Part shown: positions 1-64,000 of the stretch, one piece after another | Position numbering within the stretch: the first letter of the stretch is position 1 | How the letters are laid out: each line of letters begins with the position of its first letter | Assembly (NCBI GenBank): GCA_030390025.1 | Contig: CM059432.1 | Location: forward strand, 46,626,001 to 46,690,000 | Source: Squalus acanthias | Lineage: Eukaryota | DNA length: 64,000 nt | Reading direction: 5' to 3' | Position numbers and translations under genes: made by a program | The notes under the pieces: model-generated | Told to the model about the DNA's origin: nothing | Seen by the model: only the letters and a program-made list of their open reading frames with translations | Database searches by the model: none

Positions 1-1099
1 CTCACACTCACCCTCATCCTAGTGCAATCATACCAACTAACAACACACAAGGGTAGGCACTTGGGTGTTTTATGCAATGTTCATGTAAATTTTCTGTTAA
101 TGTGTTGTCAAACATTAAAATCTTTAATTTCAACACTTTGCCTTATTGTACAGATCTGTGCTCACCTTTGGAAGTGTCTTAGTGAGTTGCAGTGAATGGT
201 GAGACATAACGGTAACCCCTGCAATGGTGATGAGTGTGAAAGGAATGGCTTGAACATTGTAGGAATGCTTAATGGTGCTGGTGTGTGTTGGTGTTAACCT
301 GGCGCATCATGTGGCAGCCAGGGTGTACAGCGTCAAGTGAAGTAATTCTGGCCATGGTGATGCCATCGCTGGCCTCCTGGGCAACAAAGTTATCGGGTGC
401 TGATGACCTGTGTCCTGTGCAGCATCAGATGATTGCGGAGAAGGTTAGTATTGTTGTTGGTGATGTTGGTGTGCCTGGTGATGTTGGTGTTGGGGCTGAT
501 CGTGGAGGGATTCAGAGGACCATGGTGAGATTTTTTCAAGGGCACCGATGTTGCTGGAATAGATGGCAGCTGAAGTTGAGATGACAGAAGCAAACTGTCA
601 ATAGTGAGAGAGCTTGCTCCAAGGAGGTGACAGTGGATAGAGAGTTTCCTCCAAACACTTCCAAACTGCATACAGCTCAAAAGTGTCTTCCAAGTCCTGA
701 AGGCTCAAGCTACTGACATTGAAAAGTGACCAGCTGTGAAATGGTAGCTTTCATACCACTTTTGCAGCTGTCGCCTATTCACAGCAATGGGAAGACATAG
801 AGAACCCGACCTACTTACCTGATGTGATCTCCGAACGACGTGAATCCCATTAAAAATGTGGTAAAATAGAAAAAGGCTGACAAAATAGTAGTAAACAAGC
901 ACTTAACATGCAGTTAAGTATCTTAAATGCCTCCCCTGCCGCTTGGTGTCGGGTCTGTTCTGAAATCGCAGTTCTAACACTTTGGAAACTTACATGGAGG
1001 CAGGTTCGCAGCGGGCTCCCAACCCGCTGTCAATCATTTTGATTTTGACAGCGGACCCGCCTCCGAACCCGCACTCTGAGCGCCGGCAAAATTCAGCCC
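1..1099. mobile_element. Non-autonomous PIF/Harbinger deletion derivative, right part (left part outside window)
   Basis: Ends in AAAATTCAGCCC, a Harbinger-type TIR. Segments match the Myb intron (29580-29640), intergenic region/transposase C-terminus (39320-39680) and transposase N-terminus (42105-42290) of the large Harbinger; 1-410 is a reverse-complement match to 45782-46210. Confidence 0.8.
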
Positions 1100-1103
1100 G
1101 ACA

Positions 1104-1280
1104 TGTCCATCTGAGAGAAAAGAAAGGGCCTTGATTTAACATGTGATCTGAAAGACAGTACCTCCGATATGCAGCACTCCCTCAGTACTGCACTGAAGTA
1201 TTAGCCTAGATTGCATGTTTAATCTTTGGAGTGGGGCTTGACCCAGAGGCAAGAATGCGGCCACAGAGCCACGGCTGACA
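1104..1280 (-). mobile_element. tRNA-head Deu-domain SINE (SacSINE1/DeuSINE-like), 5' fragment
   Basis: GCAGCACTCCCTCAGTACTGCACTG core and ...GCCACGGCTGACA head are shared with the copies at 12228 and 53785. Confidence 0.7.
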
Positions 1281-1617
1281 TTTCAGCTCTTCTGTCCATG
1301 CCTGGATCAAGGCAGTGATGCTTCATCCCTAATGCACTAAAATCTCATTTATACATTTGCCAATGAAATTCTGTTGTTTTTTTCCCTATATCCCATTGTA
1401 ACGGCAGGAGGAGACTGGTAGAGCCCCCCAGAGAAACTGGATAAATGGCTGAACATGGCCCTTTACATAGTTTCTCTGGGCTTCTGCCAGTCTTCCACTG
1501 AAGTTATGGTGGGTGACCGGAAGCACTCCCACAGAACTCCCAGGCCATTGTTTCCAAACCAGGATACACATCTTGTAAACCAATTTTTCTGAATTACACT
1601 GCCACATTAAGGTAAAA

Positions 1618-1764
1618 GGGTTAAATTTCTATAGGGGTTCTTCCAATCATCTGCTGTACCTTCAGCGGAAGGTCCACGGGAATGGAGTCCCTCTGGGGTT
1701 TCCATGGATCTTCTGCCGAAGATCTGGCAGACAATCGGGACAATCCCTGCAGAAATTTAAACCC
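1618..1764. mobile_element. Small palindromic MITE
   Basis: GGGTTAAATTTCT ... AGAAATTTAAACCC termini, imperfect internal inverted repeat, AAA on both flanks. Confidence 0.5.
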
Positions 1765-2600
1765 AAAGAGTATTACTGGTGCCAATTATGGGGTAAGTTG
1801 CACTCGTGCTCTAATGTGCCCTATTCATGCTGCACTAAATAAATTCCATGTGCCAATTAGAAGTGTTTCAGAAAATACATCTGAGAGTTCTGGCCTAATC
1901 AGTGAGACAACTGCTCCCACAGTCTGGTTAAAATCAGTGAAGCAAGGGATCTGCAGTTTCTGTATAATTCTTTTCACATTATTTCAAGATTGCAGTCTGT
2001 CCTAATGTGTTCTTACATCTGTGCCTCTACCAGTAATCTTAGAATATATAAACAAAAGAATGATTCTGGCTTTAACCTTTGTCTTAGACTTTCTAATCAA
2101 TTTTTTATAAAGCTTTTCTTTGTACAGTGCCATTACACTCCCAAAACACATGCAGCTTTCATATAGTAGATTCATATAGCAGATTACATTTCACAGTTAT
2201 ATATTTCATATGTGATATTAATTACCAGATAATCGGGAGCACCGTGAATCAGGCAGGCTGACATTCGTGCTCCTGTCAAACATGACTCTTTGCAAGGAGC
2301 ACAGACAAGCAGAATTTATTCTTATATATAAATAAATTTGGTGAAAGAGGGAAAAATATCCATGTTTGCAGATATTATTAAGCTAGGAGGTATGTGACAG
2401 ATAATCTGATCTTCAGCACCTGTAGTACTTTTGCACATCAGGCAGCTGCTCCCTTCATTATAGGGCGCTGACATCTGAGACCTACAGAGCACCCCATGCA
2501 CTCAGCATTGTAGAATGTGACCTGGCAGCATCTCAGGTGCTTGGAGCTGACACACCAGTTGTGTGCTACACTCATTAGAATCCTGATTTATATGCAAATA

Positions 2601-3887
2601 TGCTCAGTGATGCTCAGTTTGGGTTCCGCCAAGACCACTCTGCTCCTGACCTCATTACAACCTTGGTCCAAACATGGACAAAGGAGCTGAATTCCAGAGG
2701 TGAGGTGAGAGTGACTGCCCTTGACATCAAGGCAACATTTAACCGAGTGTGGCATGAAGGAGCCCTAGTAAAACTGAAGTCAATGGGAATCGGGGGGGAA
2801 AACTCTCCACTGGCTGGAGTCATACCTAGCACAAAGGAAGATGTTTGTGGTGGTTGAAGGTCAATCATCACAGCCCCAGGGCATCGCTGCAGGAGTTCCT
2901 CAGGGCACTGTCCTAGGCCCAACCATCTTCAGCTGCTTCATCAATGACCTTCCCTCCAACATAAGGTCAGAAATGGGGATGTTCGCTGATGACTGCACAG
3001 TGTTCAGCGCCATTCACAACTCCTCAGATAATGAAGCAGTCCATGCCCGCATGCAACAAGACTTGGACAACGTTCAGACTTGGGTTAATAAGTGGCAGGT
3101 AACATTCACGCCACAGAAGTGCCAGGCAATGATTATCTCCAACAAGCGAGTGTCTAACCACCGCCCCTTGACATTCAATGGTACTACCATCGCTGAATCC
3201 CCCACCATCAACATCCTGGGGGTCACCATTGACCAGAAACTTAACTGGACCAGCCACATAAATACTGTGGCAACAAGAGCAGGTCAGAGGCTAGGTATTC
3301 TGTGGCGAGTGTCTCACCTTCTGACTCCCCAAAACCTTTCTACCATCTACAAGGCACAAGTAAGGAGTGTGATGGAATACTCTCCACTTGCTTGGATGAG
3401 TGAGGCTCCAACAACACTCAAGAAGCTCGACACCATACAGGACAAAGCAGCCCGCTTGATTGGCACCCCATGTACCATCTTAAACATTCACTCCCTCCAC
3501 CACTGGTGTACCGTGGCTGCAGTGTGTACCATCTACAAGATTCACTGCAACAACTTGCCAATTATTCTTCGCAGCACCTCCCAAACCCACGACCTCTTCC
3601 ACCTAGAAGGACAGGGGCAGTAGGCGCATGGGAACACCACCACCTCCAAGTTCCCCTCCAAGTCACACACCATCCTGACTTAGAAGTATATCGCTGATCC
3701 TTCATCGTCGCTGGGTCAAAATCCTGGAACTCCCTCCCTAACAACACTGTGGGAGTACCTTCACCACACGGACTGCAGCGGTTCAAGAAGGCGGCTCACC
3801 ACCACCTTCTCAAGGGCAATTAGGGATGGGCAATAAATGCTGGCCTTGCCAGCGACGCCCACATCCCATGAACGAATTTTTAAAAAA
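2601..3887 (+). mobile_element. 5'-truncated CR1/L2-group LINE (RT C-half + 3' UTR), frameshifted
   Basis: QFGFR, ALDIKATFNRVWH, GVPQGTVLGP and MFADDC motifs. The 3' end GCCAGCGACGCCCACATCCCATGAACGAAT is identical to that of the copy at 51227-53746. Confidence 0.92.
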
Positions 3888-3889
3888 TG

Positions 3890-4278
3890 TGGAGAGGTTC
3901 CCATAATGCAATTCAGGCATCTGAATAGTGCTTCTTAGGCTAAGCATAAAACAGGTGCTGCAAAGTAAGCCTCTTACCGTCACTTGAGTCTTTGCTCTTA
4001 AAGGTGTATCTGTTGGCAACTCATCGTTTCAGCAATATAGTTGTTGTTAAATAAAGAAAGGGAAGGAACAGGAACTCGGCCTCTTATTAGCATGAACAAA
4101 GGGCCTAATGCCTGTTGTAGGCAGCCACCAAGGACGCCTCTGCAGCGCCTGAACCAATATGGAGTTGGACGTCTTTCCAATGCTGTTCGGGTGTGGGAGG
4201 TTGGCCCCTTAAATTCGACCTCTTTACACCTGTTTGCAGTTCGGAAAACGGGCACAATGAGGACCAATTTCTATCCCT
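3890..4278. mobile_element. Old Harbinger-type MITE remnant
   Basis: Ends GACCAATTTCTATCCC, resembling the GGGNNAGAAATT termini of other MITEs here; left end not defined. Confidence 0.35.
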
Positions 4279-4928
4279 TTTTTCTTTGTTATTCTGGATG
4301 TACAATGAAATTATGCAAACCTTAGCCAGAGAGTCAAACAACTTAAATGATGGAGTACGTTTGTACTTTTCATACCAGAAATGTGAATTAATATTTTAAT
4401 GCTGTTGTGAATATGCATCTTTTTTTTAAAAAAGCACATAAGGACATTGATTCAATGGTTTAGTGAAGCAACAGCACCAATTTTTATGCCTTTCCAAAAA
4501 AATTGAATGGTTAGAAGGGTTCTGTGAGACTTGCCTGACATAACTGCTATAATATTTGATGAGGTGGTTAGATTTACTATAAAGTGTGCAACTGAACAAT
4601 GTCAAGTTGGTGAATTTCAACAAGGCACACCATTTTTTTTCACACGAGTGCCTTACCATACAGTGTTATTACACTGCACTCAAATTTTCATAATAAAAAG
4701 TATTTGGTTCAGGTGCCCTTGTGCAAGGAGAACAATGTTTAAAATGCTTAATTTTACAGTTTCTTTTGTAGAACCGTTTCCACTGTTGCATTTGGTGGGA
4801 GTTGAAGTGACAGCTTTTATTAATGTAAATTTGTTGTGATAGTTTTGAGCTACAAAAGGGTGCAAAGATGTCATGGCGAGTGTTACAATATGATTTACAT
4901 TTCCGCAAGCAAGGTTGCCATCATGAAT

Positions 4929-5058
4929 AGAGGGTTGCAGGGCTATGAGGAAAGGGCGGGGGAGTGGGACTAATTAGATAGCTCTTTCAAAGAGCCAGCA
5001 CAGGCACGATGGGCCAAATGGCCTTCCTCTGTGCTATAAGATTCTACGATTCTATGAA
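4929..5058 (+). mobile_element. CR1 LINE 3' tail
   Basis: GYxE.AG.W-type ORF end, GGGCCAAATGGCCT stem and (ATTCTAYG)n tail. Confidence 0.75.
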
Positions 5059-5063
5059 TGATG

Positions 5064-5676
5064 TGTAAGGGGACAAAAAAGACTTCTTAGAATTAAAGTT
5101 AGAAGAAACTATAACTTCTTAGAATTAAAATTAGTGGAAACTAGAAGGCTGATAAGTTTGTCTCCTATCCTTGCTTAGGAATGTAGGACCTAGATAAGAC
5201 AGGAACTGTAAGGCTAACAAGCTTGGCTTTTGTCCTTGCTTAAGATAAGGCAGGACAAACAGATTCCCCTAGCATGAGGTAAGCACCTCTGGCCAGAGTA
5301 GGAACAGATAATTTAGCCCACGAATGCTGTAAAGATGGGTTTCTGTGAACCATTCAGCAACCTCCCTGATAAGGGGCAACGAATGGACACAGCCCTTCGC
5401 CTATTCTGTACACCAATCAATGATCATAGAAGGGGTGTGCACGAGGGGTGCACGCCTCAAGTTAGGGTATAATTGCTGTACGTATTTGATACTCGGTGGA
5501 AGAATCCTTTCTCTGGGATGAGACTGAGATTTTCCCCCTGCATATGCTTGAATAAAGATCGTGGACTTATCCAAGGTGTCCGTCTGGTGAATTCGTGGTT
5601 GCTATAGGGCAAGCGTCGACCCCTTATCTCAGGGGGTCCGCTTGAGAGGAGGGAAGACTTCTCTTTTACCCCAACA
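5064..5676 (+). mobile_element. Solo LTR (613 bp), ERV-like
   Basis: TGTAAGGGG...ACCCCAACA termini, 4-bp TSD GATG (5060-5063/5677-5680), TATAAT near 5468, AATAAA at 5551, short direct repeats in U3. Confidence 0.88.
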
Positions 5677-5999
5677 GATGCTTGCTTTCACAAGTGGAAA
5701 TATAAATCAACAATGTCACTGCTGACTGTGATTTATTAATGGCACTTGCTTGAAACATTACTATTAAATATTTTAGTAATATTTCAATGTCGTTTTTGCA
5801 AATATTAGTGGGTAGTGTTAGGAACTTGAAGGACTTTTTAATACCGGAGAATATGAGCTGTTTCTCATATTCTCCGGAGCTAAACAGCCAGCACCTCGAA
5901 AATCCCTAAAGGAGATTAAGTATTAAATTCAGAACCGTCTCAGCCTTAAACAGAACTTGATCGAGTGTTCAGCCATACAGCTGGTATTACTGTCTAACT

Positions 6000-6355
6000 A
6001 AAAAGAAAAAAAACTGAAAATGCTGGAAATCTGAAAAAAAAACAAAAGTACTAGAAATACACTCCAACTCAGTTTGCATCTGTAGAGAGAAACGACATGT
6101 TAAAAAACCTTCACAACTGAAAACTGAAAGATAAAGGGGGTGAAAATGATCTTTGGCAGTAGTGTGAAACAGGCAATAGTGAACTCATGCCCAACTTTCT
6201 TTGCATTCAAGAAGTCCCTGTCCACCACCAGCACCCACCTCTGTCTGGCTGAACTTGTTCTTAAATTGAACCTCATCTCTTTTAATTCCAGTCACTTCCT
6301 CCAGATAAAAAATGTTGCTATGTCCATGGAGCCTACTGATACCTGCCCTTTTGTA
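6000..6355. mobile_element. Degenerate Penelope-like element: inverted terminal segment plus RT fragment
   Basis: 6000-6095 resembles the terminus at 13050-13120. 6225-6350 encodes LAELVLKLNLISFNSSHFLQIKNVAM, a PLE RT motif (N.F.F....Y.Q..G.AMG). Confidence 0.7.
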
Positions 6356-6416
6356 CCTAGGAACAGTAGTAGGTCATTCAGCCCCTTTAGCCTGTTCCGC
6401 CATTCAGTTAGATTAT

Positions 6417-6654
6417 AGTGAGAAGTCGCACAACACCAGGTTATAGTCCAACAGTTTTATTTGAAATCACAAGCTTTCGGAGCTGCTGCTCCTTCGTCAG
6501 GTGAAGTGAAGAAAGTATTCCTTCACTTCACCTGACGAAGGAGCAGCAGCTCCGAAAGCTTGTGATTTCAAATAAAACTGTTGGACTATAACCTGGTGTT
6601 GTGCGACTTCTCGCTTTTGTCCACCCCAGTCCAACACCGGCATCTCCGCATCAA
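6417..6654 (+). mobile_element. Penelope-like element 3' end with inverted (fold-back) copy
   Basis: 92-bp inverted arms 6420-6511/6521-6612, 9-nt loop, unpaired ~40-nt tail, 11-bp TSD AGTTAGATTAT (6406-6416/6655-6665). Confidence 0.85.
6528..6565 (+). ncRNA. Minimal type I hammerhead ribozyme motif (mirror copy 6467-6504 on -)
   Basis: TCAC-CTGACGA-A-GGAGC(AGCA)GCTCC-GAAA-G-CTT-GTGA: core boxes, 5-bp stem II, stem I TCAC/GTGA, palindromic AAGCTT in place of stem III. Confidence 0.8.
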
Positions 6655-8089
6655 AGTTAGATTATGGCTGATCTGTATCTCAACTCCATTTATCAGCCTT
6701 TTCCTCATATCCCTTGGTACCCTTATCCAACAAAAATCTATCGATCTCAGTCTTGAAAATGAAGTGCATGCGCAAAAACCCAGAACTTGCAATCTGACAG
6801 ATCGTAGCCATCCCCAGGAAAAGGGCATCTGCGGGCGGAGAGTTGGGCTATTTGCCCAACTACTGCTCAGCAAATGCCCGTGAAATTCTTACACATCACC
6901 TCTCAGCCTTCTCTTTTAAAGAGAAAAGAGACCCAGCCTGTTCATCCTTTCCTGACAGATATGACTTCACAGTTCTGGTATCATCATTGTAAATCTTTTT
7001 TGCACCCTCTTCAGTGTCTCTATATCCTTTTTATAATATGGCAACCAGAACTGCACAGAGCACTCTAAGTGTGGTCTAACCAAGGTTCGATACAAGTTTC
7101 GCATAACTTCTCTACTTTTCAATTCTATCCCTCTAGAAATAAACCCTGGTGCTTGGTTTGCTTTTGTTATGGCCTTATTAACCTGCATTGCAACTTTTAG
7201 TGATTTGTGTATTTGTACTCCCAGATCCCTTTGCTCCTCTACACCATTTAGATTCTTATTTTCTAAGTAATATGTGACTTCCTTATTTTTCTTACCAAAA
7301 TGTAATACCTCACACTTATCTATGTTGAAATTAATTTGTCAATTACATGCCCATTCTGCAAGTTTATTAATGTCTTCTTGTAATTTATTGCAGTCCTCCT
7401 CAGTATTGACTATCCCTCCCAATTTGGTGTCGTCCGCAAATTTAGAAATTGTGTTTTTGATTCCAAAGTCTAAATCACTAATATAAATTGTGAATAACAG
7501 TGGTCCCAGCACTGATCCTTTTGGGACCCCACTTTCCACCTTCTGCCACTTTGAATAGCTACCTTTTACCCCTACTCTCTGCGTTCTGTCTTTCAGCCAG
7601 CTAGCTATCCATTCTGCTACTTGTCGCCTGACTCCGCATTCTCTGACCTGATTCATTAATAAGGGAGGAGGTTAAGAAAAGGCTAAGGAAAGCAAGGAGG
7701 AGGTATGGGGAGAGCTTCTCAAAGTAATATTTAAAAGAACAGTGAATTATTCTATGAATATATCAGTAAAATGCAAATTGTTAAATGTGAGGTGGGACCC
7801 CTGATGGAAAAGCATAGGAAGTTAACAGAGGATAAATAGAAATTGACAGGAATACTTAGCAAGTACTTTGCATCAGTGTTTACAAAAGAGAAGGTTATTG
7901 GGCCTGTGGGCCACAATATTTTTGTGAACAAGGAGGATCCCCATATAAACTCTCCGCAAATAAAATTCTGGCCCTTTACCTGAGCGGCCACCCAGCGTCT
8001 CTTGAAGGCCGCTCACCACTTGATACAAATGGGCAGCATGTGTATGACACACGTCCACCCATTTGTACTGAAAATTGTAATTGCAGTTA

Positions 8090-8460
8090 TAAGAACATAA
8101 GAATTAGGAGCAGGAGTAGGCCATACGGCCCCTCGAGCCTGCTCCACCATTCAATAAGATCATGGCTGATCTTCGACCTCAACTCCACTATCCCGCCCGA
8201 TCTCCATATCCCTTGATTCCCCTAGAGTCCAAAAATCTATCTATCTCAGCCTTGAATATACTCAACGATTCAACATCCACAGGCCTTTGGAGCAGAGAAT
8301 TCCAAAGATTCACAGCCCTCTGAGTGAAGAAATTCCTCCTCATCTCAGTCTTAAATGGCCGACCCCTTATCCTGAGACAATGCCCCCTGGTCCTAGACTC
8401 TCCAGCCAGGGGAAACAACATCTCAGCATCTACCCTGTCAATCCTCCTCAGAATCTTAAT
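8090..8460 (-). mobile_element. CR1 LINE 3' end
   Basis: ESRTRGH..RIRGRPFKTEMRRNFFTQRAVNLWNSL; AAGAACAT-type tail and stem-loop. Confidence 0.9.
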
Positions 8461-8679
8461 ATGTCCTAAAACCAGATTTGCATATTTAAGCCACCTTATA
8501 CCTGAAACACGCCGGCCTACTGTGTGCCCTTTTACAGGCCTGCCTGAAAATTACATCAGGCGGGCCTTGGGCATCAATGGGGCGGCCAAGTTGCCCCCTT
8601 CCCCCACCCCCCCACAACAATTTTTAACTGCTGATTCTTAGGCGAGAAACAGGCACCCAGCCATTGAAAATTGCCCCAG

Positions 8680-9000
8680 ACTGTTTCCAGTAGTTGAGGG
8701 GTCTAGAATGAAGGGATATAAATATAAGATAGATTTAGGAAAGAGAGCAGAAGAAACTTTTTTATACAAAGGGTTGCGAGGCTGTGGAATGCACTAGCGG
8801 AGATAATGTTTGAAGCAGAGTCCATATCAATATTTAAGAGCAGGTTAAATAGGTGGTTGAAGGAGAGGAAACTAAAGGGATATGGGAACAGGGCAGGCAA
8901 ATGGGATTAGGACTAAAGTTTGTGTGGAGAATAAACACCAATATGGACTGGTTGGGCCAAACACCCTGTTTGTATATTGTAATATCTATGTAATTATGTG
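8680..9000 (+). mobile_element. Degenerate CR1 3' end
   Basis: RRNFFIQRVARLWNAL and KGYGNRAGKW; (TAATTATG)-like tail. Confidence 0.75.
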
Positions 9001-10701
9001 ATGTTACCAGGCTTTCAACAGCAAAGCCTCTGTCTGTGTGTATATATGGTGGAAGAAAGAGCCTTGATTGTTCTTTACTCAATAACTTTGGCAATGTAAT
9101 AAATATATCACTCTTGATGTCATCTGCAACATTTTTATCAAATATCCCAAGAGTTTAGACAAAGCACTGAATTAGTTAATATGCGTCATGCACTTGCAGT
9201 TCTCATGCTGTACAGGTGTTTGAGTTGCATCCACAGTTAATTTTTATCACTTGCTCAGGTTAAGCATGCAGAGGAACTGGTAGACTCTGGATTGCTCCAG
9301 CGCACATATGTTACCAAGGGATATAAGAAAGATGATAACTAACTCTTATCAGGTCACTGCAGACTTTCATACATCTGAGAGTGGTGCTTTACCATGATGG
9401 TTGTCTCATTATTATTAAAGGTGCCGTCTGATGAGTTACAAGTACTTAATAAATTATGCAAAGCTCCAGTGCTGTAATTTTAATCAGATATTGGATGAAA
9501 GTCTAAGCTCTTAAAAAGTAATTTACTCTATTATTACCAAAGGAGTATTACAAAAAAGCCCAGCTCCAATGCTGAAACAATTGTCACTGGAGTGTGCAAT
9601 ACATCTAAAAGATTTTTCCTACAATCACAGAAACATTAAAGTAGCAGTTAAATATTGTGGCTAATGTATTGTATAGCTATGATGTACAATATTCGTTTTT
9701 GGGACAATTGCCCGTGTTCATGCTGGAGACGGGGAGCATCGCCTATAAGGCACAGATATCGTGAAGCTGCAACAATTTTAATGGACAGAATATTGCGGGC
9801 AGTAAGCTCATGCTTTTAGAATGTGCACAGCTGGCAGTCTACACAAGCAGAACAAAGGGAGAAGTTCCTTCTCGAGTTCCACTGGTTAACAGCATGTTGA
9901 AAGGGGTGGAGCTAAGATTCAGGCCACAGCTGACCATTACTGTCATTGGATATGTCAGCCTTTATACTGCATGGAGCAGCTTTTTGTATCAGATGGCAAA
10001 TCAGTTCTGCCTTTCTGTCTTTGCTGACCCAGACCCTGAGGAGACAGTTCTCATGGTCATTGATTAGTAGATGTGACAGCCCTGCAGAAATGGTGGTTGT
10101 TCTCTTGGCAGGTGTGGCTATTTGGGGTGTACATTGGGCTGCCATGCCTTCTTTAATGGAGTGATTGGGGAAGAACCATCCAACATTATGGTTAATCAGG
10201 TATTGACATATTTTAGTGTTGCCATCTGGTTTACCATCCCAGCTTCCTTTAAGAAGATGAACCTCCAGCTGCCATAATTGTCTGTCAAAGTGAGGCATAT
10301 TCACCTCTGTCTGCAGATGTCGCTGTGCGGTTCCTGGCTGCTGGCTGGTAGGCATGTAGCATCTCTGCTGCAGCCTGACCTGAGCACAAACAGTGAATTG
10401 TATCTTGTGTAGCTTGGCATGGATTGAAACAACTACATAAAACATTTGGATCGATATTTCACATTGAATATGATAACTATGCTTGATTGTATGGGTCAGC
10501 TCATTTGTAGAAAAGTGTGAAGTAATGCATTTGGAAGTAAAAACAGGGAAAAGAAAATGCATCTTAAATGGTGATTTTAAATGGAGTTGATGAGTAGTGG
10601 GACCAGGGTTTGCAGATGCATTGGTCATTAAAGGTGGCAACACAGATAGATAAAATCATAAAAAAGGCAAACAGATTTCTTGCTTTGTATTTAGAGGCAT
10701 T

Positions 10702-11575
10702 GGGGGAAAAATTCAGCTGCTTTGCATAAGAGGGTGCTCATGGGACGCAAAGCAACTAGCGCCCGGGCGTGGCGATGTTTGCGCTGCTCACGCAATTGAC
10801 CAGACATTTTGCGGTGGCGCTAAACACTACCGCCACGATCTCCTGTGCCCGCAGATTGTGACGTCAGTCGAGCGTGCAACGCCCCGGTAGCGCCCCGGAC
10901 CAGATAGTGAGTGGTGCCCCCGCCTTTCCGCCTGCCGCTAGCAATGACAGGTTGAGGGAACCGTTTTGCAGTCGGGAAGGGACTGGGGGAGCTCTATTTA
11001 AAGGCGACCGCTTCCTGCCTTTTTTTGTCGGCGACATTTTTGCACCACGCATTCTGAGAGAGAGAGAGAGTCTATGGAGAGATTCAACGCTGTGTGAAGG
11101 AGTTTTGGGTATTGAGCAGCACTTTGCAGGTTCATTTTGATTTGACCTTCTTTGCATCAATTTAGAAGAGACTTTGGGGGCTGCACTCTGAGCTCTTTCC
11201 CATGGCCTCTCCATTGTTCTTTCCAGCAGATTTGATGTACAGGTCTCTCGAGGCTGAGATTCAAGACTGCAATGAGCAGGGTGTGGCTGGAGAGCAAGAT
11301 CGACCCTCCCCTTTAAGAACTGGCCGGTGCCAGTGTGTCTATGTTCCATTGCTGACTGACATCACATGAGCTTCGCCAGCGCTCTGAGGTAGCGCCTCGC
11401 TCCTCAGCGTTAGCATCTTAAGAGAGATGTGTAGCGCCTGATTTAGCGCTCCAATCACCTCCAGGGGCGATAGAAGCCAAGTTTGCAGTCGGAGGCGATA
11501 ATTAGCGCCAGGCGCTAAACTTTGCGCCCGGCCGATAATTGCGCCCCAAACGGGGCAATACTGAATTTCTCCCCC
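10702..11575. mobile_element. GC-rich Harbinger-type MITE inserted in a CR1 fragment
   Basis: TIRs GGGGGAAAAATTCAG / CTGAATTTCTCCCCC. Related, in inverted orientation, to 58274-59046 and 63154-63888. Flanks rejoin to CR1 sequence (AGAGGCAT|AGAATATAAAA). Confidence 0.8.
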
Positions 11576-12227
11576 TAATAGAATATAAAAATAAAGAGAG
11601 TATGTTAAATTTGTACTTAGGCTGCATTTGAAGTACTGTGCACAGTTTTGGGCACTCCATGAGGCATCCCTGGTTGAAGTATTTTATTAAGCTGGATTTA
11701 CCCTCATGAACTCAAATCACATAAAACGAAGACAGAAGTTTGCACTGCCATCACATGTTTTCTGAAATTACACTGAAAATACAGCAGCATGGTGAAGAGG
11801 TTGAAGGCAGGATTCAGGTGATGTATGAAGTAATGAACTCTTCTGTGGAACAAACCGTTAATGTTTGAGGGCAGCCACAGATTGCCGATCGACATAATTA
11901 ACAATGACATTAATTATCAAGACAGCTTGCACTGGTACGACACCCGTGATGTGTATGAGTGATGATGACACTGTGCTGTGCTTGAATCTTGAACATTTAA
12001 AGCTAGAAATTTCTATTGGTGTGGTAATTAGTTCATTGCGATTTGCTACAAGTGTTAGGAAAATTCACACCTTCTTATTAACTCCCAATATTCCTGTTGT
12101 TGCTGCAAGTAAATTGGGTGGCCTCTACAACAGGATAACTAATTACAATGTATAGCAGCAGGTACATAGCTTAGAAAGCATTTAAATTCCGGATTAATAT
12201 GGGCAGCAGACCCTGAAAAGATTTGAT

Positions 12228-12654
12228 AAAAGAAAGACTTGCATTTATATAGCGCCTTTCACGACTATCAGACATCCCGAACCGCTTTACAGCCAATTAA
12301 ATACTTTGAATTGTAGTCATTTGTTGTAATGTAAGAAATGTGGCAGCCAATTTTGTGCTCAGCAAGCTCCCACAAACAGCAATGTGATAATAACCAGATA
12401 ATTTGTTTTTGTTATGTTGATTGAGGGATAAATATTGGCCAGGACACCGGAGGTAACTCCCCTGCTGTTCTTCGAAATAATGCCATGGGATCTTTTACAT
12501 CCACCTAAGAGGGCAGACGGGGCCTTGGTTTAATGTCTCATCCAAAAGACGGCACCTCTGACAGTGCAGCACTCCCTCAGTACTGCACTGGAGTGTCAGG
12601 CCAGATTTTTGTGTTCAAGTCTCTGGAGTGGGACTTGAACCCACAACCTTCTGA
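12228..12654 (-). mobile_element. tRNA-head Deu-domain SINE (SacSINE1-like), near full length
   Basis: B-box GGTTCAAGTCC on -, Deu-like core, 3' end GGCGCTATATAAATGCAAGTCTTTCTTT. Confidence 0.8.
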
Positions 12655-13049
12655 TGACCAAATAATAGAAGCACTTTTTCAAGAAATGAGGGAATTAGGG
12701 CTGAATTTTATGGTAGACTAGGGCTCCTTCTCCAAAAGTGACTGGTCCAGCAACCTTTGGAATTTGATTGAATTAGATTGACATGTTCCTTTTCTGTTTT
12801 GTTTCATAGCACCTTGCATCACTCTCACCAGCTTTGCCAAGCATCAGCACAGCTACACATGCCCCAGAGGATGTAGATAACAATCCTGATAAGGTAGCAC
12901 TGAGCAAGTCACAGTTCACTGGTGAGGAAGAACAAGTGATGTTGGGAATAAGATCAATCACTGGGTGCCCAGAGGTCCAGCATGGTTCATGCCTTTATTG
13001 CAGTGCCTAGTGATTCTAATCTCACAGAACCTGCATATAAATAAAGATT

Positions 13050-13573
13050 AAAAATAACAACAGAAAACGCTGGAAAAACTCAGCAGGCGAGGCAGCATCC
13101 GTGGAGAGAGAAACAGAGTTAACGTTTCAGGTCGATGACCTTTCGTCAGAACTGGAAAGAGCCGGAAATCAAATAGATTTAAGGCCAGGATAAAGCTGGG
13201 AAAAGGGGGAGGGGATGAAAGAACAAAAGGAGAGATTAAGAGACATTAAGAGACATTAAGAGATATCAAGGCAAGAGGTGGTGTTAATGTGACAGGTTAA
13301 GGCTGAAAGAAGTGTGAAATCCACTGGCAGAATGAAGGACAGCTGCCAGCTTCTAGGAGGAAAAAAAAAAGTGGGGGGGGGGGGCGCAAATAAAAGGGTG
13401 GATGAAAAAAATATATATAAATGTGATTGGAGCTAAGGTTATGATCTAAAATTGTTGAACTCGATATTGAGTCCAGAGGGCTGTAGCGTGCCTAAATGAA
13501 AGATGAGGTGCTGTTCCTCGAGCTTACGCTGCGCTTCCGTGGAACAGTGTAATAGGCCGAGGACGGTGAGGTT
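13050..13573 (-). mobile_element. Penelope-like element, 5'-truncated (GIY-YIG C-terminus + 3' repeat)
   Basis: 13573-13439 encodes LTVLGLLHCSTEAQRKLEEQHLIFHLGTLQPSGLNIEFNNFRS*; 14-bp TSD TATAAATAAAGATT (13036-13049/13574-13587). Confidence 0.9.
13117..13153 (-). ncRNA. Minimal type I hammerhead ribozyme motif
   Basis: On -: AGTT-CTGACGA-A-AGGTC(ATC)GACCT-GAAA-C-GTT-AACT; stem I AGTT/AACT, palindromic AACGTT. Confidence 0.8.
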
Positions 13574-14779
13574 TATAAATAAAGATTGCAGGCTGAGCGG
13601 GTGCATCTACAGAAACCACTTGAATCGGTGTGAAGTACCCTTCAAGCTCTGACTGGGAGTATGGAAGAGTCCTCCAGCCAGATCTGTACAGTTATAGATG
13701 AATGTGTGTTTGTACTGCAGTCTACCATGGTAACTCCAGGGGCATCTGAGGCAGAGCCCTCAGTGGCATTGGTCCTAAGTACAGTGGGAGTATCTCTCAT
13801 GAATACACAGATTGTTCCTTTATACTCTCTGGGCTCCAATGTAGAAGAGGCTCTCTTGTACTGCTTCAATATATTGCGAAATTGGCTCGTGGATTAGCTA
13901 AAGGAGTGCTCTGGAGCAGTGAGATAACTGAAGCAGGCATGAATGAAATTAAGGTCCCTCAGAGCAATGCTCCATCCAACCCATCCAGCATTCCCGCGCA
14001 AGTGACAATAGATGTGCCAGAAAGCAGGTAGGACCATCCAGCCACAGTGGCAAACATGCCGAATCAGTTGTGGAACCATCTCATGAGCCAGCACAAGGAG
14101 GTACAGGGTCACATGAATTTCAACCAGTTCTCACTGAAACCCAGCAAATATCACACTCCTTTCACATTCAAAAGAAGTCATTAGGGGTTAGCGCACAAAG
14201 TACACTAATAGCAAGGGGAAGCACTATTGAAAAAGGCAGTGATATCATACACACATAAAGTAGGGTAATGAATCGGTTGCGCTGTATTTGAACTTTGTCC
14301 AAAGAGTTTGTTTTTTATTGAGCAGAATAACGTAGCAGCACAGTGAAGGAATGATGTTAATGGTAGTTGAGTAAATGCAAAAGACAGTAGTGTCCTGGAG
14401 GTTTTTTGGTCCACTTAATTGTATGAACGTAAACAGGAGGGTTCCTTAAAGGGGCAGCACAGGCTGTCAGTTAAATGTATCTTGTATGAGAGCTTGGCGC
14501 ACAGTTTTCCAGGCTCCACTGGTGCTTCAGGAGCTACAATCTCATGGTTAGTATTTGCTTCCTGCTCTGGTCTTGATTTCTAATTGACATCCTCCTTCCC
14601 CAGAGTTAGGTCTCTTTGTATATTGAAGTTAGAGAGAAGACCCGGTGATAATGATGATCTTGGATACTCTAGGCGGGCTGTGCTGCAAGGTGTCCCCACA
14701 TCAGATTAGGCATCTGAGTGCTGCTATTATACAAACTCAATAATTAGCCTAGTGGTTGCATAGGCCTCATATCTATGGT

Positions 14780-15835
14780 CTGCTTCTGTCCATATGTGCC
14801 GCAATGATGTCTTTAAGCAGGTTGAACAGCAGCCTATCCCTGAGGGCACCGTTGAGAGCGAAGCGGGAGAAGAGGAGGAGGAAGAATACATCGTGTTACT
14901 GCATGTCTCACCTGCAGGCACCAGCTCAGATACTGGCACTACACGTTCTTTAGAGGCTAGTATAGTAGCGGGATCTGCACAGGGTGATGCACTGGGAACG
15001 AGCGGGCTGCAGCAAGGCCAGGTGAAAGGGTAGCTCGGGGGCCAGCTCCCCGGAGGGCGTGTTCGCGCACAAGTTCTGCTGCAAAGGACTCGGATGAGGA
15101 CCTCAATGGGGAGGCCTTTAGAAGAAGGGTGATGGGCAGGCACATGGAAATGATAGGTGCAATGGCAAGGGTGCCTGAGAGCCTGTCGGCAATGGTAAGG
15201 AGCATGGAGGAGTCCGCTTCCAACATTGTACAAAGCTCTGCGCACACCATGGAGCCCATCGCTTCCAGTCTGGAAAGGATGGTCGACTCCCAGACCTGAT
15301 GCCGCGTGTGATGGGCAATCTGGCAGCTTCCATTGCAGCACAGGTGGAAGTGATGCAACGTCTTAGTGCTGTAATGCAATCTATGGTTGGTGCCATTCAA
15401 TCGCAGACCGCTCTCATGCAGTCTCAGCTTGATGCCACACAAGCTCTGACTGCTGCCGTCATGGCTGGGTCTACCACTGTCAACCACGGCTTTTGCGGTG
15501 TCGCAGCAGGCCAGCAATCTGTGCTGTAACAGATTGCTAGGGATGCTGAGGTGCTGCCCCGGGGGAGTGGCAGTGTGTCAGTGGAGCAGAAACCTGCTGT
15601 CCTCTCTCAGGATGACAGCATTCCCGTTCCCACCACTGCCACTCCGCCATTGCCCTTGTCGCTGCCTGTCATCCAGCCAGCCCAGACTGCTGCCGTCCAT
15701 GCTGAGGTGGTGCAATCTACAGCCGGGCCCTCCAGGCCCAGAGCTGGTCGAGGGCGTCCTGCAAGGTCATCTGAAGTCTCCCGCATGGACACTCAGCAGC
15801 CACTGGGCCAACACTTTGCAGGAGCACTAGAGTAG
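14780..15835 (+). pseudogene. Decayed last exon of a Harbinger Myb/SANT-like gene (second family)
   Basis: Acidic patch, SMEESASNI coiled-coil region and AGPSRPRAGRGRP C-terminus parallel 30060-30500 and 38776-39318; broken by stops and a frameshift. Confidence 0.65.
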
Positions 15836-16050
15836 GCAAAGGCACAGTAACAAGAGGCACTAAGGGATTGCACAAGGGTGAATAGTTAATATTGTTGTTT
15901 TAAATATGTGTTCACTGATTATTGATAAATTTATTAAATCAGTTTGGATTATTTTGTGGTGTGTCTCATTTCAGCTTTGCGCTGTGATATGGCCTGTGAC
16001 AGGGATGGAATGATGTGGATGTGGTGAGCAACGGGGATCTGGGGTTTAAT

Positions 16051-16230
16051 TTATTGGAACCGCAGTCTGATGAGGCGGTCATAGACTGCCCTTCTGGAAG
16101 GCCGATTGTGTGGCTACCTCCTCCCTCGCTCCTCTTCCTCCTCATCCTCCTTCTCTTCCAATGTTTCAGCTTGTCTGTATTTATTTCTGTAGCAGATGCC
16201 ACAGCTCTGGATTTGCCTCTATGCTAAATT
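16051..16230 (-). pseudogene. C-terminal remnant of a Harbinger transposase, convergent with the Myb remnant
   Basis: Glu-rich tract followed by AVYDRLIRLRFQ*, analogous to [12 protein letters not shown] at 39615. Confidence 0.5.
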
Positions 16231-16877
16231 TCAGCCTCTGAAGGCAATGCTCTTCAGTCAATACCAAATAGCTGTACCTGGGCCTATAGCGGAGTGGTAT
16301 TTGGGAAGGTCTGGTGCCATCTAATATCTCTGGCAGCTCTTCCTTTCTGAATCCTGAAATGAGAGAGCCAGTCTCAGCTGTAATGCCCATTTTAAATGGA
16401 TGGAATGAGCAAATTCCTTTGATAATGCATAAAAACTGTAATTTTGTGGGCAGCCCCTGAATAACCAATAATTTTCCAAATAATGAACACAAGGTTAATG
16501 CATGATTTAGGTGCAATACTGCCCCACAGTTTAATGCTCATACAATTTTAGGACAGGTGGAAAATGGGTGGAAACCACACAATATAACAGACTCACCAAT
16601 TTGCTAGCCATTAACGTTCAACTGCAGCTGGTATAAATCTTTGTATCGACCATAATTTCTAGGCTCTAATCATAAAGATTAACAGTTATCATAGTTCACA
16701 GTGATAAATAAGCCCTCAGCTGATGCACCAAACACAAACCTAATCTACAATCATAAATGAAACAAGCTCCTAACTCTTCTTTAGGATAGAAATTATAGTA
16801 CTTCTCATAAAAATCCTCTGTTTATTATGATAATGGAGGCATTAGTTTATTGAGGATGGTGTTTCCTTTATAACGGC

Positions 16878-17003
16878 CATGATGCGGAGATGCCGGTGTT
16901 GGACTGGGGTGGACAAAAGTGAGAAGTCGCACAACACCAGGTTATAGTCCAAAACAGTTTTATTTGAAATCACAAGCTTTCGGAGCTGCTGCCCCTTCGT
17001 CAG
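16878..17003 (-). mobile_element. Penelope-like 3' end (same family as 6417 and 59664) with truncated hammerhead
   Basis: Near-identical to the reverse complement of 6532-6654; begins at the CTGACGA box. Confidence 0.85.
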
Positions 17004-17447
17004 CAGAGAATAATTTTGTGAGTGTGTTAAACATTCATACAATAACAATGTGACACTTAGTTCTACCACTTTATCTTTCTGCCAGATTGCACTCCAAGTT
17101 TTCATGTTTATTTTCGGTATTCATGAACTGAGCGTAATGCCTCTGCTTACCTTCCCATCCCTTTGCCCATTTGCAACATTTTATTTCTAATACAGCTTTA
17201 TTACATACGCTTATAACAACTCCTGATGGATCGAAAGGTCCTGGTACAAATTCTAATCAATTTCAGTCATCATTATATCATCTTCATAGATGTATTGGTT
17301 TGCTATTTTTCACTTGTAGCCAAAGATATGAAAAAGAGCAGCCCTTCCTACTGATGTCTTGCAGCATATATTAACCCTGAAGCCATTAGTTAGTCTGAAT
17401 GTGTTCCCTGCTATCCTGTCTGAATTAACTCGACCAGGAACTCAGAG

Positions 17448-18899
17448 TAAAGGGATAATTACAAGTCCTAGCCCTTCTCGGGCTACCCCAGATCAGGCGT
17501 ATTCCCCAGATGTTCACCTTCAACTAAAGTTAGCGGTAGCTGAATCCTAGAGATGCTTAATTGGGTCTAAAGGTCAGACTACCTCTCCCTAAAGGAAAGG
17601 AACGGCTTGAAGATGTTACCGTCCTCCAGATAGCACTTTTAATAAGGTTAACTAGACTGTAACCTTCCGGATATTATTAGGGTCCGGAACCCGCCCCCCC
17701 CCCAAGAATTCTGTAACTCCTCTCAAAAGAGTGTACAGAAATTGAGTTCGCAAGATTGATACAGAAATACTCTGTGAGACAATTCTAAAAATATATAGAT
17801 TTATTAAAGAACCGACATTCGGCTAACAGCTGTTGATTCAATCGCAACTTTAACAGTTCAAAATACAAAATAGCTTACATTTCTTATCAGAGATCCTTAT
17901 TCTCAAATCTTAACTTTGTTACATTTCCACACTTCTACTTATTCTTAATCCAGAATATCCACCAAAATCAAATACCTTGATTACCCGAGACTCAAAGAGT
18001 TGTAGGCCTACAGAGTGGTTCTGAAGGCGAGAATCGCTTGCCTTTCCAGCGACTTCTGACTTTCTATCTGAAAAGCTCTATTTTTATACCTTTTTTTAGT
18101 GGTTTATCCTTTGAAGTTTTCTGCTGATGTAAGCTAATTATCTCTAGTCATTCTCTATTGAATTCTTTTCTATTCTTACTGTTAATTCAGCTGTTAACTT
18201 TTAGAATCCTGTCTGCTGTATAGGTGTTTCAAAAACTTATCATATAAAATGGCTATTACAGATTTATCTCTTTGATGCCATTCTTTCGAAGGTCTTCAAT
18301 TCAATTCTTAATATTGGCTTAACTGCTTGTATTACAGACTTCTCGTCTCCTTGTGTTCCAAGTTCAACACATAAACAATGTGATTGCTTGGTATATCTAT
18401 TGATGTAATATTTTCAAAGTCTTCTGTAGGTATCTTTTACAACATGTAAATTAAAAACACTTCATCTAGGATGTTCTTTGCATTTCTTAGCTACTTCAAT
18501 TGGTTGTATATATAATCGTGTTTCCTGTTTCATTTGATGTTACTTTTACAAAGACACATGGTTTTTTAATGTTCTGTGTTTCTGTTCGACGTGTTTGTTT
18601 TTAACACTTTAAACTGGGTATAGCTATTGTGTTGGTTCCAAACTGCAGATTCCTTGGAACCTACAACCCTCTGTTTCAATGAGGCCATTGTCTTAGTATT
18701 TACAACCATTTCCCATTTCAAAAGCTTATATGGTGTTTACAGCTTTGTGACTCAGCCTATCTCAGAAGCCTGTATTTCTGTTTACGGCTTGTGTCGTTGA
18801 GGCTTTTAGATTTTTAAACCCAGTTTGTCATATTTTAATAAAGCTAGAATTCTATTCATAGGATGGTGTATTTTTCTGAAATATGGCTATTCCATTACA
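17448..18899 (-). mobile_element. Long solo LTR (~1.45 kb), copy 1
   Basis: On -: TGTAATGGAATA...TATCCCTT(C>T)A, 4-bp TSD AGAG (17444-17447/18900-18903), TATAAAA at 18088-18082, AATAAA at 17805-17800; homologous over its full length to copy 2. Confidence 0.8.
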
Positions 18900-20218
18900 A
18901 GAGATCTAAAAATGCTGGATACTTTCCACAGTAAACCTCTCAAACCTTGTTGCATGCTTTCTCTAAGTTATAGAACACTAAAAATACTGTAGTCCAGCTT
19001 TCTGTTAGTCACATAATTATGCTGTTCTTGCACTAGAGTTGGTTAACTGTTCATTTACAATTTGCAACAGAATATGTGCCAAGAACAATAGTAATAGCTG
19101 TATGTTTGGACGTTGCACTTTCTCCTGGAGTTGAGAGCAAAAACATATTTCTTTCCATGTGATTTTCTCTCCGTGTTGTCAGCAGAGTAGTGCAGCTAAT
19201 TAATGCTGATGGCCTGCAGCTTGAACACGGTCCAGTGTGAGTTCATTGGGACCGAGTGCCTTGCCACCTTTCATGTTGTTGACACTTTTGCCACCTTCTG
19301 CTTCATCAGATCGTCAGTGACACTTCCTGCCTAACTCTCAGTGGGTCCTGCAGGCTGATATCTATCAGGTTCCATTCATGCAGCAGCTTTTGAAAGTCAT
19401 CATTCCATCTGGTCTTTATTAGCTCTGGAGATTGGTGATTTTTACCATCTGTATACTTCACACAAGATGACAGGATTGGATTAACCTTGGCTTTCCCTCT
19501 GCCTTGTGAAACTGTAGCTTTGCTGTCTTTCCACTTTTTCAGAAGTCAAATAGTTCATAATATGCTTTGCCTTTCCTATCACACACACTTCTCTTATTTG
19601 CAAGCTTAAAATGCCAGTGGGACACTGGGAATAGGTTTAATGTATATTTAGTCTTCCTTGGTTTAATGGCTCTCTTTAATTGATGAGATGAAAAGATTAG
19701 TATCATTATCATTTCTAGAAGGAATGTTCAACTTCTGAGCTAGGAACTCCTGACAGTAGTCACGCTAGGTTAAATATTTTCCAGATTTGCTTCCTTATCT
19801 CTCATCTCTGAAGGCATCAACTCCTGCTGCAGCATACAAGCAGTGGCAGGCCTCTGATATCTCAGTTAAGCGACAATTCTCTGATATCTCAGTTAAGTGA
19901 GTGTTGGGACAGTCTAGATTAGATTTTCCTGTCCTGGTGAAGTTCAGTCCCAAATGGCTAGAACTGATGATTTTTATGACCTGTGTGCAAAGCTGACCTG
20001 ACGTGTCTCTTCTTCTTAGGCAATCCCTCGGAACCGAGGATGACTTGCTTCCACATTAAAAATGAGTTCGCAGGTGACTGATAAGACCAATGCAGGATCT
20101 ACAGTCTCTGTCACAGGTGGGGCAGACGGTGGTTAAAGGGGCGGGTGGGTGGGGTGCTTGGGTTGACGTGCACTCCTTCCGCTGTTTGCGCTTGGCTTCC
20201 GCTTGCTCCCGGCGAAAA

Positions 20219-22399
20219 TGAAGGGATAATTACTAATCCTAGCCCTTTTCGGGCTACCCCAGATCAGTCGTATTCCCCAGACGTTCACCTTCAACTAAAG
20301 TTAGAGATAGCCGAATCCTAGAGATGCTTAATTGGATTTAAAAGTCAGACTATCTCTCTCTAAAGGAAAGAAACGACTTGAAGATGTTACCATCCTTCCA
20401 GATAGCACTTTTAATAAGTTTAACTAGACTGTAACCTTCCGGACATTATGAGGGTCCGGAAAACCACCCAGAATTCTGCAACTCCTCACAGAAGAGTGTA
20501 CAGAAATTGAGTTTGCACGTTTAATATAGAAGTACTCTGCGAGACAATTCTAAAAATATATAGATTTATTAAAGAACCGACATGTAGTTAACAGTTGGTG
20601 AGTCAATCGCAACTTTAACAGTTCAAAATACAAATAGCTTACATTTCTTATCAGAGATCCTTATTCTCAAATCTTTATATTTCTACTTATTCTTAATCCA
20701 GAATATCCACCAAAATCAAATAAAAGTACCTTTTGATCCCCGAGACTCAAAGAGTTAAAAACTTACAGAGCCTGCCTCTGAAGTTGAGAATCGCTTTGCC
20801 CCTACCAGCGACTTCTGACTTCCTATCGGAAAGCTCCATATTTTATACTCTTTTTGCAGTGGCATATTCTTTGAAGTTTTCTGTTGATGTAATCTATTTA
20901 TCTCCAGTCATCTTTCTGTTGACTTCTTTCTATTCTTACTGTTATTTCAGCTGCTAACTTGCAGAATTCTGTCTCTACCTTTAGGTGTTCGAAAGTTATC
21001 ATAAAAAATGGTTATAACAGATGTATCTATTTGATGCCATTCTTACGAAGGTCTCCTATTGAATTCTTAAATTACTTTAGTTGCTTGTAAGCCAGACTTT
21101 GCGTCTCCTTGTGTTCCAAGTTCAACACATAAACAATGTGATTGCTTGGTGCATCAATTGATGTAATATTTACAAAGTCTTCTGTTTGTACCTTTTACTA
21201 TATGTAAATCAAAAACACTTCAGCCGAGTACTTGATTGTTTCCCCAGCCATCTTAGTTGGTTGTATTACAAACTTATGTTTCCTGTCTTTCATTTGATGT
21301 TACTTTTACAAAGACACAGGGCCGAAAATTGATCCCGGGACGCGAGAGTACGCACTGCATACTCTCGCGTATTCCCACTCCAATTGCCGGTTTTCTGCAT
21401 GCCCTGCGCATGCGCTGAAAACCGGCAATTGCTCTTCTGAAAAGGGGGCGGGGCCTGGGTGCATCGCGTGCACGCTACAGGCTGCGCGCACGCTGTGCAC
21501 TTCATGCTTTGGACGCGCAGGTAAGTAGGGAAGATTTTGGAAATGTAAAAAGGAGGAGTAAGACCCGCTTTTAAGAAGGTAAGTAGTGAATTAAGTATTT
21601 TTTTGAATTTTTTTTTACAGGGATATCTTTTTTATAGACTTTAAAGACAGGTAAGTTTATTTTTATAACATTTTAAAAGATTTTAAATTTTTTCAAAAAT
21701 TTAATTTTTTATTTAAAATGGTTAATTTAATTAACTATACTTATTTTATTAATGTGATGGGTTTTTTTAAAATTTAATTGAGGTTTAGCTGTTATTTTGG
21801 GGGGGTGTAAGATTCATAAGTCTCACAGCCATGCTGTGAGACTTATGAATGGAAGATGGTGTGCTGCCATTGGCTCTAACTGAGTCACGTGATCCCACAG
21901 CTCGCTCGAATTCACTACGCCGCTGGGATACGCAAGCCCAGCACAGCTGATGTCTGGAACATCAAGTTCGTGCGAGCTGGATCAGAAAAAGCATAAGCGA
22001 GGTGAGACATCGCGGGGAAGGCTTACCCACGCGGGAACAGAGCGAGATCAATTTCTGGGCCACAATGTTTTAATGTTCTGTGTTTCTGTTCGAAGTGTTA
22101 GTTTTTAACACTTTAAACTGGGTATAGCTATTGTGTTGGTTCCAAACTGCAGACTTCTTGGAACCTCCAACCCTCTGTTTCAATGAGGCCATTGTCTCAG
22201 TGTCAATAACCAATTCCCATTTCAAAAGCTTGTATGGTGTTTATAGCTTTGTGACTCATCTTAACTCAGAAGCCTGTATTTACAGCTTTGTTTCGTTGAG
22301 GCTTTTAGATTTTTAAACCCAGTTTGTCATATTTTAATAAAATCTGAATTCTGTTCGTAGGATGGTGTATTTTTCTGAAATATGGCTCATTCCTTTACG
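20219..22399 (-). mobile_element. Long solo LTR, copy 2, carrying a MITE
   Basis: TGAAGGGATAA...ATTCCTTTAC(A>G) on +, TSD AAAA/AAGA (one mismatch); colinear with 17448-18899 apart from the insert at 21319-22061. Confidence 0.8.
21319..22061. mobile_element. Harbinger-type MITE with internal hairpins
   Basis: TIRs GGGCCGAAAATTGATC / GATCAATTTCTGGGCC, 3-bp TSD ACA; empty site visible in LTR copy 1 (~18555). Confidence 0.88.
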
Positions 22400-24530
22400 A
22401 AGAGACTCGAGGTGTTTGGCACCTTCCCGGATGCTTCTCCTCCACTTTGTGCGGTCTTGGGCCAGGGATTCCCAGGTGTCAGTGGGGATGTTGCACTTTT
22501 TCAAGGAGGCTTTGAAGGTGTCCTTGAAGCATTTCCTCTGCCCACCTGGGGCTCTCTTGCCATTCCGGAGCACCGAGTAGAGTGCTTGTTTTGGGAGTCT
22601 TGTATCGGGCATGCGGACGATGTGACCCATCCATCTGAGCTGATCGAGCGTGGTCAAAGCTTCAATGCTGGGGATGTTGGCCTGAGCGAGAACACTGACA
22701 TTGGTGTGCCTATCCTGCAAATGGATTTGCAGGATCGTGCAGAGGCAGCGTTGGTGGTACCTCTCCAGTGCTTTGAGGTGCTTGCTGTACATGGTCCATG
22801 TCTCTGAGGCATACTGCAGGACGGGTATCACTGCTGCTCTGTAGACCATGAGCTTAGTGCCGGGTTTGAGGTCCTGGTCTTCAAACACTCTCTTCCTCAG
22901 GCGACCGAAGGCTGCACTGGCACACTGAAGGCGGTGTTGGACTTCATCATCGACATCTGCCCTTGTTGACAGTAGGCTCCCGAGGTATGGAAAGTGGTCC
23001 ACGTTTTCCAAAGCCTTGTCGTGGATTTTGATAATCGGGGAGCAGTACTGTGTGACGGCAGCAGGTTGGTAGAGGACCTTTGTCTTACGGGTGTTTAGTG
23101 TAAGGCCCATGCTCTCATATGCTTCGGTGAAGGTGTTGATGATGGTTTGGAGTTTGACCTCCGAGTGAGCGCAGACACAAGCGTCATCTGCATACTGTAA
23201 TTCCACGACAGAGGATGGGACAACCTTGGATCTGGACGGGAGGCGACGGAGGTTGAACAGTTTCCTGTTTGTTCTGTAAATTAGTTCCACTCCAGCGGGG
23301 AGCTTACTGAGGGTGAGATGGAGCATTGCAGCAAGGAAGATTGAGAAGAGCGTTGGTGCGATGACACAGCCTTGCTTGACCCTGGTTCATACGTGAATTG
23401 GGTCTGTGGTGGAACGGTTGGTCAGGATCACAGCTTGCATGTTGTCATGAAGCAGGCGAAGGATGGTGACAAACTTTTGAGGGCTGCCGAATTTGCGGAG
23501 GACACTCCATAATCCCTCACGGTTGACAGTGTCGAAGGCCATTGTGTGATCAAAGAAGGCCATGTTCCCTGCATTTCTCTTGTAATTGACGTGCGGTGAA
23601 AATCATGTCCATTGTGCCCCTTAGTGGGCGGAATCTGCATTGCGACTCTGGGAGGAGCTCTTCGGCCACTGGGAGAAGGCGATTGAGGAGGATTCTTGCA
23701 ATGACTTTCCCTGTGGCAGACAGCAGGGAAACTCCTTTGTAATTACCGCAATCGGACTTGTCACCTTTCTTGAAGATGGTCACAATTACGGCATCTCTGA
23801 GATCCCCTGGCATGCTCTCCTCCTTCCAGATAAGAGAAATGAGTTCATGAATTCACGCCAGTAGTGCTTCTCCGCCATGCTTTAGTGCCGCGGCGGGGAT
23901 TCCATCTGCTCCTGAGGCCTTGTTGTTCTTCAGTTGTCGGATGGCCTTTTCAACCTCATGCCGGGCTGGGGTTGTGCTAAGATGGTGGCGGGTAGCATGC
24001 TGCGGGATGGAGTTGAGGACACTCACGACGAAGACAGAGTCTCGGTTAAGGAGCTCTTCGAAGTGCTCCTTCCAGCGGACACTGACTGCCTCTCTGTCCT
24101 TGATGAGTACCTCTCCGTTCTTGGCCCACAGTGGGGTAGGACCTTGGGTGCTTGGGCCGTAGATGGCCTTGACTGCGCTAAAGAATCAACGCACATCGTG
24201 GTTGTCGGCCAGCTGTTGGATCTCTTGCGCTTTCTCCACCCACCATCTGTTCTTTAGGTAGTGTGCCGTTTATATGCAACTTTTGCGGACAATTAATTAG
24301 CATAAGTATTCGTAGCTCCAAGTGCTGCTTTGGCCTTGAGTAGGCAGGTAGCCTCATTTCAGAGGGATGGCGGGGGGCGGTGGGGGGGGGGGGTGGCGGG
24401 GAAGGGAAAATTGCACCAGATAAAATTTTAAGGGATATGGATACTTAAAGGTAAGAGGCAGCATCAGAGGTAAAACATTATTAGAGCCTTTCTAACAGGT
24501 CAAAAGGCATTCCATTCATTAGCAACATAT

Positions 24531-25016
24531 GGCCCTGATTTTAACTCCGGGTCAGTTTTGGGCATTTGGGCAATGGTGTGAGTTAGAAACTCCCCCGCAG
24601 CTCCAGACATGAGCCCTGGGGTACTCCACTCCCGAGCCTCATTTACGTCCTAATGGCAGCAGGCTTCCCAACTGTTCCAGCCGGAAAGTCGGTGCAAAGC
24701 GCCCAATCGTGTGGCCCCAAGATCAGGTTGGATCGGTTACCAGGGACATTTCGTGGGGGGTCTCGTGATCAGGAAGGGGTGGGGGGGGGGGGGGGGGGAG
24801 GTGGGTGGTGAGTCCACGGCAGGAGTGGCCTAAGCTTTTCTTGTGGGGCCCGGAGGAAGATTTGTGCTCTGCTTGGCCCCACGATGAAAGTTAAAAAAAA
24901 AAATTTAAACCTACGTTTTTGGGCGTCTTCTAGCCCTGATCCACTTCCCCGCTAGGTTGGATTGGCAGGAAACTCACTGCACCTTCCAGCTTAGGCCACC
25001 AAGTTAAAATTTCAGG
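24531..25016. mobile_element. Degenerate Harbinger-type MITE
   Basis: GGCCCTGATTTTAAC ... GTTAAAATTTCAGG termini; internal poly-G. Confidence 0.5.
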
Positions 25017-25137
25017 TGGATCCCCCATGATATAATCGGGATCCAATAGGCATATGTATAAAAGCCTGTACTCTTCTCATATGGCAATACTGAACACCCA
25101 TTTTATACGGGCATGACTGACATTCAACAATATTGAG

Positions 25138-25212
25138 GAAAGAAAGAAAGAAGGAAAGACTTGCATTTATATAGTGCCTTGATGTCCCAAAGCGCTTTGT
25201 AGCCAATGAAAA
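25138..25212 (-). mobile_element. SINE 3' tail fragment
   Basis: (GAAA)n-GACTTGCATTTATATAG as at 12228. Confidence 0.65.
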
Positions 25213-26329
25213 TGGCATGTATGATGCCGTCACATCTTCACTACCTCATTTAAAAAGGCCTGTCCATTTTAGGGCAGACACTTCTGATGCTAACGGGAAA
25301 GGATGGGAGAAAATTGGATGGCTGTAATAAGGAATGGTATCTGATGTATCATTTCTTGCCCACGCCCAGTGAAAATCCAGGCTACTTTAGGGGCTGAGTA
25401 GAGGGGGTTCATTCTGCACCTAACTAGGCTATAGCTAGCTTGAGAGAATATGATGCTAACACTAGGCAAAAGCAAAAGGAAGTGTTTCATTTACATCCTT
25501 CACCTTGAAAAACACAACAATTCAACAAAAATATCAATGTAAAAGTGTTGTGGGGCTCTGTAGGAATTTAGTCTGCACTTATATATATGTTTATGTCAGT
25601 GAAGGGGTTACTCACTACTTGGTTGAATTCAAGCGTTGATTAATAAGGTGAAGGTGATTTCATTATATTACATTGTGTCATGAAGCAGCTAAAGTCACTA
25701 AACAAAAAAAACACAGTTCAATCAAAAGCTAATTCTAAATGCATCCAAAAACTGCCCATGTTAAAATAAAGTCTATGATGAATTATGTTGAAGTTGATTA
25801 AGGTCTGAAAAGAAGTAACTGCAAGCATTTCGCATTGGAATACAGCACCTACTGCCAATCAATAGTATATTAGGAATGTATTTAATAACCCTGACCCTAA
25901 TGATAGTCACTGAAACAAGAAACGGGGATGATAGTAATGGTCACAGTCATATAAACAATTAATATTTTCATCCTAACCTTTTGAAGTCTTTTATTCGTTT
26001 AGTACAGCAAAAGGTCCAATGTGGCAGAATAATTACTCAAATTTTCCTTCTCCAAACTGTCAAAAAAGTGGAATGATTATATTAGAGACTGAGAACTTCC
26101 AGACCACAAGTAAATTATTGTTAGAAAACCCTTGTTAAGGAGAAATTTTACAACTTTGCTCTTCCAACAGCGAGCTTAACTCACTGGTAGCACATGTCAG
26201 AAATTCAGGCGCATGCTAAATGGATGCAAAAGCGTGCGTAGCATGCACCCACATCTCCAGTATGCACCGGCAACAGGTGAAGCTCCCCATCAACACTACA
26301 GTCACAAAATTGTCATAGATACAGAGGGG

Positions 26330-27161
26330 GGGGGGAATTTTAATCTAAAAAAAACGGGTGGGTTGGGGTCGGCTGGGTCGTTAAAGTGTTAAAAAATCTG
26401 AATCCTGACCCCAACTCACTTCCAACCCGCCCACTTACGGTTTTAACAAAGGCGGGACGGGGCGGGCAGCCAACTTGCTCCCAAGAGGCGGGTTGACTAT
26501 TTCAATATTATAATGAGGCTGGTGTGCCTCATATTTAACGACCATTTTAAATTAAACTGTGGCTGGTCGGGTTTCTCAGGTCTCAGGGAACCCGCCAGCT
26601 AAAGTAAGGCAAGGACTGCTGGATCCAGGAGGTAAATGCCTCCAATCCCCCCCCCATGAGGCCTCCGATCCTCCCCACGAAGCCTCCGATTCCCCCCTCC
26701 CCCCAACCCCAACAAGGCCTCCGATTTCCATCCCAAGGCCTCCAATCCCCCCATGAGGCCTGCGATTGCCCTCCTGGACTCCCTCCTGCTACCCCCCACC
26801 CTGCCCAGCCCCAATGCTCTGGCCCCAATCCTTAACCGCCCCCCATCCCCCGATGCTCTGGCCCCGATCCTTCCCCCCTACTGCCCCCGATGAACTGGCC
26901 CCGATCCTTCCATCCCCACCCCCCACGATGAGCTGGCCCTGATCCTTCCCCCCCCCCCACCACACCCCCCTGGATGAACTGGCCCTGATCCTTCCACCCC
27001 CCCCCCAAATGCTCCGGCTCCGATCATTCTCCCTCCCCTCCCCCTTTAAATTCGGCCGGGCCTGCGGGAAACCCGTTCTCCCGGGTTTTCCGACCGCTTT
27101 CCAGTCCCCTCCGCACCCCCCCCCCCCACTCCCAACCTGCCTCCATATTAAAATTCAGCCC
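26330..27161. mobile_element. Harbinger-type MITE with internal C-rich tandem repeats
   Basis: GGGGGGAATTTTAAT / ATTAAAATTCAGCCC termini; left part homologous to 56123-56350. Confidence 0.7.
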
Positions 27162-30100
27162 AGTGTGTCGCATGCTTATATGTCAAAAAGTACCAACAAT
27201 GAACACCAACTGCAGGGTTAACAGAAAGGGATGTTTCGAAGATCTAACTCTTCTGCTTGTGCATCGTATTCACTGTAATGCCCTGAAAGCCCCTGTTTCA
27301 TCTATTTATTTGCCTGCAAGCAAAGAAAAATCTGAAAACAAAACAGTGTGGTTACATTCCAACTGAACATCCAACATCATCATGCCCACCTAAGGATAAG
27401 GCAGACGAACCTTACATTGCCAAATAATGAGGACAAATGAGGTAAAGCTTGAGAATCATGTATATTACCTCCCTTTGCTGATTCAGTAGAGAAGTTATGA
27501 ATTACTTTTAGTTCCCACTCCACTCTATGTAAGGTTTTTTGCATCCAACGGCACTTCCAGAATATGTTCGGCTGTCATCTGGATTTATGTATTGCTTGTG
27601 TTACCTGATGTTGAATGTACCTTTCAAAGAGCAGTTGTGTGAGGACATGCCAAGTATTTGACAACCACCTAAATCAGATCTGGCTGCATATTGCTGTTGG
27701 ATTCCAACATAAAAGCAGATTATCGTCAGCCATTTTATTTGGCAACTTGAAAAATATTTGAATCTTTCTCTCTGTTATGATAGTTTTCGATGTGGTGACG
27801 ACTGTTTCTATGAAGTTATAGTTTCATCCAAATATAGTTAGAAGCACTGCCCACTATGATATCAGCCATCATACGACTATAAACAAAATTAATATGGGGA
27901 TGACTTGGCGTTTGAAGAATTTTCATTCATATTATTATGCCAATAATTTTGCTTATGTGCACAGTGTAACATTGCTTATTATATCTGAAAGAAATGACTG
28001 TCAGAAAATAGCTTAGTGCTAAAATGCATCGAACTGTCCACAGGATGACACTGGGCCTTTAAAACTGTGCAACATTTTCATTGCAACGAAGCTGGCTTTC
28101 GTTAACTTAATTTACTACTCGACATACTTCAGTAACGGTCTTGATTGTGCAACATCTGCTGCTTGGCCTTTTTAGTCACAGAATGTTACACAGCTGTGAT
28201 TTTTTTATTTAACTGTTCAACAAGGAAAATAGCAATACAAAACCAAGCCCAGATTAACACTCTTAGTGCTCTAGTTGACTTTAATGTTTATTTGTTCAGA
28301 ATTAGATGCATTCCTGGCCAGTATACCACAAGAAACAACACTTAAGGGTAGATTTTTCAAGTCCTCATCTGCAATATTCCAATATACATTGTCATGGGCA
28401 AAGTATCTTACCATGGGCGAGTGAGTCTTCACTTTAGTCACCTCTGGATCAGCAAGAATCAGTGGTATCCCTCCATTAGATCAGCAGGAAAACAAATCTT
28501 ACTTGTGCCCACCAGATTTTGTAGAATTGGGGTACATATTTGATTTAGCAGGACTACCACCCACCACAAGCATGCGTTCCTGATTCCAACTGATTATCCA
28601 GCCTCAGGGTAATTACCATAATTATGCTGGGCTCCCCAGCCTCTGAGTTCATCTAGAAGGGGCATGGAATATTGCTGTAGCAAGGCTTGGATGCCTATCA
28701 CAGTGTTGTGTCGCCAGTTGCCACTGTGGTAGCTGAGGATGTTGGCCAATTTTTTTTTTTAAGTTAATACGATCAATTGCTTTGGCTTTTAGGCCATTTA
28801 AACTTTAAGAGGAACTTAGTTACACAGAGAGTTGTGAGGATGTGGAATTCACTTCCAGGGTTCGTGCTTGAGACAGAAACTATGGACGGAATTTTCTGTA
28901 CCTGGGTGGGTCGAGTGCGGGCGGTCGCCGAGGCGGGTCGTTCTTCATTCCTTCCCGCTCCAGAGATCGACTTTCCGTTAATGATGCCTATTAAGGCAGC
29001 CCTGCGCATTACCCGGCCCTATTAAATGGTGCAGGTCTGATGACGTCATCGATAATGCGTTTTCAGCCAGGATATTTAAAGGAGCCATGGCCACATTGCA
29101 TTTGAAGGTTCACCTAGGATAGTGCAGGCACTGCACTGCACCATTGGAGTGTTGCAAAGAGTGGCAAATATGGTTGCACAGAAACAGAGGGCTGCACACA
29201 GGTTCTCAGATGACTCCCTCCATATGCTTGTTGAGGGAGTGAGAACATGCAGGGAGGTCCTCTTCCATTCCTATGGGCGGAAGAGACCTCACCAGGAGAC
29301 CAAAGGAGCCTGGCTCCAATTAGCTGAGGAGGTCAACAGTGGGGATGCTGTCAGGAGGACCTGGGTGCAGTGCTGCAAACGTTTCAATGATCTCATTAGA
29401 TCAGGAAAGGTGAGTGCAAAGCCACACTCAACTTCATCCTGCTGTGCCCCTCATCACATCCCCATCACTCTGCCCTCCCAACTCTACTCCTGCACATCCT
29501 TACTCACACCAACATACCTTGCAGGTCCACCCATTTCTCTCTATCTACATTATCACATCCCCATCTGACTAGCCACCCCTCACACTCACCCTCATCCTAA
29601 TGCAATCATACCAACTAATATCACACAAGGAGGCCACTTGGCATTGCCACCACACTCCTTCTTAGTCACCCTCTAAAGATGTAACCCATATATTCCTTAC
29701 GTTCAAGCCATCACTCTAACTCAACCGTTGCTTCTTTCCCTCCTTGCCGGAAAAGGGAGCCCACAATAAGAGGGAGAGGGAGAGAACCGGAGGTGGCCCT
29801 TCATCATTGACCTACTTAACAGCAGCAGAGGAGGTTGCATTGGAAGTGTCTGGAGTCACCGAGCAGCTGAAGGTTGGAGAGGGAGAGAGGGGGACATCTC
29901 AGCAACTTGGTGACAGAATTTCATCTCATACAGCCACATACAGCAGTCACTCATATGGGAACTGATGTCAGCAGCCAGTGAATGTTTATCATGTGCTTAA
30001 TGGTATCTGTACCCATTCTTGATATGACATGTCTAACTTATCTCTTTACTCTCCCACAGGTCCATCAAGAGCCCTCCCCACTCCATCCCCACTGTCCAGG

Positions 30101-30502
30101 AGGAAGAGGAAGACGACTCCTCAGAGGAGCCTCCAGCCTCTGAGAGCGCACCGTCACCAGATGGAAGCACACCCAGCACCAGCGCAGATAGCCACATCTT
30201 GGTGGATGCCATGTGAGATATAGTGTTGTCAACTGATGTCTCACAACTCACAAGTGAGCAAGAGCAGATGGTGGAGACAGGGACAGCACTGGAGGCACCT
30301 CGCGGAGGCTCCGCCCAGGAAGCTCCCAGCTCTGCCCAGCTGCATGCAGACGCTGAGCCTCGGGGACCATCTAGAAAGAGGGCGATCCTGGAGGTGCAGC
30401 AAGAAGTGCAGGAGGCATTGACAGGTTTTGCAACTGCGATGTCTGCAAATGTGCAGAGAATGGAGGAGTCCATCTGCAACATGAGCACCACTGTGTCGCA
30501 GT

Positions 30503-30853
30503 TGTAAGACGTGCGGAAATTGCCCCTTGCCCCGTCAAACAGTTTCCAAAGTTCAGCCCCGTCGAAAACACAACACAAAACCCAATGGGCTGGATTTTGA
30601 TACTGGGGCAGGTTGGGGTCGTGTCATCCGCATTTCCTGTTATCCACCCACCTGCAATTGGATGTGGGAGATTGATGCAATTTTCACTTAATTGGGCAAT
30701 TGAGTTCCAGCATGTGGAAACCCATGACCCAATTAGTGGTTTCAGTCTGAAAGTCACCTCTGATGATGTCATCATTGCAGGTCAGAGACTGCCTGGTCTC
30801 AGAGATTGCCTGGCCTTTGCTGTGAGAGGACCTGGATGCCAAATGAGCAGCAT

Positions 30854-30891
<38 letters not shown>

Positions 30892-31955
30892 TTGCAACCA
30901 AGTCCTCCCAGGCAGTCTCTGAAGACATTCAATGCAGCAGCATCAGAGGCGACTTTCAGAACTAATACTACTACTACCTTCATCACAATACTACTACTAT
31001 CTTCATCACATCTCCATTGTAATAGTGGACCTGCAGCTGATAGTCAGCTATCCACTTGTGCTCCCGCCAGGTTTCACTGGCGTGTTTCACATCAGGCGTA
31101 CTTCACGTCGGAAAAGGGTTAAACTAGCTAAAACGTTTCAAAATGGCATTACAGAGCCAATTTGGGGCTTGTTAAGGGCTTTAATGGCCTGTCCCGCCTC
31201 TTGGAGGCGGGACGGAGTCGGGAACCCCGCGACCAATTTTGTCAAAAATTGCGTGGAGGCGGAATGGAGTCGGGATGGGGGTCGGGATCCCCGAATCTGC
31301 AACTTTAACCCCCCACACGCCTCCAAACCCGACTCCACGGGTCATTGAAAATCCAGCCCAATGAATCTGTGAAACTTCTTTTACTCAGCAAGAGATTACA
31401 AGTAAGCATTCGACAGTTATGTAGCATATAATAATTTCCAATTATACCTCAGTATACACAGAGCTATCCCTTTGCTTTAAGCTCAAGCAAACCACATACG
31501 TACCAACACCAGCGAGTGTTCAATCCGACAGTGACTAGACGTATGATTTCTGGCAACTGACCAGGTCGCCCGGCTGCAGCCCCGAGTGGTCAATTTACAG
31601 CATCTTTTATACCCCAAAACTTGGCAACCCTCCCACTGCGTACGTGTCCCTAACTATACGGCATTAGTTGTTTTTCAGTTACCCTTATCAATAGTCCATT
31701 AACCATCCGTGCGCTTCAAGGCCGGTTACATTCCATAGTCTGAAGATGTTTCTGTTTTTGCACTGATTCCACCGAATTTTCAAAGATTGTTTTCCTTATC
31801 TGTTGAAAAACAATTGGCAGCTTTCACAGCCTACAACCACAGCATCTTATTTTGCAAAGTTCTCACAGCAACCAGCCTTTTGTCCTCACGAAGCATGATG
31901 ATAAATAAAATGTGATCAACTTTTAAGTTTGGTACAGCAAATAGTGTGTTCTACA
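30503..31955 (-). mobile_element. 3' LTR of the retrovirus-like element (~680 bp after removing the MITE)
   Basis: On -: PPT-like GAGGGTGGAC (31965-31956), then TGTAGAAC...GTCTTACA; TATAAAA at 31611-31605; AGTAAA at 31385-31380. Confidence 0.78.
30587..31359. mobile_element. Harbinger-type MITE inserted in the LTR
   Basis: TIRs GGGCTGGATTTT / AAAATCCAGCCC, 3-bp TSD AAT; contains (GA)n and (TAC)n tracts. Confidence 0.88.
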
Positions 31956-32002
31956 GTCCACCCTCAAGTGGCTGTGCACCCGAATCTTTGAGTCACAGGC
32001 AC

Positions 32003-35000
32003 TTACAACTTGTAGGCGTCATCGTTGTCTTCTTCCTTCGGCGTCTTCTGCAACAGCTTAACCCATTCTTGTTGCTTGCGTCTCCTGTTGACTCGACAAG
32101 TTATGATTAGTAAATATAACACAATCACCAACTAAACAATGACCAAAACATGGGAGATAAATCTTATCCAGGGATGAACCTCGATACTCATACCGATATC
32201 CCACCAGGATGAATCATCCCCGACCTTAAGGATTGCTTTACGCAGTTCATGATTTTTCTGGGCCAGGGTATAAAAGTGCTTTTGGGACTGACTAACGCGT
32301 CCCATTAACTCTACCAAGTGTTCTGACAGAGGTAGAAAGTCATAGCCGAATCGAGTTACATACTGGTGTAATTGCTCTTTTAACTCATCTTCTACAGCGA
32401 TATCTACTCGCCTGTGCGAATATATGCTTAATAAAACCCGCACCCCAAGTCTTACAGGTTGGACTGGGGTAAAGCAAAAAGTTCCTGCCGCAACAGGACA
32501 AGTCAGGTTGTTAACGTGCTGGTATTCCCGGTGTATGGTGGTGACACAATATTCACCCTTCCCTTGATACGCAGATCGTACGGGGAAATGCTGTCCCGCC
32601 ATCACTTTCATGGTGCAGTTCCATTCTATCCCATCCCAATCAAACCCACACACAGGGGCTGCCTGTTCTACCACGTCGTAAGGGCAGATGAATGTGTCCC
32701 GAGCTTGTGCGCACCCGGTAAGATCTGGGGCTACCCATGTGGTCCCATCCACTTGGGTCACGTACTTCGGGGGTTGGTCATACCTTATTAAGTGATCTCT
32801 CTGACATACTCCTATGTTCTCCACGTGGAACAGAGGGTTTGGGGTCACCTTTTCGGGCAGAATGGGATAATACAATACCATTCTGAACAGGATGATGTTG
32901 TTTTGTTCCTGCAAATGGCATTCATGTTCACTGGGTACACCTGTACCAACCCCCTGACTTTACACATATTCATGGTAAATTGGTAAATGGACATTGCCCT
33001 CAGGTGTCGATCAGTCACCCACGAGGGAAGCTTCACCTCAGCAATGCACTGCAGGTTTTCACGGGCTTGTTCCACTAACCAAGATCCATACATTACACTA
33101 GAGGCATTCCGATCTTCCTTTAAAATTTGGTTTATCTTTTTAGCATGGGATTCTAAATGTTTAACCACATCCTGCAGATGAATGGTCATAAATTGGTCCT
33201 CTTCCAATTCCTCCTGTTTTAGACCATTCATTTTATTCAAAATTTCCCTTAAAAGATTTCTAACCGCCTTTACGGATTGATCCAAATTAGCCAAATCAAG
33301 GCTATTAACCAGGGAGGTTCCAGTATTAACAACAATAGCTGCATCATTTATCAGACCCCATCGCCTTCTGATATGGTACCCTTTAATCCTGTAACCAACA
33401 TCATTTTCTTCAATGATCTCGGTACTATTTTCCCAAAGTCATCGTTGAATTCATCACCATCCCCTGTGCCCTATATAACGGCTGAGCGATATAATGGCTC
33501 TAATTCCGAGTCTGCCAATGTTGTGCTGGCGGTCTCCCAAAATCCCTCTATTAATTCCCGCATCATCCTCCCATATAACTGCGCTGCCTCTGGTTTGCAC
33601 CAGGTCAGCAGTCCCACCTCAGTCAGATTCAATATTACCGGCACCACCTCGTGATGCACATCACGATACAATATCATCCGAGTTGGGATCAGCACCAACC
33701 CATTTGTCAGTCTCGGGGTGTGTTTAGGGCAAGTGACCTGGGTTGTATGTTGTCCTTCCCAGGATTGTGTTTTATTCATAGGGGGAGGGGTTTTTGGTCG
33801 AACTTTTAATTCTACTGCATGTATAACCGCACTTCCGTCACCACATCCCGTTACGTGATAGGTGCTAATACCGGTATCGTTGCTATACCATTGATAGAGT
33901 TCCTTGGTCCTATGGTGGGCAAACATCGTACAACTGGTCACATCCCTTTCAATCAAAGACAAGCCATCCGAATCATCCGACTGGAACCTGTCTGTCACCC
34001 CACTTGGGCTCAAACATCCGTAAACTCCCTCATGAACTTTCCACCATTGGGGCCAACATAACAGGGTGTCTCCCACTGCTCGGGATTGGGTTGGGCTTCC
34101 TACATTTCCCCGAGGGTTCCCTATCTGATAGTACCTTGAATGGTCACTTGGTTCTGCTTGTAAAATCCACACCTGTGGCCCGGTGGGGCGATCTTTGCAT
34201 TTTATGAATACCCTCCCTAACTTCCTGGACCTCATAAGTGGTAACCCACACTGTCCCTGAACACGCGGTTTTATAGAAACAAAGAAGATAGGAGCAGGAG
34301 TAGGCCATTCGGCCCCTCGAGCCTGCTCCGCCATTCAATGCGATCATGGCTGATCATCCAAATTCAGTACCCTGTCCCTGCTTTCTCCCCATATCCCTTG
34401 ATCCCCTTAGCCTTAAGAAATATATCTAACTCCTTCTTGAATATATTTAATGAATTGGCCTCAACTGTCTTCTGTGGAAGAAAATACCACAGGTTCACCA
34501 CTCTCTGGGTGAAGAAATTCCTCCTCATCTCAGTCCTAAATGGCTTACCCCTTATCCTTAGACTGTGACCCCTGGTTCTGGACTCCCCCACCATCAGGAA
34601 CATCCTTCCTGCATCTAGTTTGTCTCGTCCTGTTAGAATTTTATAAGTTTCAATGAGATCCCCTCTCATTCTTCTAAACTCTAGCGAATACAAGCCCAAT
34701 CGACCCAATCTCTCTTCATACGTCATTCCTGCCATCCCAGGTATCAGTCTGGTGAATCTTCGCTGCACTCCCTCCATGGCAAGAACATCCTTCCTCAGAT
34801 AAGGCGACCAAATCTGCACACAATACTCAAGGTGTGGTCTCACCAAAGCCCTGTACAACTGCAGCAAGACTTCTTTGCTCCTGTACTCGAATCCTCTCGC
34901 TATGAAGGCCAACATACTATTTGCCTTCTTAACCGCCTGCTGCACCTGCATGCTTCCCTTCAGCGACTGGTGCACAAGGACACCCAGGTCTCGTTGCACT

Positions 35001-36863
35001 TCCCCTTTTCCCAATCTATTGCCGTTCAGATAATAATCTGCCTTCCTGTTTTTGCCACCAAAGTGGATAACCTCGCATTTATCCACATTATACTGCATCT
35101 GCCATGCATCTGCCCAATCACCCAACCTGTCCAAATCATACTGGAGTTTCTCTGCATCTTCCTCACAGCACACATGCCCACCCAGCTTTGTGTCATCTGC
35201 AAACTTGGAGATATTACATCTAGTTCCCTCGTCTAGATCATTAATATATATTGTGAATAACTGGGGTCCTAGCACCGATCCCTGCGGTACCCCACTAGTC
35301 ACTGCCTGCCACTCGGAAAAAGACCTGTTTATTCCAACTCTTTGCTTCCTGTCTGCCAACCAGTTTTCTATCCAAGTCAGTACCTTACCCCCAATCCCAT
35401 GTGCTTTAACTTTGCACGCTAATCTCTTATGCGGGACCTTATCGAAAGCCTTCTGAAAGTCCAAATACACCACATCCACTGGTTCTCCCTTATCTATTCT
35501 ATCAGTTACATCCTCAAAAAATTCCAGTAGATTAGGCAAGCATGATTTACCTTTTGTAAATCCATTTGACTTTGTCTAATCCTGTCACTGTTTTCCAAGT
35601 GCTCTGCTATTACATCTTTGATAATGGACTCTAGCATTTTCCCCACTACCGATGTCAGGCTTACCGGTCTATAATTCCCCGTTTTCTCTCTACCACCTTT
35701 TTTAAATAGTGGGGTTACATTAGCCACCCTCCAATCCATGGGAACTGTTCCAGAATCTATAGAATTTTGGAAGATGACCAGCAATGCATCTACTATTTCT
35801 TGGGCCACTTCCTTAAGTACCCTAGAATGTAGATTATCGGGCCCTGGGGATTTATCGGCCTTCAATCCCGTCAATTTCCCTAACACCATTTCCCTACAAA
35901 TACTGATTTCATTCAGTTCCTCCCTCTCATTAGACCCTATGTTCCCCGACATCTCTGGGAGGTTATTTGTGTCCTCCTTTGTGAAGACAGAACCAAAGAA
36001 TGTATTTAATTGGTCTGCCATTTCTTTGTTCCCCATTATAAATTCCCCTGATTCTGACTGCAAGGGACCTACGCTTGACTTCACCAATCTTTTTCTCTTC
36101 TAATATCAATAAAAGCTTTTACAGTCAGTTTTTATGTTCTCTGAAAGCTTACTCTCGTACTCTATTTCCCCCCTCTTAATTAATCCCTTGTCCTCCTTTG
36201 CTGAATCCTAAACTGCTCCCAATCCTCAGGTTTTCTGCTTTTTCTGACCAATTTATATGTCCTCTCCTTGGATCTTTTGCTATCACTAATTTCCCTTGTT
36301 TGCCACGGTTGAGTCACCTTTTTGTTTTATTTTTATGACAAGCAGGGATGAACAAATTCTGTAGTTCATCCATGTGATCTTTAAATGTTTGCCATTGCCT
36401 ATCCACCGTCAACCCTTTAAGTAATGTTCTCCAATCCATCCGAGCCAACTCGCGCCTCATACCATCATAGTTTCCTTTATTTAAATTCAGGACCCTAGTC
36501 TCTGAGTCAACTGCTTCACTCTCCATCTTAATGAAGAATTCTATCATATTATGATCGCTCCTCCCCAAGGGGCCTCTACAAGATTGCTAATTAATCCTTT
36601 CTCATTACATAATACCCAGTCTAAGATGGCCTGATCTCTCGTTGGTTCCTCGACATATTGGTCCAGGAAACCATCCTGCAATCACCCTTGATGTACTGGA
36701 TGGTAATGTTTCGAGTGGCATCCCGGTGTGGTGTCTCCGGGGCAACTGTAATCGAACTATTATAGGGAAAATAGTTAGCGTTGATCCAGTATGCCGAATA
36801 GGCTGACGTAGAATCTTCGAGATAGCGCAGAATCCCGATCATTGGCCAGAATAATTCTTTCAT
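32003..36863 (-). pseudogene. env: env-like glycoprotein (~820 codons) with F-type class I fusion architecture; stops, frameshifts and a CR1 insertion
   Basis: Splice acceptor at 36881, then MKELFWPMIGIL signal-like start; IRRRW|GLINDAAIVVNTGTSLVNSLDL at ~33370-33290; heptad repeat; Cys-rich region; second heptad; TM FISHVLVIV*LVIVLYLLIITC; basic tail RVNRRRK. Confidence 0.8.
34275..36672 (-). mobile_element. CR1 LINE (endonuclease end + RT + tail) inserted in env
   Basis: ORFs 36087-35506 and 35539-34364 (YLDFQKAFDKV, SGVPQGSVLGP, FADDTK), SDHNMI endonuclease motif; env reads KGDCR|IKPRVQ across the junction (shared AT). Confidence 0.95.
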
Positions 36864-37035
36864 TTTATATATCTTCTTGCCTGTGGGGATAAGGGACAAA
36901 AACATAGTATTACTCCCGGCCTTGCACCCTACGGACACCCATTAGTTCAGGCTTTCATTACTAATGTATTTTTTTTAAACAAAACAAAAGGGGGCTTCCT
37001 ACATTTCTTTTTCTGCACTGGGCAATTTTCGACTC

Positions 37036-38086
37036 CTACCACTGGTGATACTTCAAGGGTGTCTTTTTATTTCTTTTACTACGCTGCCGTGGGGTAGGAG
37101 GGGTCTGTTGGATTCGTCTGCGGACAGGAGGTGGTTCCGGTCCTGGAGACGAGGAGGTTTCTACAGTTCCCATGTCCTGTCCACCTTCATTTGAATCATA
37201 CTGTACCTGTGGAGATGCCATTTCAGGCAAGGGCACCTCATTGGGTGGGGGTGTCCCCTTAGGCACCCCTGCTTCATCATCCCACTGGAGAGGATAAATC
37301 CTGTTCACCATGCTCATAATCATAGCTTGCTGTCTTCTGGACCTGCTAGTGGGCTGAAAAAGCTTCATCTGGTTAATATGAAACCACTTCATTTTCTTAG
37401 GTAACTGAACCACATACACCATGGGACTAGCTTTATCAACAATGCTATACGGCCCCTTGTAGAGGGGTTCAAAGACTCCCATCCTCGCATAGTTTCGTAC
37501 CATTACCTGGCTCCATACTTCCCATTCCTGGGGTTTACTGGGAGTCAGGTGTATTTGGTTGCGTTGGTGAACCTTCCCAATGTTGTAGGCGGCCCTCAAG
37601 TTCAGTTCTTTTAAAGTTCCCCACAGGTCGCTCAGGAATTTGTCCCGAGTCACCTCTTTAACTTGTTTATCAGTCAGAGTGGGGACTAACAGGTGTGTGG
37701 GGGTTCGCATGGGTCTCCCCGTTACCAATTCATGAGGGGAGTGACCCGTTCCTTTGGATCTGTTGCTACGTATCCCCATGAGGATTAGTGGAAGTACCTC
37801 ATCCCACTTAGTGTGCTGTTCATTTAATTCCTTTACGCAGAGCCAATTTTAATGTACGGTTCATTCTTTCCACAATCCCCGATGATTGTGGGTTGTGGGT
37901 CACGTGCCATTTCCCTTCAATTCCAAGCAATTTCAGAATGGCTTGCATTACCTGACCTGTGAAATGACTTTGTTGGTCTGACTCTACCATGCGAGGAAGT
38001 CCCCATCTGGAGAATACCTCTTTAACTAGGGTCTTGGCTGTCCACAATGCTGTGGCCGACTTGCACGGGAAGGCTTCTACCCACCT
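37036..38086 (-). pseudogene. pol: Retroviral-type integrase, core and C-terminus (pol 3' end), frameshifted
   Basis: RWVEAFP, FSRWGLPRMVESDQQSHF, HNPQSSGIVERMNRTLK, TGHSPHELVTGR, YKGPY, WFHINQMK. Confidence 0.92.
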
Positions 38087-38617
38087 GGCAATCGTGCACC
38101 ATCAACACTCATCTGCCCCCTGCTTAAAAGAAAAAACAGACAATCCATTGTGGCTTTCCTACGAGCCCAATGGGCTAATTCGTCAATTCCTGATTCCCTT
38201 CTGTCACTGTGGGGAAACATCCACTCAAATTAAAAACCTTAAATTTAATAATGTCCAATATCTTTAAATTTCATTTCAGCAATAAAAAGTTGTTGTGTGG
38301 TGAATTCAAAAAAAACAGCTGTCAGCGGAAAGGGTTAACTCCTTTGCAGGTTTGTAAGAAGACGGAGCAAATTGTCAGACGCACGCAATTGCATCACTTC
38401 ACGTAAATTTAAAAAAAACTTTCCCGATCGAAAAAGACAGAGTTTTAAAGGCACAAAGATTTTGCAAAAGTAACAGATTTTTTTTATTGACGAGTTTTAA
38501 ATTTACTTGAAAGCTGCGAGAAGCTGTGTGACACAAGCCGACATTGACTGATGGCATCTGGGTTTGTCTTCTTTTGGAAAAAAAAGTTAACTAACCTATT
38601 CAATTGTGAAAAACGGA

Positions 38618-38778
38618 GTGTTACTCCCAGCCTTGCACCCTACGTACACCCATTAGTTCAGGCTCTCAATACTGAAGTATTTTTTTTTTTAAACATAACA
38701 AAATGGGGCTTCCTACTTTTCTTTTTCCTGCATTGGGCAATTTTCTCAATCCTACCACTGGTGATACTTCAAGGGTGT
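38618..38778. repeat. Diverged direct duplicate of the pol-end/env-acceptor spacer (36907-37061)
   Basis: GCCTTGCACCCTACG..CACCCATTAGTTCAGGC...CCTACCACTGGTGATACTTCAAGGGTGT occurs twice. Confidence 0.88.
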
Positions 38779-39614
38779 ATGGCGACTGTAGGTTCTTCCA
38801 TGGATAGGATAGCCACCAGCATGGAGCAGCTAATGTGCCACTCACAGGAGCACATGGTCTCTATGGAGAATAGATGGCAGACGCTCATAGATCGCCTCTC
38901 TAGGAGGGATGTCAATGTAGACGAGGGTCCTCAAGGCCCCACTGCTGTGCAGCAAGGTGCTCTCCAGCTCTTTGCTAGCAGGGAAGTGCGGGCTGGCCCA
39001 TGAGAGGGCTGATGGTGAGATGGGACATGGAAATGGGGGCTCCTCTCAGAGCGCTCACACTTCTCCTCCATTGCCCCCCCCCCTCAGTCAGAACCCCAGG
39101 TGGCTCCTCGGATCGCGATAGCCGAGTCTGCCCCTGCACAGTCGCAGGAGGAGCAGACTTTGGCGGGGCCATCACAACCTCCAAAACCCAGAGGACGTCT
39201 GCCAAAAGTGTCTACGCAGTCACAGCAGGGAAATGAGCAGGCTGCCTCTACCTCTGCTGAAGCCACAGGGGTAGCACCTCGTAGAAGCACGCGTAAGAGA
39301 AAGATGAAACACAAGTAGATGCACAAGGGTAGCCACTTGGGTGTATTAATAAATGTTTGTGTAAAGTTTCCATTACTCTTATGTCACAGATAAAAATATT
39401 TATTTTTGCCACTTTGCAATCATGGACTAATTGTGTGCAACTTTGGAAGTGACTTAGTGAGTTGGAGTGAATGGTGAGACATAACGTTACCTCCAGCAAT
39501 GGTGGTCAGTGTGAAAGGAATGACTTGGTCATTGTAGGGATGCTTTATGGTGTTGCTGTGGAGTGGTGCGAACCTGGCGCAGCATGTGGCAGCATATGGG
39601 TGTAATGCGTGAAG

Positions 39615-42260
39615 TTAAGTAAATCTGGCCATGATGAGGCCATCCCTGGCCTCCCGGGCAGCAATGAGCTCGGGTGCTGGTGGGATCTGGACCGCAGCTT
39701 CCTCCTGCTCCTCCTCCTCCTCGTCTTCCAGCTGATGCTCCTTCTCCTCCTCCTGCTTCTCCTCCTCTGAAGAGGTCGTGCGCTCAGTGCCTTGCTCCTC
39801 ATGCAGCGCTAATCCTCGCTGCTGCATTATGTTGTGCAGGGCGCTGCAGACCACAACGATACTGGAGACCTTGGCTGGTGCGTACTGAAGGGCTCCTCCA
39901 GATCTGTCAAGGCATCTGAAGCGCAGTTTCAGCATGCCTATTGTCTGCTCTATGACACATCTGGTGGAAATGTGGCTTTCATTATATCTCTCCTCGGCCT
40001 CAGTACTTGGCCTCCTCAAGGGTGTCATGAGCCACGTCTTCAGTGGATAGCCCTTGTCTCCAAACAGCTAGCCGGAAAGTCTGTTTGGAGAAGCAACGAG
40101 CTGAGGGAGGGTGGTCTGGTGCAGGACGAAAGAGTCATGGCAGCTGCCAAGGAATTTGGCACACACATGCATAATAACATAAGAACATAAGAAATAGGAG
40201 CAGGAGTAGGCCAATCGGCCCCTCGAGCCTGCTCCGCCATTCAATAAAATCATGGCTGATCTGATCCTAACCGCCAATCTACTATCTATCACAGAACCAT
40301 CTCCTGCATCTAACAGAATTGCACACACGAAATAGGAGCAGAATCAGGCTACACGGTCCCTGGGCCCGCTCCACTACCCACAGGGCCATGACCGATCCGA
40401 ACCTAGACTCATGTCCAAATTCCTGCCCGCTCCCCGTAACCCTTAATGCCCTTTACTTCTAGGAAACTGTCTATTTCTGTTTTAAATTTATTTAATGATG
40501 TAGCTTCTACAGCTTTTTGTGGCAGCATATTCCATGGACCTACCACCCTCTGAGTGAAGTAGTTCCTCCTCATCTCAGTTTTGAAAGAGCAGCCCCTTAT
40601 TCTAAGACTATGTCCCCTAGTTCTAGTCTCACCCGTCATCGGGAACATCCTCCCCGCATCCACCTGATCCAACCCCTTCACAATCTTATATGTTTCAATA
40701 AGATCGCCTCTCATTCTTCTGAACTCCAATGAGTAGAGTCCCAATCTACCCAACCTCTCCTCATATGACCACCCCCTCATCCCCGGGATTAACCGAGTGA
40801 ACCTTTTTTGCACTGCCTCGAGAGCAAGGATGTCTTTCCTTAAGTAAGGACACCAAAACTGTATGCAGTATTCCAGGTGCGGTCTTACCAATACCTTGTA
40901 CAACTGAAGCAATACCTCCCTATTTTTATATTCTATCCCCCTAGCAATGAAAGCCAACATTCCATTTGCCTTCTTAATCACTTGCTGCACCTGCATACTA
41001 ACCTTTTGAGTTTCGTGCACCAGGGCCCCCAGATCCCTTTGCACTTCAGTACTCTCCAGTTTCTTGCCATTAAGATAATAAATTGCTCTATGATTTTTCC
41101 TGCTAAAGTGCATCACCTCACACTTTCCAGTATTGTATTCCATCTGCCAAATCTCTGCCCACTTACTTAGCCTGTCTATGTCCCCTTGCAGGTTTTTTAT
41201 GTCCTCCTCACTCACTACTTTCCCTCCCATCTTTGTATCATCTGCAAATTTTGATATGTTACACTTGGTCCCTTCCTCCAAATCGTTAATATAGATTGTA
41301 AAGAGTTGGGGACCCAGCACTGACCCCTGTGGAACACCACTAGTTACTGATTGCCAGTCTGAGAATGAACCATTTATCCCAACTCTTTGCTTTCTGTTAG
41401 ATAGCCAATCCTCTATCCATGCCAGAATATTACCCCCAATCCCGTGATTTTTTACCTTAAGCAATAATCTTTTGTGTGGCACCTTGTCAAATGCCTTTTG
41501 GAAGTCTAAATACACTACGTCCACTGGTTCCCCTTTATCCACTCTATATGTTACTTCCTCAAAGAACTGATCTTACTATGGTTGCAGACGAGCTGCACAT
41601 TGAGGGAGTGGAAGCCCTTGCGGTTGACAAAAACTCCTGAATGATGATGGGGTGCCCTGATGGCCACATGGGTGCAGTCGATGATGCCTGCACCCATGGG
41701 AAGCCAGCCAGCGCGGCAAAGGCCAGTGCCCGCTCAGTAACACTGGCTTCATCAGTGGCAAAGTTGATATAATTGGCTGACTTGTCAAAGAGGGCATTGG
41801 TGACCTGTGTGATGCATCTGTGGGCGGCTGACTGTGAGATGCCGCAAATGTCTGCTGCAGATCCCTGGAAGGAGCCTGAGGCAAAGAAGTTGAGGGCACT
41901 GGTGACTTTGACAGCCACTGGTAAGGCATATCCACCTGCTCCTCTGGGTTGCAGATCTTGCTCCAGCAATCTGCAAATGTCTGCGACGACCTGGCGCAAT
42001 AGCCTGAGCCTCCTTTGGCACTGCTGCTCTGTCATGTTGAGGAAGCTCATCCTCTGCCTGTATACCCTGTGTTGGGGGAATCGCCTCCGGCGCGGTGCAG
42101 CCCTGCGCTGATGCCCTGTGTCCTGTGCAGCATCAGGTGATTGCGAAGAAGGTTGGTGGTGTTGTTGTTGGTACTGCTGGCGTGCCTAGTGCTGCTGGTG
42201 TTGGGGCTCATCGTGGTCTGATTCTGAGGACCAAGGTGAGACAGTATAAATGGCACCTAT
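39615..42260 (-). pseudogene. Harbinger DDE transposase (HARBI1-family), split by a CR1
   Basis: [90 protein letters not shown]; frameshift and stops. Confidence 0.93.
40176..41568 (-). mobile_element. 5'-truncated CR1 LINE with uninterrupted RT ORF (41542-40409) and duplicated 3' tail
   Basis: FADDTK RT; transposase reads HSKI|IMHV across the insertion. Confidence 0.95.
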
Positions 42261-45094
42261 GCTTATATAATAGATGGCAGGTCAAGTAGAGATGACAGAA
42301 GCAATCTGTCAATGGTGTGATAGGTTCTACCAATGAGGTGACAGTGGATCCCGACTTTGCTGGAAACACTTGCAACCTCTAGAAAGCTAAATCTGTGCTG
42401 ACAATGCACTCAGCAACAGCATCTGCTTTAGGAAAGTGACCAGCTGTCAGGTGGGAGTTTTTATTGTACTTTTCATTCTGTACACTCATGAGGTGGATCA
42501 ATGGACACTCAACTTCCACCTTGGGTTCACAGATGTGGTTCCTGAGCTGCGTGATTCCAGTGCTCTTCCAGGGAAATTTTAAAGGTAGGGCTAAAAAAAG
42601 ACACTTAAGGGTCTGACAAGTACCTCATAATGATCTAATTTACCTTGGCCACCTCTGCCGTTCGGGTCGCTGCTGCGCTTAAAACGCGCCCGAGGGAAAG
42701 ATGTGTGGGGGCGGGATGACGGCGGGTTCCTGACCTGCTCCAAGGTTTTTCAAATTTCCCCCCTGACCCACCTCCAATCGCGCTTGCATAGACACCAGAA
42801 AATTCCGGCCTTGGTCAATATTCACAATTAGATTGGATGGGTGGATGAAGAAAAAGGAATTGAAGGAATATAAGAACTTGGTGAGTCAATGTGATTAGGA
42901 CTATATGCTCACGTGGTGAGTAAATGCTAAGACGGACTTGTTGGGCTGAATGACTAAATGCTGTAACTTCTATGTATTTCTTTATATAATCAGATACTTC
43001 CCCATCACAGTATATGATGCTTTCAGTGGCACTGCATGAAAGAAAGCAGGCCAGAGTAATCAACAGGCAGCATACTCTGATTGCTGAAATCTGCCAAGAT
43101 GGCACCAACTATTTCTGACAATTCTGGCAATGACCATGGGGAATAATTTTCACAGGAGCCAGGTCAGCAGAGTTCCGCTATCTGCTGCAACGATGCCTGC
43201 AGCTATCTTGGTTGGCATATCCAGTCAGAATAACAGGAAACGGTGGCCTGAAACTTGGCTCTAGCTACTTGCAGGACTGCTGCAATGCTGTTGGGAATGG
43301 TGGTGGCATAAAGTGGTACGGAGGACCAGCCTTCTCACAGCCACATTATGCAGCACCATCTACACTTCTACAAGCATCAAACAGGGAGTTGGAGGCTGTG
43401 TTGCTCCTTCATTTGCCTGCAGACACATACCTGCACCTTGGGTTTCCTTTCCCTTGACTTTTGCTTGTCACTTAATACTTTGCTCCCCCACTTTGGCCTT
43501 GGCAAAGGCTGCTTATTGGTTGAGATGCCTTCTGAACCTTTGCAAAGGCTTTCAGAATTTTTCACCCCTTATTCTGACACTTCCCTTTAAATTCCATGCA
43601 GTTTTCTTCTCCCATCACTAATGTGTTCATTGTGCCCGTCCAAATCTGCAGCAGCCATTCAATTCTAGGCTGTGCCCATAGCAGAAAATCTAGGCTATGG
43701 AATCTTGTCCCTGGAATGGGCAGGAAAAGGGCAGATTTTCTTCTTTTGTACTTGGTTACAAATGATTGCCTGAGCAAAGGAAAATCAGCGGGAAGGATAG
43801 CACCCTGGTAATGGAGCTTGCTCGATTTTCTGTCTTTGTATGTCAAGTGATTGCACTTTGCCGCATGCAAAAGAGGACATTTTGTCCCAGTGACTCAATG
43901 CTATACCTTGCAAAATCATGGCTGGATGAAAGGCAAAAGCAACAGGCTCTCACTGGAAATTGAAGCAAAAATGCTTATATTTAGATCTAACAGGCAAGCT
44001 GATTGTGGTATTCATGTAGTTCAAAGTTTACCATAATAAAATAAAGCACACAGCCACTAAAAGGTTGTTGAAAGAAAACCAACCTCAATAGAACAGTATT
44101 CTAAGATCGGTATCTGTACAATTATCCCATCACAAATACAAGCCTTGTGCCATGGCAGTCCCCACTTTATTAATAATAGTAGGTACTGCCAACATTGCAC
44201 TCTAATTGATTTTGGCTATTCGCCATCTGACGACTTTAATTATTGATAGCCTGTGCATCACTGGTATGTGTTAACTAGGTAGCGTCTGTGCATATTATCT
44301 TCAAGTACTGAAATGCACTCCAAACATTGCTATATGTTCCCTTCATGTGGCTGATATAGAAGTACAATATTCTTTACCATGCTAATTCCATGCATATCTG
44401 AAAATAAGCTTTGTTGTGTGGTAGTACTGTTTTAATACTTCAAGGAAGAAAGAGAATTGCTCTCTTTTCATGTACTGCAGCTATTCTCTGTAATGAGACC
44501 TAAGGGAGCATTTCTGTTGTTACTCAAGAGATCAGGTAACCATAGAAGTTCTGACAGAGACTGGAAATGAACACCTCCTCAGCCTAAAAATAGGAAATAC
44601 AAACAATCCATACACAGCCTCCTTATCACAAAACTGTAGACTTATTTACATGGAGCTGCAACACTGTGTTCTTGCATGAAAATGGCCCATAAAACTTGTT
44701 TCATCAACACAACTTACCATAGACATTGTGACAAGGGCTTCAGCACCTCAAATGTCCTTTTTGATGTTGAAATGAAATAATATTCTCGTGCAGCAGATAA
44801 TATTCCAGTCCAAGATACTGAATGATTGCTCAGGTTATAAGAATTTTATATAAATGTATAAAGTTATCTCTAAATCCCATGAGTAGATAAGGGGGTTTAA
44901 CTTGCTCCAAATATAATGATTATGCATTAAATGAGAGGTTTTTTTGCACCTTTTCTTTTAAGTTTACTCATAATGCTTTCTTGGAGCTCGGATGAGTGAG
45001 GATTCATTGCAATGAATGCACAATTGAGCAGCTATTCAGGAATAAACTGCAATGGTGGTGCTAATTCCCGCATTAGCCCCTTAACAGACACAGA

Positions 45095-45781
45095 GGGCTG
45101 GATTTTCCGGGGGGGTCAGCGGGCATGATCGGTGGCGGGTTGGGATGGAAAGTGTTTTTTTTCCCCAGCGGGTCAGGACCTCACTGGGAGCCCGCCGCCA
45201 TGCGCCTTTCCCCAATGTTGGTTCTGTCAGCACTGAGCAGACCCGACACGCAGCGTCGGGGGACCTATTTCAGGTCATTATGACCTTGTTTAGAGATGAT
45301 TAAGAACACATTTGAGCTCACCTTTTGATTTTACATGCTCGCCCATGGGGTCCTCGTTGCTCGGGGATCACGTCTGTTAAGCTGAGACGGGAGTTCGGTG
45401 ACCATTGAATCAGCTGTTCAGTTGACAACTTCAAATGTAAAGTAAAAGCTCCCACCTTTTGCGAGAGCCTGGGTACAGCCCTGTACCTCTGTGCAGTGCT
45501 TGTCAGTGTTTACAGCACCTCAATGCTGCAGAACACTGACAGCAAAACTGTCAAAATGAATGTGGCCATGGTCCCTTTAAAGAAACCGGCTGATGACGTG
45601 TCATTAAATGACTTCATCAGACCCGCTTCCTTTTAATTGGTCGGGAACCCCACAGGGCGGGCTTAACAAGCCCAATTAACATAAAATCCTTTTGACAGAG
45701 CGGCTGCAGCTGGGAGCAGGACCGGAACCCACCAACCAGCTCTCCCGCCGCCATCCCGCCTCCACTGGCGAAATTGCGGCC
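45095..45781. mobile_element. Harbinger MITE
   Basis: GGGCTGGATTTTCC ... GCGAAATTGCGGCC; 45465-45680 is a direct repeat of 46585-46797. Confidence 0.75.
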
Positions 45782-46902
45782 AGGGCATCAGCACCGGACA
45801 ACATTGCTGCCCGGGAGGCCAGTGATGGCCTCACCATGGCCAGATTTACTTTACTTGACGCTGTACAGCCTGGCTGCCACATGATGTGCCAGGTTGGCAC
45901 CACCCCAAACCAACACCATAAAGCATCCCTACAATGCCCGAGACATTCCTTTAACACTCATCACCATTGTGGGGTGGGGTTGGGGGCGGGGGGGGGGGTA
46001 CCGTTCTGTCTCACCATTCACTGCAACTCACTAAGCCACTTCCAAAGACGCACACAAATCTGTCCAAGAATGCAAAGTGTTGAAAATAAAGATTTCAATG
46101 TTTGACAGCACATTAACAGAAACTTTACATGAACATTGCATAAAACACCCAAGTGCCTACCCTTGTGTGTTGTTAGTTGGTAGGATTGCGCTAGGATGAG
46201 GGTGAGTGTGAGGGGTGGCTGGTGAGATGGGGAAGTGATAATGTAGATAGAGAGGGATGAGTGGAGGTGCAAGGTAAGTTGGTGTGAGTAAGGATGTGCA
46301 GGAGTAGGGTAGGTAAGGCAGAGTGATGGGGATGTGATGAGAGGCACAGCAGGATGAGGTTGAGTGTGGCTTTGTACTAATGTTTTGTGATCTACTGAGA
46401 TCATTGAAACGTTTGTGGAACTGCACCCAGGTCCTCCTGACCATATCCCTGCTTGTACCCTCCTCTGCAATGTGCAACCAGGCTGTGTTGATCTCCTGAG
46501 GAGGTTTCTTCCACCCATGGGAAGGGAAGAGGACCTCCCTGCATGCTGTGACTCCATCCATAAGCATATGGAGGGAATCATGGGAGAGCCTGGGTGCAGC
46601 CCTGTGCCTTTGTGCAGTGCTTGTCAGTGTTTGCAGCACCTCAATGCTGTAGAACACTGACAGCACAACTGTCAATAGAAGGTTGGCCATGGTCCCTTTA
46701 AGGAAACCGGCTGATGACCCGTCATGAAATGACATCACCAGACCCGCTTCCTCTAATTGGCCGGCAAACGCGCTGGGCGGGCTTAACAAGCCCAATCACG
46801 GTAAACTCATTTCAGAGGCTGGGATGGAGCCAGCAGCGGGGTCGGGACCCACCACTGATGTCGCCCACCACGGACTCGCCGAGGTAGGGGAAATCGCGGC
46901 CC
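45782..46902 (-). mobile_element. Non-autonomous Harbinger derivative retaining Myb exon 1
   Basis: RAAPRLSHDSLHMLMDGV...RRTWVQFHKRFNDL on -; end GGGAAATCGCGGCCC; same internal deletions as 1-1099. Confidence 0.85.
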
Positions 46903-46939
46903 GAGGTGCTGTAAATAATGCCTGCTGCATCAATCCAAC

Positions 46940-47250
46940 TATGGAGCAAACAAATTGGAGCACTGATGAAAGGGGTAAGGCATAGAAAGCCTATTTTACT
47001 GACGAGACTTTCCGATTATTGTGAAGGGATGGAGGAATGATCTCTGCATATCAGAAGTGGAACTCACCATCTAAACAGGTGTTAGAGGCAATCGCATGGG
47101 AGGTCAATGATATTTCTACAGCCTGCTGCACTTGGACCTGTGTTTGAGGAGGAAACGTAGAGCAAGTTACTGATTACAGGTGAGGAAAGCGAGGTGGTGG
47201 TGAGTGAAGGGCTAGCTGACGTGTTGCAATGATACAGCATGGCCACAGGC
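46940..47250 (+). pseudogene. Highly decayed Myb/SANT exon of an older Harbinger
   Basis: Piecewise translation gives KAYFTDETFRLL ... AIAWEVNDISTACCTWT. Confidence 0.45.
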
Positions 47251-50200
47251 TGTATTTTTCAGCTATAATTTCCCAATGTGTACTTCTGACAAGCGCCACT
47301 CCCCACTTGGAGTACTGGATTGTTTTAAGTTGGAATATTAGTGATGTGATTGTGGAAATGTCATGTTCTCTATACTTTATTGTTAAGTAATTTTTCCTGG
47401 CATGTTATCCCTTGTTTTATCTTCAGGGTTAGCTTACCTTTCCAACTCTGCTGCCAACATTTCCTGGCGCCAAACAGCAGGAAGCACGAGATAATTCACA
47501 GGCATGGCAATTCCTTCCGGTTATCGCTGTGCTCCATGGGCAGTTACCACAGACTCTACTCAGCAGCTATGGATCAAATCAAAAATGGGTAGAGTCTCAA
47601 ATCACCAATTGCCCTACTCTATAACACGAGCTAATCTGCATTTTCCGATTGGCATTCCTTTAATGCCAAGATTAATTCCTTTAAAATAAAAGAGTTAATG
47701 TCGGCATTAAAATCTGGTGAGTGAAATATCTGAGCCTCAATGTTCTAATATGCAGGACCACCTTGGAAGTCTGACAATTTGTATTTTAGGGATCAAGCAT
47801 GTGTTAGGCATTAAATTCTACAGAAAAGATTTATTGTAATTATAAAGAAATACTGTTCCAATTTCTTATTTGCATCTTTCTTCAATAAAGAATGATTTCT
47901 AATCATGCCTATTGGCACAGACTCACAGGGTTCTGGTGAGTATAGATAATAGCTAAAAAAAACCAGACATTTAAAATGTTACATTTGCTCCACAGTTATA
48001 ATGTTGATTATTTTTTATACATACCTATAAAGTGGAAAAGCATGGGAGGCATTGCTGTAATTAGTAATATTAGCAGAATGACTATATATTGTAATAAAAC
48101 TTGAACAAAGCACGACATATTGGAAATAACGTTTAGAACATAATAAATTTTAAAAATACACCATTTACAAAATATGATTAAATATAACTATACAATGCCA
48201 TTTTCTGTTTGAAATGGCTGTGATGATGTTTTCCATCATTGGCCTGTACCTAAGTAAGAAGCCTAAGTCTTGAATTCATGCAGGTGTCCAGACCCATCAA
48301 GTTAATCAAATAGACTCATGCCAGGAAAGCTACAGCTCCCAGCAAGCACCTACACCTACAACTTCTAGATTTGTTTTAGGATTGACAGCATGCCTGGCCA
48401 TTCACAGAGAGTGCAGGGACTTGCTGTTTGTAAGCCCTGTGCCTCCTCCACTCTTGTGTATCAATGGAAAATTATTGAGAACAAAACCTCCTAGATATGC
48501 CATTATTATAAGCAGATGAGGTAACTTGAATGAATGTATTTATATTCGTATAAAACATCAAAACAAGGTAAAGCATGGAGTTAACTTTAAAAATGGTGTA
48601 TACTATATACTAGCTGAAATAATCCACAGCATGCTTTAAAATGCCAGTGTTCTGCCTTTCTCAGCCCATCAAACAAGGAAGGAAGATTTCAGCCGATTAC
48701 TATATTAGCTGGCCATCAGTAGGTGCTGAGCTCACTGGTGATGTTGAAAATTACAGTTTGGATTAAATTGCCAGTAAATAAAGTGTATGTTGATTGTATG
48801 AACAACTGTTGCAGTAACCCACTGGAAGTTTCCTTCAGTCTTTGGGAGCTGGAGAGAGGCTGAACAATGGTCAGCACCTTGGGATCTTTTACTAGGTTAA
48901 AAGCACTATATAAATATAAGTTGTTGTTGTTGTTGTAACTTGTAAAACTGATTAAAATTAAAGTGATTAGAGGAACTGACAGGAAAAAATAAATTCTAGG
49001 GTAAGAATCACAGGACGTGGTGCAGGATATTGCACCACAGCAGATCATTTACTAACTATAGTAATATGGTCTGGCTTTCATGGTATTAAAGTTCTTTCAT
49101 TATAAAATAGCATACCCTGTCACTTACTGTGAGAAATGCCTTGGGAAATCTGATTGTATATATAAAAATTTAGTATATGATGCACATCCGTCACACATCA
49201 GTGTCACACTGTCCCAGCTGAAAAAGTCACACTTGGAAGTGTACATCAAAACCTATTGACACAAATATTTTTTTACAAAACACCAACAAATCACAACTGA
49301 AGAGATACAGCAAATGTAGCAAGCAGGGACCAAAACTATTAATCGAGAATGAATAAACTGCGAACAATATCAATAAAAAAGCAGAAAGGGCTCCAATTTT
49401 CTTAAGTCCTTTCAGCTACCATTTTATTTGATCAATAACCTTGTGGGTCTACTACTTAAAATCAGATTGTAAGAAAATAAATCATTTGTCAAAAAAATCA
49501 TTAAATTTACTCATAAAAATGCCGTGTGCTCTTGGAAATATTCCCAATAAATGTTGACCCCTGAAGCTTACACACCTCAGGAATATGCTAGACATAGAGC
49601 TCCTGGCAACTGGGTGGGCAGGCAGTTAAAATCAGGCAGCAACTTACCACCTCTGATCCACTGTCTATTGGATGTAATTTTAACCTGCTGTCTTTAGCAG
49701 GCGCGTGGGGCACTCGCTGGTAGGCAGTGCCCTGCTTTGAATATTCTGATCAGGCTCCAATAACAATTTTAACCCCAAGCCTGCGTGGGAAGCCATTGTG
49801 TCAAGTGGATCTGGGGCCAGAGGAGGCCCTGGATTTTGCTAAGATCTTTGTGGTCTATAGACTCTTTCTGGGTTTAATATTTGGTGGGCTGTATCAACCT
49901 GAGCCTCACACTCCTCAGCACTCTTCTGATTTCCTTCCCTTTCATCCTTCCATTAATATGGCAAGCAAAGGAACCCTCAAAAGAAAATCATACTGATGAA
50001 TATGGCCACTTAATCTGGGTGACAAGGGGTGATGATTTGCATAAATTTAAATGAGCTTATGCATGAATGGCAGATGACAAAAACAGAGCCTCCAAGCATG
50101 ACTGGAAATAATGTTGCTTGAAAAATGGGGTCAAAAACGGTCTCAATTTGTGGCGCGCAAAGTGAAGTTACGCCATTCTCACATGATAAAATGCTGGAAA

Positions 50201-51226
50201 CAGCAAGTAAATTCAAGACCATACTTCCTTTAATTTATCGTTCAGAACTGTAGCTGGGAGAGAATTGTATTGATGGCTGTGCAGCAAAACAAATAGCTAA
50301 ATTGCTGACATTGCTGTGTCTGCCCTCTGCCTACTGCTTGGAAGAATTTTCATATCACAGACATCATTACCAGCATTCAGATTATTGCTCTCATGTTACA
50401 TTGTTCTTAGGGTTCTAAGAATCCCGCATCGAATGCTAGAGGAAGAGCAGCACTGCTCATTATGGCTGAAAACAAATTTATATTCAACAGTTTACCCCTG
50501 CCTTTCAGTCTCCATGTTGCAGCCTGTCTGGGGCAGATTTCCCCCTCAATTTAATTATGCAGAAAATGGGGCAGGCTCCGTTACAGCCATGTGATCCTCC
50601 CTGCCCTCTTTCTGCTCCACCCCGGTGATGCTTTTTGCCCAAGTTCTAAAAAGGAAAATCTGTACCCCTCCCTGTATCTCCGGCAGTCTGATTCTAACCA
50701 TTGCTTAATTGCAGCATTGACACAATGATGTTAAGAGAATGCCTGTAAATTCTGACACTCATTTGATATATCATTACACAGATGAGTACTGAACTTTCCT
50801 GATTTGATCTAAATAGGGTGTAATGCATTAGAGAAAAATAATCAGAGATATTTCCTTGACCTAGAATTCTTGTATTTTCTTACCTGCTCAGACTGTTATT
50901 TGTTTCCTTGTGGTTCAAACAATTTTTTTCCAGCTTGATGGGAAAAGCAAGGCTTAGTTGATTTAACGAATGCAGCTCTTTTATTATGAATGATTTTATT
51001 GCAATCTTCAATCTGTCTCCTTTTGCTAAACTGTTCATATTATTCAAGATGCAGTTCAGTTAAATCCCTGAATATTACAGTAAACAATCATCATCTGAAC
51101 CCATCCTGCTCTTGGTTTCTAGTTCTACCTGAGAAAATATACAACTTATCTACAGGGGCTGATACTGAGACACACACATATAATGGCTTAGAAAAAAGAT
51201 AAATAACATTTTAAGAAATGGTACAT

Positions 51227-53746
51227 TCCATGTTGAACACAACTTGAAAGAAGCACTGAGAGTAGCAAGGGCACAGAATGTACTCTGGGTGGGGGACTTC
51301 AATGTCCATCACCAAGACTGGCTCGGTAGCACCACTACTGACCGAGCTGGCTGAGTCCTGAAGGACATAGCTGCCAGTCTGGGCCTGTGACAGGTGGTAA
51401 GAGAACCAACACGAGGGAAAAACCTACTTGACCTCGTTCTCACCAAACTACCTGTCACAGATGTATCTGTCCATGACAGCATTGGTAGCAGTGACTACCG
51501 CACAGTCATTGTGGAGTCGAAGTCCCGTCTTCACATTGAGGACACCCTCCATCGTGTTGTGTGGCACTACCACCATGCTAAATGGGATAGATTCAGGACA
51601 GATCTAGCAGCTCAAAGCTGGGCATCCATGAGGCGCTGTGGCCCATCAGCAACAGCAGAATTGTATTCCACCACAATCTGTAGCCTCATGTCCCGGCATT
51701 GCCCTCACTCTACCATTACCATCAAGCCAGCGGACCAACTCTGGTTCAATGAGGAGTGTAGAAGAGCATGCCAGGAGCAGCACCAGGCGTACCTAAAAAT
51801 GCCAACCTGGGGAAGCTGCAACACATGACTACATGCATGCTAAAAAGCGGAAGCAGCATGCTATAGACAGGGCTAAGCGATCCCACAATCAACGGATCAG
51901 ATCAAAGCTCTGCAGTCCTGCCACATCCAGTCGTGAATGGTGGTGGACCATTTAACAACTAACGGGAAGAGGGGGCTCCATGAATATCCCCATCCTCAAT
52001 GATGGTGGAGTCCAGCAGGTTAGTGCAAAAGACAAAGCTGAAGCGTTTGCAACCATCTTCAGCCAGAAGTGCCAAGTGGATGATCCATATCGGCCTCCTC
52101 CTGAGGTCCCCACCACCACAAAAGCCAGTCTTCAGCCAATTCGATTCACTCCACATGATATCAAAAAACGGCTGAGCACATTGGATACAGCAAAGACTGT
52201 GGGCCCCGACAACATCCCGGCTGTCGTGCTGAAGAATTGTGCTCCAGAACTAGCCGTGCCTCTAGCTAAACTGTTCCAGTACAGTTATAACACTGGCATC
52301 TATCCGACAATGTGGAAAACTGCCCAGGTATGTCCTGACCACAAAAAGCAGGGCAAATCCAATCCGGCCAATTACCGCCCCATCAGTCTACTCTCAATCA
52401 TCAGCAAAGTGATGGAAGGTGTAGTCGAAAGTGCTATCAAGCGGCACTTACTCACCAATAACCTGCTCACTGATGCCCAGTTTGGGTTCCGCCAGGACCA
52501 CTCGGCTCCAGACCTCATTACAGCCTTGGTACAAACATGGATAAAAGAGCTGAATTCCAAAGGTGAGATGAGAGTGACTGCCCTTGACATCAAGGCAACA
52601 TTTGACCGAGTGTGGCATCAAGGAGCCCTAGTAAAACTGAAGTCAATGGGAATCGGGGTGAAAACTCTCTGCTGGCTGGAGTCATACCTAGCACAAAGGA
52701 AGATGGTTGTGGTGGTTGGAGCTCAATCATCACAGCCCCAGGACATCGCTGCAGGAGTTCCTCAGGGCAGTGTCCTAGGCCCAACCATCTTCAGCAGCTT
52801 CATCAATTACCTTCCCTCCATCATAAGGTCAGAAGTGGGGATATTCACTGATGACTGCACAGTGTTCAGTGCCATTCGCACATTCTCAGATAATGAAGCA
52901 GTCCATGCCCACATGCAGCAAGATCTGGACGACGTTCAGGCTTGGGCTAATAATTGGCAGGTATCATTTGCGCCACACAAATGCCAGGCAATAACTATAT
53001 CCAACAATCGAACACCTAACCACCACCCCTTGACATTCAACGGCATTACCATCGCCGAATCCCCCACCATCAATATCCTGGGGGTCACCATTGACCAGAA
53101 ACGTAACTGGACCAGCCACATAAATACTGTGGCAACAAGAGCAAGTCAGAGGCTAGGTATTCTGTAGTGAGCGTCTCACCTCCTGAGTCCCCAAAGCCTT
53201 TCACCATCTACAAGGCACAAGTCAGGAGTGTGATGAAATACTCTCCACTTGCCTGGATGAGTGCAGCTCCAACAACACTCAAGAAGCTCAACACCATCCA
53301 AGACAAAGCAGCCCGGTTGATTGGCACCCCATCCACCACCTTAAACATTCAATCACTCCACCACCACGTATCGTGGCTGCAGTGTGTACCATCTACAAGA
53401 TGCACTGCAGTAACTCGCCAAGGCTTCTTCGGCAGCAACTCCCAAACTCGCCATCTCTACCACCTAGAAGGACAAGGGCAGAAGGTGCATGGGAACACCA
53501 TCACCTCCATTTCCCCTCCAGGTCACACCCCATCCTGACTTGGAAGTATATCGCCGATCCTTCATCGTCACTGGGTCAAAATCCTGGAACTCCCTCCCTA
53601 ACAGCACTGTGGGAGTACCTTCACCATACGGACTGCAGCGGTTCAAGAAGGCAGCTCACCACCACCTTCTCAAGGGCAACTAGGGATGGGCAATAAATGC
53701 TGGCTTTGCCAGCGACGCCCACATCCCATGAACGAATAAAAGAAAA
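51227..53746 (+). mobile_element. CR1/L2-group LINE, endonuclease C-half + RT + 3' UTR, decayed
   Basis: VGDFNVHH, PTRGKNLLDLVLT, SDY; NYRPISLLS, AGVPQGSVLGP, FTDDC; same family as 2601-3887. Confidence 0.95.
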
Positions 53747-53784
53747 GTTAGCAAAGTGTTCAAATTACTCTCTGAGAAAGGGTA

Positions 53785-54169
53785 AGAAAAGAAAAAAAGA
53801 CTTGCATTTATATGGCACCTTTCATGACCACCGGACATCCAGAAGCACTTTACAGCCAATGAAGGACTTTTTGAAGTGTAGTCACTATTGTAATGTAGGA
53901 AACACAGCAGCCAATTTCTGTACAGCAAGCTCACACAAACAGCAATGTGATAATGATCAGCTAATCTGTTTTTTAGTAGTCGAGAGATAAACATTGGCTA
54001 GGACACCAGGGATAACCCTTGCTCTTCTTTGAAATAGTGCCATTCATTCCCTCGATACTGCACTAGAGCGTCAGCCTAGATTTTTGTGCTCAAGTCTCTG
54101 GAGTGGGACTTGAACCCACAACCTTCCGACTCAGATGTAAGAGTGCTACCAACTGAGTCACGGCTGACA
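53785..54169 (-). mobile_element. tRNA-head Deu-domain SINE (SacSINE1-like) with internal deletion
   Basis: On -: A-box TGACTCAGTTGG, B-box GGTTCAAGTCC; tail as at 12228. Confidence 0.82.
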
Positions 54170-56122
54170 CGGCACGAATCTTGGCTTTTCTAAAGAACAA
54201 CTAATTCCGTCAACAGCCAAATTAGTTTTACAGGAAAATTTCTCAGCACCAAGATGTCTAATGAAGTAAAAGGTTTTATTTTCCTTTTACCCTCCCATTG
54301 CCATGGCAAAGAACCTTGTTACAGTAGCTTTGGAGAAAAAAACATCTTTGGAATGAGGAGATATCTTGTTACAGTTCATTTGGCAATTTCCAGGACACGC
54401 TAGAAAATGTTAACATAAATTGTTTATCTATATGCAAATTTACTAGGGCAAGCTCGTTCTCTATGTACTCCAGATTTAGAATTATTCTTTCTCTCTCTCT
54501 CTCTCTCCCTCTATCTGATCTCACTCCTGCCTCAAAGCTGATAGTTTGAAGGCCTGGACCATATGTGTTTTCATCAGTTTAGCAACGTCAGCTTGTGTAA
54601 CCAGTAATGTGCCTGCAACCAAATTAGACTGCAGTGTGATTGAAATTGAAATAATTATTTGATTCAACTTGCTGTGCTTAATTGTGTACAGAGTGGAGCC
54701 TTATGAAATAGACTTTATATATGCGTATCCTCAAGGTTGCAGTTTATCAAGCTAATGTTCTACATGGCATGTGATCTGGGTCTTACGGAAAAAAAGCTGT
54801 TTTTCATATGTTTCGATAGTTCATGTTTTAACCAGCTATATCCAGCACTCTGTACAAAAAACGGTAGCAAAAGTGGTGGGGGTTAAAAAGCTTAGGCTAT
54901 AGGTTACAAGGGCTAACCTTGTTAGGCTATAGGTTACAAGGGCCCCTGCAACACAAAAAGCAAAACAGTTGATGTGAGCTTTTATGCCCCATCATGATTC
55001 CATAAACAAACTTAAATAAAATCTGAATGCAATGTGTACTGTGCCTTTAAATAACCAATCGCTAGTAGCAGGTTTGCTTTAGCAATACAGCAATGTCACT
55101 GGGCAGAGCACAAAGCAATGGGAATTTCAAATTCTGTAAACGGCCCTCGTTGTTATGTCTCTGCCATTTGAAGTAGAGTGTAGCTGTAATGGGTAAAGCA
55201 GAGATGTAATAAGCAAGTGAGGTTCCTCTGCTATATACATTTTGTACCATTAAAGAATAATGTTGGTTAAAGTATCCTTGAGTATCAGGATTTAGCCTAA
55301 GGAACAACAAGAAGTTTGAATTATAAAGCTCAAGGGCTTGCAAATCTACAACAAATGCAGTTTCCACCAATAGTTATTCATTATTATTTTTCTTTCTGGT
55401 CATCATCTGTAAATGTTATTAAGAGAAATAAGCCAGATTCGAGCTTGAATTGCTTTATTTGATTAGGTTCAAATTAATCTAATTTTATTGCATGATTTAA
55501 TTGGTGAAAATAAATATAAAATATACTTAGAGTGATATTATTTTGCAGTGCATTAAGCATTCACAATTATGTAGATGAAGCATTTGTAATGTAATACACT
55601 TTTGTTTTAGCTGCTTCTTATTTGTGAATTGTATAATGCAATTTTCTGCTAATTCTCCAGAAAATGTTTTGGACCCTGTGGCCTTAACTAAGATGTCATT
55701 TTGTTTCTCTTGAGTGCAGATGAATAAGTGGGAAATGCTAGAAAATCTCTTATTATGGTGAAAACATTATGATGTCTCCAGGCTACAACAACCAATAAAT
55801 ATTTAAATGTTTCTTCTTCAATGATAAGAGTTGTTATGTGCTTTTTATTCATTATAATATTCAGATTGTGTGTAAAGCACATAAAAGCTATTTTGAAACT
55901 TGATTTGGATATGCCATAAGCACATAACATCTTAATCTTTTCATATTCCATGTTTCGTATTAGTTATCAGTAGAGATTAGAACCATCATTGTGGAGGGTG
56001 TAGGAGAGGGAACTTAGAGCTCAGGCTTTGCATTTCACATTAGCATAGTCCAGAATGCCGAACCTTCATATATGAGCCAGTTTATTCCTGGAATAAATAA
56101 AGTCGCCTCTATATAACAGAAA

Positions 56123-57030
56123 GGGGAATTTTAACCTTCAAAAACTGGAGGTTTGGGTCAGGTGAGATGGAAAGATTTTTAAAATCTCATACCTGAACAC
56201 AACCTGCCTTGAACCCGCCCACTTCCAGTTTTAACGGAGGCGGGACGGGGGTGTGGGCAACCAACCCCCTCTCAGGAGCCTGGTCACTCATTTAAATATT
56301 TTAATGAGGCTGCATGCATCAGATTTTATCTGTCTTCCAACTTTAACCCTGGTCAGCAGGGTGGCAGCTGAAGGGAGGCGAGGATTGCTGCGTGGAAGAG
56401 GTAAGTGCCTTTCCAGCACTGCTTGTGGGCCAGAAGCAGCAGGAGTGCTTCTTCCTAGCCCCTCAAGCTAACCTACCTCCCCTCTCCCCGTAATCGGACA
56501 ACCCCCCAACCCGTGATTCGAACACCCCCGATATCACGACCCTTTGCCTGCAATCACTGAACTCTCACCGCCCCCCCCGCGACAATTGGATCCACCCCAT
56601 CCCCCACGATCACCCTTGATGCTGTACCCACGCCCAATGTTCCCTCTGATTATTTTTTCATTCACGATCCCTTTAAATTTGCTGCGCGGTATCTACTCAG
56701 CGGCAACAGCTTGTGAGCGGCCTGCAGGGGACCTCCAAATTGATGAGCGGCCACGCACCCGTGCACCTTAGAGGGAACATTGCCCACCCCCCCGTCATGA
56801 CCTCTACCCCAGCAATGGGATACCTACATGCTCCTGGGCTGCTGCCTCTTCTCCAGCGTTCCCCGCCCAACAAGGAGCTAAGCATGTCAATCAGGCTGGC
56901 TTCCAAGCAGGGATCCTGTTGAAAAAAACCCACGCACGCTGTAGAATTGAAACTCCACAGTGTTCAGGGACCAGAGCACCTCCAACCCCTCTCCAACTTG
57001 GAAATCCTGCCCTACTAAAGATCGGGGGTC
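56123..57030. mobile_element. Degenerate Harbinger-type MITE
   Basis: Left part homologous to 26330-26560; right end uncertain. Confidence 0.55.
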
Positions 57031-57379
57031 AGAATCTCTCATAGACCAATAAAAATGTATAGGGGAGATTTTCCGTTTCGGTGTTCCTAGCGTGTCCTAG
57101 GAATGCATTGCGTGAAATTGAGTTTCTGGTGTGGAATCTTGTTCAATGGAAGCATAGATTGGTAATGCAGTGAATTGGGTGTGGTGACCTCCATTCTCCC
57201 ATCTAAGTGAGATGGGAACAGAGTCTTGAAATTTAGGGGCTATGCTGTCCAACAACCCAAGGTAATTTATTTTTCAATAAACTGCTGCTCGTAAATCATT
57301 TATTTGGTTTGTATCAGATATTTGCTAATTTTTTATTAGTCGAGATTTTTGCTTGGAAAGTTAGGATGAGGAAATGCAC

Positions 57380-58255
57380 CATGTATATCAATGACTTGGA
57401 TATAGGGCTAGAGGGAGCGGCATCCAAATTTACAGATGATACTAAAATAGGAGGGCTAATAAATAATTCTGCGGACCATAGGAATCTGCAAGGGGATATT
57501 GGTAAAGAATGGTGGAATGGGTAGAAAAGTGATAGACCGAATTCAATGTCAGTAAGAGTGAGGTGGTACATTTTGGTAAAAAATAGTAATAATTATACTT
57601 TGAATGAGGGAAAGGTGGGTGATGTGGAAGATCAGAGGGACTTGGGAGTCAGTTTCACAAGGTTTTAAAAGCAGCACCTCAAGCGGATATGGCCATAAAA
57701 AAAGCTAATAGAATAATGGGTTTTATGGCAGGAGGCCTAGAAATTAGATTGCCCTGCGCCCATTTTACAGGCATAAAATGTGTGTGCTCATTGTGCATCA
57801 GAAGTGCACCACTTGCCATATTGCTTAGGGCTCCTTTGCAGGCATCCGGGGATGCGCCACAAGCTGGCATTAGGCCTATTGCATCTGCAAATTGGTGGCC
57901 TAATGCCTGTTCCAGGCCCCTTTGCAAAATTGGATTGTGAATGAGCACAACATGCACAGTGTGTGCTGCATTCAGTTTCTTCAGGCGTTCAGCAGCCAAA
58001 CCAGCAGTTTTTAAAGGGGCATTAGAGGGGACAGTGCAGGTTCACTAGGATACTGCCTGGTATAAGAAAACAGAAATATAAAGAAGGACTTGAAAAATTA
58101 AAGCTGTTTTTGTTAGAACAGAGATGATTACAGGGTGATTTGATTATGAGGGGATGGGACAGTATAGATAGAAACAGACTGTTTCCAGAGATTGAGGAGT
58201 TAAGAATAAGGGGACATAGATACAACAGTAAATGTAAGAAATTTAGAATAGAAAG
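57380..58255 (+). mobile_element. Old CR1 RT fragment with a MITE remnant (~57733-58020)
   Basis: YINDLD..ASKFTDDTKIGG, AIKKANRIMGF. Confidence 0.75.
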
Positions 58256-58273
58256 TAGAGTCATAGAGTCATA

Positions 58274-59046
58274 GGGGTAGAAATTGAGTCGCGCCCCATT
58301 TGGGGCGCTAACCTCGCCGGGGCGCGACTTTTAGCGCCCCGAAAAAATTAGCGGCCCCGCGCCGGAACTTCAGTGGTTGCGCCCCAAGAGGGAAGCGGGG
58401 CGCCACTGGAAGCACCCCGCATCCCTCTTGGGGCGCTGCGAGTGAATATCCTGGCGCTACGTGCCGCAGTGCCACGCGCTGCGGCACGTCGCGCCGCGGT
58501 ATTGCAGGCCTTCCTCCCCTTCTTAAAGGGGAGGGACCCTGCGCAGCGCGAACCGGGGCCCAGCTGGGCCCCCAGGGATCGGGAGTGCCGGCAAAAGAGC
58601 CCGGCACTCAAGAGAAGTGCCGGGCTCTTGGAGCGCAGCCGGCACTTCACGGTGGGGGGGCTTCACGGGGGCCGGGGACAGCAACGGGGGCAGGTGCTGG
58701 CAGGCGGCCAGCAACAAAAATGGCCGCCTGCCACCTCCCCTTTAAATATCGCCGCCCCGGCCGCACGTACGCCTCCCTGAACCCGTCGGACATAGCGTCT
58801 GGCGGTAAATCAGGGGGCGCGACTGAAGATCACGGCTGGGGCGCGAGCGGGGTGCTGCGCACGGTGATGACGTCATCGCCGGCGGCGCAGCGCCACAGGG
58901 CGCTACCGGCTGCCGCCGCCGCTAACCTCCCACTAAATTTTTCGGGAGGCGTGGGCGGCGCTGCGCCCGGGCGTTAGCTGCTTTACGCCCCATTAGCGCC
59001 CTCTTAAGGCGCTAACGGGAGGCGCAAGCAGCTGAATTTTTCCCCC
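58274..59046. mobile_element. GC-rich Harbinger-type MITE
   Basis: GGGGTAGAAATTGAG / CTGAATTTTTCCCCC, 3-bp TSD ATA within the CR1 tail. Confidence 0.9.
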
Positions 59047-59663
59047 ATAGAGTTATACAGCACAGAAAGAGGCCCTTCAGCCCATCGTGTCTGCGCCGGC
59101 CATCAAGCCCTATCTATTCTAATCCCATTTTGCAGCACTTGGTCCGTAGCCTTGTATGCTATGGCGTTTCAAGTGCTCATCTAAATGCTTCTTGAATGTT
59201 GTGAGGGTACCTGCCTCTGCCACCCTTTCAGGCAGTGAGTTCCAGATTCCAACCACCCTCTGGGTGAAAAAGTTTTTCCTCAAATCCCCTCTAAACCTCC
59301 TGCCCCTTACCTTGAAACTATGCCCCCTGGTTATTGACCCCTCTACTAAAGGGAAAAGTTCCTTTCTATCTACCCTATCTATGCCCCTCATAATTTTGTA
59401 CACCTCAATCAGGTCCCCCCTCAGCTTTCTCTGCTCTAAGGAAAACAACCCCAGCCTGTCCAGTCTCTCTTCATAGCTGAAGCGCTCCAGCCCAGGTAAC
59501 ATCCTGGTGAATCTCCTCTGCACCCTCTCCAATGCAATCACATCCTTCCTATAGTGTGGCGATCAGAACTGCACACAGTATTCCAGCTGTGGCCTAACTA
59601 GCGTTTTATACAGCTCCATCATAACCTCCCTGCTCTTATATTCTATGCCTTGGCTAATGAAGG

Positions 59664-60140
59664 TCATGATGTGGAGATGCCGGCGTTGGACTGGGGTGGA
59701 CAAAAATGAGAAGTCGCACAACACCAGGTTATAGTCCAACAGATTTATTTAATTTTACAAGCTTTCGGAGCTGTTCGCTCCTTCCTCAGGTAGGGTAGCA
59801 GTGAGAGAATCTCCCAGAATTCACAATATAAACACAGAAAAAATCTATTCAAATCTTTCCCTACATCAAAGACACACTAAGAGCACAGCCAAGACAATGA
59901 GATGTGTCCCAGGGGGTCGTTGGACCCCCTGGGACACATCTCATTGTCTTGGCTGTGCTCTTAGTGTGTCTTTGATGTAGGGAAAGATTTGAATAGATTT
60001 TTTCTGTGTTTATATTGTGAATTCTGGGAGATTCTCTCACTGCTACCCTACCTGAGGAAGGAGCGAACAGCTCCGAAAGCTTGTAAAATTAAATAAATCT
60101 GTTGGACTATAACCTGGTGTTGTGCGACTTCTCATTTTTG
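59664..60140 (-). mobile_element. Penelope-like element 3' end with 218-bp fold-back
   Basis: Arms 59701-59918/59923-60140, loop GTTG, unpaired 37-nt tail, TSD (TT)GGCTAATGAAGG (59650-59663/60138-60151). Confidence 0.88.
60049..60085 (+). ncRNA. Minimal type I hammerhead ribozyme motif (mirror copy 59756-59792 on -)
   Basis: TAC-CTGAGGA-A-GGAGC(GAACA)GCTCC-GAAA-G-CTT-GTA. Confidence 0.8.
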
Positions 60141-60842
60141 GCTAATGAAGGCAAGTATCCCATATGCCTTCTTAACCACCTTATCTATCTGTCCTGCTGC
60201 CTTCAGGGATCTATGTACATGCACACCAAGGTCCCTCTGATCCTTTGTCCTTCCTAGGGTCCTACCATTCATTGTGTATTCCCTTACCTTGTTAGTCCTC
60301 CCAAAATGCATCACCTCACACTTTTCAGGGTTAAATTCCATTTGCCACTGTTCTGCCCACCTGACCAACCCGTCTATATCGTCCTGAGGCTTCCCTCCTC
60401 GCTATTTACCACTCCACCAATTTTCGTGTCATCTGCAAACTTACTGATCATACCTCCTACATTCATATCTAAATCATTAATGTACACTACAAACAGCAAG
60501 GGACCCAGCACCGATCCCTGCGGTACACCACTGGACACAGGCTTCCAGTCACAAAAACAACCTTCTACCATCACCCTCTGCCTCCTGCCACTAAGCCAAT
60601 TTTGGATCCAATGTGCCAAATTGCCCTGGATCCCATGGGCTCTTACCTTCTTGACCAGTCTCCCATGCGGGACTTTTTCAAAAGCTTTACTGAAGTCCAT
60701 GTAGACTACATCAACTACACTACCCTCATCCACACACCTGGTCACCCCCTCGAAAAATTCAATCAAATTGGTTAGACATGATCTCCCCCTGACAAAGCCA
60801 TGCTGACTATCCTTGATTAATCCTTGCCTCTCCAAGTGGAGA

Positions 60843-61092
60843 GTAGGAGAAACTATTTGACACAGAGGGTCGTGAGGCTGTGGAATCTATTATTGGAGTT
60901 AGTGATTGAAGCAGAGACCATGTCAACATTTTAGAATAAGTTAGATAGGTTGTTGAAGAAAAGGAGAAAAAAAGGATATGGGAACAGGGCAGACACTGGG
61001 ATTATGACTACATCTGGTATGGAGGATAAACAACAACTTTGTCTGGTTAGGCCAAACAGCCTGTTTCCGTGTTGTAATTTCTATGTAATTCT
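60843..61092 (+). mobile_element. Degenerate CR1 3' end
   Basis: RRNYLTQRVVRLWNLL, KGYGNRA; TTCTATGTAA tail. Confidence 0.72.
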
Positions 61093-61189
61093 ACCACATG
61101 TGCAACAGACACACTGGCCATTACTGTTGAAAAGCACAATTTGGAGCAATATTCAGATAATGTTGTGATATATCACTGCAGTCTATGGT

Positions 61190-61690
61190 GAAAACAAAAG
61201 AGGTTCACCAGATTGATCCCTGGGATGAGAGGGTTGTCCAATGAGGAGAGATTGAGTACAATGGGCCTGTACTCTCTGGAGTTTAGAAGAATGAGAGGTG
61301 ATTTCATTGAAACATGTAAGATTCTGAGGGGGATTGACAGGGTAGATGCTGAGAGGTTGTTTACCTGGTTGGAGAGTCTAGAATTAGGGGTCACAGTCTC
61401 AGGATAAGGGGTAGGCCATTTAAGACTGAGATGAGGATAAATTTCTTCACTCAGAGTATGGGGAATCTTTGGATTTCTCTACCCTAAAGGGATGTGGATG
61501 CTGAATCATTACGTATATTCAAAACTGAGATAGATAGATTTTTGGACTCCAGGGGAATCAAGGGATATGGGGATCGGGCAGGAAAGTGGAGGTGAGGTTG
61601 AAGGTCAGCCATGATCTTATTGAATGGCGGAGCAGGCTCGAGGGGTCGTATGCCCTGTTCCTGCTCTTAATTCTTATGTTCTTATGTTCG
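61190..61690 (+). mobile_element. CR1 3' end
   Basis: LIPGMRGLSNEERL..GLYSLEFRRMRGD; (TTCTTATG)n tail. Confidence 0.9.
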
Positions 61691-62029
61691 TAAGAAGACC
61701 AAGCTAAATAGTGTAAATTTTGACTGTTAAAAAGATCAAGTACCAGTAACTTGTACATGGTGAAAGGGCCAGTAAATAAGGCAAGTCGTGGGGCTTGAAT
61801 TATAATGGACAGGGCCAATTGGAGAAGTCGATCACAAACAACTGAAGTACCATGTCACAGAAAATCCATGGGTTGATGGATATAGTTATTATTTATTGTG
61901 AAAACAAGTTGATGTGGGTGATGCATTATCTCTGCTGTATTTGGCGTATATGGAGTGGATGCCCTTTTATGAAGCAAAAGAGAAGCTGGTTTGTAGGAAT
62001 TTGCAGCTAGTCCAGGTGAAATATATAGA

Positions 62030-62157
62030 GGGTTAAATTGGTCTTGGGCATTAGTGCAAAATAGATGATGGCGAATCGGCAGCCCGCCAATTTTCTTTTC
62101 CATTGTTGATTTACTATCGCCTATTTTGCACTACTGCCTAAGAGCAATTTCACACCC
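62030..62157. mobile_element. Small fold-back MITE
   Basis: ~45-bp imperfect inverted arms: AAATTGGTCTTGGGCATTAGTGCAAAATAG / CTATTTTGCACTACTGCCTAAGAGCAATTT. Confidence 0.6.
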
Positions 62158-62239
62158 ACTGTGTCATAAACAAGCAGGGACAATTCAGGGATGAAAAGGA
62201 TTGGTGTTGGCAGGTGATTGATAAATCACACCAGAACAT

Positions 62240-62740
62240 GGGAGTTCTTCCTTGCTTTTGTATTCTATGCCCCTATTTATAAAGCCAAGGCTCCCGTATT
62301 CTTTTTTAACAGCCTTATCAACGTCCTGCCACCTTCAAAGAGTTGTATATGTGAACCCCGAGGTCTGTCTGTTCCTGCAACCTCTTTAAAATTGTACCAT
62401 TTAGTTTATATTGCCTCTCCTCATTCTTCCTTCCAAAATGCATCACTTCACACTGCACTAAACGACACCTGCCATGTGTCTGCACAGTCTGTCTATGTCC
62501 GCCTGAAGTCTGCTACTCTTCTCCTCATCGTTTACTACTTTTACAAGTTTTGTGTCATCTGCAAACTTTGAAATTATATACCCAAGTCCAGGTCATTAAT
62601 ATATCAAAAAGAGCAGTGTCCCTAATTACGACCCCTGGGGGCACCATTGTATACGTTCCTCCAGGCTGAAAAATGACTGTTCACCACTACTCCCTGCATT
62701 TTGTCTCTTTGGCAATTTTGTATCCAGGCTGCCACTGCCT
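62240..62740 (-). mobile_element. Old CR1 RT fragment
   Basis: TGTGTCATCTGCAAACTTTGAAAT (ISKFADDT on -) and a GAPQGS remnant. Confidence 0.72.
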
Positions 62741-63153
62741 CTATTGGACAACATTTTAAAAAACACATTGTAAAATGTATGTACAGTGCAGACTATTACG
62801 AGATAATTAACAACAGTTGATTGTTATATTGATGAGCCGTGAAAATGTTATTAGCTAGGAATTAACATATTTCAGATCCAATCTGCAACTATAAAGGCAT
62901 TTTACTGTCCATATTTAAATGGTTCTACTTGGACTCTTTGTTCTTATATTTCTGATAAAATGTGTTATTTTTCTGCAAATAAACACAGTTGAAAACATTA
63001 CAAACAAACAATAATCCTGCTACAGATAGTCCAGATAAAGGGTGGGAACATTCCAAAAAATAAATCATCGCTAAGAAGTATATTTTCATCTGTTCACTAA
63101 TTTTAGGGCATGAATATTAGTGATGTTTCCTGCGTAATCGTTGCATTTACTTT

Positions 63154-63888
63154 GGGGGGAAAAACTGAGTCGCGCCCCATTTGGGGCGCTAACTTCACCA
63201 GGGCGCTAAAAGTAGCGCCCCGATAAAATTAGCGCCCCCGCGGCGGAAATTCATCGGTAGCATCCCAAGAGGGAAGCGGGGCGCTACTGGAAGCGCCCCG
63301 CCTCCCTCTTGGGGCACTGCGAGGGAATGTCGTGGCGCGACGTGCAGGAGCGCCATGTGCTGCGGCACATCACGCCGTGGTACTGCAGGCCTTCCTCCCC
63401 TTCTTAAAGGGGAGGGGCCTTGTGCAGCGCGACCCGGGGCCCAGCTGGGCCACCAGGGATCAGGAGTGCCGGCAAAAGAGCCTGGCACTTCTCTGGAGCG
63501 CAGCCGATACTCTGTGAGGTGGGTGCTCAGGGGGCCAGGGACGGCAACGGAGGCAGGTGCTGGCAGGCGGCCAGCAACAAAAATGGCCTCCTGGCACCTT
63601 GCCTTTAATTAGCGCTGCCCCGGCCGCAGGTGGGCCCCCCTGACCCCGTCGGATATAACGTCCATCGGTAAGTCAGGGGGCGCTACCGAATATCGCGGCC
63701 GAGGCACGAGTAGGATGCTGCGCACGGCGATGATGTCATCGCTGGCGGTGCAGCGCTGCGGGGTGCTAACGGTTACCGCCGACGCTAACCTCCTGCTGAA
63801 TTTCGTGGGAGGCGTTGGCGGCTCCACGCCAGGGTGCTAGTTGCTTAGGGCGTTAACAGGAGGCGCAAAGCAACTGAATTTCTCCCCC
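63154..63888. mobile_element. GC-rich Harbinger-type MITE (same family as 58274-59046)
   Basis: GGGGGGAAAAACTGAG / CTGAATTTCTCCCCC, TTT flanks; colinear with 58274-59046. Confidence 0.9.
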
Positions 63889-64000
63889 TTTTTCTTTACC
63901 AAAAAAAGCTCTGTTGCCACTTAAAATTTTTATCCAATCTGAACTTTTTGCTCAGCATAGTTACATTATGCATGATGAGTATGAAAGACTCATACTCACA

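What the first reader, a model, noticed from the sequence alone, without database searches (positions are those of the whole stretch)
32003..36863. Retrovirus-like element with an F-protein-type envelope (lokiretrovirus-like) in a probable shark genome
Seen: with the CR1 removed, a ~820-codon gene lies between integrase and PPT/LTR. It has a signal-like start, a ~370-aa N-terminal subunit, and IRRRW (TGG, one change from RRRR) directly followed by GLINDAAIVVNTGTSLVNSLDL. Then come a heptad repeat, a long Cys-rich segment (DLTGCAQARDTFICP, PVCG, NCTM, YCVTT, TCP, FCF), a second heptad, a TM helix and a short basic tail. The post-cleavage subunit is ~450 aa and shows no CX6CC or immunosuppressive motif. 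Knowledge: orthoretroviral TM subunits are much shorter; this layout is that of paramyxo/pneumovirus F1 and of lokiretrovirus Env. As I recall, lokiretroviruses are described from lampreys, bony fishes, amphibians and reptiles; whether chondrichthyans are covered needs checking. Inference: a possibly undescribed cartilaginous-fish lineage, with an N-terminal subunit far larger than a paramyxovirus F2 that I cannot assign to any family.
Basis: partly seen in the sequence, partly recalled or inferred. Interest (0 to 1): 0.85.

Follow-up and report, generated by a model that had tools for sequence, protein, structure and literature searches.

The report
Dead shark retrovirus with F-type envelope
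This is a broken copy of a large endogenous retrovirus family, likely in a shark or ray, whose envelope protein is predicted to fold like the fusion (F) protein of measles- and RSV-type viruses; its reverse transcriptase places it among ordinary retroviruses and not lokiretroviruses, which suggests this envelope type may be older and more widespread in retroviruses than published schemes assume.

Summary
An 818-codon env, broken by a CR1 insertion, three frame changes and two stops, lies between an integrase remnant and a PPT/3' LTR. At least 140 related env stretches exist in the genome. An AlphaFold model of a natural copy matches paramyxo/pneumovirus F and foamy Env (class Ib fusogen).

It is not a lokiretrovirus. 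RT of pol-bearing copies falls inside canonical retroviruses (100/99; grouping with loki rejected, p=0.0007). Its closest named RT is snakehead retrovirus (SnRV). SnRV-like ERVs in cartilaginous fish are already published.

Integrase, tether and Env still score best against loki. SnRV Env aligns weakly with the same profile.

The window copy belongs to a pol-deleted subfamily. Env evolved under purifying selection (omega about 0.2) while the family spread. The scan reached a similar verdict twice before on other DNA of this genome.

Verdict: new variant of a known clade. It matters for the origin of retroviral Env.

The parts
30503..31955 (-). 3' LTR (TG...CA), interrupted by an unrelated insertion at 30588-31356; no 5' LTR in the window
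   Evidence: blastn to both LTRs of copy L036: 31357-31930 at 85-86% and 30503-30587 at 86-87%
31957..31966 (-). Polypurine tract-like stretch just before the LTR
   Evidence: sequence
32003..36863 (-). env gene, 818 codons without the CR1; broken by CR1, three frame changes and two stops
36800..36863 (-). Signal-peptide-like start (weakly hydrophobic in this copy; inferred)
   Evidence: same start in copies L044 and L047
33795..34226 (-). Likely Ig-like N-terminal domain, candidate receptor-binding module (low-confidence model)
   Evidence: AF2 pLDDT 38; top 50 VIA-align rows are Ig-domain chains by title, Z 5.5-6.1; conserved G-x-Y-x-C; Atlas Ig leads for the family C region
33826..34015 (-). 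Swappable variable segment: at least three unalignable types among copies, discordant with the flanks
33500..33731 (-). F2-like core (two strands plus helix) of the N-terminal subunit
   Evidence: model residues 45-112 align to F2 of NDV, PIV5, hMPV F
33358..33372 (-). Cleavage-site position, reading IRRRW in this copy
   Evidence: other copies
32006..33357 (-). F1-like subunit: predicted fusion peptide, heptad A, Cys-rich domains, heptad B, TM helix (stop at 32132-32134), short tail
34272..36677 (-). 5'-truncated CR1 LINE inserted in env
   Evidence: RVT_1 E 2e-22; boundaries from copies without it
37036..38101 (-). Integrase remnant (core and C-terminal domain, one frame change; zinc finger missing)
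38102..38440 (-). Non-coding filler that marks the pol-deleted subfamily
   Evidence: whole in 7 and partial in 2 of 11 RT-less loci; absent from 13 of 13 RT-bearing loci apart from one 26-nt match
38437..38778 (.). Rearranged 5' end: inverted piece 38437-38612 and duplicate of 36898-37062 at 38609-38778; 5' LTR, PBS and gag lost
29080..30502 (+). Left part of the Harbinger-like DNA transposon that hosts the provirus; continues at 38779
   Evidence: Myb_DNA-bind_5 and DDE_Tnp_4 hits; the flanks lie within about 3 nt of each other in 4 of 5 other copies, and within 8 nt in the fifth, where the alignment starts late

Best explanation
It is a dead, pol-deleted endogenous retrovirus of a large family, likely elasmobranch, whose RT lies inside canonical retroviruses (likely the SnRV/clade Huo neighbourhood) and whose Env is predicted to be an F-type (class Ib) fusogen with a likely Ig-like receptor-binding domain at its N-terminus. 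How it worked: (1) shown by anatomy in other copies: LTR, tRNA-Lys(UUU) PBS, gag with CCHC knuckle, pro-RT-tether-RNase H-IN, env, PPT, LTR; in related family C gag and pol share a frame with one TGA between them, so read-through is inferred. (2) Inferred from the fold: a trimeric Env precursor is cut by furin; the N-terminal domain binds a receptor; the F2-like core stays part of the fusion machine; heptads A and B refold into a six-helix bundle as in paramyxovirus F. (3) Shown by counting: env was under purifying selection while the family diversified; spread by reinfection is inferred. (4) Shown: the window copy belongs to a subfamily with a shared internal deletion and no RT; copying in trans by helper proviruses is inferred. 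It landed in a Harbinger-like transposon and later lost its 5' end and took a CR1.
For: Fold: AF2 model of the natural 586-aa frame of L032, pLDDT 70; PDB Foldseek top rows all F proteins, best E 3e-11; VIA-align ranks 1-16 all F or foamy Env, Z 11.7 (rmsd 19.2, 362 aligned) to 6.2, for example hMPV F Z 9.3, rmsd 6.0, 290 aligned. RT tree of 45 rows: loki sister to all others (100/99), shark rows inside canonical retroviruses (100/99), outside foamy and gamma/epsilon; AU p=0.0007 against loki. RT identity 38-44% to SnRV versus 31-34% to loki and 29-37% to the other named references. The window's own IN groups with the pol-bearing copies (100/99) and outside Gypsy. Dual RNase H. PBS complementary to host tRNA-Lys(TTT) in 6 loci. 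Shared non-CpG variants omega 0.20 versus private 0.77, Fisher p 1e-15, 30 loci. Deletion marker.
Against: Sister relation to SnRV is not resolved: open fork, AU p=0.41 only fails to reject. Grouping of RT with foamy is not rejected either (p=0.065). IN rejects grouping with SnRV (p=0.011) and does not reject loki (p=0.077). Env scores higher on loki than on SnRV (23 versus 0 bits pairwise, 59 versus 17 with the profile). RT comes from other copies, since the window has none. The Ig assignment rests on a pLDDT 38 model with Z about 6, below the tool's trust level, and the Atlas search with the window's own piece gave only lectin-like leads under 0.9. No Pfam Fusion_gly hit for any shark Env. 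Host class is inferred from homologues only. No function was tested.
Confidence: 0.74

Rival explanations
1. A true lokiretrovirus lineage of cartilaginous fish.
For: Env, IN and tether score best against loki among named references; HHalign 98% over 348 columns; dual RNase H and RXKR-type site are present.
Against: RT is outside loki, AU p=0.0007; RT carries the LPQGF motif of canonical retroviruses, not loki RCPFG. Env identity to loki is only 17-18%, equal to SnRV, and shark Envs form their own clade. The two loki Envs lack the N-terminal extra domain. An exact loki RT motif has 0 matches in this genome; 0 of 6 chondrichthyan genomes had loki in PMC7947760.
Confidence: 0.05
2. An ancient recombinant: a canonical (Huo-type) gag-RT joined to IN and env taken from a loki-like donor.
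For: RT and IN give discordant AU results; Env profile prefers loki; loki IN sits among INs of this aquatic group, 93/95 with frog and coelacanth Pols; domain swapping is common in retroviruses (PMC7947760).
Against: The tether, upstream of RNase H, is also loki-like (81 versus 36 bits) while RNase H scores slightly better on SnRV (39 versus 29), so no single crossover explains it. Shark Env is not nested in loki Env and shares three cysteines and, by eye, an N-terminal Ig-like extension with SnRV Env. SnRV is long-branched, which alone lowers its scores.
Confidence: 0.14
3. A foamy-like (clade Tu) endogenous virus of cartilaginous fish.
For: Foamy Env is F-like (PMC11468914; Z 8.3 and 8.2); RT grouping with foamy not rejected (p=0.065); a paper on cartilaginous-fish foamy ERVs is cited in PMC11468914 but could not be read.
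Against: Foamy rows form a separate 100/100 branch. Gag has a CCHC knuckle and gag-stop-pol is in frame, unlike foamy viruses (recalled). The extra domain lies before the F2 core, not between F2 core and furin site as in foamy Env. Fish foamy-like ERVs were not in my tree.
Confidence: 0.05

Closest known systems
Snakehead retrovirus (SnRV) and clade Huo / class III SnRV-like ERVs, including elephant-shark CmiERV lineage I (PMC4422223, PMC6001957)
   Same: Best named RT match (38-44%); gag-stop-pol in one frame; CCHC Gag with N-terminal coiled coil; long TM subunit; SnRV Env aligns collinearly with the shark Env profile (HHalign 94.5%, 281 columns; 17 bits versus shuffle maximum 2.2).
   Different: IN rejects grouping with SnRV (p=0.011); Env only 18% identical and 818 versus about 1130 aa; short tail; tRNA-Lys PBS in family A; no accessory ORFs seen after env in the window. 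Whether CmiERV lineage I is this family was not tested.
Lokiretroviruses (PMC7947760, PMC9040795)
   Same: F-related Env with signal peptide, RXKR-type site, fusion peptide, heptads, TM; dual RNase H; similar IN and tether; gag-TGA-pol.
   Different: RT inside canonical retroviruses; extra N-terminal Env domain; Env 17-18% identical; no PF00523 hit, while the loki control has one (E 0.002).
Foamy virus Env (PMC11468914; PDB 8rm0, 8rm1)
   Same: Class Ib fold in a retrovirus, about 430-450 aa C-terminal subunit, receptor-binding module added to the F scaffold.
   Different: The module is inserted between the subunits in foamy Env but lies at the N-terminus here, the arrangement that paper describes for coronavirus spike; RT, Gag and gene layout differ.
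Paramyxo/pneumovirus F (hPIV3 1ztm, RSV 3rki, NDV 3maw)
   Same: Predicted domains I-III, F2/F1 split, heptads A and B.
   Different: 7-15% identity; F has no fused receptor-binding domain; unrelated virus order.

Membership tests
Lokiretrovirus | RT groups with loki, sister to canonical retroviruses | tested here: not met
   (AU p=0.0007; 3 loki-type rows from L096-L098)
Lokiretrovirus | Env related to paramyxo/pneumovirus F | tested here: met
   by predicted fold and HHalign to loki Env; no direct PF00523 hit
Lokiretrovirus | Dual RNase H (tether plus RH) | tested here: met
   shared with all retroviruses, so not diagnostic
Lokiretrovirus | IN of the loki/CGIN1 type | tested here: inconclusive
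   best named score is loki (249 versus 136 bits for SnRV); AU p=0.077; no CGIN1 row in the tree
Canonical Retroviridae (by RT) | RT inside the clade of sampled retroviruses | tested here: met
   100/99
SnRV-like / clade Huo | RT groups with SnRV | tested here: inconclusive
   highest identity among named references; open fork; AU p=0.41; ERV-L and CmiERV not in the tree
SnRV-like / clade Huo | Env homologous to SnRV Env | tested here: met
   weak but collinear; the score falls to 4-8 bits with shark-only profiles
SnRV-like / clade Huo | Accessory ORFs and spliced transcripts as in SnRV (recalled) | not tested
   SnRV paper not held; no RNA examined
Spumaretrovirinae | RT in the foamy clade | tested here: inconclusive
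   separate; AU p=0.065; fish FLERVs missing
Spumaretrovirinae | Gag without Cys-His box, Pol in its own frame (recalled definition) | tested here: not met
   CCHC present; gag-TGA-pol in frame
Gamma-type Env | CX6CC and short TM ectodomain | tested here: not met
   no CX6CC, 429 aa to the end of the TM helix; MLV Env scores below 0 bits
Ty3/Gypsy errantivirus | RT and IN inside Gypsy | tested here: not met
   (100/99 separation)
Class Ib fusion protein | Both subunits build domains I-III | tested here: met
   predicted model only: residues 45-480 align across F2 and F1
Class Ib fusion protein | Trimer that drives membrane fusion after cleavage | not testable with these tools
   no functional data

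The most novel reading that the evidence does not exclude
The F-type (class Ib) envelope is the ancestral Env of all retroviruses. This aquatic clade (sharks, skates, likely coelacanth and frogs) keeps it together with the ancestral integrase and tether, as do loki, foamy, SnRV and possibly walleye epsilonretroviruses. Gamma- and beta-type Envs are later replacements. Here the F scaffold carries a swappable N-terminal Ig-like receptor-binding domain, a retroviral parallel to coronavirus spike. This would overturn the preferred model that loki and canonical retroviruses gained env independently.
Probability: 0.4. Interest if true: 0.8.

Novelty: new variant of a known kind. Interest (0 to 1): 0.55.

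Why it matters
PMC9040795 prefers independent env acquisition by loki and canonical retroviruses because their Envs 'did not share detectable similarities'. PMC11468914 files orthoretroviral Env under class Ia and only foamy Env under class Ib. Here a non-foamy, non-loki retrovirus has an Env with detectable sequence similarity to loki Env and a predicted F fold, and SnRV Env follows weakly. That makes the open question of where retroviral Env came from testable with a structure-guided tree. It also shows that Env surveys seeded with gamma and beta types (bioRxiv 2021.11.23.469661) would miss a large class in cartilaginous fish. The locus itself is a dead copy with no sign of host function.

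Tried and rejected
Pfam and PDB sequence searches with Env pieces or the Env profile gave no F or Env hit. The word-based homologue search with the Env alignment returned nothing; with a family C Env region it returned 3 proteins. The Atlas search with the window's N-terminal piece gave lectin-like leads under 0.9, rejected as noise. The N-terminal AF2 model is low confidence. The RNase H tree was unresolved with long branches meeting. The Env tree cannot say whether loki or SnRV is nearer (69/88, long branches meet). The first RT tree lacked loki and foamy and was superseded. dN/dS rows for the F2 core and for FP-HRA used a wrong frame and are discarded (the apparent omega of 2 to 8 is an artefact); one search is the valid one. 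The fusion-peptide hydropathy was also out of frame and is ignored. 'LOKI' flags were false matches in Gypsy proteins. The loki motif was absent from viral contigs. SnRV Env itself was not folded (both fold jobs used) and is not among the 50 viral rows shown. Three look-ups failed for two papers not held: the cartilaginous-fish foamy paper and the SnRV genome paper. Supplements of bioRxiv preprints were closed, and the loki supplement was read only in part (first 300 of 318 pages held). No read or RNA data were examined.
Full report
Observation. On the minus strand an env starts at 36863 and ends at 32003, between an integrase remnant (37036-38101; rve) and a PPT and 3' LTR (30503-31955). Without the CR1 (34272-36677) it has 818 codons. 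The gene is broken at six places: the CR1, three frame changes and two stops, one of them inside the TM helix. The window has no RT, PBS, gag or 5' LTR.

Family. The C-terminal Env frame has 140 scored matches in the 3.7-Gb own genome, a lower bound. I fetched 17 of them as 10-kb stretches, plus 16 picked by RT. Family A holds the window copy. Family B is about 44% identical in Env. Family C is younger, with LTR pairs of 97.3-99.7% in 3 copies. Pol-bearing family A copies show CCHC Gag, PR, RT, tether, RNase H, HHCC-IN and env. In family C, gag and pol share a frame with one TGA between. The family A PBS, seen in 6 loci, is complementary to host tRNA-Lys(TTT). Of 12 family A loci picked by env, 11 have no RT in the stretch fetched. 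The window's 38111-38435 filler is whole in 7 and partial in 2 of these 11, and absent from all 13 RT-bearing loci but for one 26-nt match. So the window copy belongs to a pol-deleted subfamily; copying in trans is inferred. The provirus sits in a Harbinger-like transposon.

Host. Named Env relatives among the 44 hits are from Pristiophorus, Rhinoraja, Chiloscyllium, Mustelus, Heptranchias, Heterodontus and Scyliorhinus (mostly 27-52% in the best stretches, one 23%). Frogs and coelacanth follow at about 20-30%. I looked up 22 of the 44. An elasmobranch host is inferred.

Env fold. I folded the natural 586-aa open frame of copy L032 with 38 aligned rows: pLDDT 70, pTM 0.49. Foldseek on PDB lists only paramyxo/pneumovirus F in the rows shown, best hPIV3 F at E 3e-11. 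VIA-align ranks 1-16 are F proteins and foamy Env, Z 11.7-6.2, ahead of coiled coils at 5.7 or less. The viral library adds lispi-, filo-, baculovirus F and walleye retrovirus Envs. The alignment starts at model residue 45, before the cleavage site, so the last ~110 aa of the N-terminal subunit are an F2-like core. Upstream lies a domain with a conserved C...W...G-x-Y-x-C pattern. Its model is poor (pLDDT 38), but the top 50 matches are Ig-domain chains (Z 5.5-6.1, rmsd about 3, about 85 aligned), and the family C region gives Ig leads at 0.82-0.84. I put Ig-like at about 65%. Within it, segment 33826-34015 comes in at least three unalignable types. Copies 92% identical just upstream carry another type, while copies 77-80% identical carry the same type. 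Recombinational swapping of a receptor-contact loop is inferred.

Selection. Over 518 codon columns of the fusion core in 30 loci, non-CpG variants shared by 3 or more copies give omega 0.20 (116 synonymous, 79 non-synonymous), private ones 0.77 (160, 427); Fisher p 1e-15. The N-half of the Ig-like domain gives 0.16 versus 0.95. Env was functional while the family diversified; copies decayed after insertion.

Placement. References were natural sequences: L095, whose RT matches the SnRV row of the PMC7947760 supplement; foamy, gamma, epsilon and delta genomes (labels from RT rows of that supplement or from recall); and three loki-type contigs found by motif. In the 45-row RT tree loki is sister to all retroviruses, as published, and the shark rows are inside the canonical clade (100/99). 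They sit in a weak group (85/79) with frog, coelacanth and unnamed Pols; SnRV is at an open fork. AU tests: with loki p=0.0007; that group plus SnRV p=0.41; with foamy p=0.065. RT identity is 38-44% to SnRV and 31-34% to loki.

Results against a simple SnRV reading. The tether scores 81 bits on loki and 36 on SnRV; IN 251 and 130; RNase H 29 and 39. A family A stretch spanning RT and tether scores higher on loki. The IN tree (31 rows, 13 of 44 dropped as long, partial or redundant) puts the window IN with family A and loki IN beside frog and coelacanth Pols; grouping with SnRV is rejected (p=0.011), with loki not (p=0.077). The Env profile gives loki 59-60 bits, SnRV 17, foamy up to 13, WDSV 8, MLV below 0; 100 shuffles reach at most 2.2. 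Shark-only profiles give loki 25-33 and SnRV 4-8. HHalign gives 98% for loki and 94.5% for SnRV. Global identity is 17-18% to both, and the shark Envs form their own branch. The frog and coelacanth homologues differ from the published loki Envs of those hosts. I read the pattern as shared retention of old features with a fast-evolving SnRV; an old recombination with a loki-like donor is the main rival.

Literature. PMC7947760: parts 1-3 of 4 of the text and parts and searches of the supplement; loki found in 0 of 6 chondrichthyan genomes. PMC4422223: whole text; elephant-shark CmiERV lineage I clusters with SnRV. PMC6001957, PMC9040795, PMC11468914, PMC10435555, PMC12583693, PMC12690878, PMC13709493, bioRxiv 2023.10.26.564294 and 2024.03.17.585361: passages only. 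bioRxiv 2021.11.23.469661: parts 1-2 of 6; it covers gamma- and beta-type Env only. Searches showed no paper reporting an F-type Env in SnRV or SnRV-like ERVs. The library lacks most subscription papers, including the SnRV genome paper, Calcraft 2024 and Wang 2023, so absence from print is not shown.

Earlier scan notes. Two follow-ups on other DNA of this genome reached the same verdict. I saw them after my own tests and count them as repeats, not support.

Verdict. Real, dead, and a new variant of a known clade: a canonical-RT retrovirus with a class Ib Env, closest in score to loki Env, and a likely Ig-like N-terminal module. Interest 0.55. The bold reading, an ancestral F-type Env for all retroviruses, has probability 0.4 and interest 0.8 if true.

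Noticed in passing
ranks 21 and 39: Predicted Envs of walleye epidermal hyperplasia virus 1 and walleye dermal sarcoma virus match the shark Env model (E 4e-9, 4e-6); WDSV Env scores 8 bits on the profile. Epsilonretrovirus Env may also be F-type.
   Followed up: partly
L095:6131-9535: SnRV Env aligns with the F2/F1-like core and, by eye, has an Ig-like motif near its N-terminus; not folded.
   Followed up: partly
L089-L092: A younger related family (C; RT about 69% identical) has many copies with long open pol frames, a different PBS, and LTR pairs 97.3-99.7% identical in 3 of 3 copies checked. Family A LTR pairs are 90-97% identical in 6 loci.
   Followed up: partly
L039-L043: A third family (B; Env 44-46% identical) whose RT and IN group with a Xenopus Pol rather than with families A and C.
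   Followed up: partly
P0070, P0071 versus L096, L097: Loki IN groups with INs of frog and coelacanth 'NYNRIN-like' Pols whose RT is canonical-retroviral; this clade may be the source of the loki/CGIN1-type IN.
   Followed up: partly
P0005, P0011, P0014, P0028, P0034, P0047: Homologous Envs carry different N-terminal modules or none; P0028 has a weak V-set hit (E 0.045).
   Followed up: partly
P0016, P0019, P0022: Env pieces are fused into predicted shark host proteins (Niban-like, cadherin-like, F-box-like); likely annotation artefacts.
   Followed up: no
window 29080-30502, 38779-42185: Nested Harbinger-like DNA transposons, with a second CR1 at about 40170-41572.
   Followed up: partly
G000 C2208, C29 and others: Long tandem arrays with about 1.78 kb period carry the tRNA-Lys(TTT) 3' motif; 273 matches.
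   Followed up: no

Follow-up and report, generated by a model that had tools for sequence, protein, structure and literature searches.

Positions 59664-60140 of the window, i.e., of the whole 64,000-nt stretch of Squalus acanthias DNA analysed here, hold a 477-base, hairpin-shaped remnant of a Penelope-like element (PLE), designated copy A, which lies within a LINE read from the minus strand. The features of the locus are:

59122-59663, minus strand: host LINE, part downstream of the insertion, with an open frame at 59119-59562 and 68% identity to a paralogue at 34548-34908
59650-59663, plus strand: left target-site duplication, 14 of 14 positions identical to 60138-60151
59664-59700, minus strand: AC-rich PLE tail of 37 nt, the 3' end of the element, also present in two further copies (B and C) and without counterpart in the right arm
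59701-59918, minus strand: arm 1, 5'-truncated PLE terminal sequence, the plus strand of which is the presumed first cDNA
59763-59789, minus strand: minimal type I hammerhead core of arm 1 (CTGAGGA..GAAA)
59919-59922, no strand: loop of 4 nt (GTTG), the fold-back point
59923-60140, plus strand: arm 2, inverted tail-less copy with 0 mismatches to arm 1, its last 3 nt lying also in the duplication
60052-60078, plus strand: minimal type I hammerhead core of arm 2 (CTGAGGA..GAAA)
60138-60151, plus strand: right target-site duplication, pairing with 59650-59663
60138-60886, minus strand: host LINE, reverse transcriptase (RT)-encoding part upstream of the insertion, with RVT_1 in 60377-60886, resuming in register with the paralogue

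A preliminary description of this DNA had presented the arms as reverse complements around a 4-nt loop, with the inverted arm devoid of the terminal tail only, and our analysis confirmed each of these points: 218 of 218 positions pair with 0 mismatches and pairing ends at the first base outside the arms, GTTG occupies 59919-59922, and the 37 nt at 59664-59700 are found on the left side only, with no mirror image. When 59000-61000 was shuffled 20 times by mononucleotides, the longest perfect arms flanking a loop of <20 nt measured 6-9 nt. The same description had put the target-site duplication at 12-14 bp; the direct repeat stands, while its length has to be given as 11-14 bp, because TTG (60138-60140) is common to arm 2 and the direct repeat. 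Since an uninterrupted LINE paralogue in the window carries the duplicated stretch once (34895-34908) and with both flanks in register, the alignment of the left flank ending at 34908 and that of the right flank beginning at the equivalent of 34895, the direct repeat is a true target duplication. The insertion had further been placed in a CR1 element: that it interrupts a LINE is borne out by the frame 60377-60886 (minus strand), which matches RVT_1 with E 1.3e-19, and the CR1-like affiliation is presumed.

A search of sequencing runs listed 22 runs, in 5 of which at least half of the words occurred; RNA runs were absent from the list, and the search is thus uninformative on expression. Four of the 22 runs were aligned to the left flank plus one arm, where copies of the family and of the LINE swamped the result, and run X22 yielded 0 aligned reads. 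What is reported here on joints, loose ends and pieces refers to those listed, which were 15 joints out of 34, 15 loose ends out of 653 and 16 pieces out of 34,452. Two alignment rows in which 'to' precedes 'from' (59735 to 59704; 59737 to 59719) may represent fold-backs or tandem repeats and were excluded. Same-species contigs diverge at 59663, going on into the LINE (92 and 114 contigs). Five of the joints listed, some at high depth, lead from LINE positions 59644-59647 to 59702, 59706 or 59707 of the element; this cluster may represent an insertion hot spot in the LINE near the site of copy A, or a short-match artefact.

A fold-back produced during library preparation or assembly has to be weighed at this point. 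Fold-back chimeric reads give 100% palindromes, which is what copy A looks like, and none of the 16 pieces listed among 34,452 spans the left flank together with one arm. Tandem and inverted PLE structures are, moreover, described in the available text of PMC8557442 as troublesome for assemblies. An artefact would, however, not make a duplication that is in register with the paralogue, restore the LINE sequence beyond it and leave out precisely the tail, and a second fold-back in the window (copy B) is built in the same way, with arms that mismatch at 2 of 98 nt; hence, we consider an artefactual origin exceedingly improbable.

Three copies of the family are present in the window, two of which are fold-backs with loops of 3-4 nt and arms of 218 and 98 nt. 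Besides copy A, they are:

6417-6654, plus strand: copy B, the second fold-back, with arms at 6417-6514 and 6518-6615 and a 3-nt loop, in a SINE-like repeat
16878-17003, minus strand: copy C, a single tailed copy ending at the hammerhead

The arms of copy B, 98 nt each, are 98% complementary, its 39-nt tail (6616-6654) lies on one side only, and its 11-bp duplication (6406-6416/6655-6665) was confirmed against an uninterrupted paralogue of the surrounding SINE, which we take to be HE1-like. Copy C has no inverted arm, nor was a duplication seen around it by eye; as a single tailed copy, it indicates that folding back is not obligatory. The tail end is common to copies A, B and C within about 3 nt and the lengths of the copies differ, and hence they resemble 5'-truncated retrocopies. 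The inner part of the copy A arm has no match elsewhere in the window. Nevertheless, contigs of two runs cover the entire arm with variant bases (depth in these contigs not being equal to copy number), and therefore the inner arm belongs to the family and is not captured host DNA. Searched for as a 24-nt motif, the family had no match in the metagenome, viral and prokaryote collections (0 loci each). Elsewhere in the window, 1618-1763 form an imperfect inverted repeat of 65 nt (72%), in which no family motif was recognized by eye.

A MITE-like, non-autonomous fold-back unit copied as a 477-nt palindrome would likewise present a self-contained terminal inverted structure with a duplication, and the coverage of the whole arm by family contigs would suit it. 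This is nonetheless highly unlikely, given that copies A and B are unlike in arm length, loop and upstream sequence, that the ends are asymmetric, and that the summed contig depth drops steeply toward the loop (in run X1 from ~1e6 at 59855-59869 to 2,686 at 59915-59922), a fall to which an edge effect contributes and in which depth does not equal copy number. Identity as a MITE or another non-autonomous DNA transposon was also rejected on the grounds that all three window copies differ in length. Equally hard to credit is that a single-arm insertion was made palindromic later, by template switching during replication or by break repair, or that older arms were homogenised by gene conversion. 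Gene conversion could yield perfect identity of the arms, and self-annealed 3' ends with small hairpins are reported to give inverted duplications at L1-cut sites (bioRxiv 10.1101/2024.12.14.628481, available in part), but a later event should not end right at the tail boundary while leaving the duplication intact in both copy A and copy B.

The assignment to PLEs with minimal hammerheads, proposed in the preliminary description, was upheld: the tail is one-sided, and the traits of the type I core match those given in the available part of PMC4209133. An inverted 5'-truncated copy and a one-sided tail of 30-40 bp are described as typical of PLEs in the accessible text of PMC8557442 and PMC8969392, and the window copies display the corresponding traits of EN+ PLE insertions, namely a one-sided tail in this size range (37 and 39 nt in copies A and B, respectively), an adjoining head-to-head inverted 5'-truncated copy (copies A and B), a 3' end that is fixed while the 5' truncation varies (three copies), and a short duplication (11-14 bp in copy A, 11 bp in copy B). 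Copy A itself contains no PLE coding remnant. We are highly confident that the 477-base insert is a truncated PLE insertion, in which a heavily 5'-truncated end of the element is joined to its own inverted, tail-less copy. A connection to a PLE protein is given indirectly: a search with the hammerhead pattern recovered two marine metagenome contigs (L001 and L002) of a different family; on L002, the same type of hammerhead lies 3' of a GIY-YIG frame (phrog_5123, E 1.1e-4; no match of the frame in Pfam), and L001 holds an RT fragment (RVT_1, E 1.5e-5, below the cut-off), which is antisense and located at 102-449 on the minus strand. L002 also bears inverted pieces of its own coding region (1-109/983-1091, 94.5% over 109 nt); in these PLE-like contigs, such pieces and the antisense RT fragment sit between the endonuclease frame and the hammerhead. 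A different repeat in the window (13040-13570, minus strand) has its own minimal hammerhead (13125-13149) and is not a fold-back; ~300 nt upstream of this hammerhead lies a short frame (13445-13570), in which tblastn with the L002 frame gave no match, and which we presume to resemble the C-terminus of a PLE endonuclease.

The motif CTGAGGA..GAAA, noted earlier in each arm, was located at 59763-59789 (minus strand) and 60052-60078 (plus strand). Both hammerheads possess the CUGANGA and GAAA core, an extra A after A9, a stem II of 5 bp, a stem I of 3-4 bp, and a palindromic AGCU that replaces helix III, i.e., the set of traits by which minimal hammerheads are recognized. In the part of PMC4209133 available to us, the minimal hammerheads of metazoan PLEs share with copy A the type I core, the extra base between positions 9 and 10.1, the G10.1-C11.1 pair, the short helix I and the palindrome in place of helix III; they differ in that copy A has the 5-bp stem II and a G at N7. 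By analogy with that architecture, arm 2 would be cut after 60082. Aligned over 7 rows, 89.8% of the 59 cells of the hammerhead pair, a value reached by 2 of 500 shuffles, and 2 of the 9 pairs change on both sides (as in 18 of 500 shuffles), one of them from C-G to U-A in stem I of copy A. The covariation thus lends apparent but modest support to the structure, because the rows are related and the structure was drawn from the same rows. The stability of the monomer hammerheads does not exceed that of their shuffles (z between 0 and -1.7), nor do the tails adopt a stable fold (z between +0.5 and +1.6); in the predicted dimer, two monomers pair via AAGCUU. In Rfam, 0 of the 18 matches within 58000-62000 (E up to 10) reached the gathering score and none belonged to a hammerhead family. 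An identity as microRNA was rejected, the Rfam miRNA matches being sub-threshold and generic to hairpins.

Folding of 59560-60260 gave about -500 kcal/mol on either strand. The preliminary description had suggested that the hairpin sequesters its own ribozyme, and the prediction agrees, the pair probability of stem II being 0.00 in the hairpin vs. 0.67 in one arm. It had also spoken of hammerheads on both strands; the cores do lie on opposite strands, yet as a by-product of the inversion, and each transcript has one hammerhead. In either direction, this would be a single dimer-type hammerhead, the antisense copy of which is transcribed first. The hammerhead at copy A is hence predicted to be inactive twice over, having no partner in cis and being masked. 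Dual minimal hammerheads on opposite strands, 100-700 bp apart, are known from Schistosoma (PMC4209133, available part), and hammerhead cleavage was dispensable for insertion in vitro according to the accessible text of PMC11167929. We propose that the dual hammerheads of copy A are passengers, for which no host function is needed.

The point at which the inverted copy stops is nearly the same in both fold-backs: the tail-less end is at 59701-59704 for copy A and at the position matching 59705 for copy B. Similarly, 12 of 13 LINE-to-element joints in same-species contigs (among the 15 of 34 joints listed) enter the element at 59700-59708 and the remaining one at 59666. The LINE sides of these joints are short (19-26 nt, 85% likeness), and positions 59705-59706, which vary within the family, shift alignment starts to 59707. 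Since such short sides and this variation sharpen the cluster, it counts as support rather than proof. Among the loose ends listed for 34 raw reads of another organism, 3 reads end at 59666 and 3 at 59709. No strand-change joint was found among the 15 of 34 joints listed.

Given the duplication, the tail, the symmetry and the end points, all of which are observed, we postulate an order of events, which is inferred. The parent would be an endonuclease-bearing PLE, the enzyme of which presumably cuts both target strands 11-14 nt apart. Because the plus strand reads antisense from the tail, it would be the first cDNA, primed by the plus-strand end at 59663 at the end of the RNA tail and running for about 255 nt. 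The symmetric centre suggests that the 3' end of this cDNA then snaps back over the 4-nt loop and copies itself. At the other target end, the returning strand would be captured at an internal start site of the element, located 37-40 nt inside the tail end. It would either anneal to a second, short cDNA that had been primed at this site from the other target strand or switch over by means of 3 nt of microhomology (TTG); host repair would then fix the palindrome. We regard this sequence of target-primed synthesis, snap-back, self-copying and capture at an internal start site as probable. Were the arms truncated independently, two near-symmetric centres would arise with P 0.008 to 0.0001 in a toy model (uniform length ranges of 100-1000 nt assumed; n=2). 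Self-priming by a snapped-back cDNA, as put forward in the preliminary description, is accordingly the likeliest source of the symmetric centre, with loops of 3-4 nt in 2 of 3 window copies, but by itself it leaves the stop of the second arm at the tail boundary unexplained. This stop would be explained by a second RT start site: in vitro, as described in the available part of PMC11167929, nicking and extension of both target strands were found for a PLE protein that starts at two sites bounding the tail and is predicted to form a dimer. Snap-back of cDNA is itself a detected class of junctions for R2 (PMC11371274, available part).

The same in vitro data, i.e., the extension of both strands and the predicted dimer, would also suit pure twin priming, in which a dimeric enzyme makes one cDNA per target strand and the 3' ends of the two anneal via a short palindrome, with no self-copying at all. 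Twin priming gives the tail-less end directly, from one start at the tail and one internal start, and its junction would equal that of a snap-back if annealing occurred via a tiny natural hairpin. Independent cDNAs should, however, often yield unequal arms, whereas both fold-backs turn within 3-4 nt and at unrelated points; moreover, the two arms of copy A agree at every difference from copies B and C, as expected of one template or of two RNAs from one source locus. We therefore judge twin priming alone to be unlikely, and retain snap-back with capture at an internal start site as the preferred reading.

Much of this has precedents. Published descriptions exist of the inverted copy with its tail, of self-priming, of hammerheads on opposite strands and of siRNAs derived from inverted repeats of Penelope (PMC8557442, PMC3846280, PMC4209133, PMC3681739; each available in part). 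A study of 2013 had already put forward self-priming for the palindromes at inverted Penelope junctions (PMC3846280); self-priming on an antisense template, as described there, fits cDNA, and the authors, in the accessible text, discuss antisense RNA. Like copy A, the EN+ PLEs of Adineta have head-to-head inverted ends, a tail at one end and a palindromic junction read as self-priming (PMC8557442 and PMC3846280, available parts). Their duplication is 8-10 bp vs. 11-14 bp in copy A, and the Adineta examples enclose an ORF or captured DNA, whereas copy A is one perfect hairpin without an ORF, truncated very early. Poseidon of Anolis carolinensis, as presented in the available part of PMC11167929, shares with copy A two start sites bounding an AC-rich tail downstream of the hammerhead, and in the copy A motif AGG stands at the place of the Poseidon start codon. 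In R2 snap-back (PMC11371274) and in inverted duplications at L1 sites (bioRxiv 10.1101/2024.12.14.628481), as described in the accessible portions, a 3' end self-primes before the second junction is made, as we suggest for copy A; unlike copy A, these cases belong to other retrotransposon classes and have no tail and no fixed second end point. Small interfering RNAs match the inverted regions of Penelope in transgenic D. melanogaster (PMC3681739 and PMC3136932, available parts); the Drosophila elements resemble copy A in the long inverted repeats of rearranged copies. The hairpin of copy A would be no more than a candidate siRNA source, ADAR target or cruciform, the roles that the preliminary description had raised.

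In the searched literature, with most subscription papers and Repbase lying outside the search, none of the titles listed dealt with the PLE family of copy A or with the second-strand step of PLEs. The origin of inverted PLE copies and the completion of the second strand are called open in the available texts of PMC8557442 and PMC11167929, and in the latter, the Poseidon study, inverted copies are unaccounted for and the second-strand steps unvalidated. Tentatively, we speculate that these stubs are fossils of a two-ended integration, in which an enzyme dimer would use two start sites on opposite target strands and a snap-back strand would bridge both cDNAs, so that the element completes its own insertion. 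Such a step has not been shown for any PLE in the accessible portions of the literature examined.

Among 121 frames of at least 50 aa in 46.7-64 kb, taken from the 189 that are listed past 41 kb, three LINE domain matches and one sub-threshold match to ATG14 (E 0.008) were found and no host exon was recognized, which is compatible with a location within an intron. A GC-rich repeat containing several short, imperfect hairpins is present twice, at 58270-59050 and 63190-63610. Broken frames at 32100-34330 and 37036-37848 presumably represent envelope-like and integrase-like portions of an LTR element. Several copies of one repeat with frames (39615-42185, 28990-29640 and 45780-46790) presumably carry genes for a Harbinger transposase and a Myb/SANT protein.

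Copy A is a dead repeat within a dead LINE, a clean but ordinary example of its kind, and its value lies in being a clean record of an unsolved step of PLE integration. Such palindromes are easily mistaken for microRNA hairpins or MITEs, as the sub-threshold miRNA matches illustrate. Short, unmutated fold-backs have readable junctions, and counting them can separate snap-back from twin priming. If the two-ended integration were true, the inner arms would stem from one RNA and the outermost bases of the tail-less arm possibly from a second RNA, and a side effect of the process would be a genome-wide stock of self-silencing hairpins.
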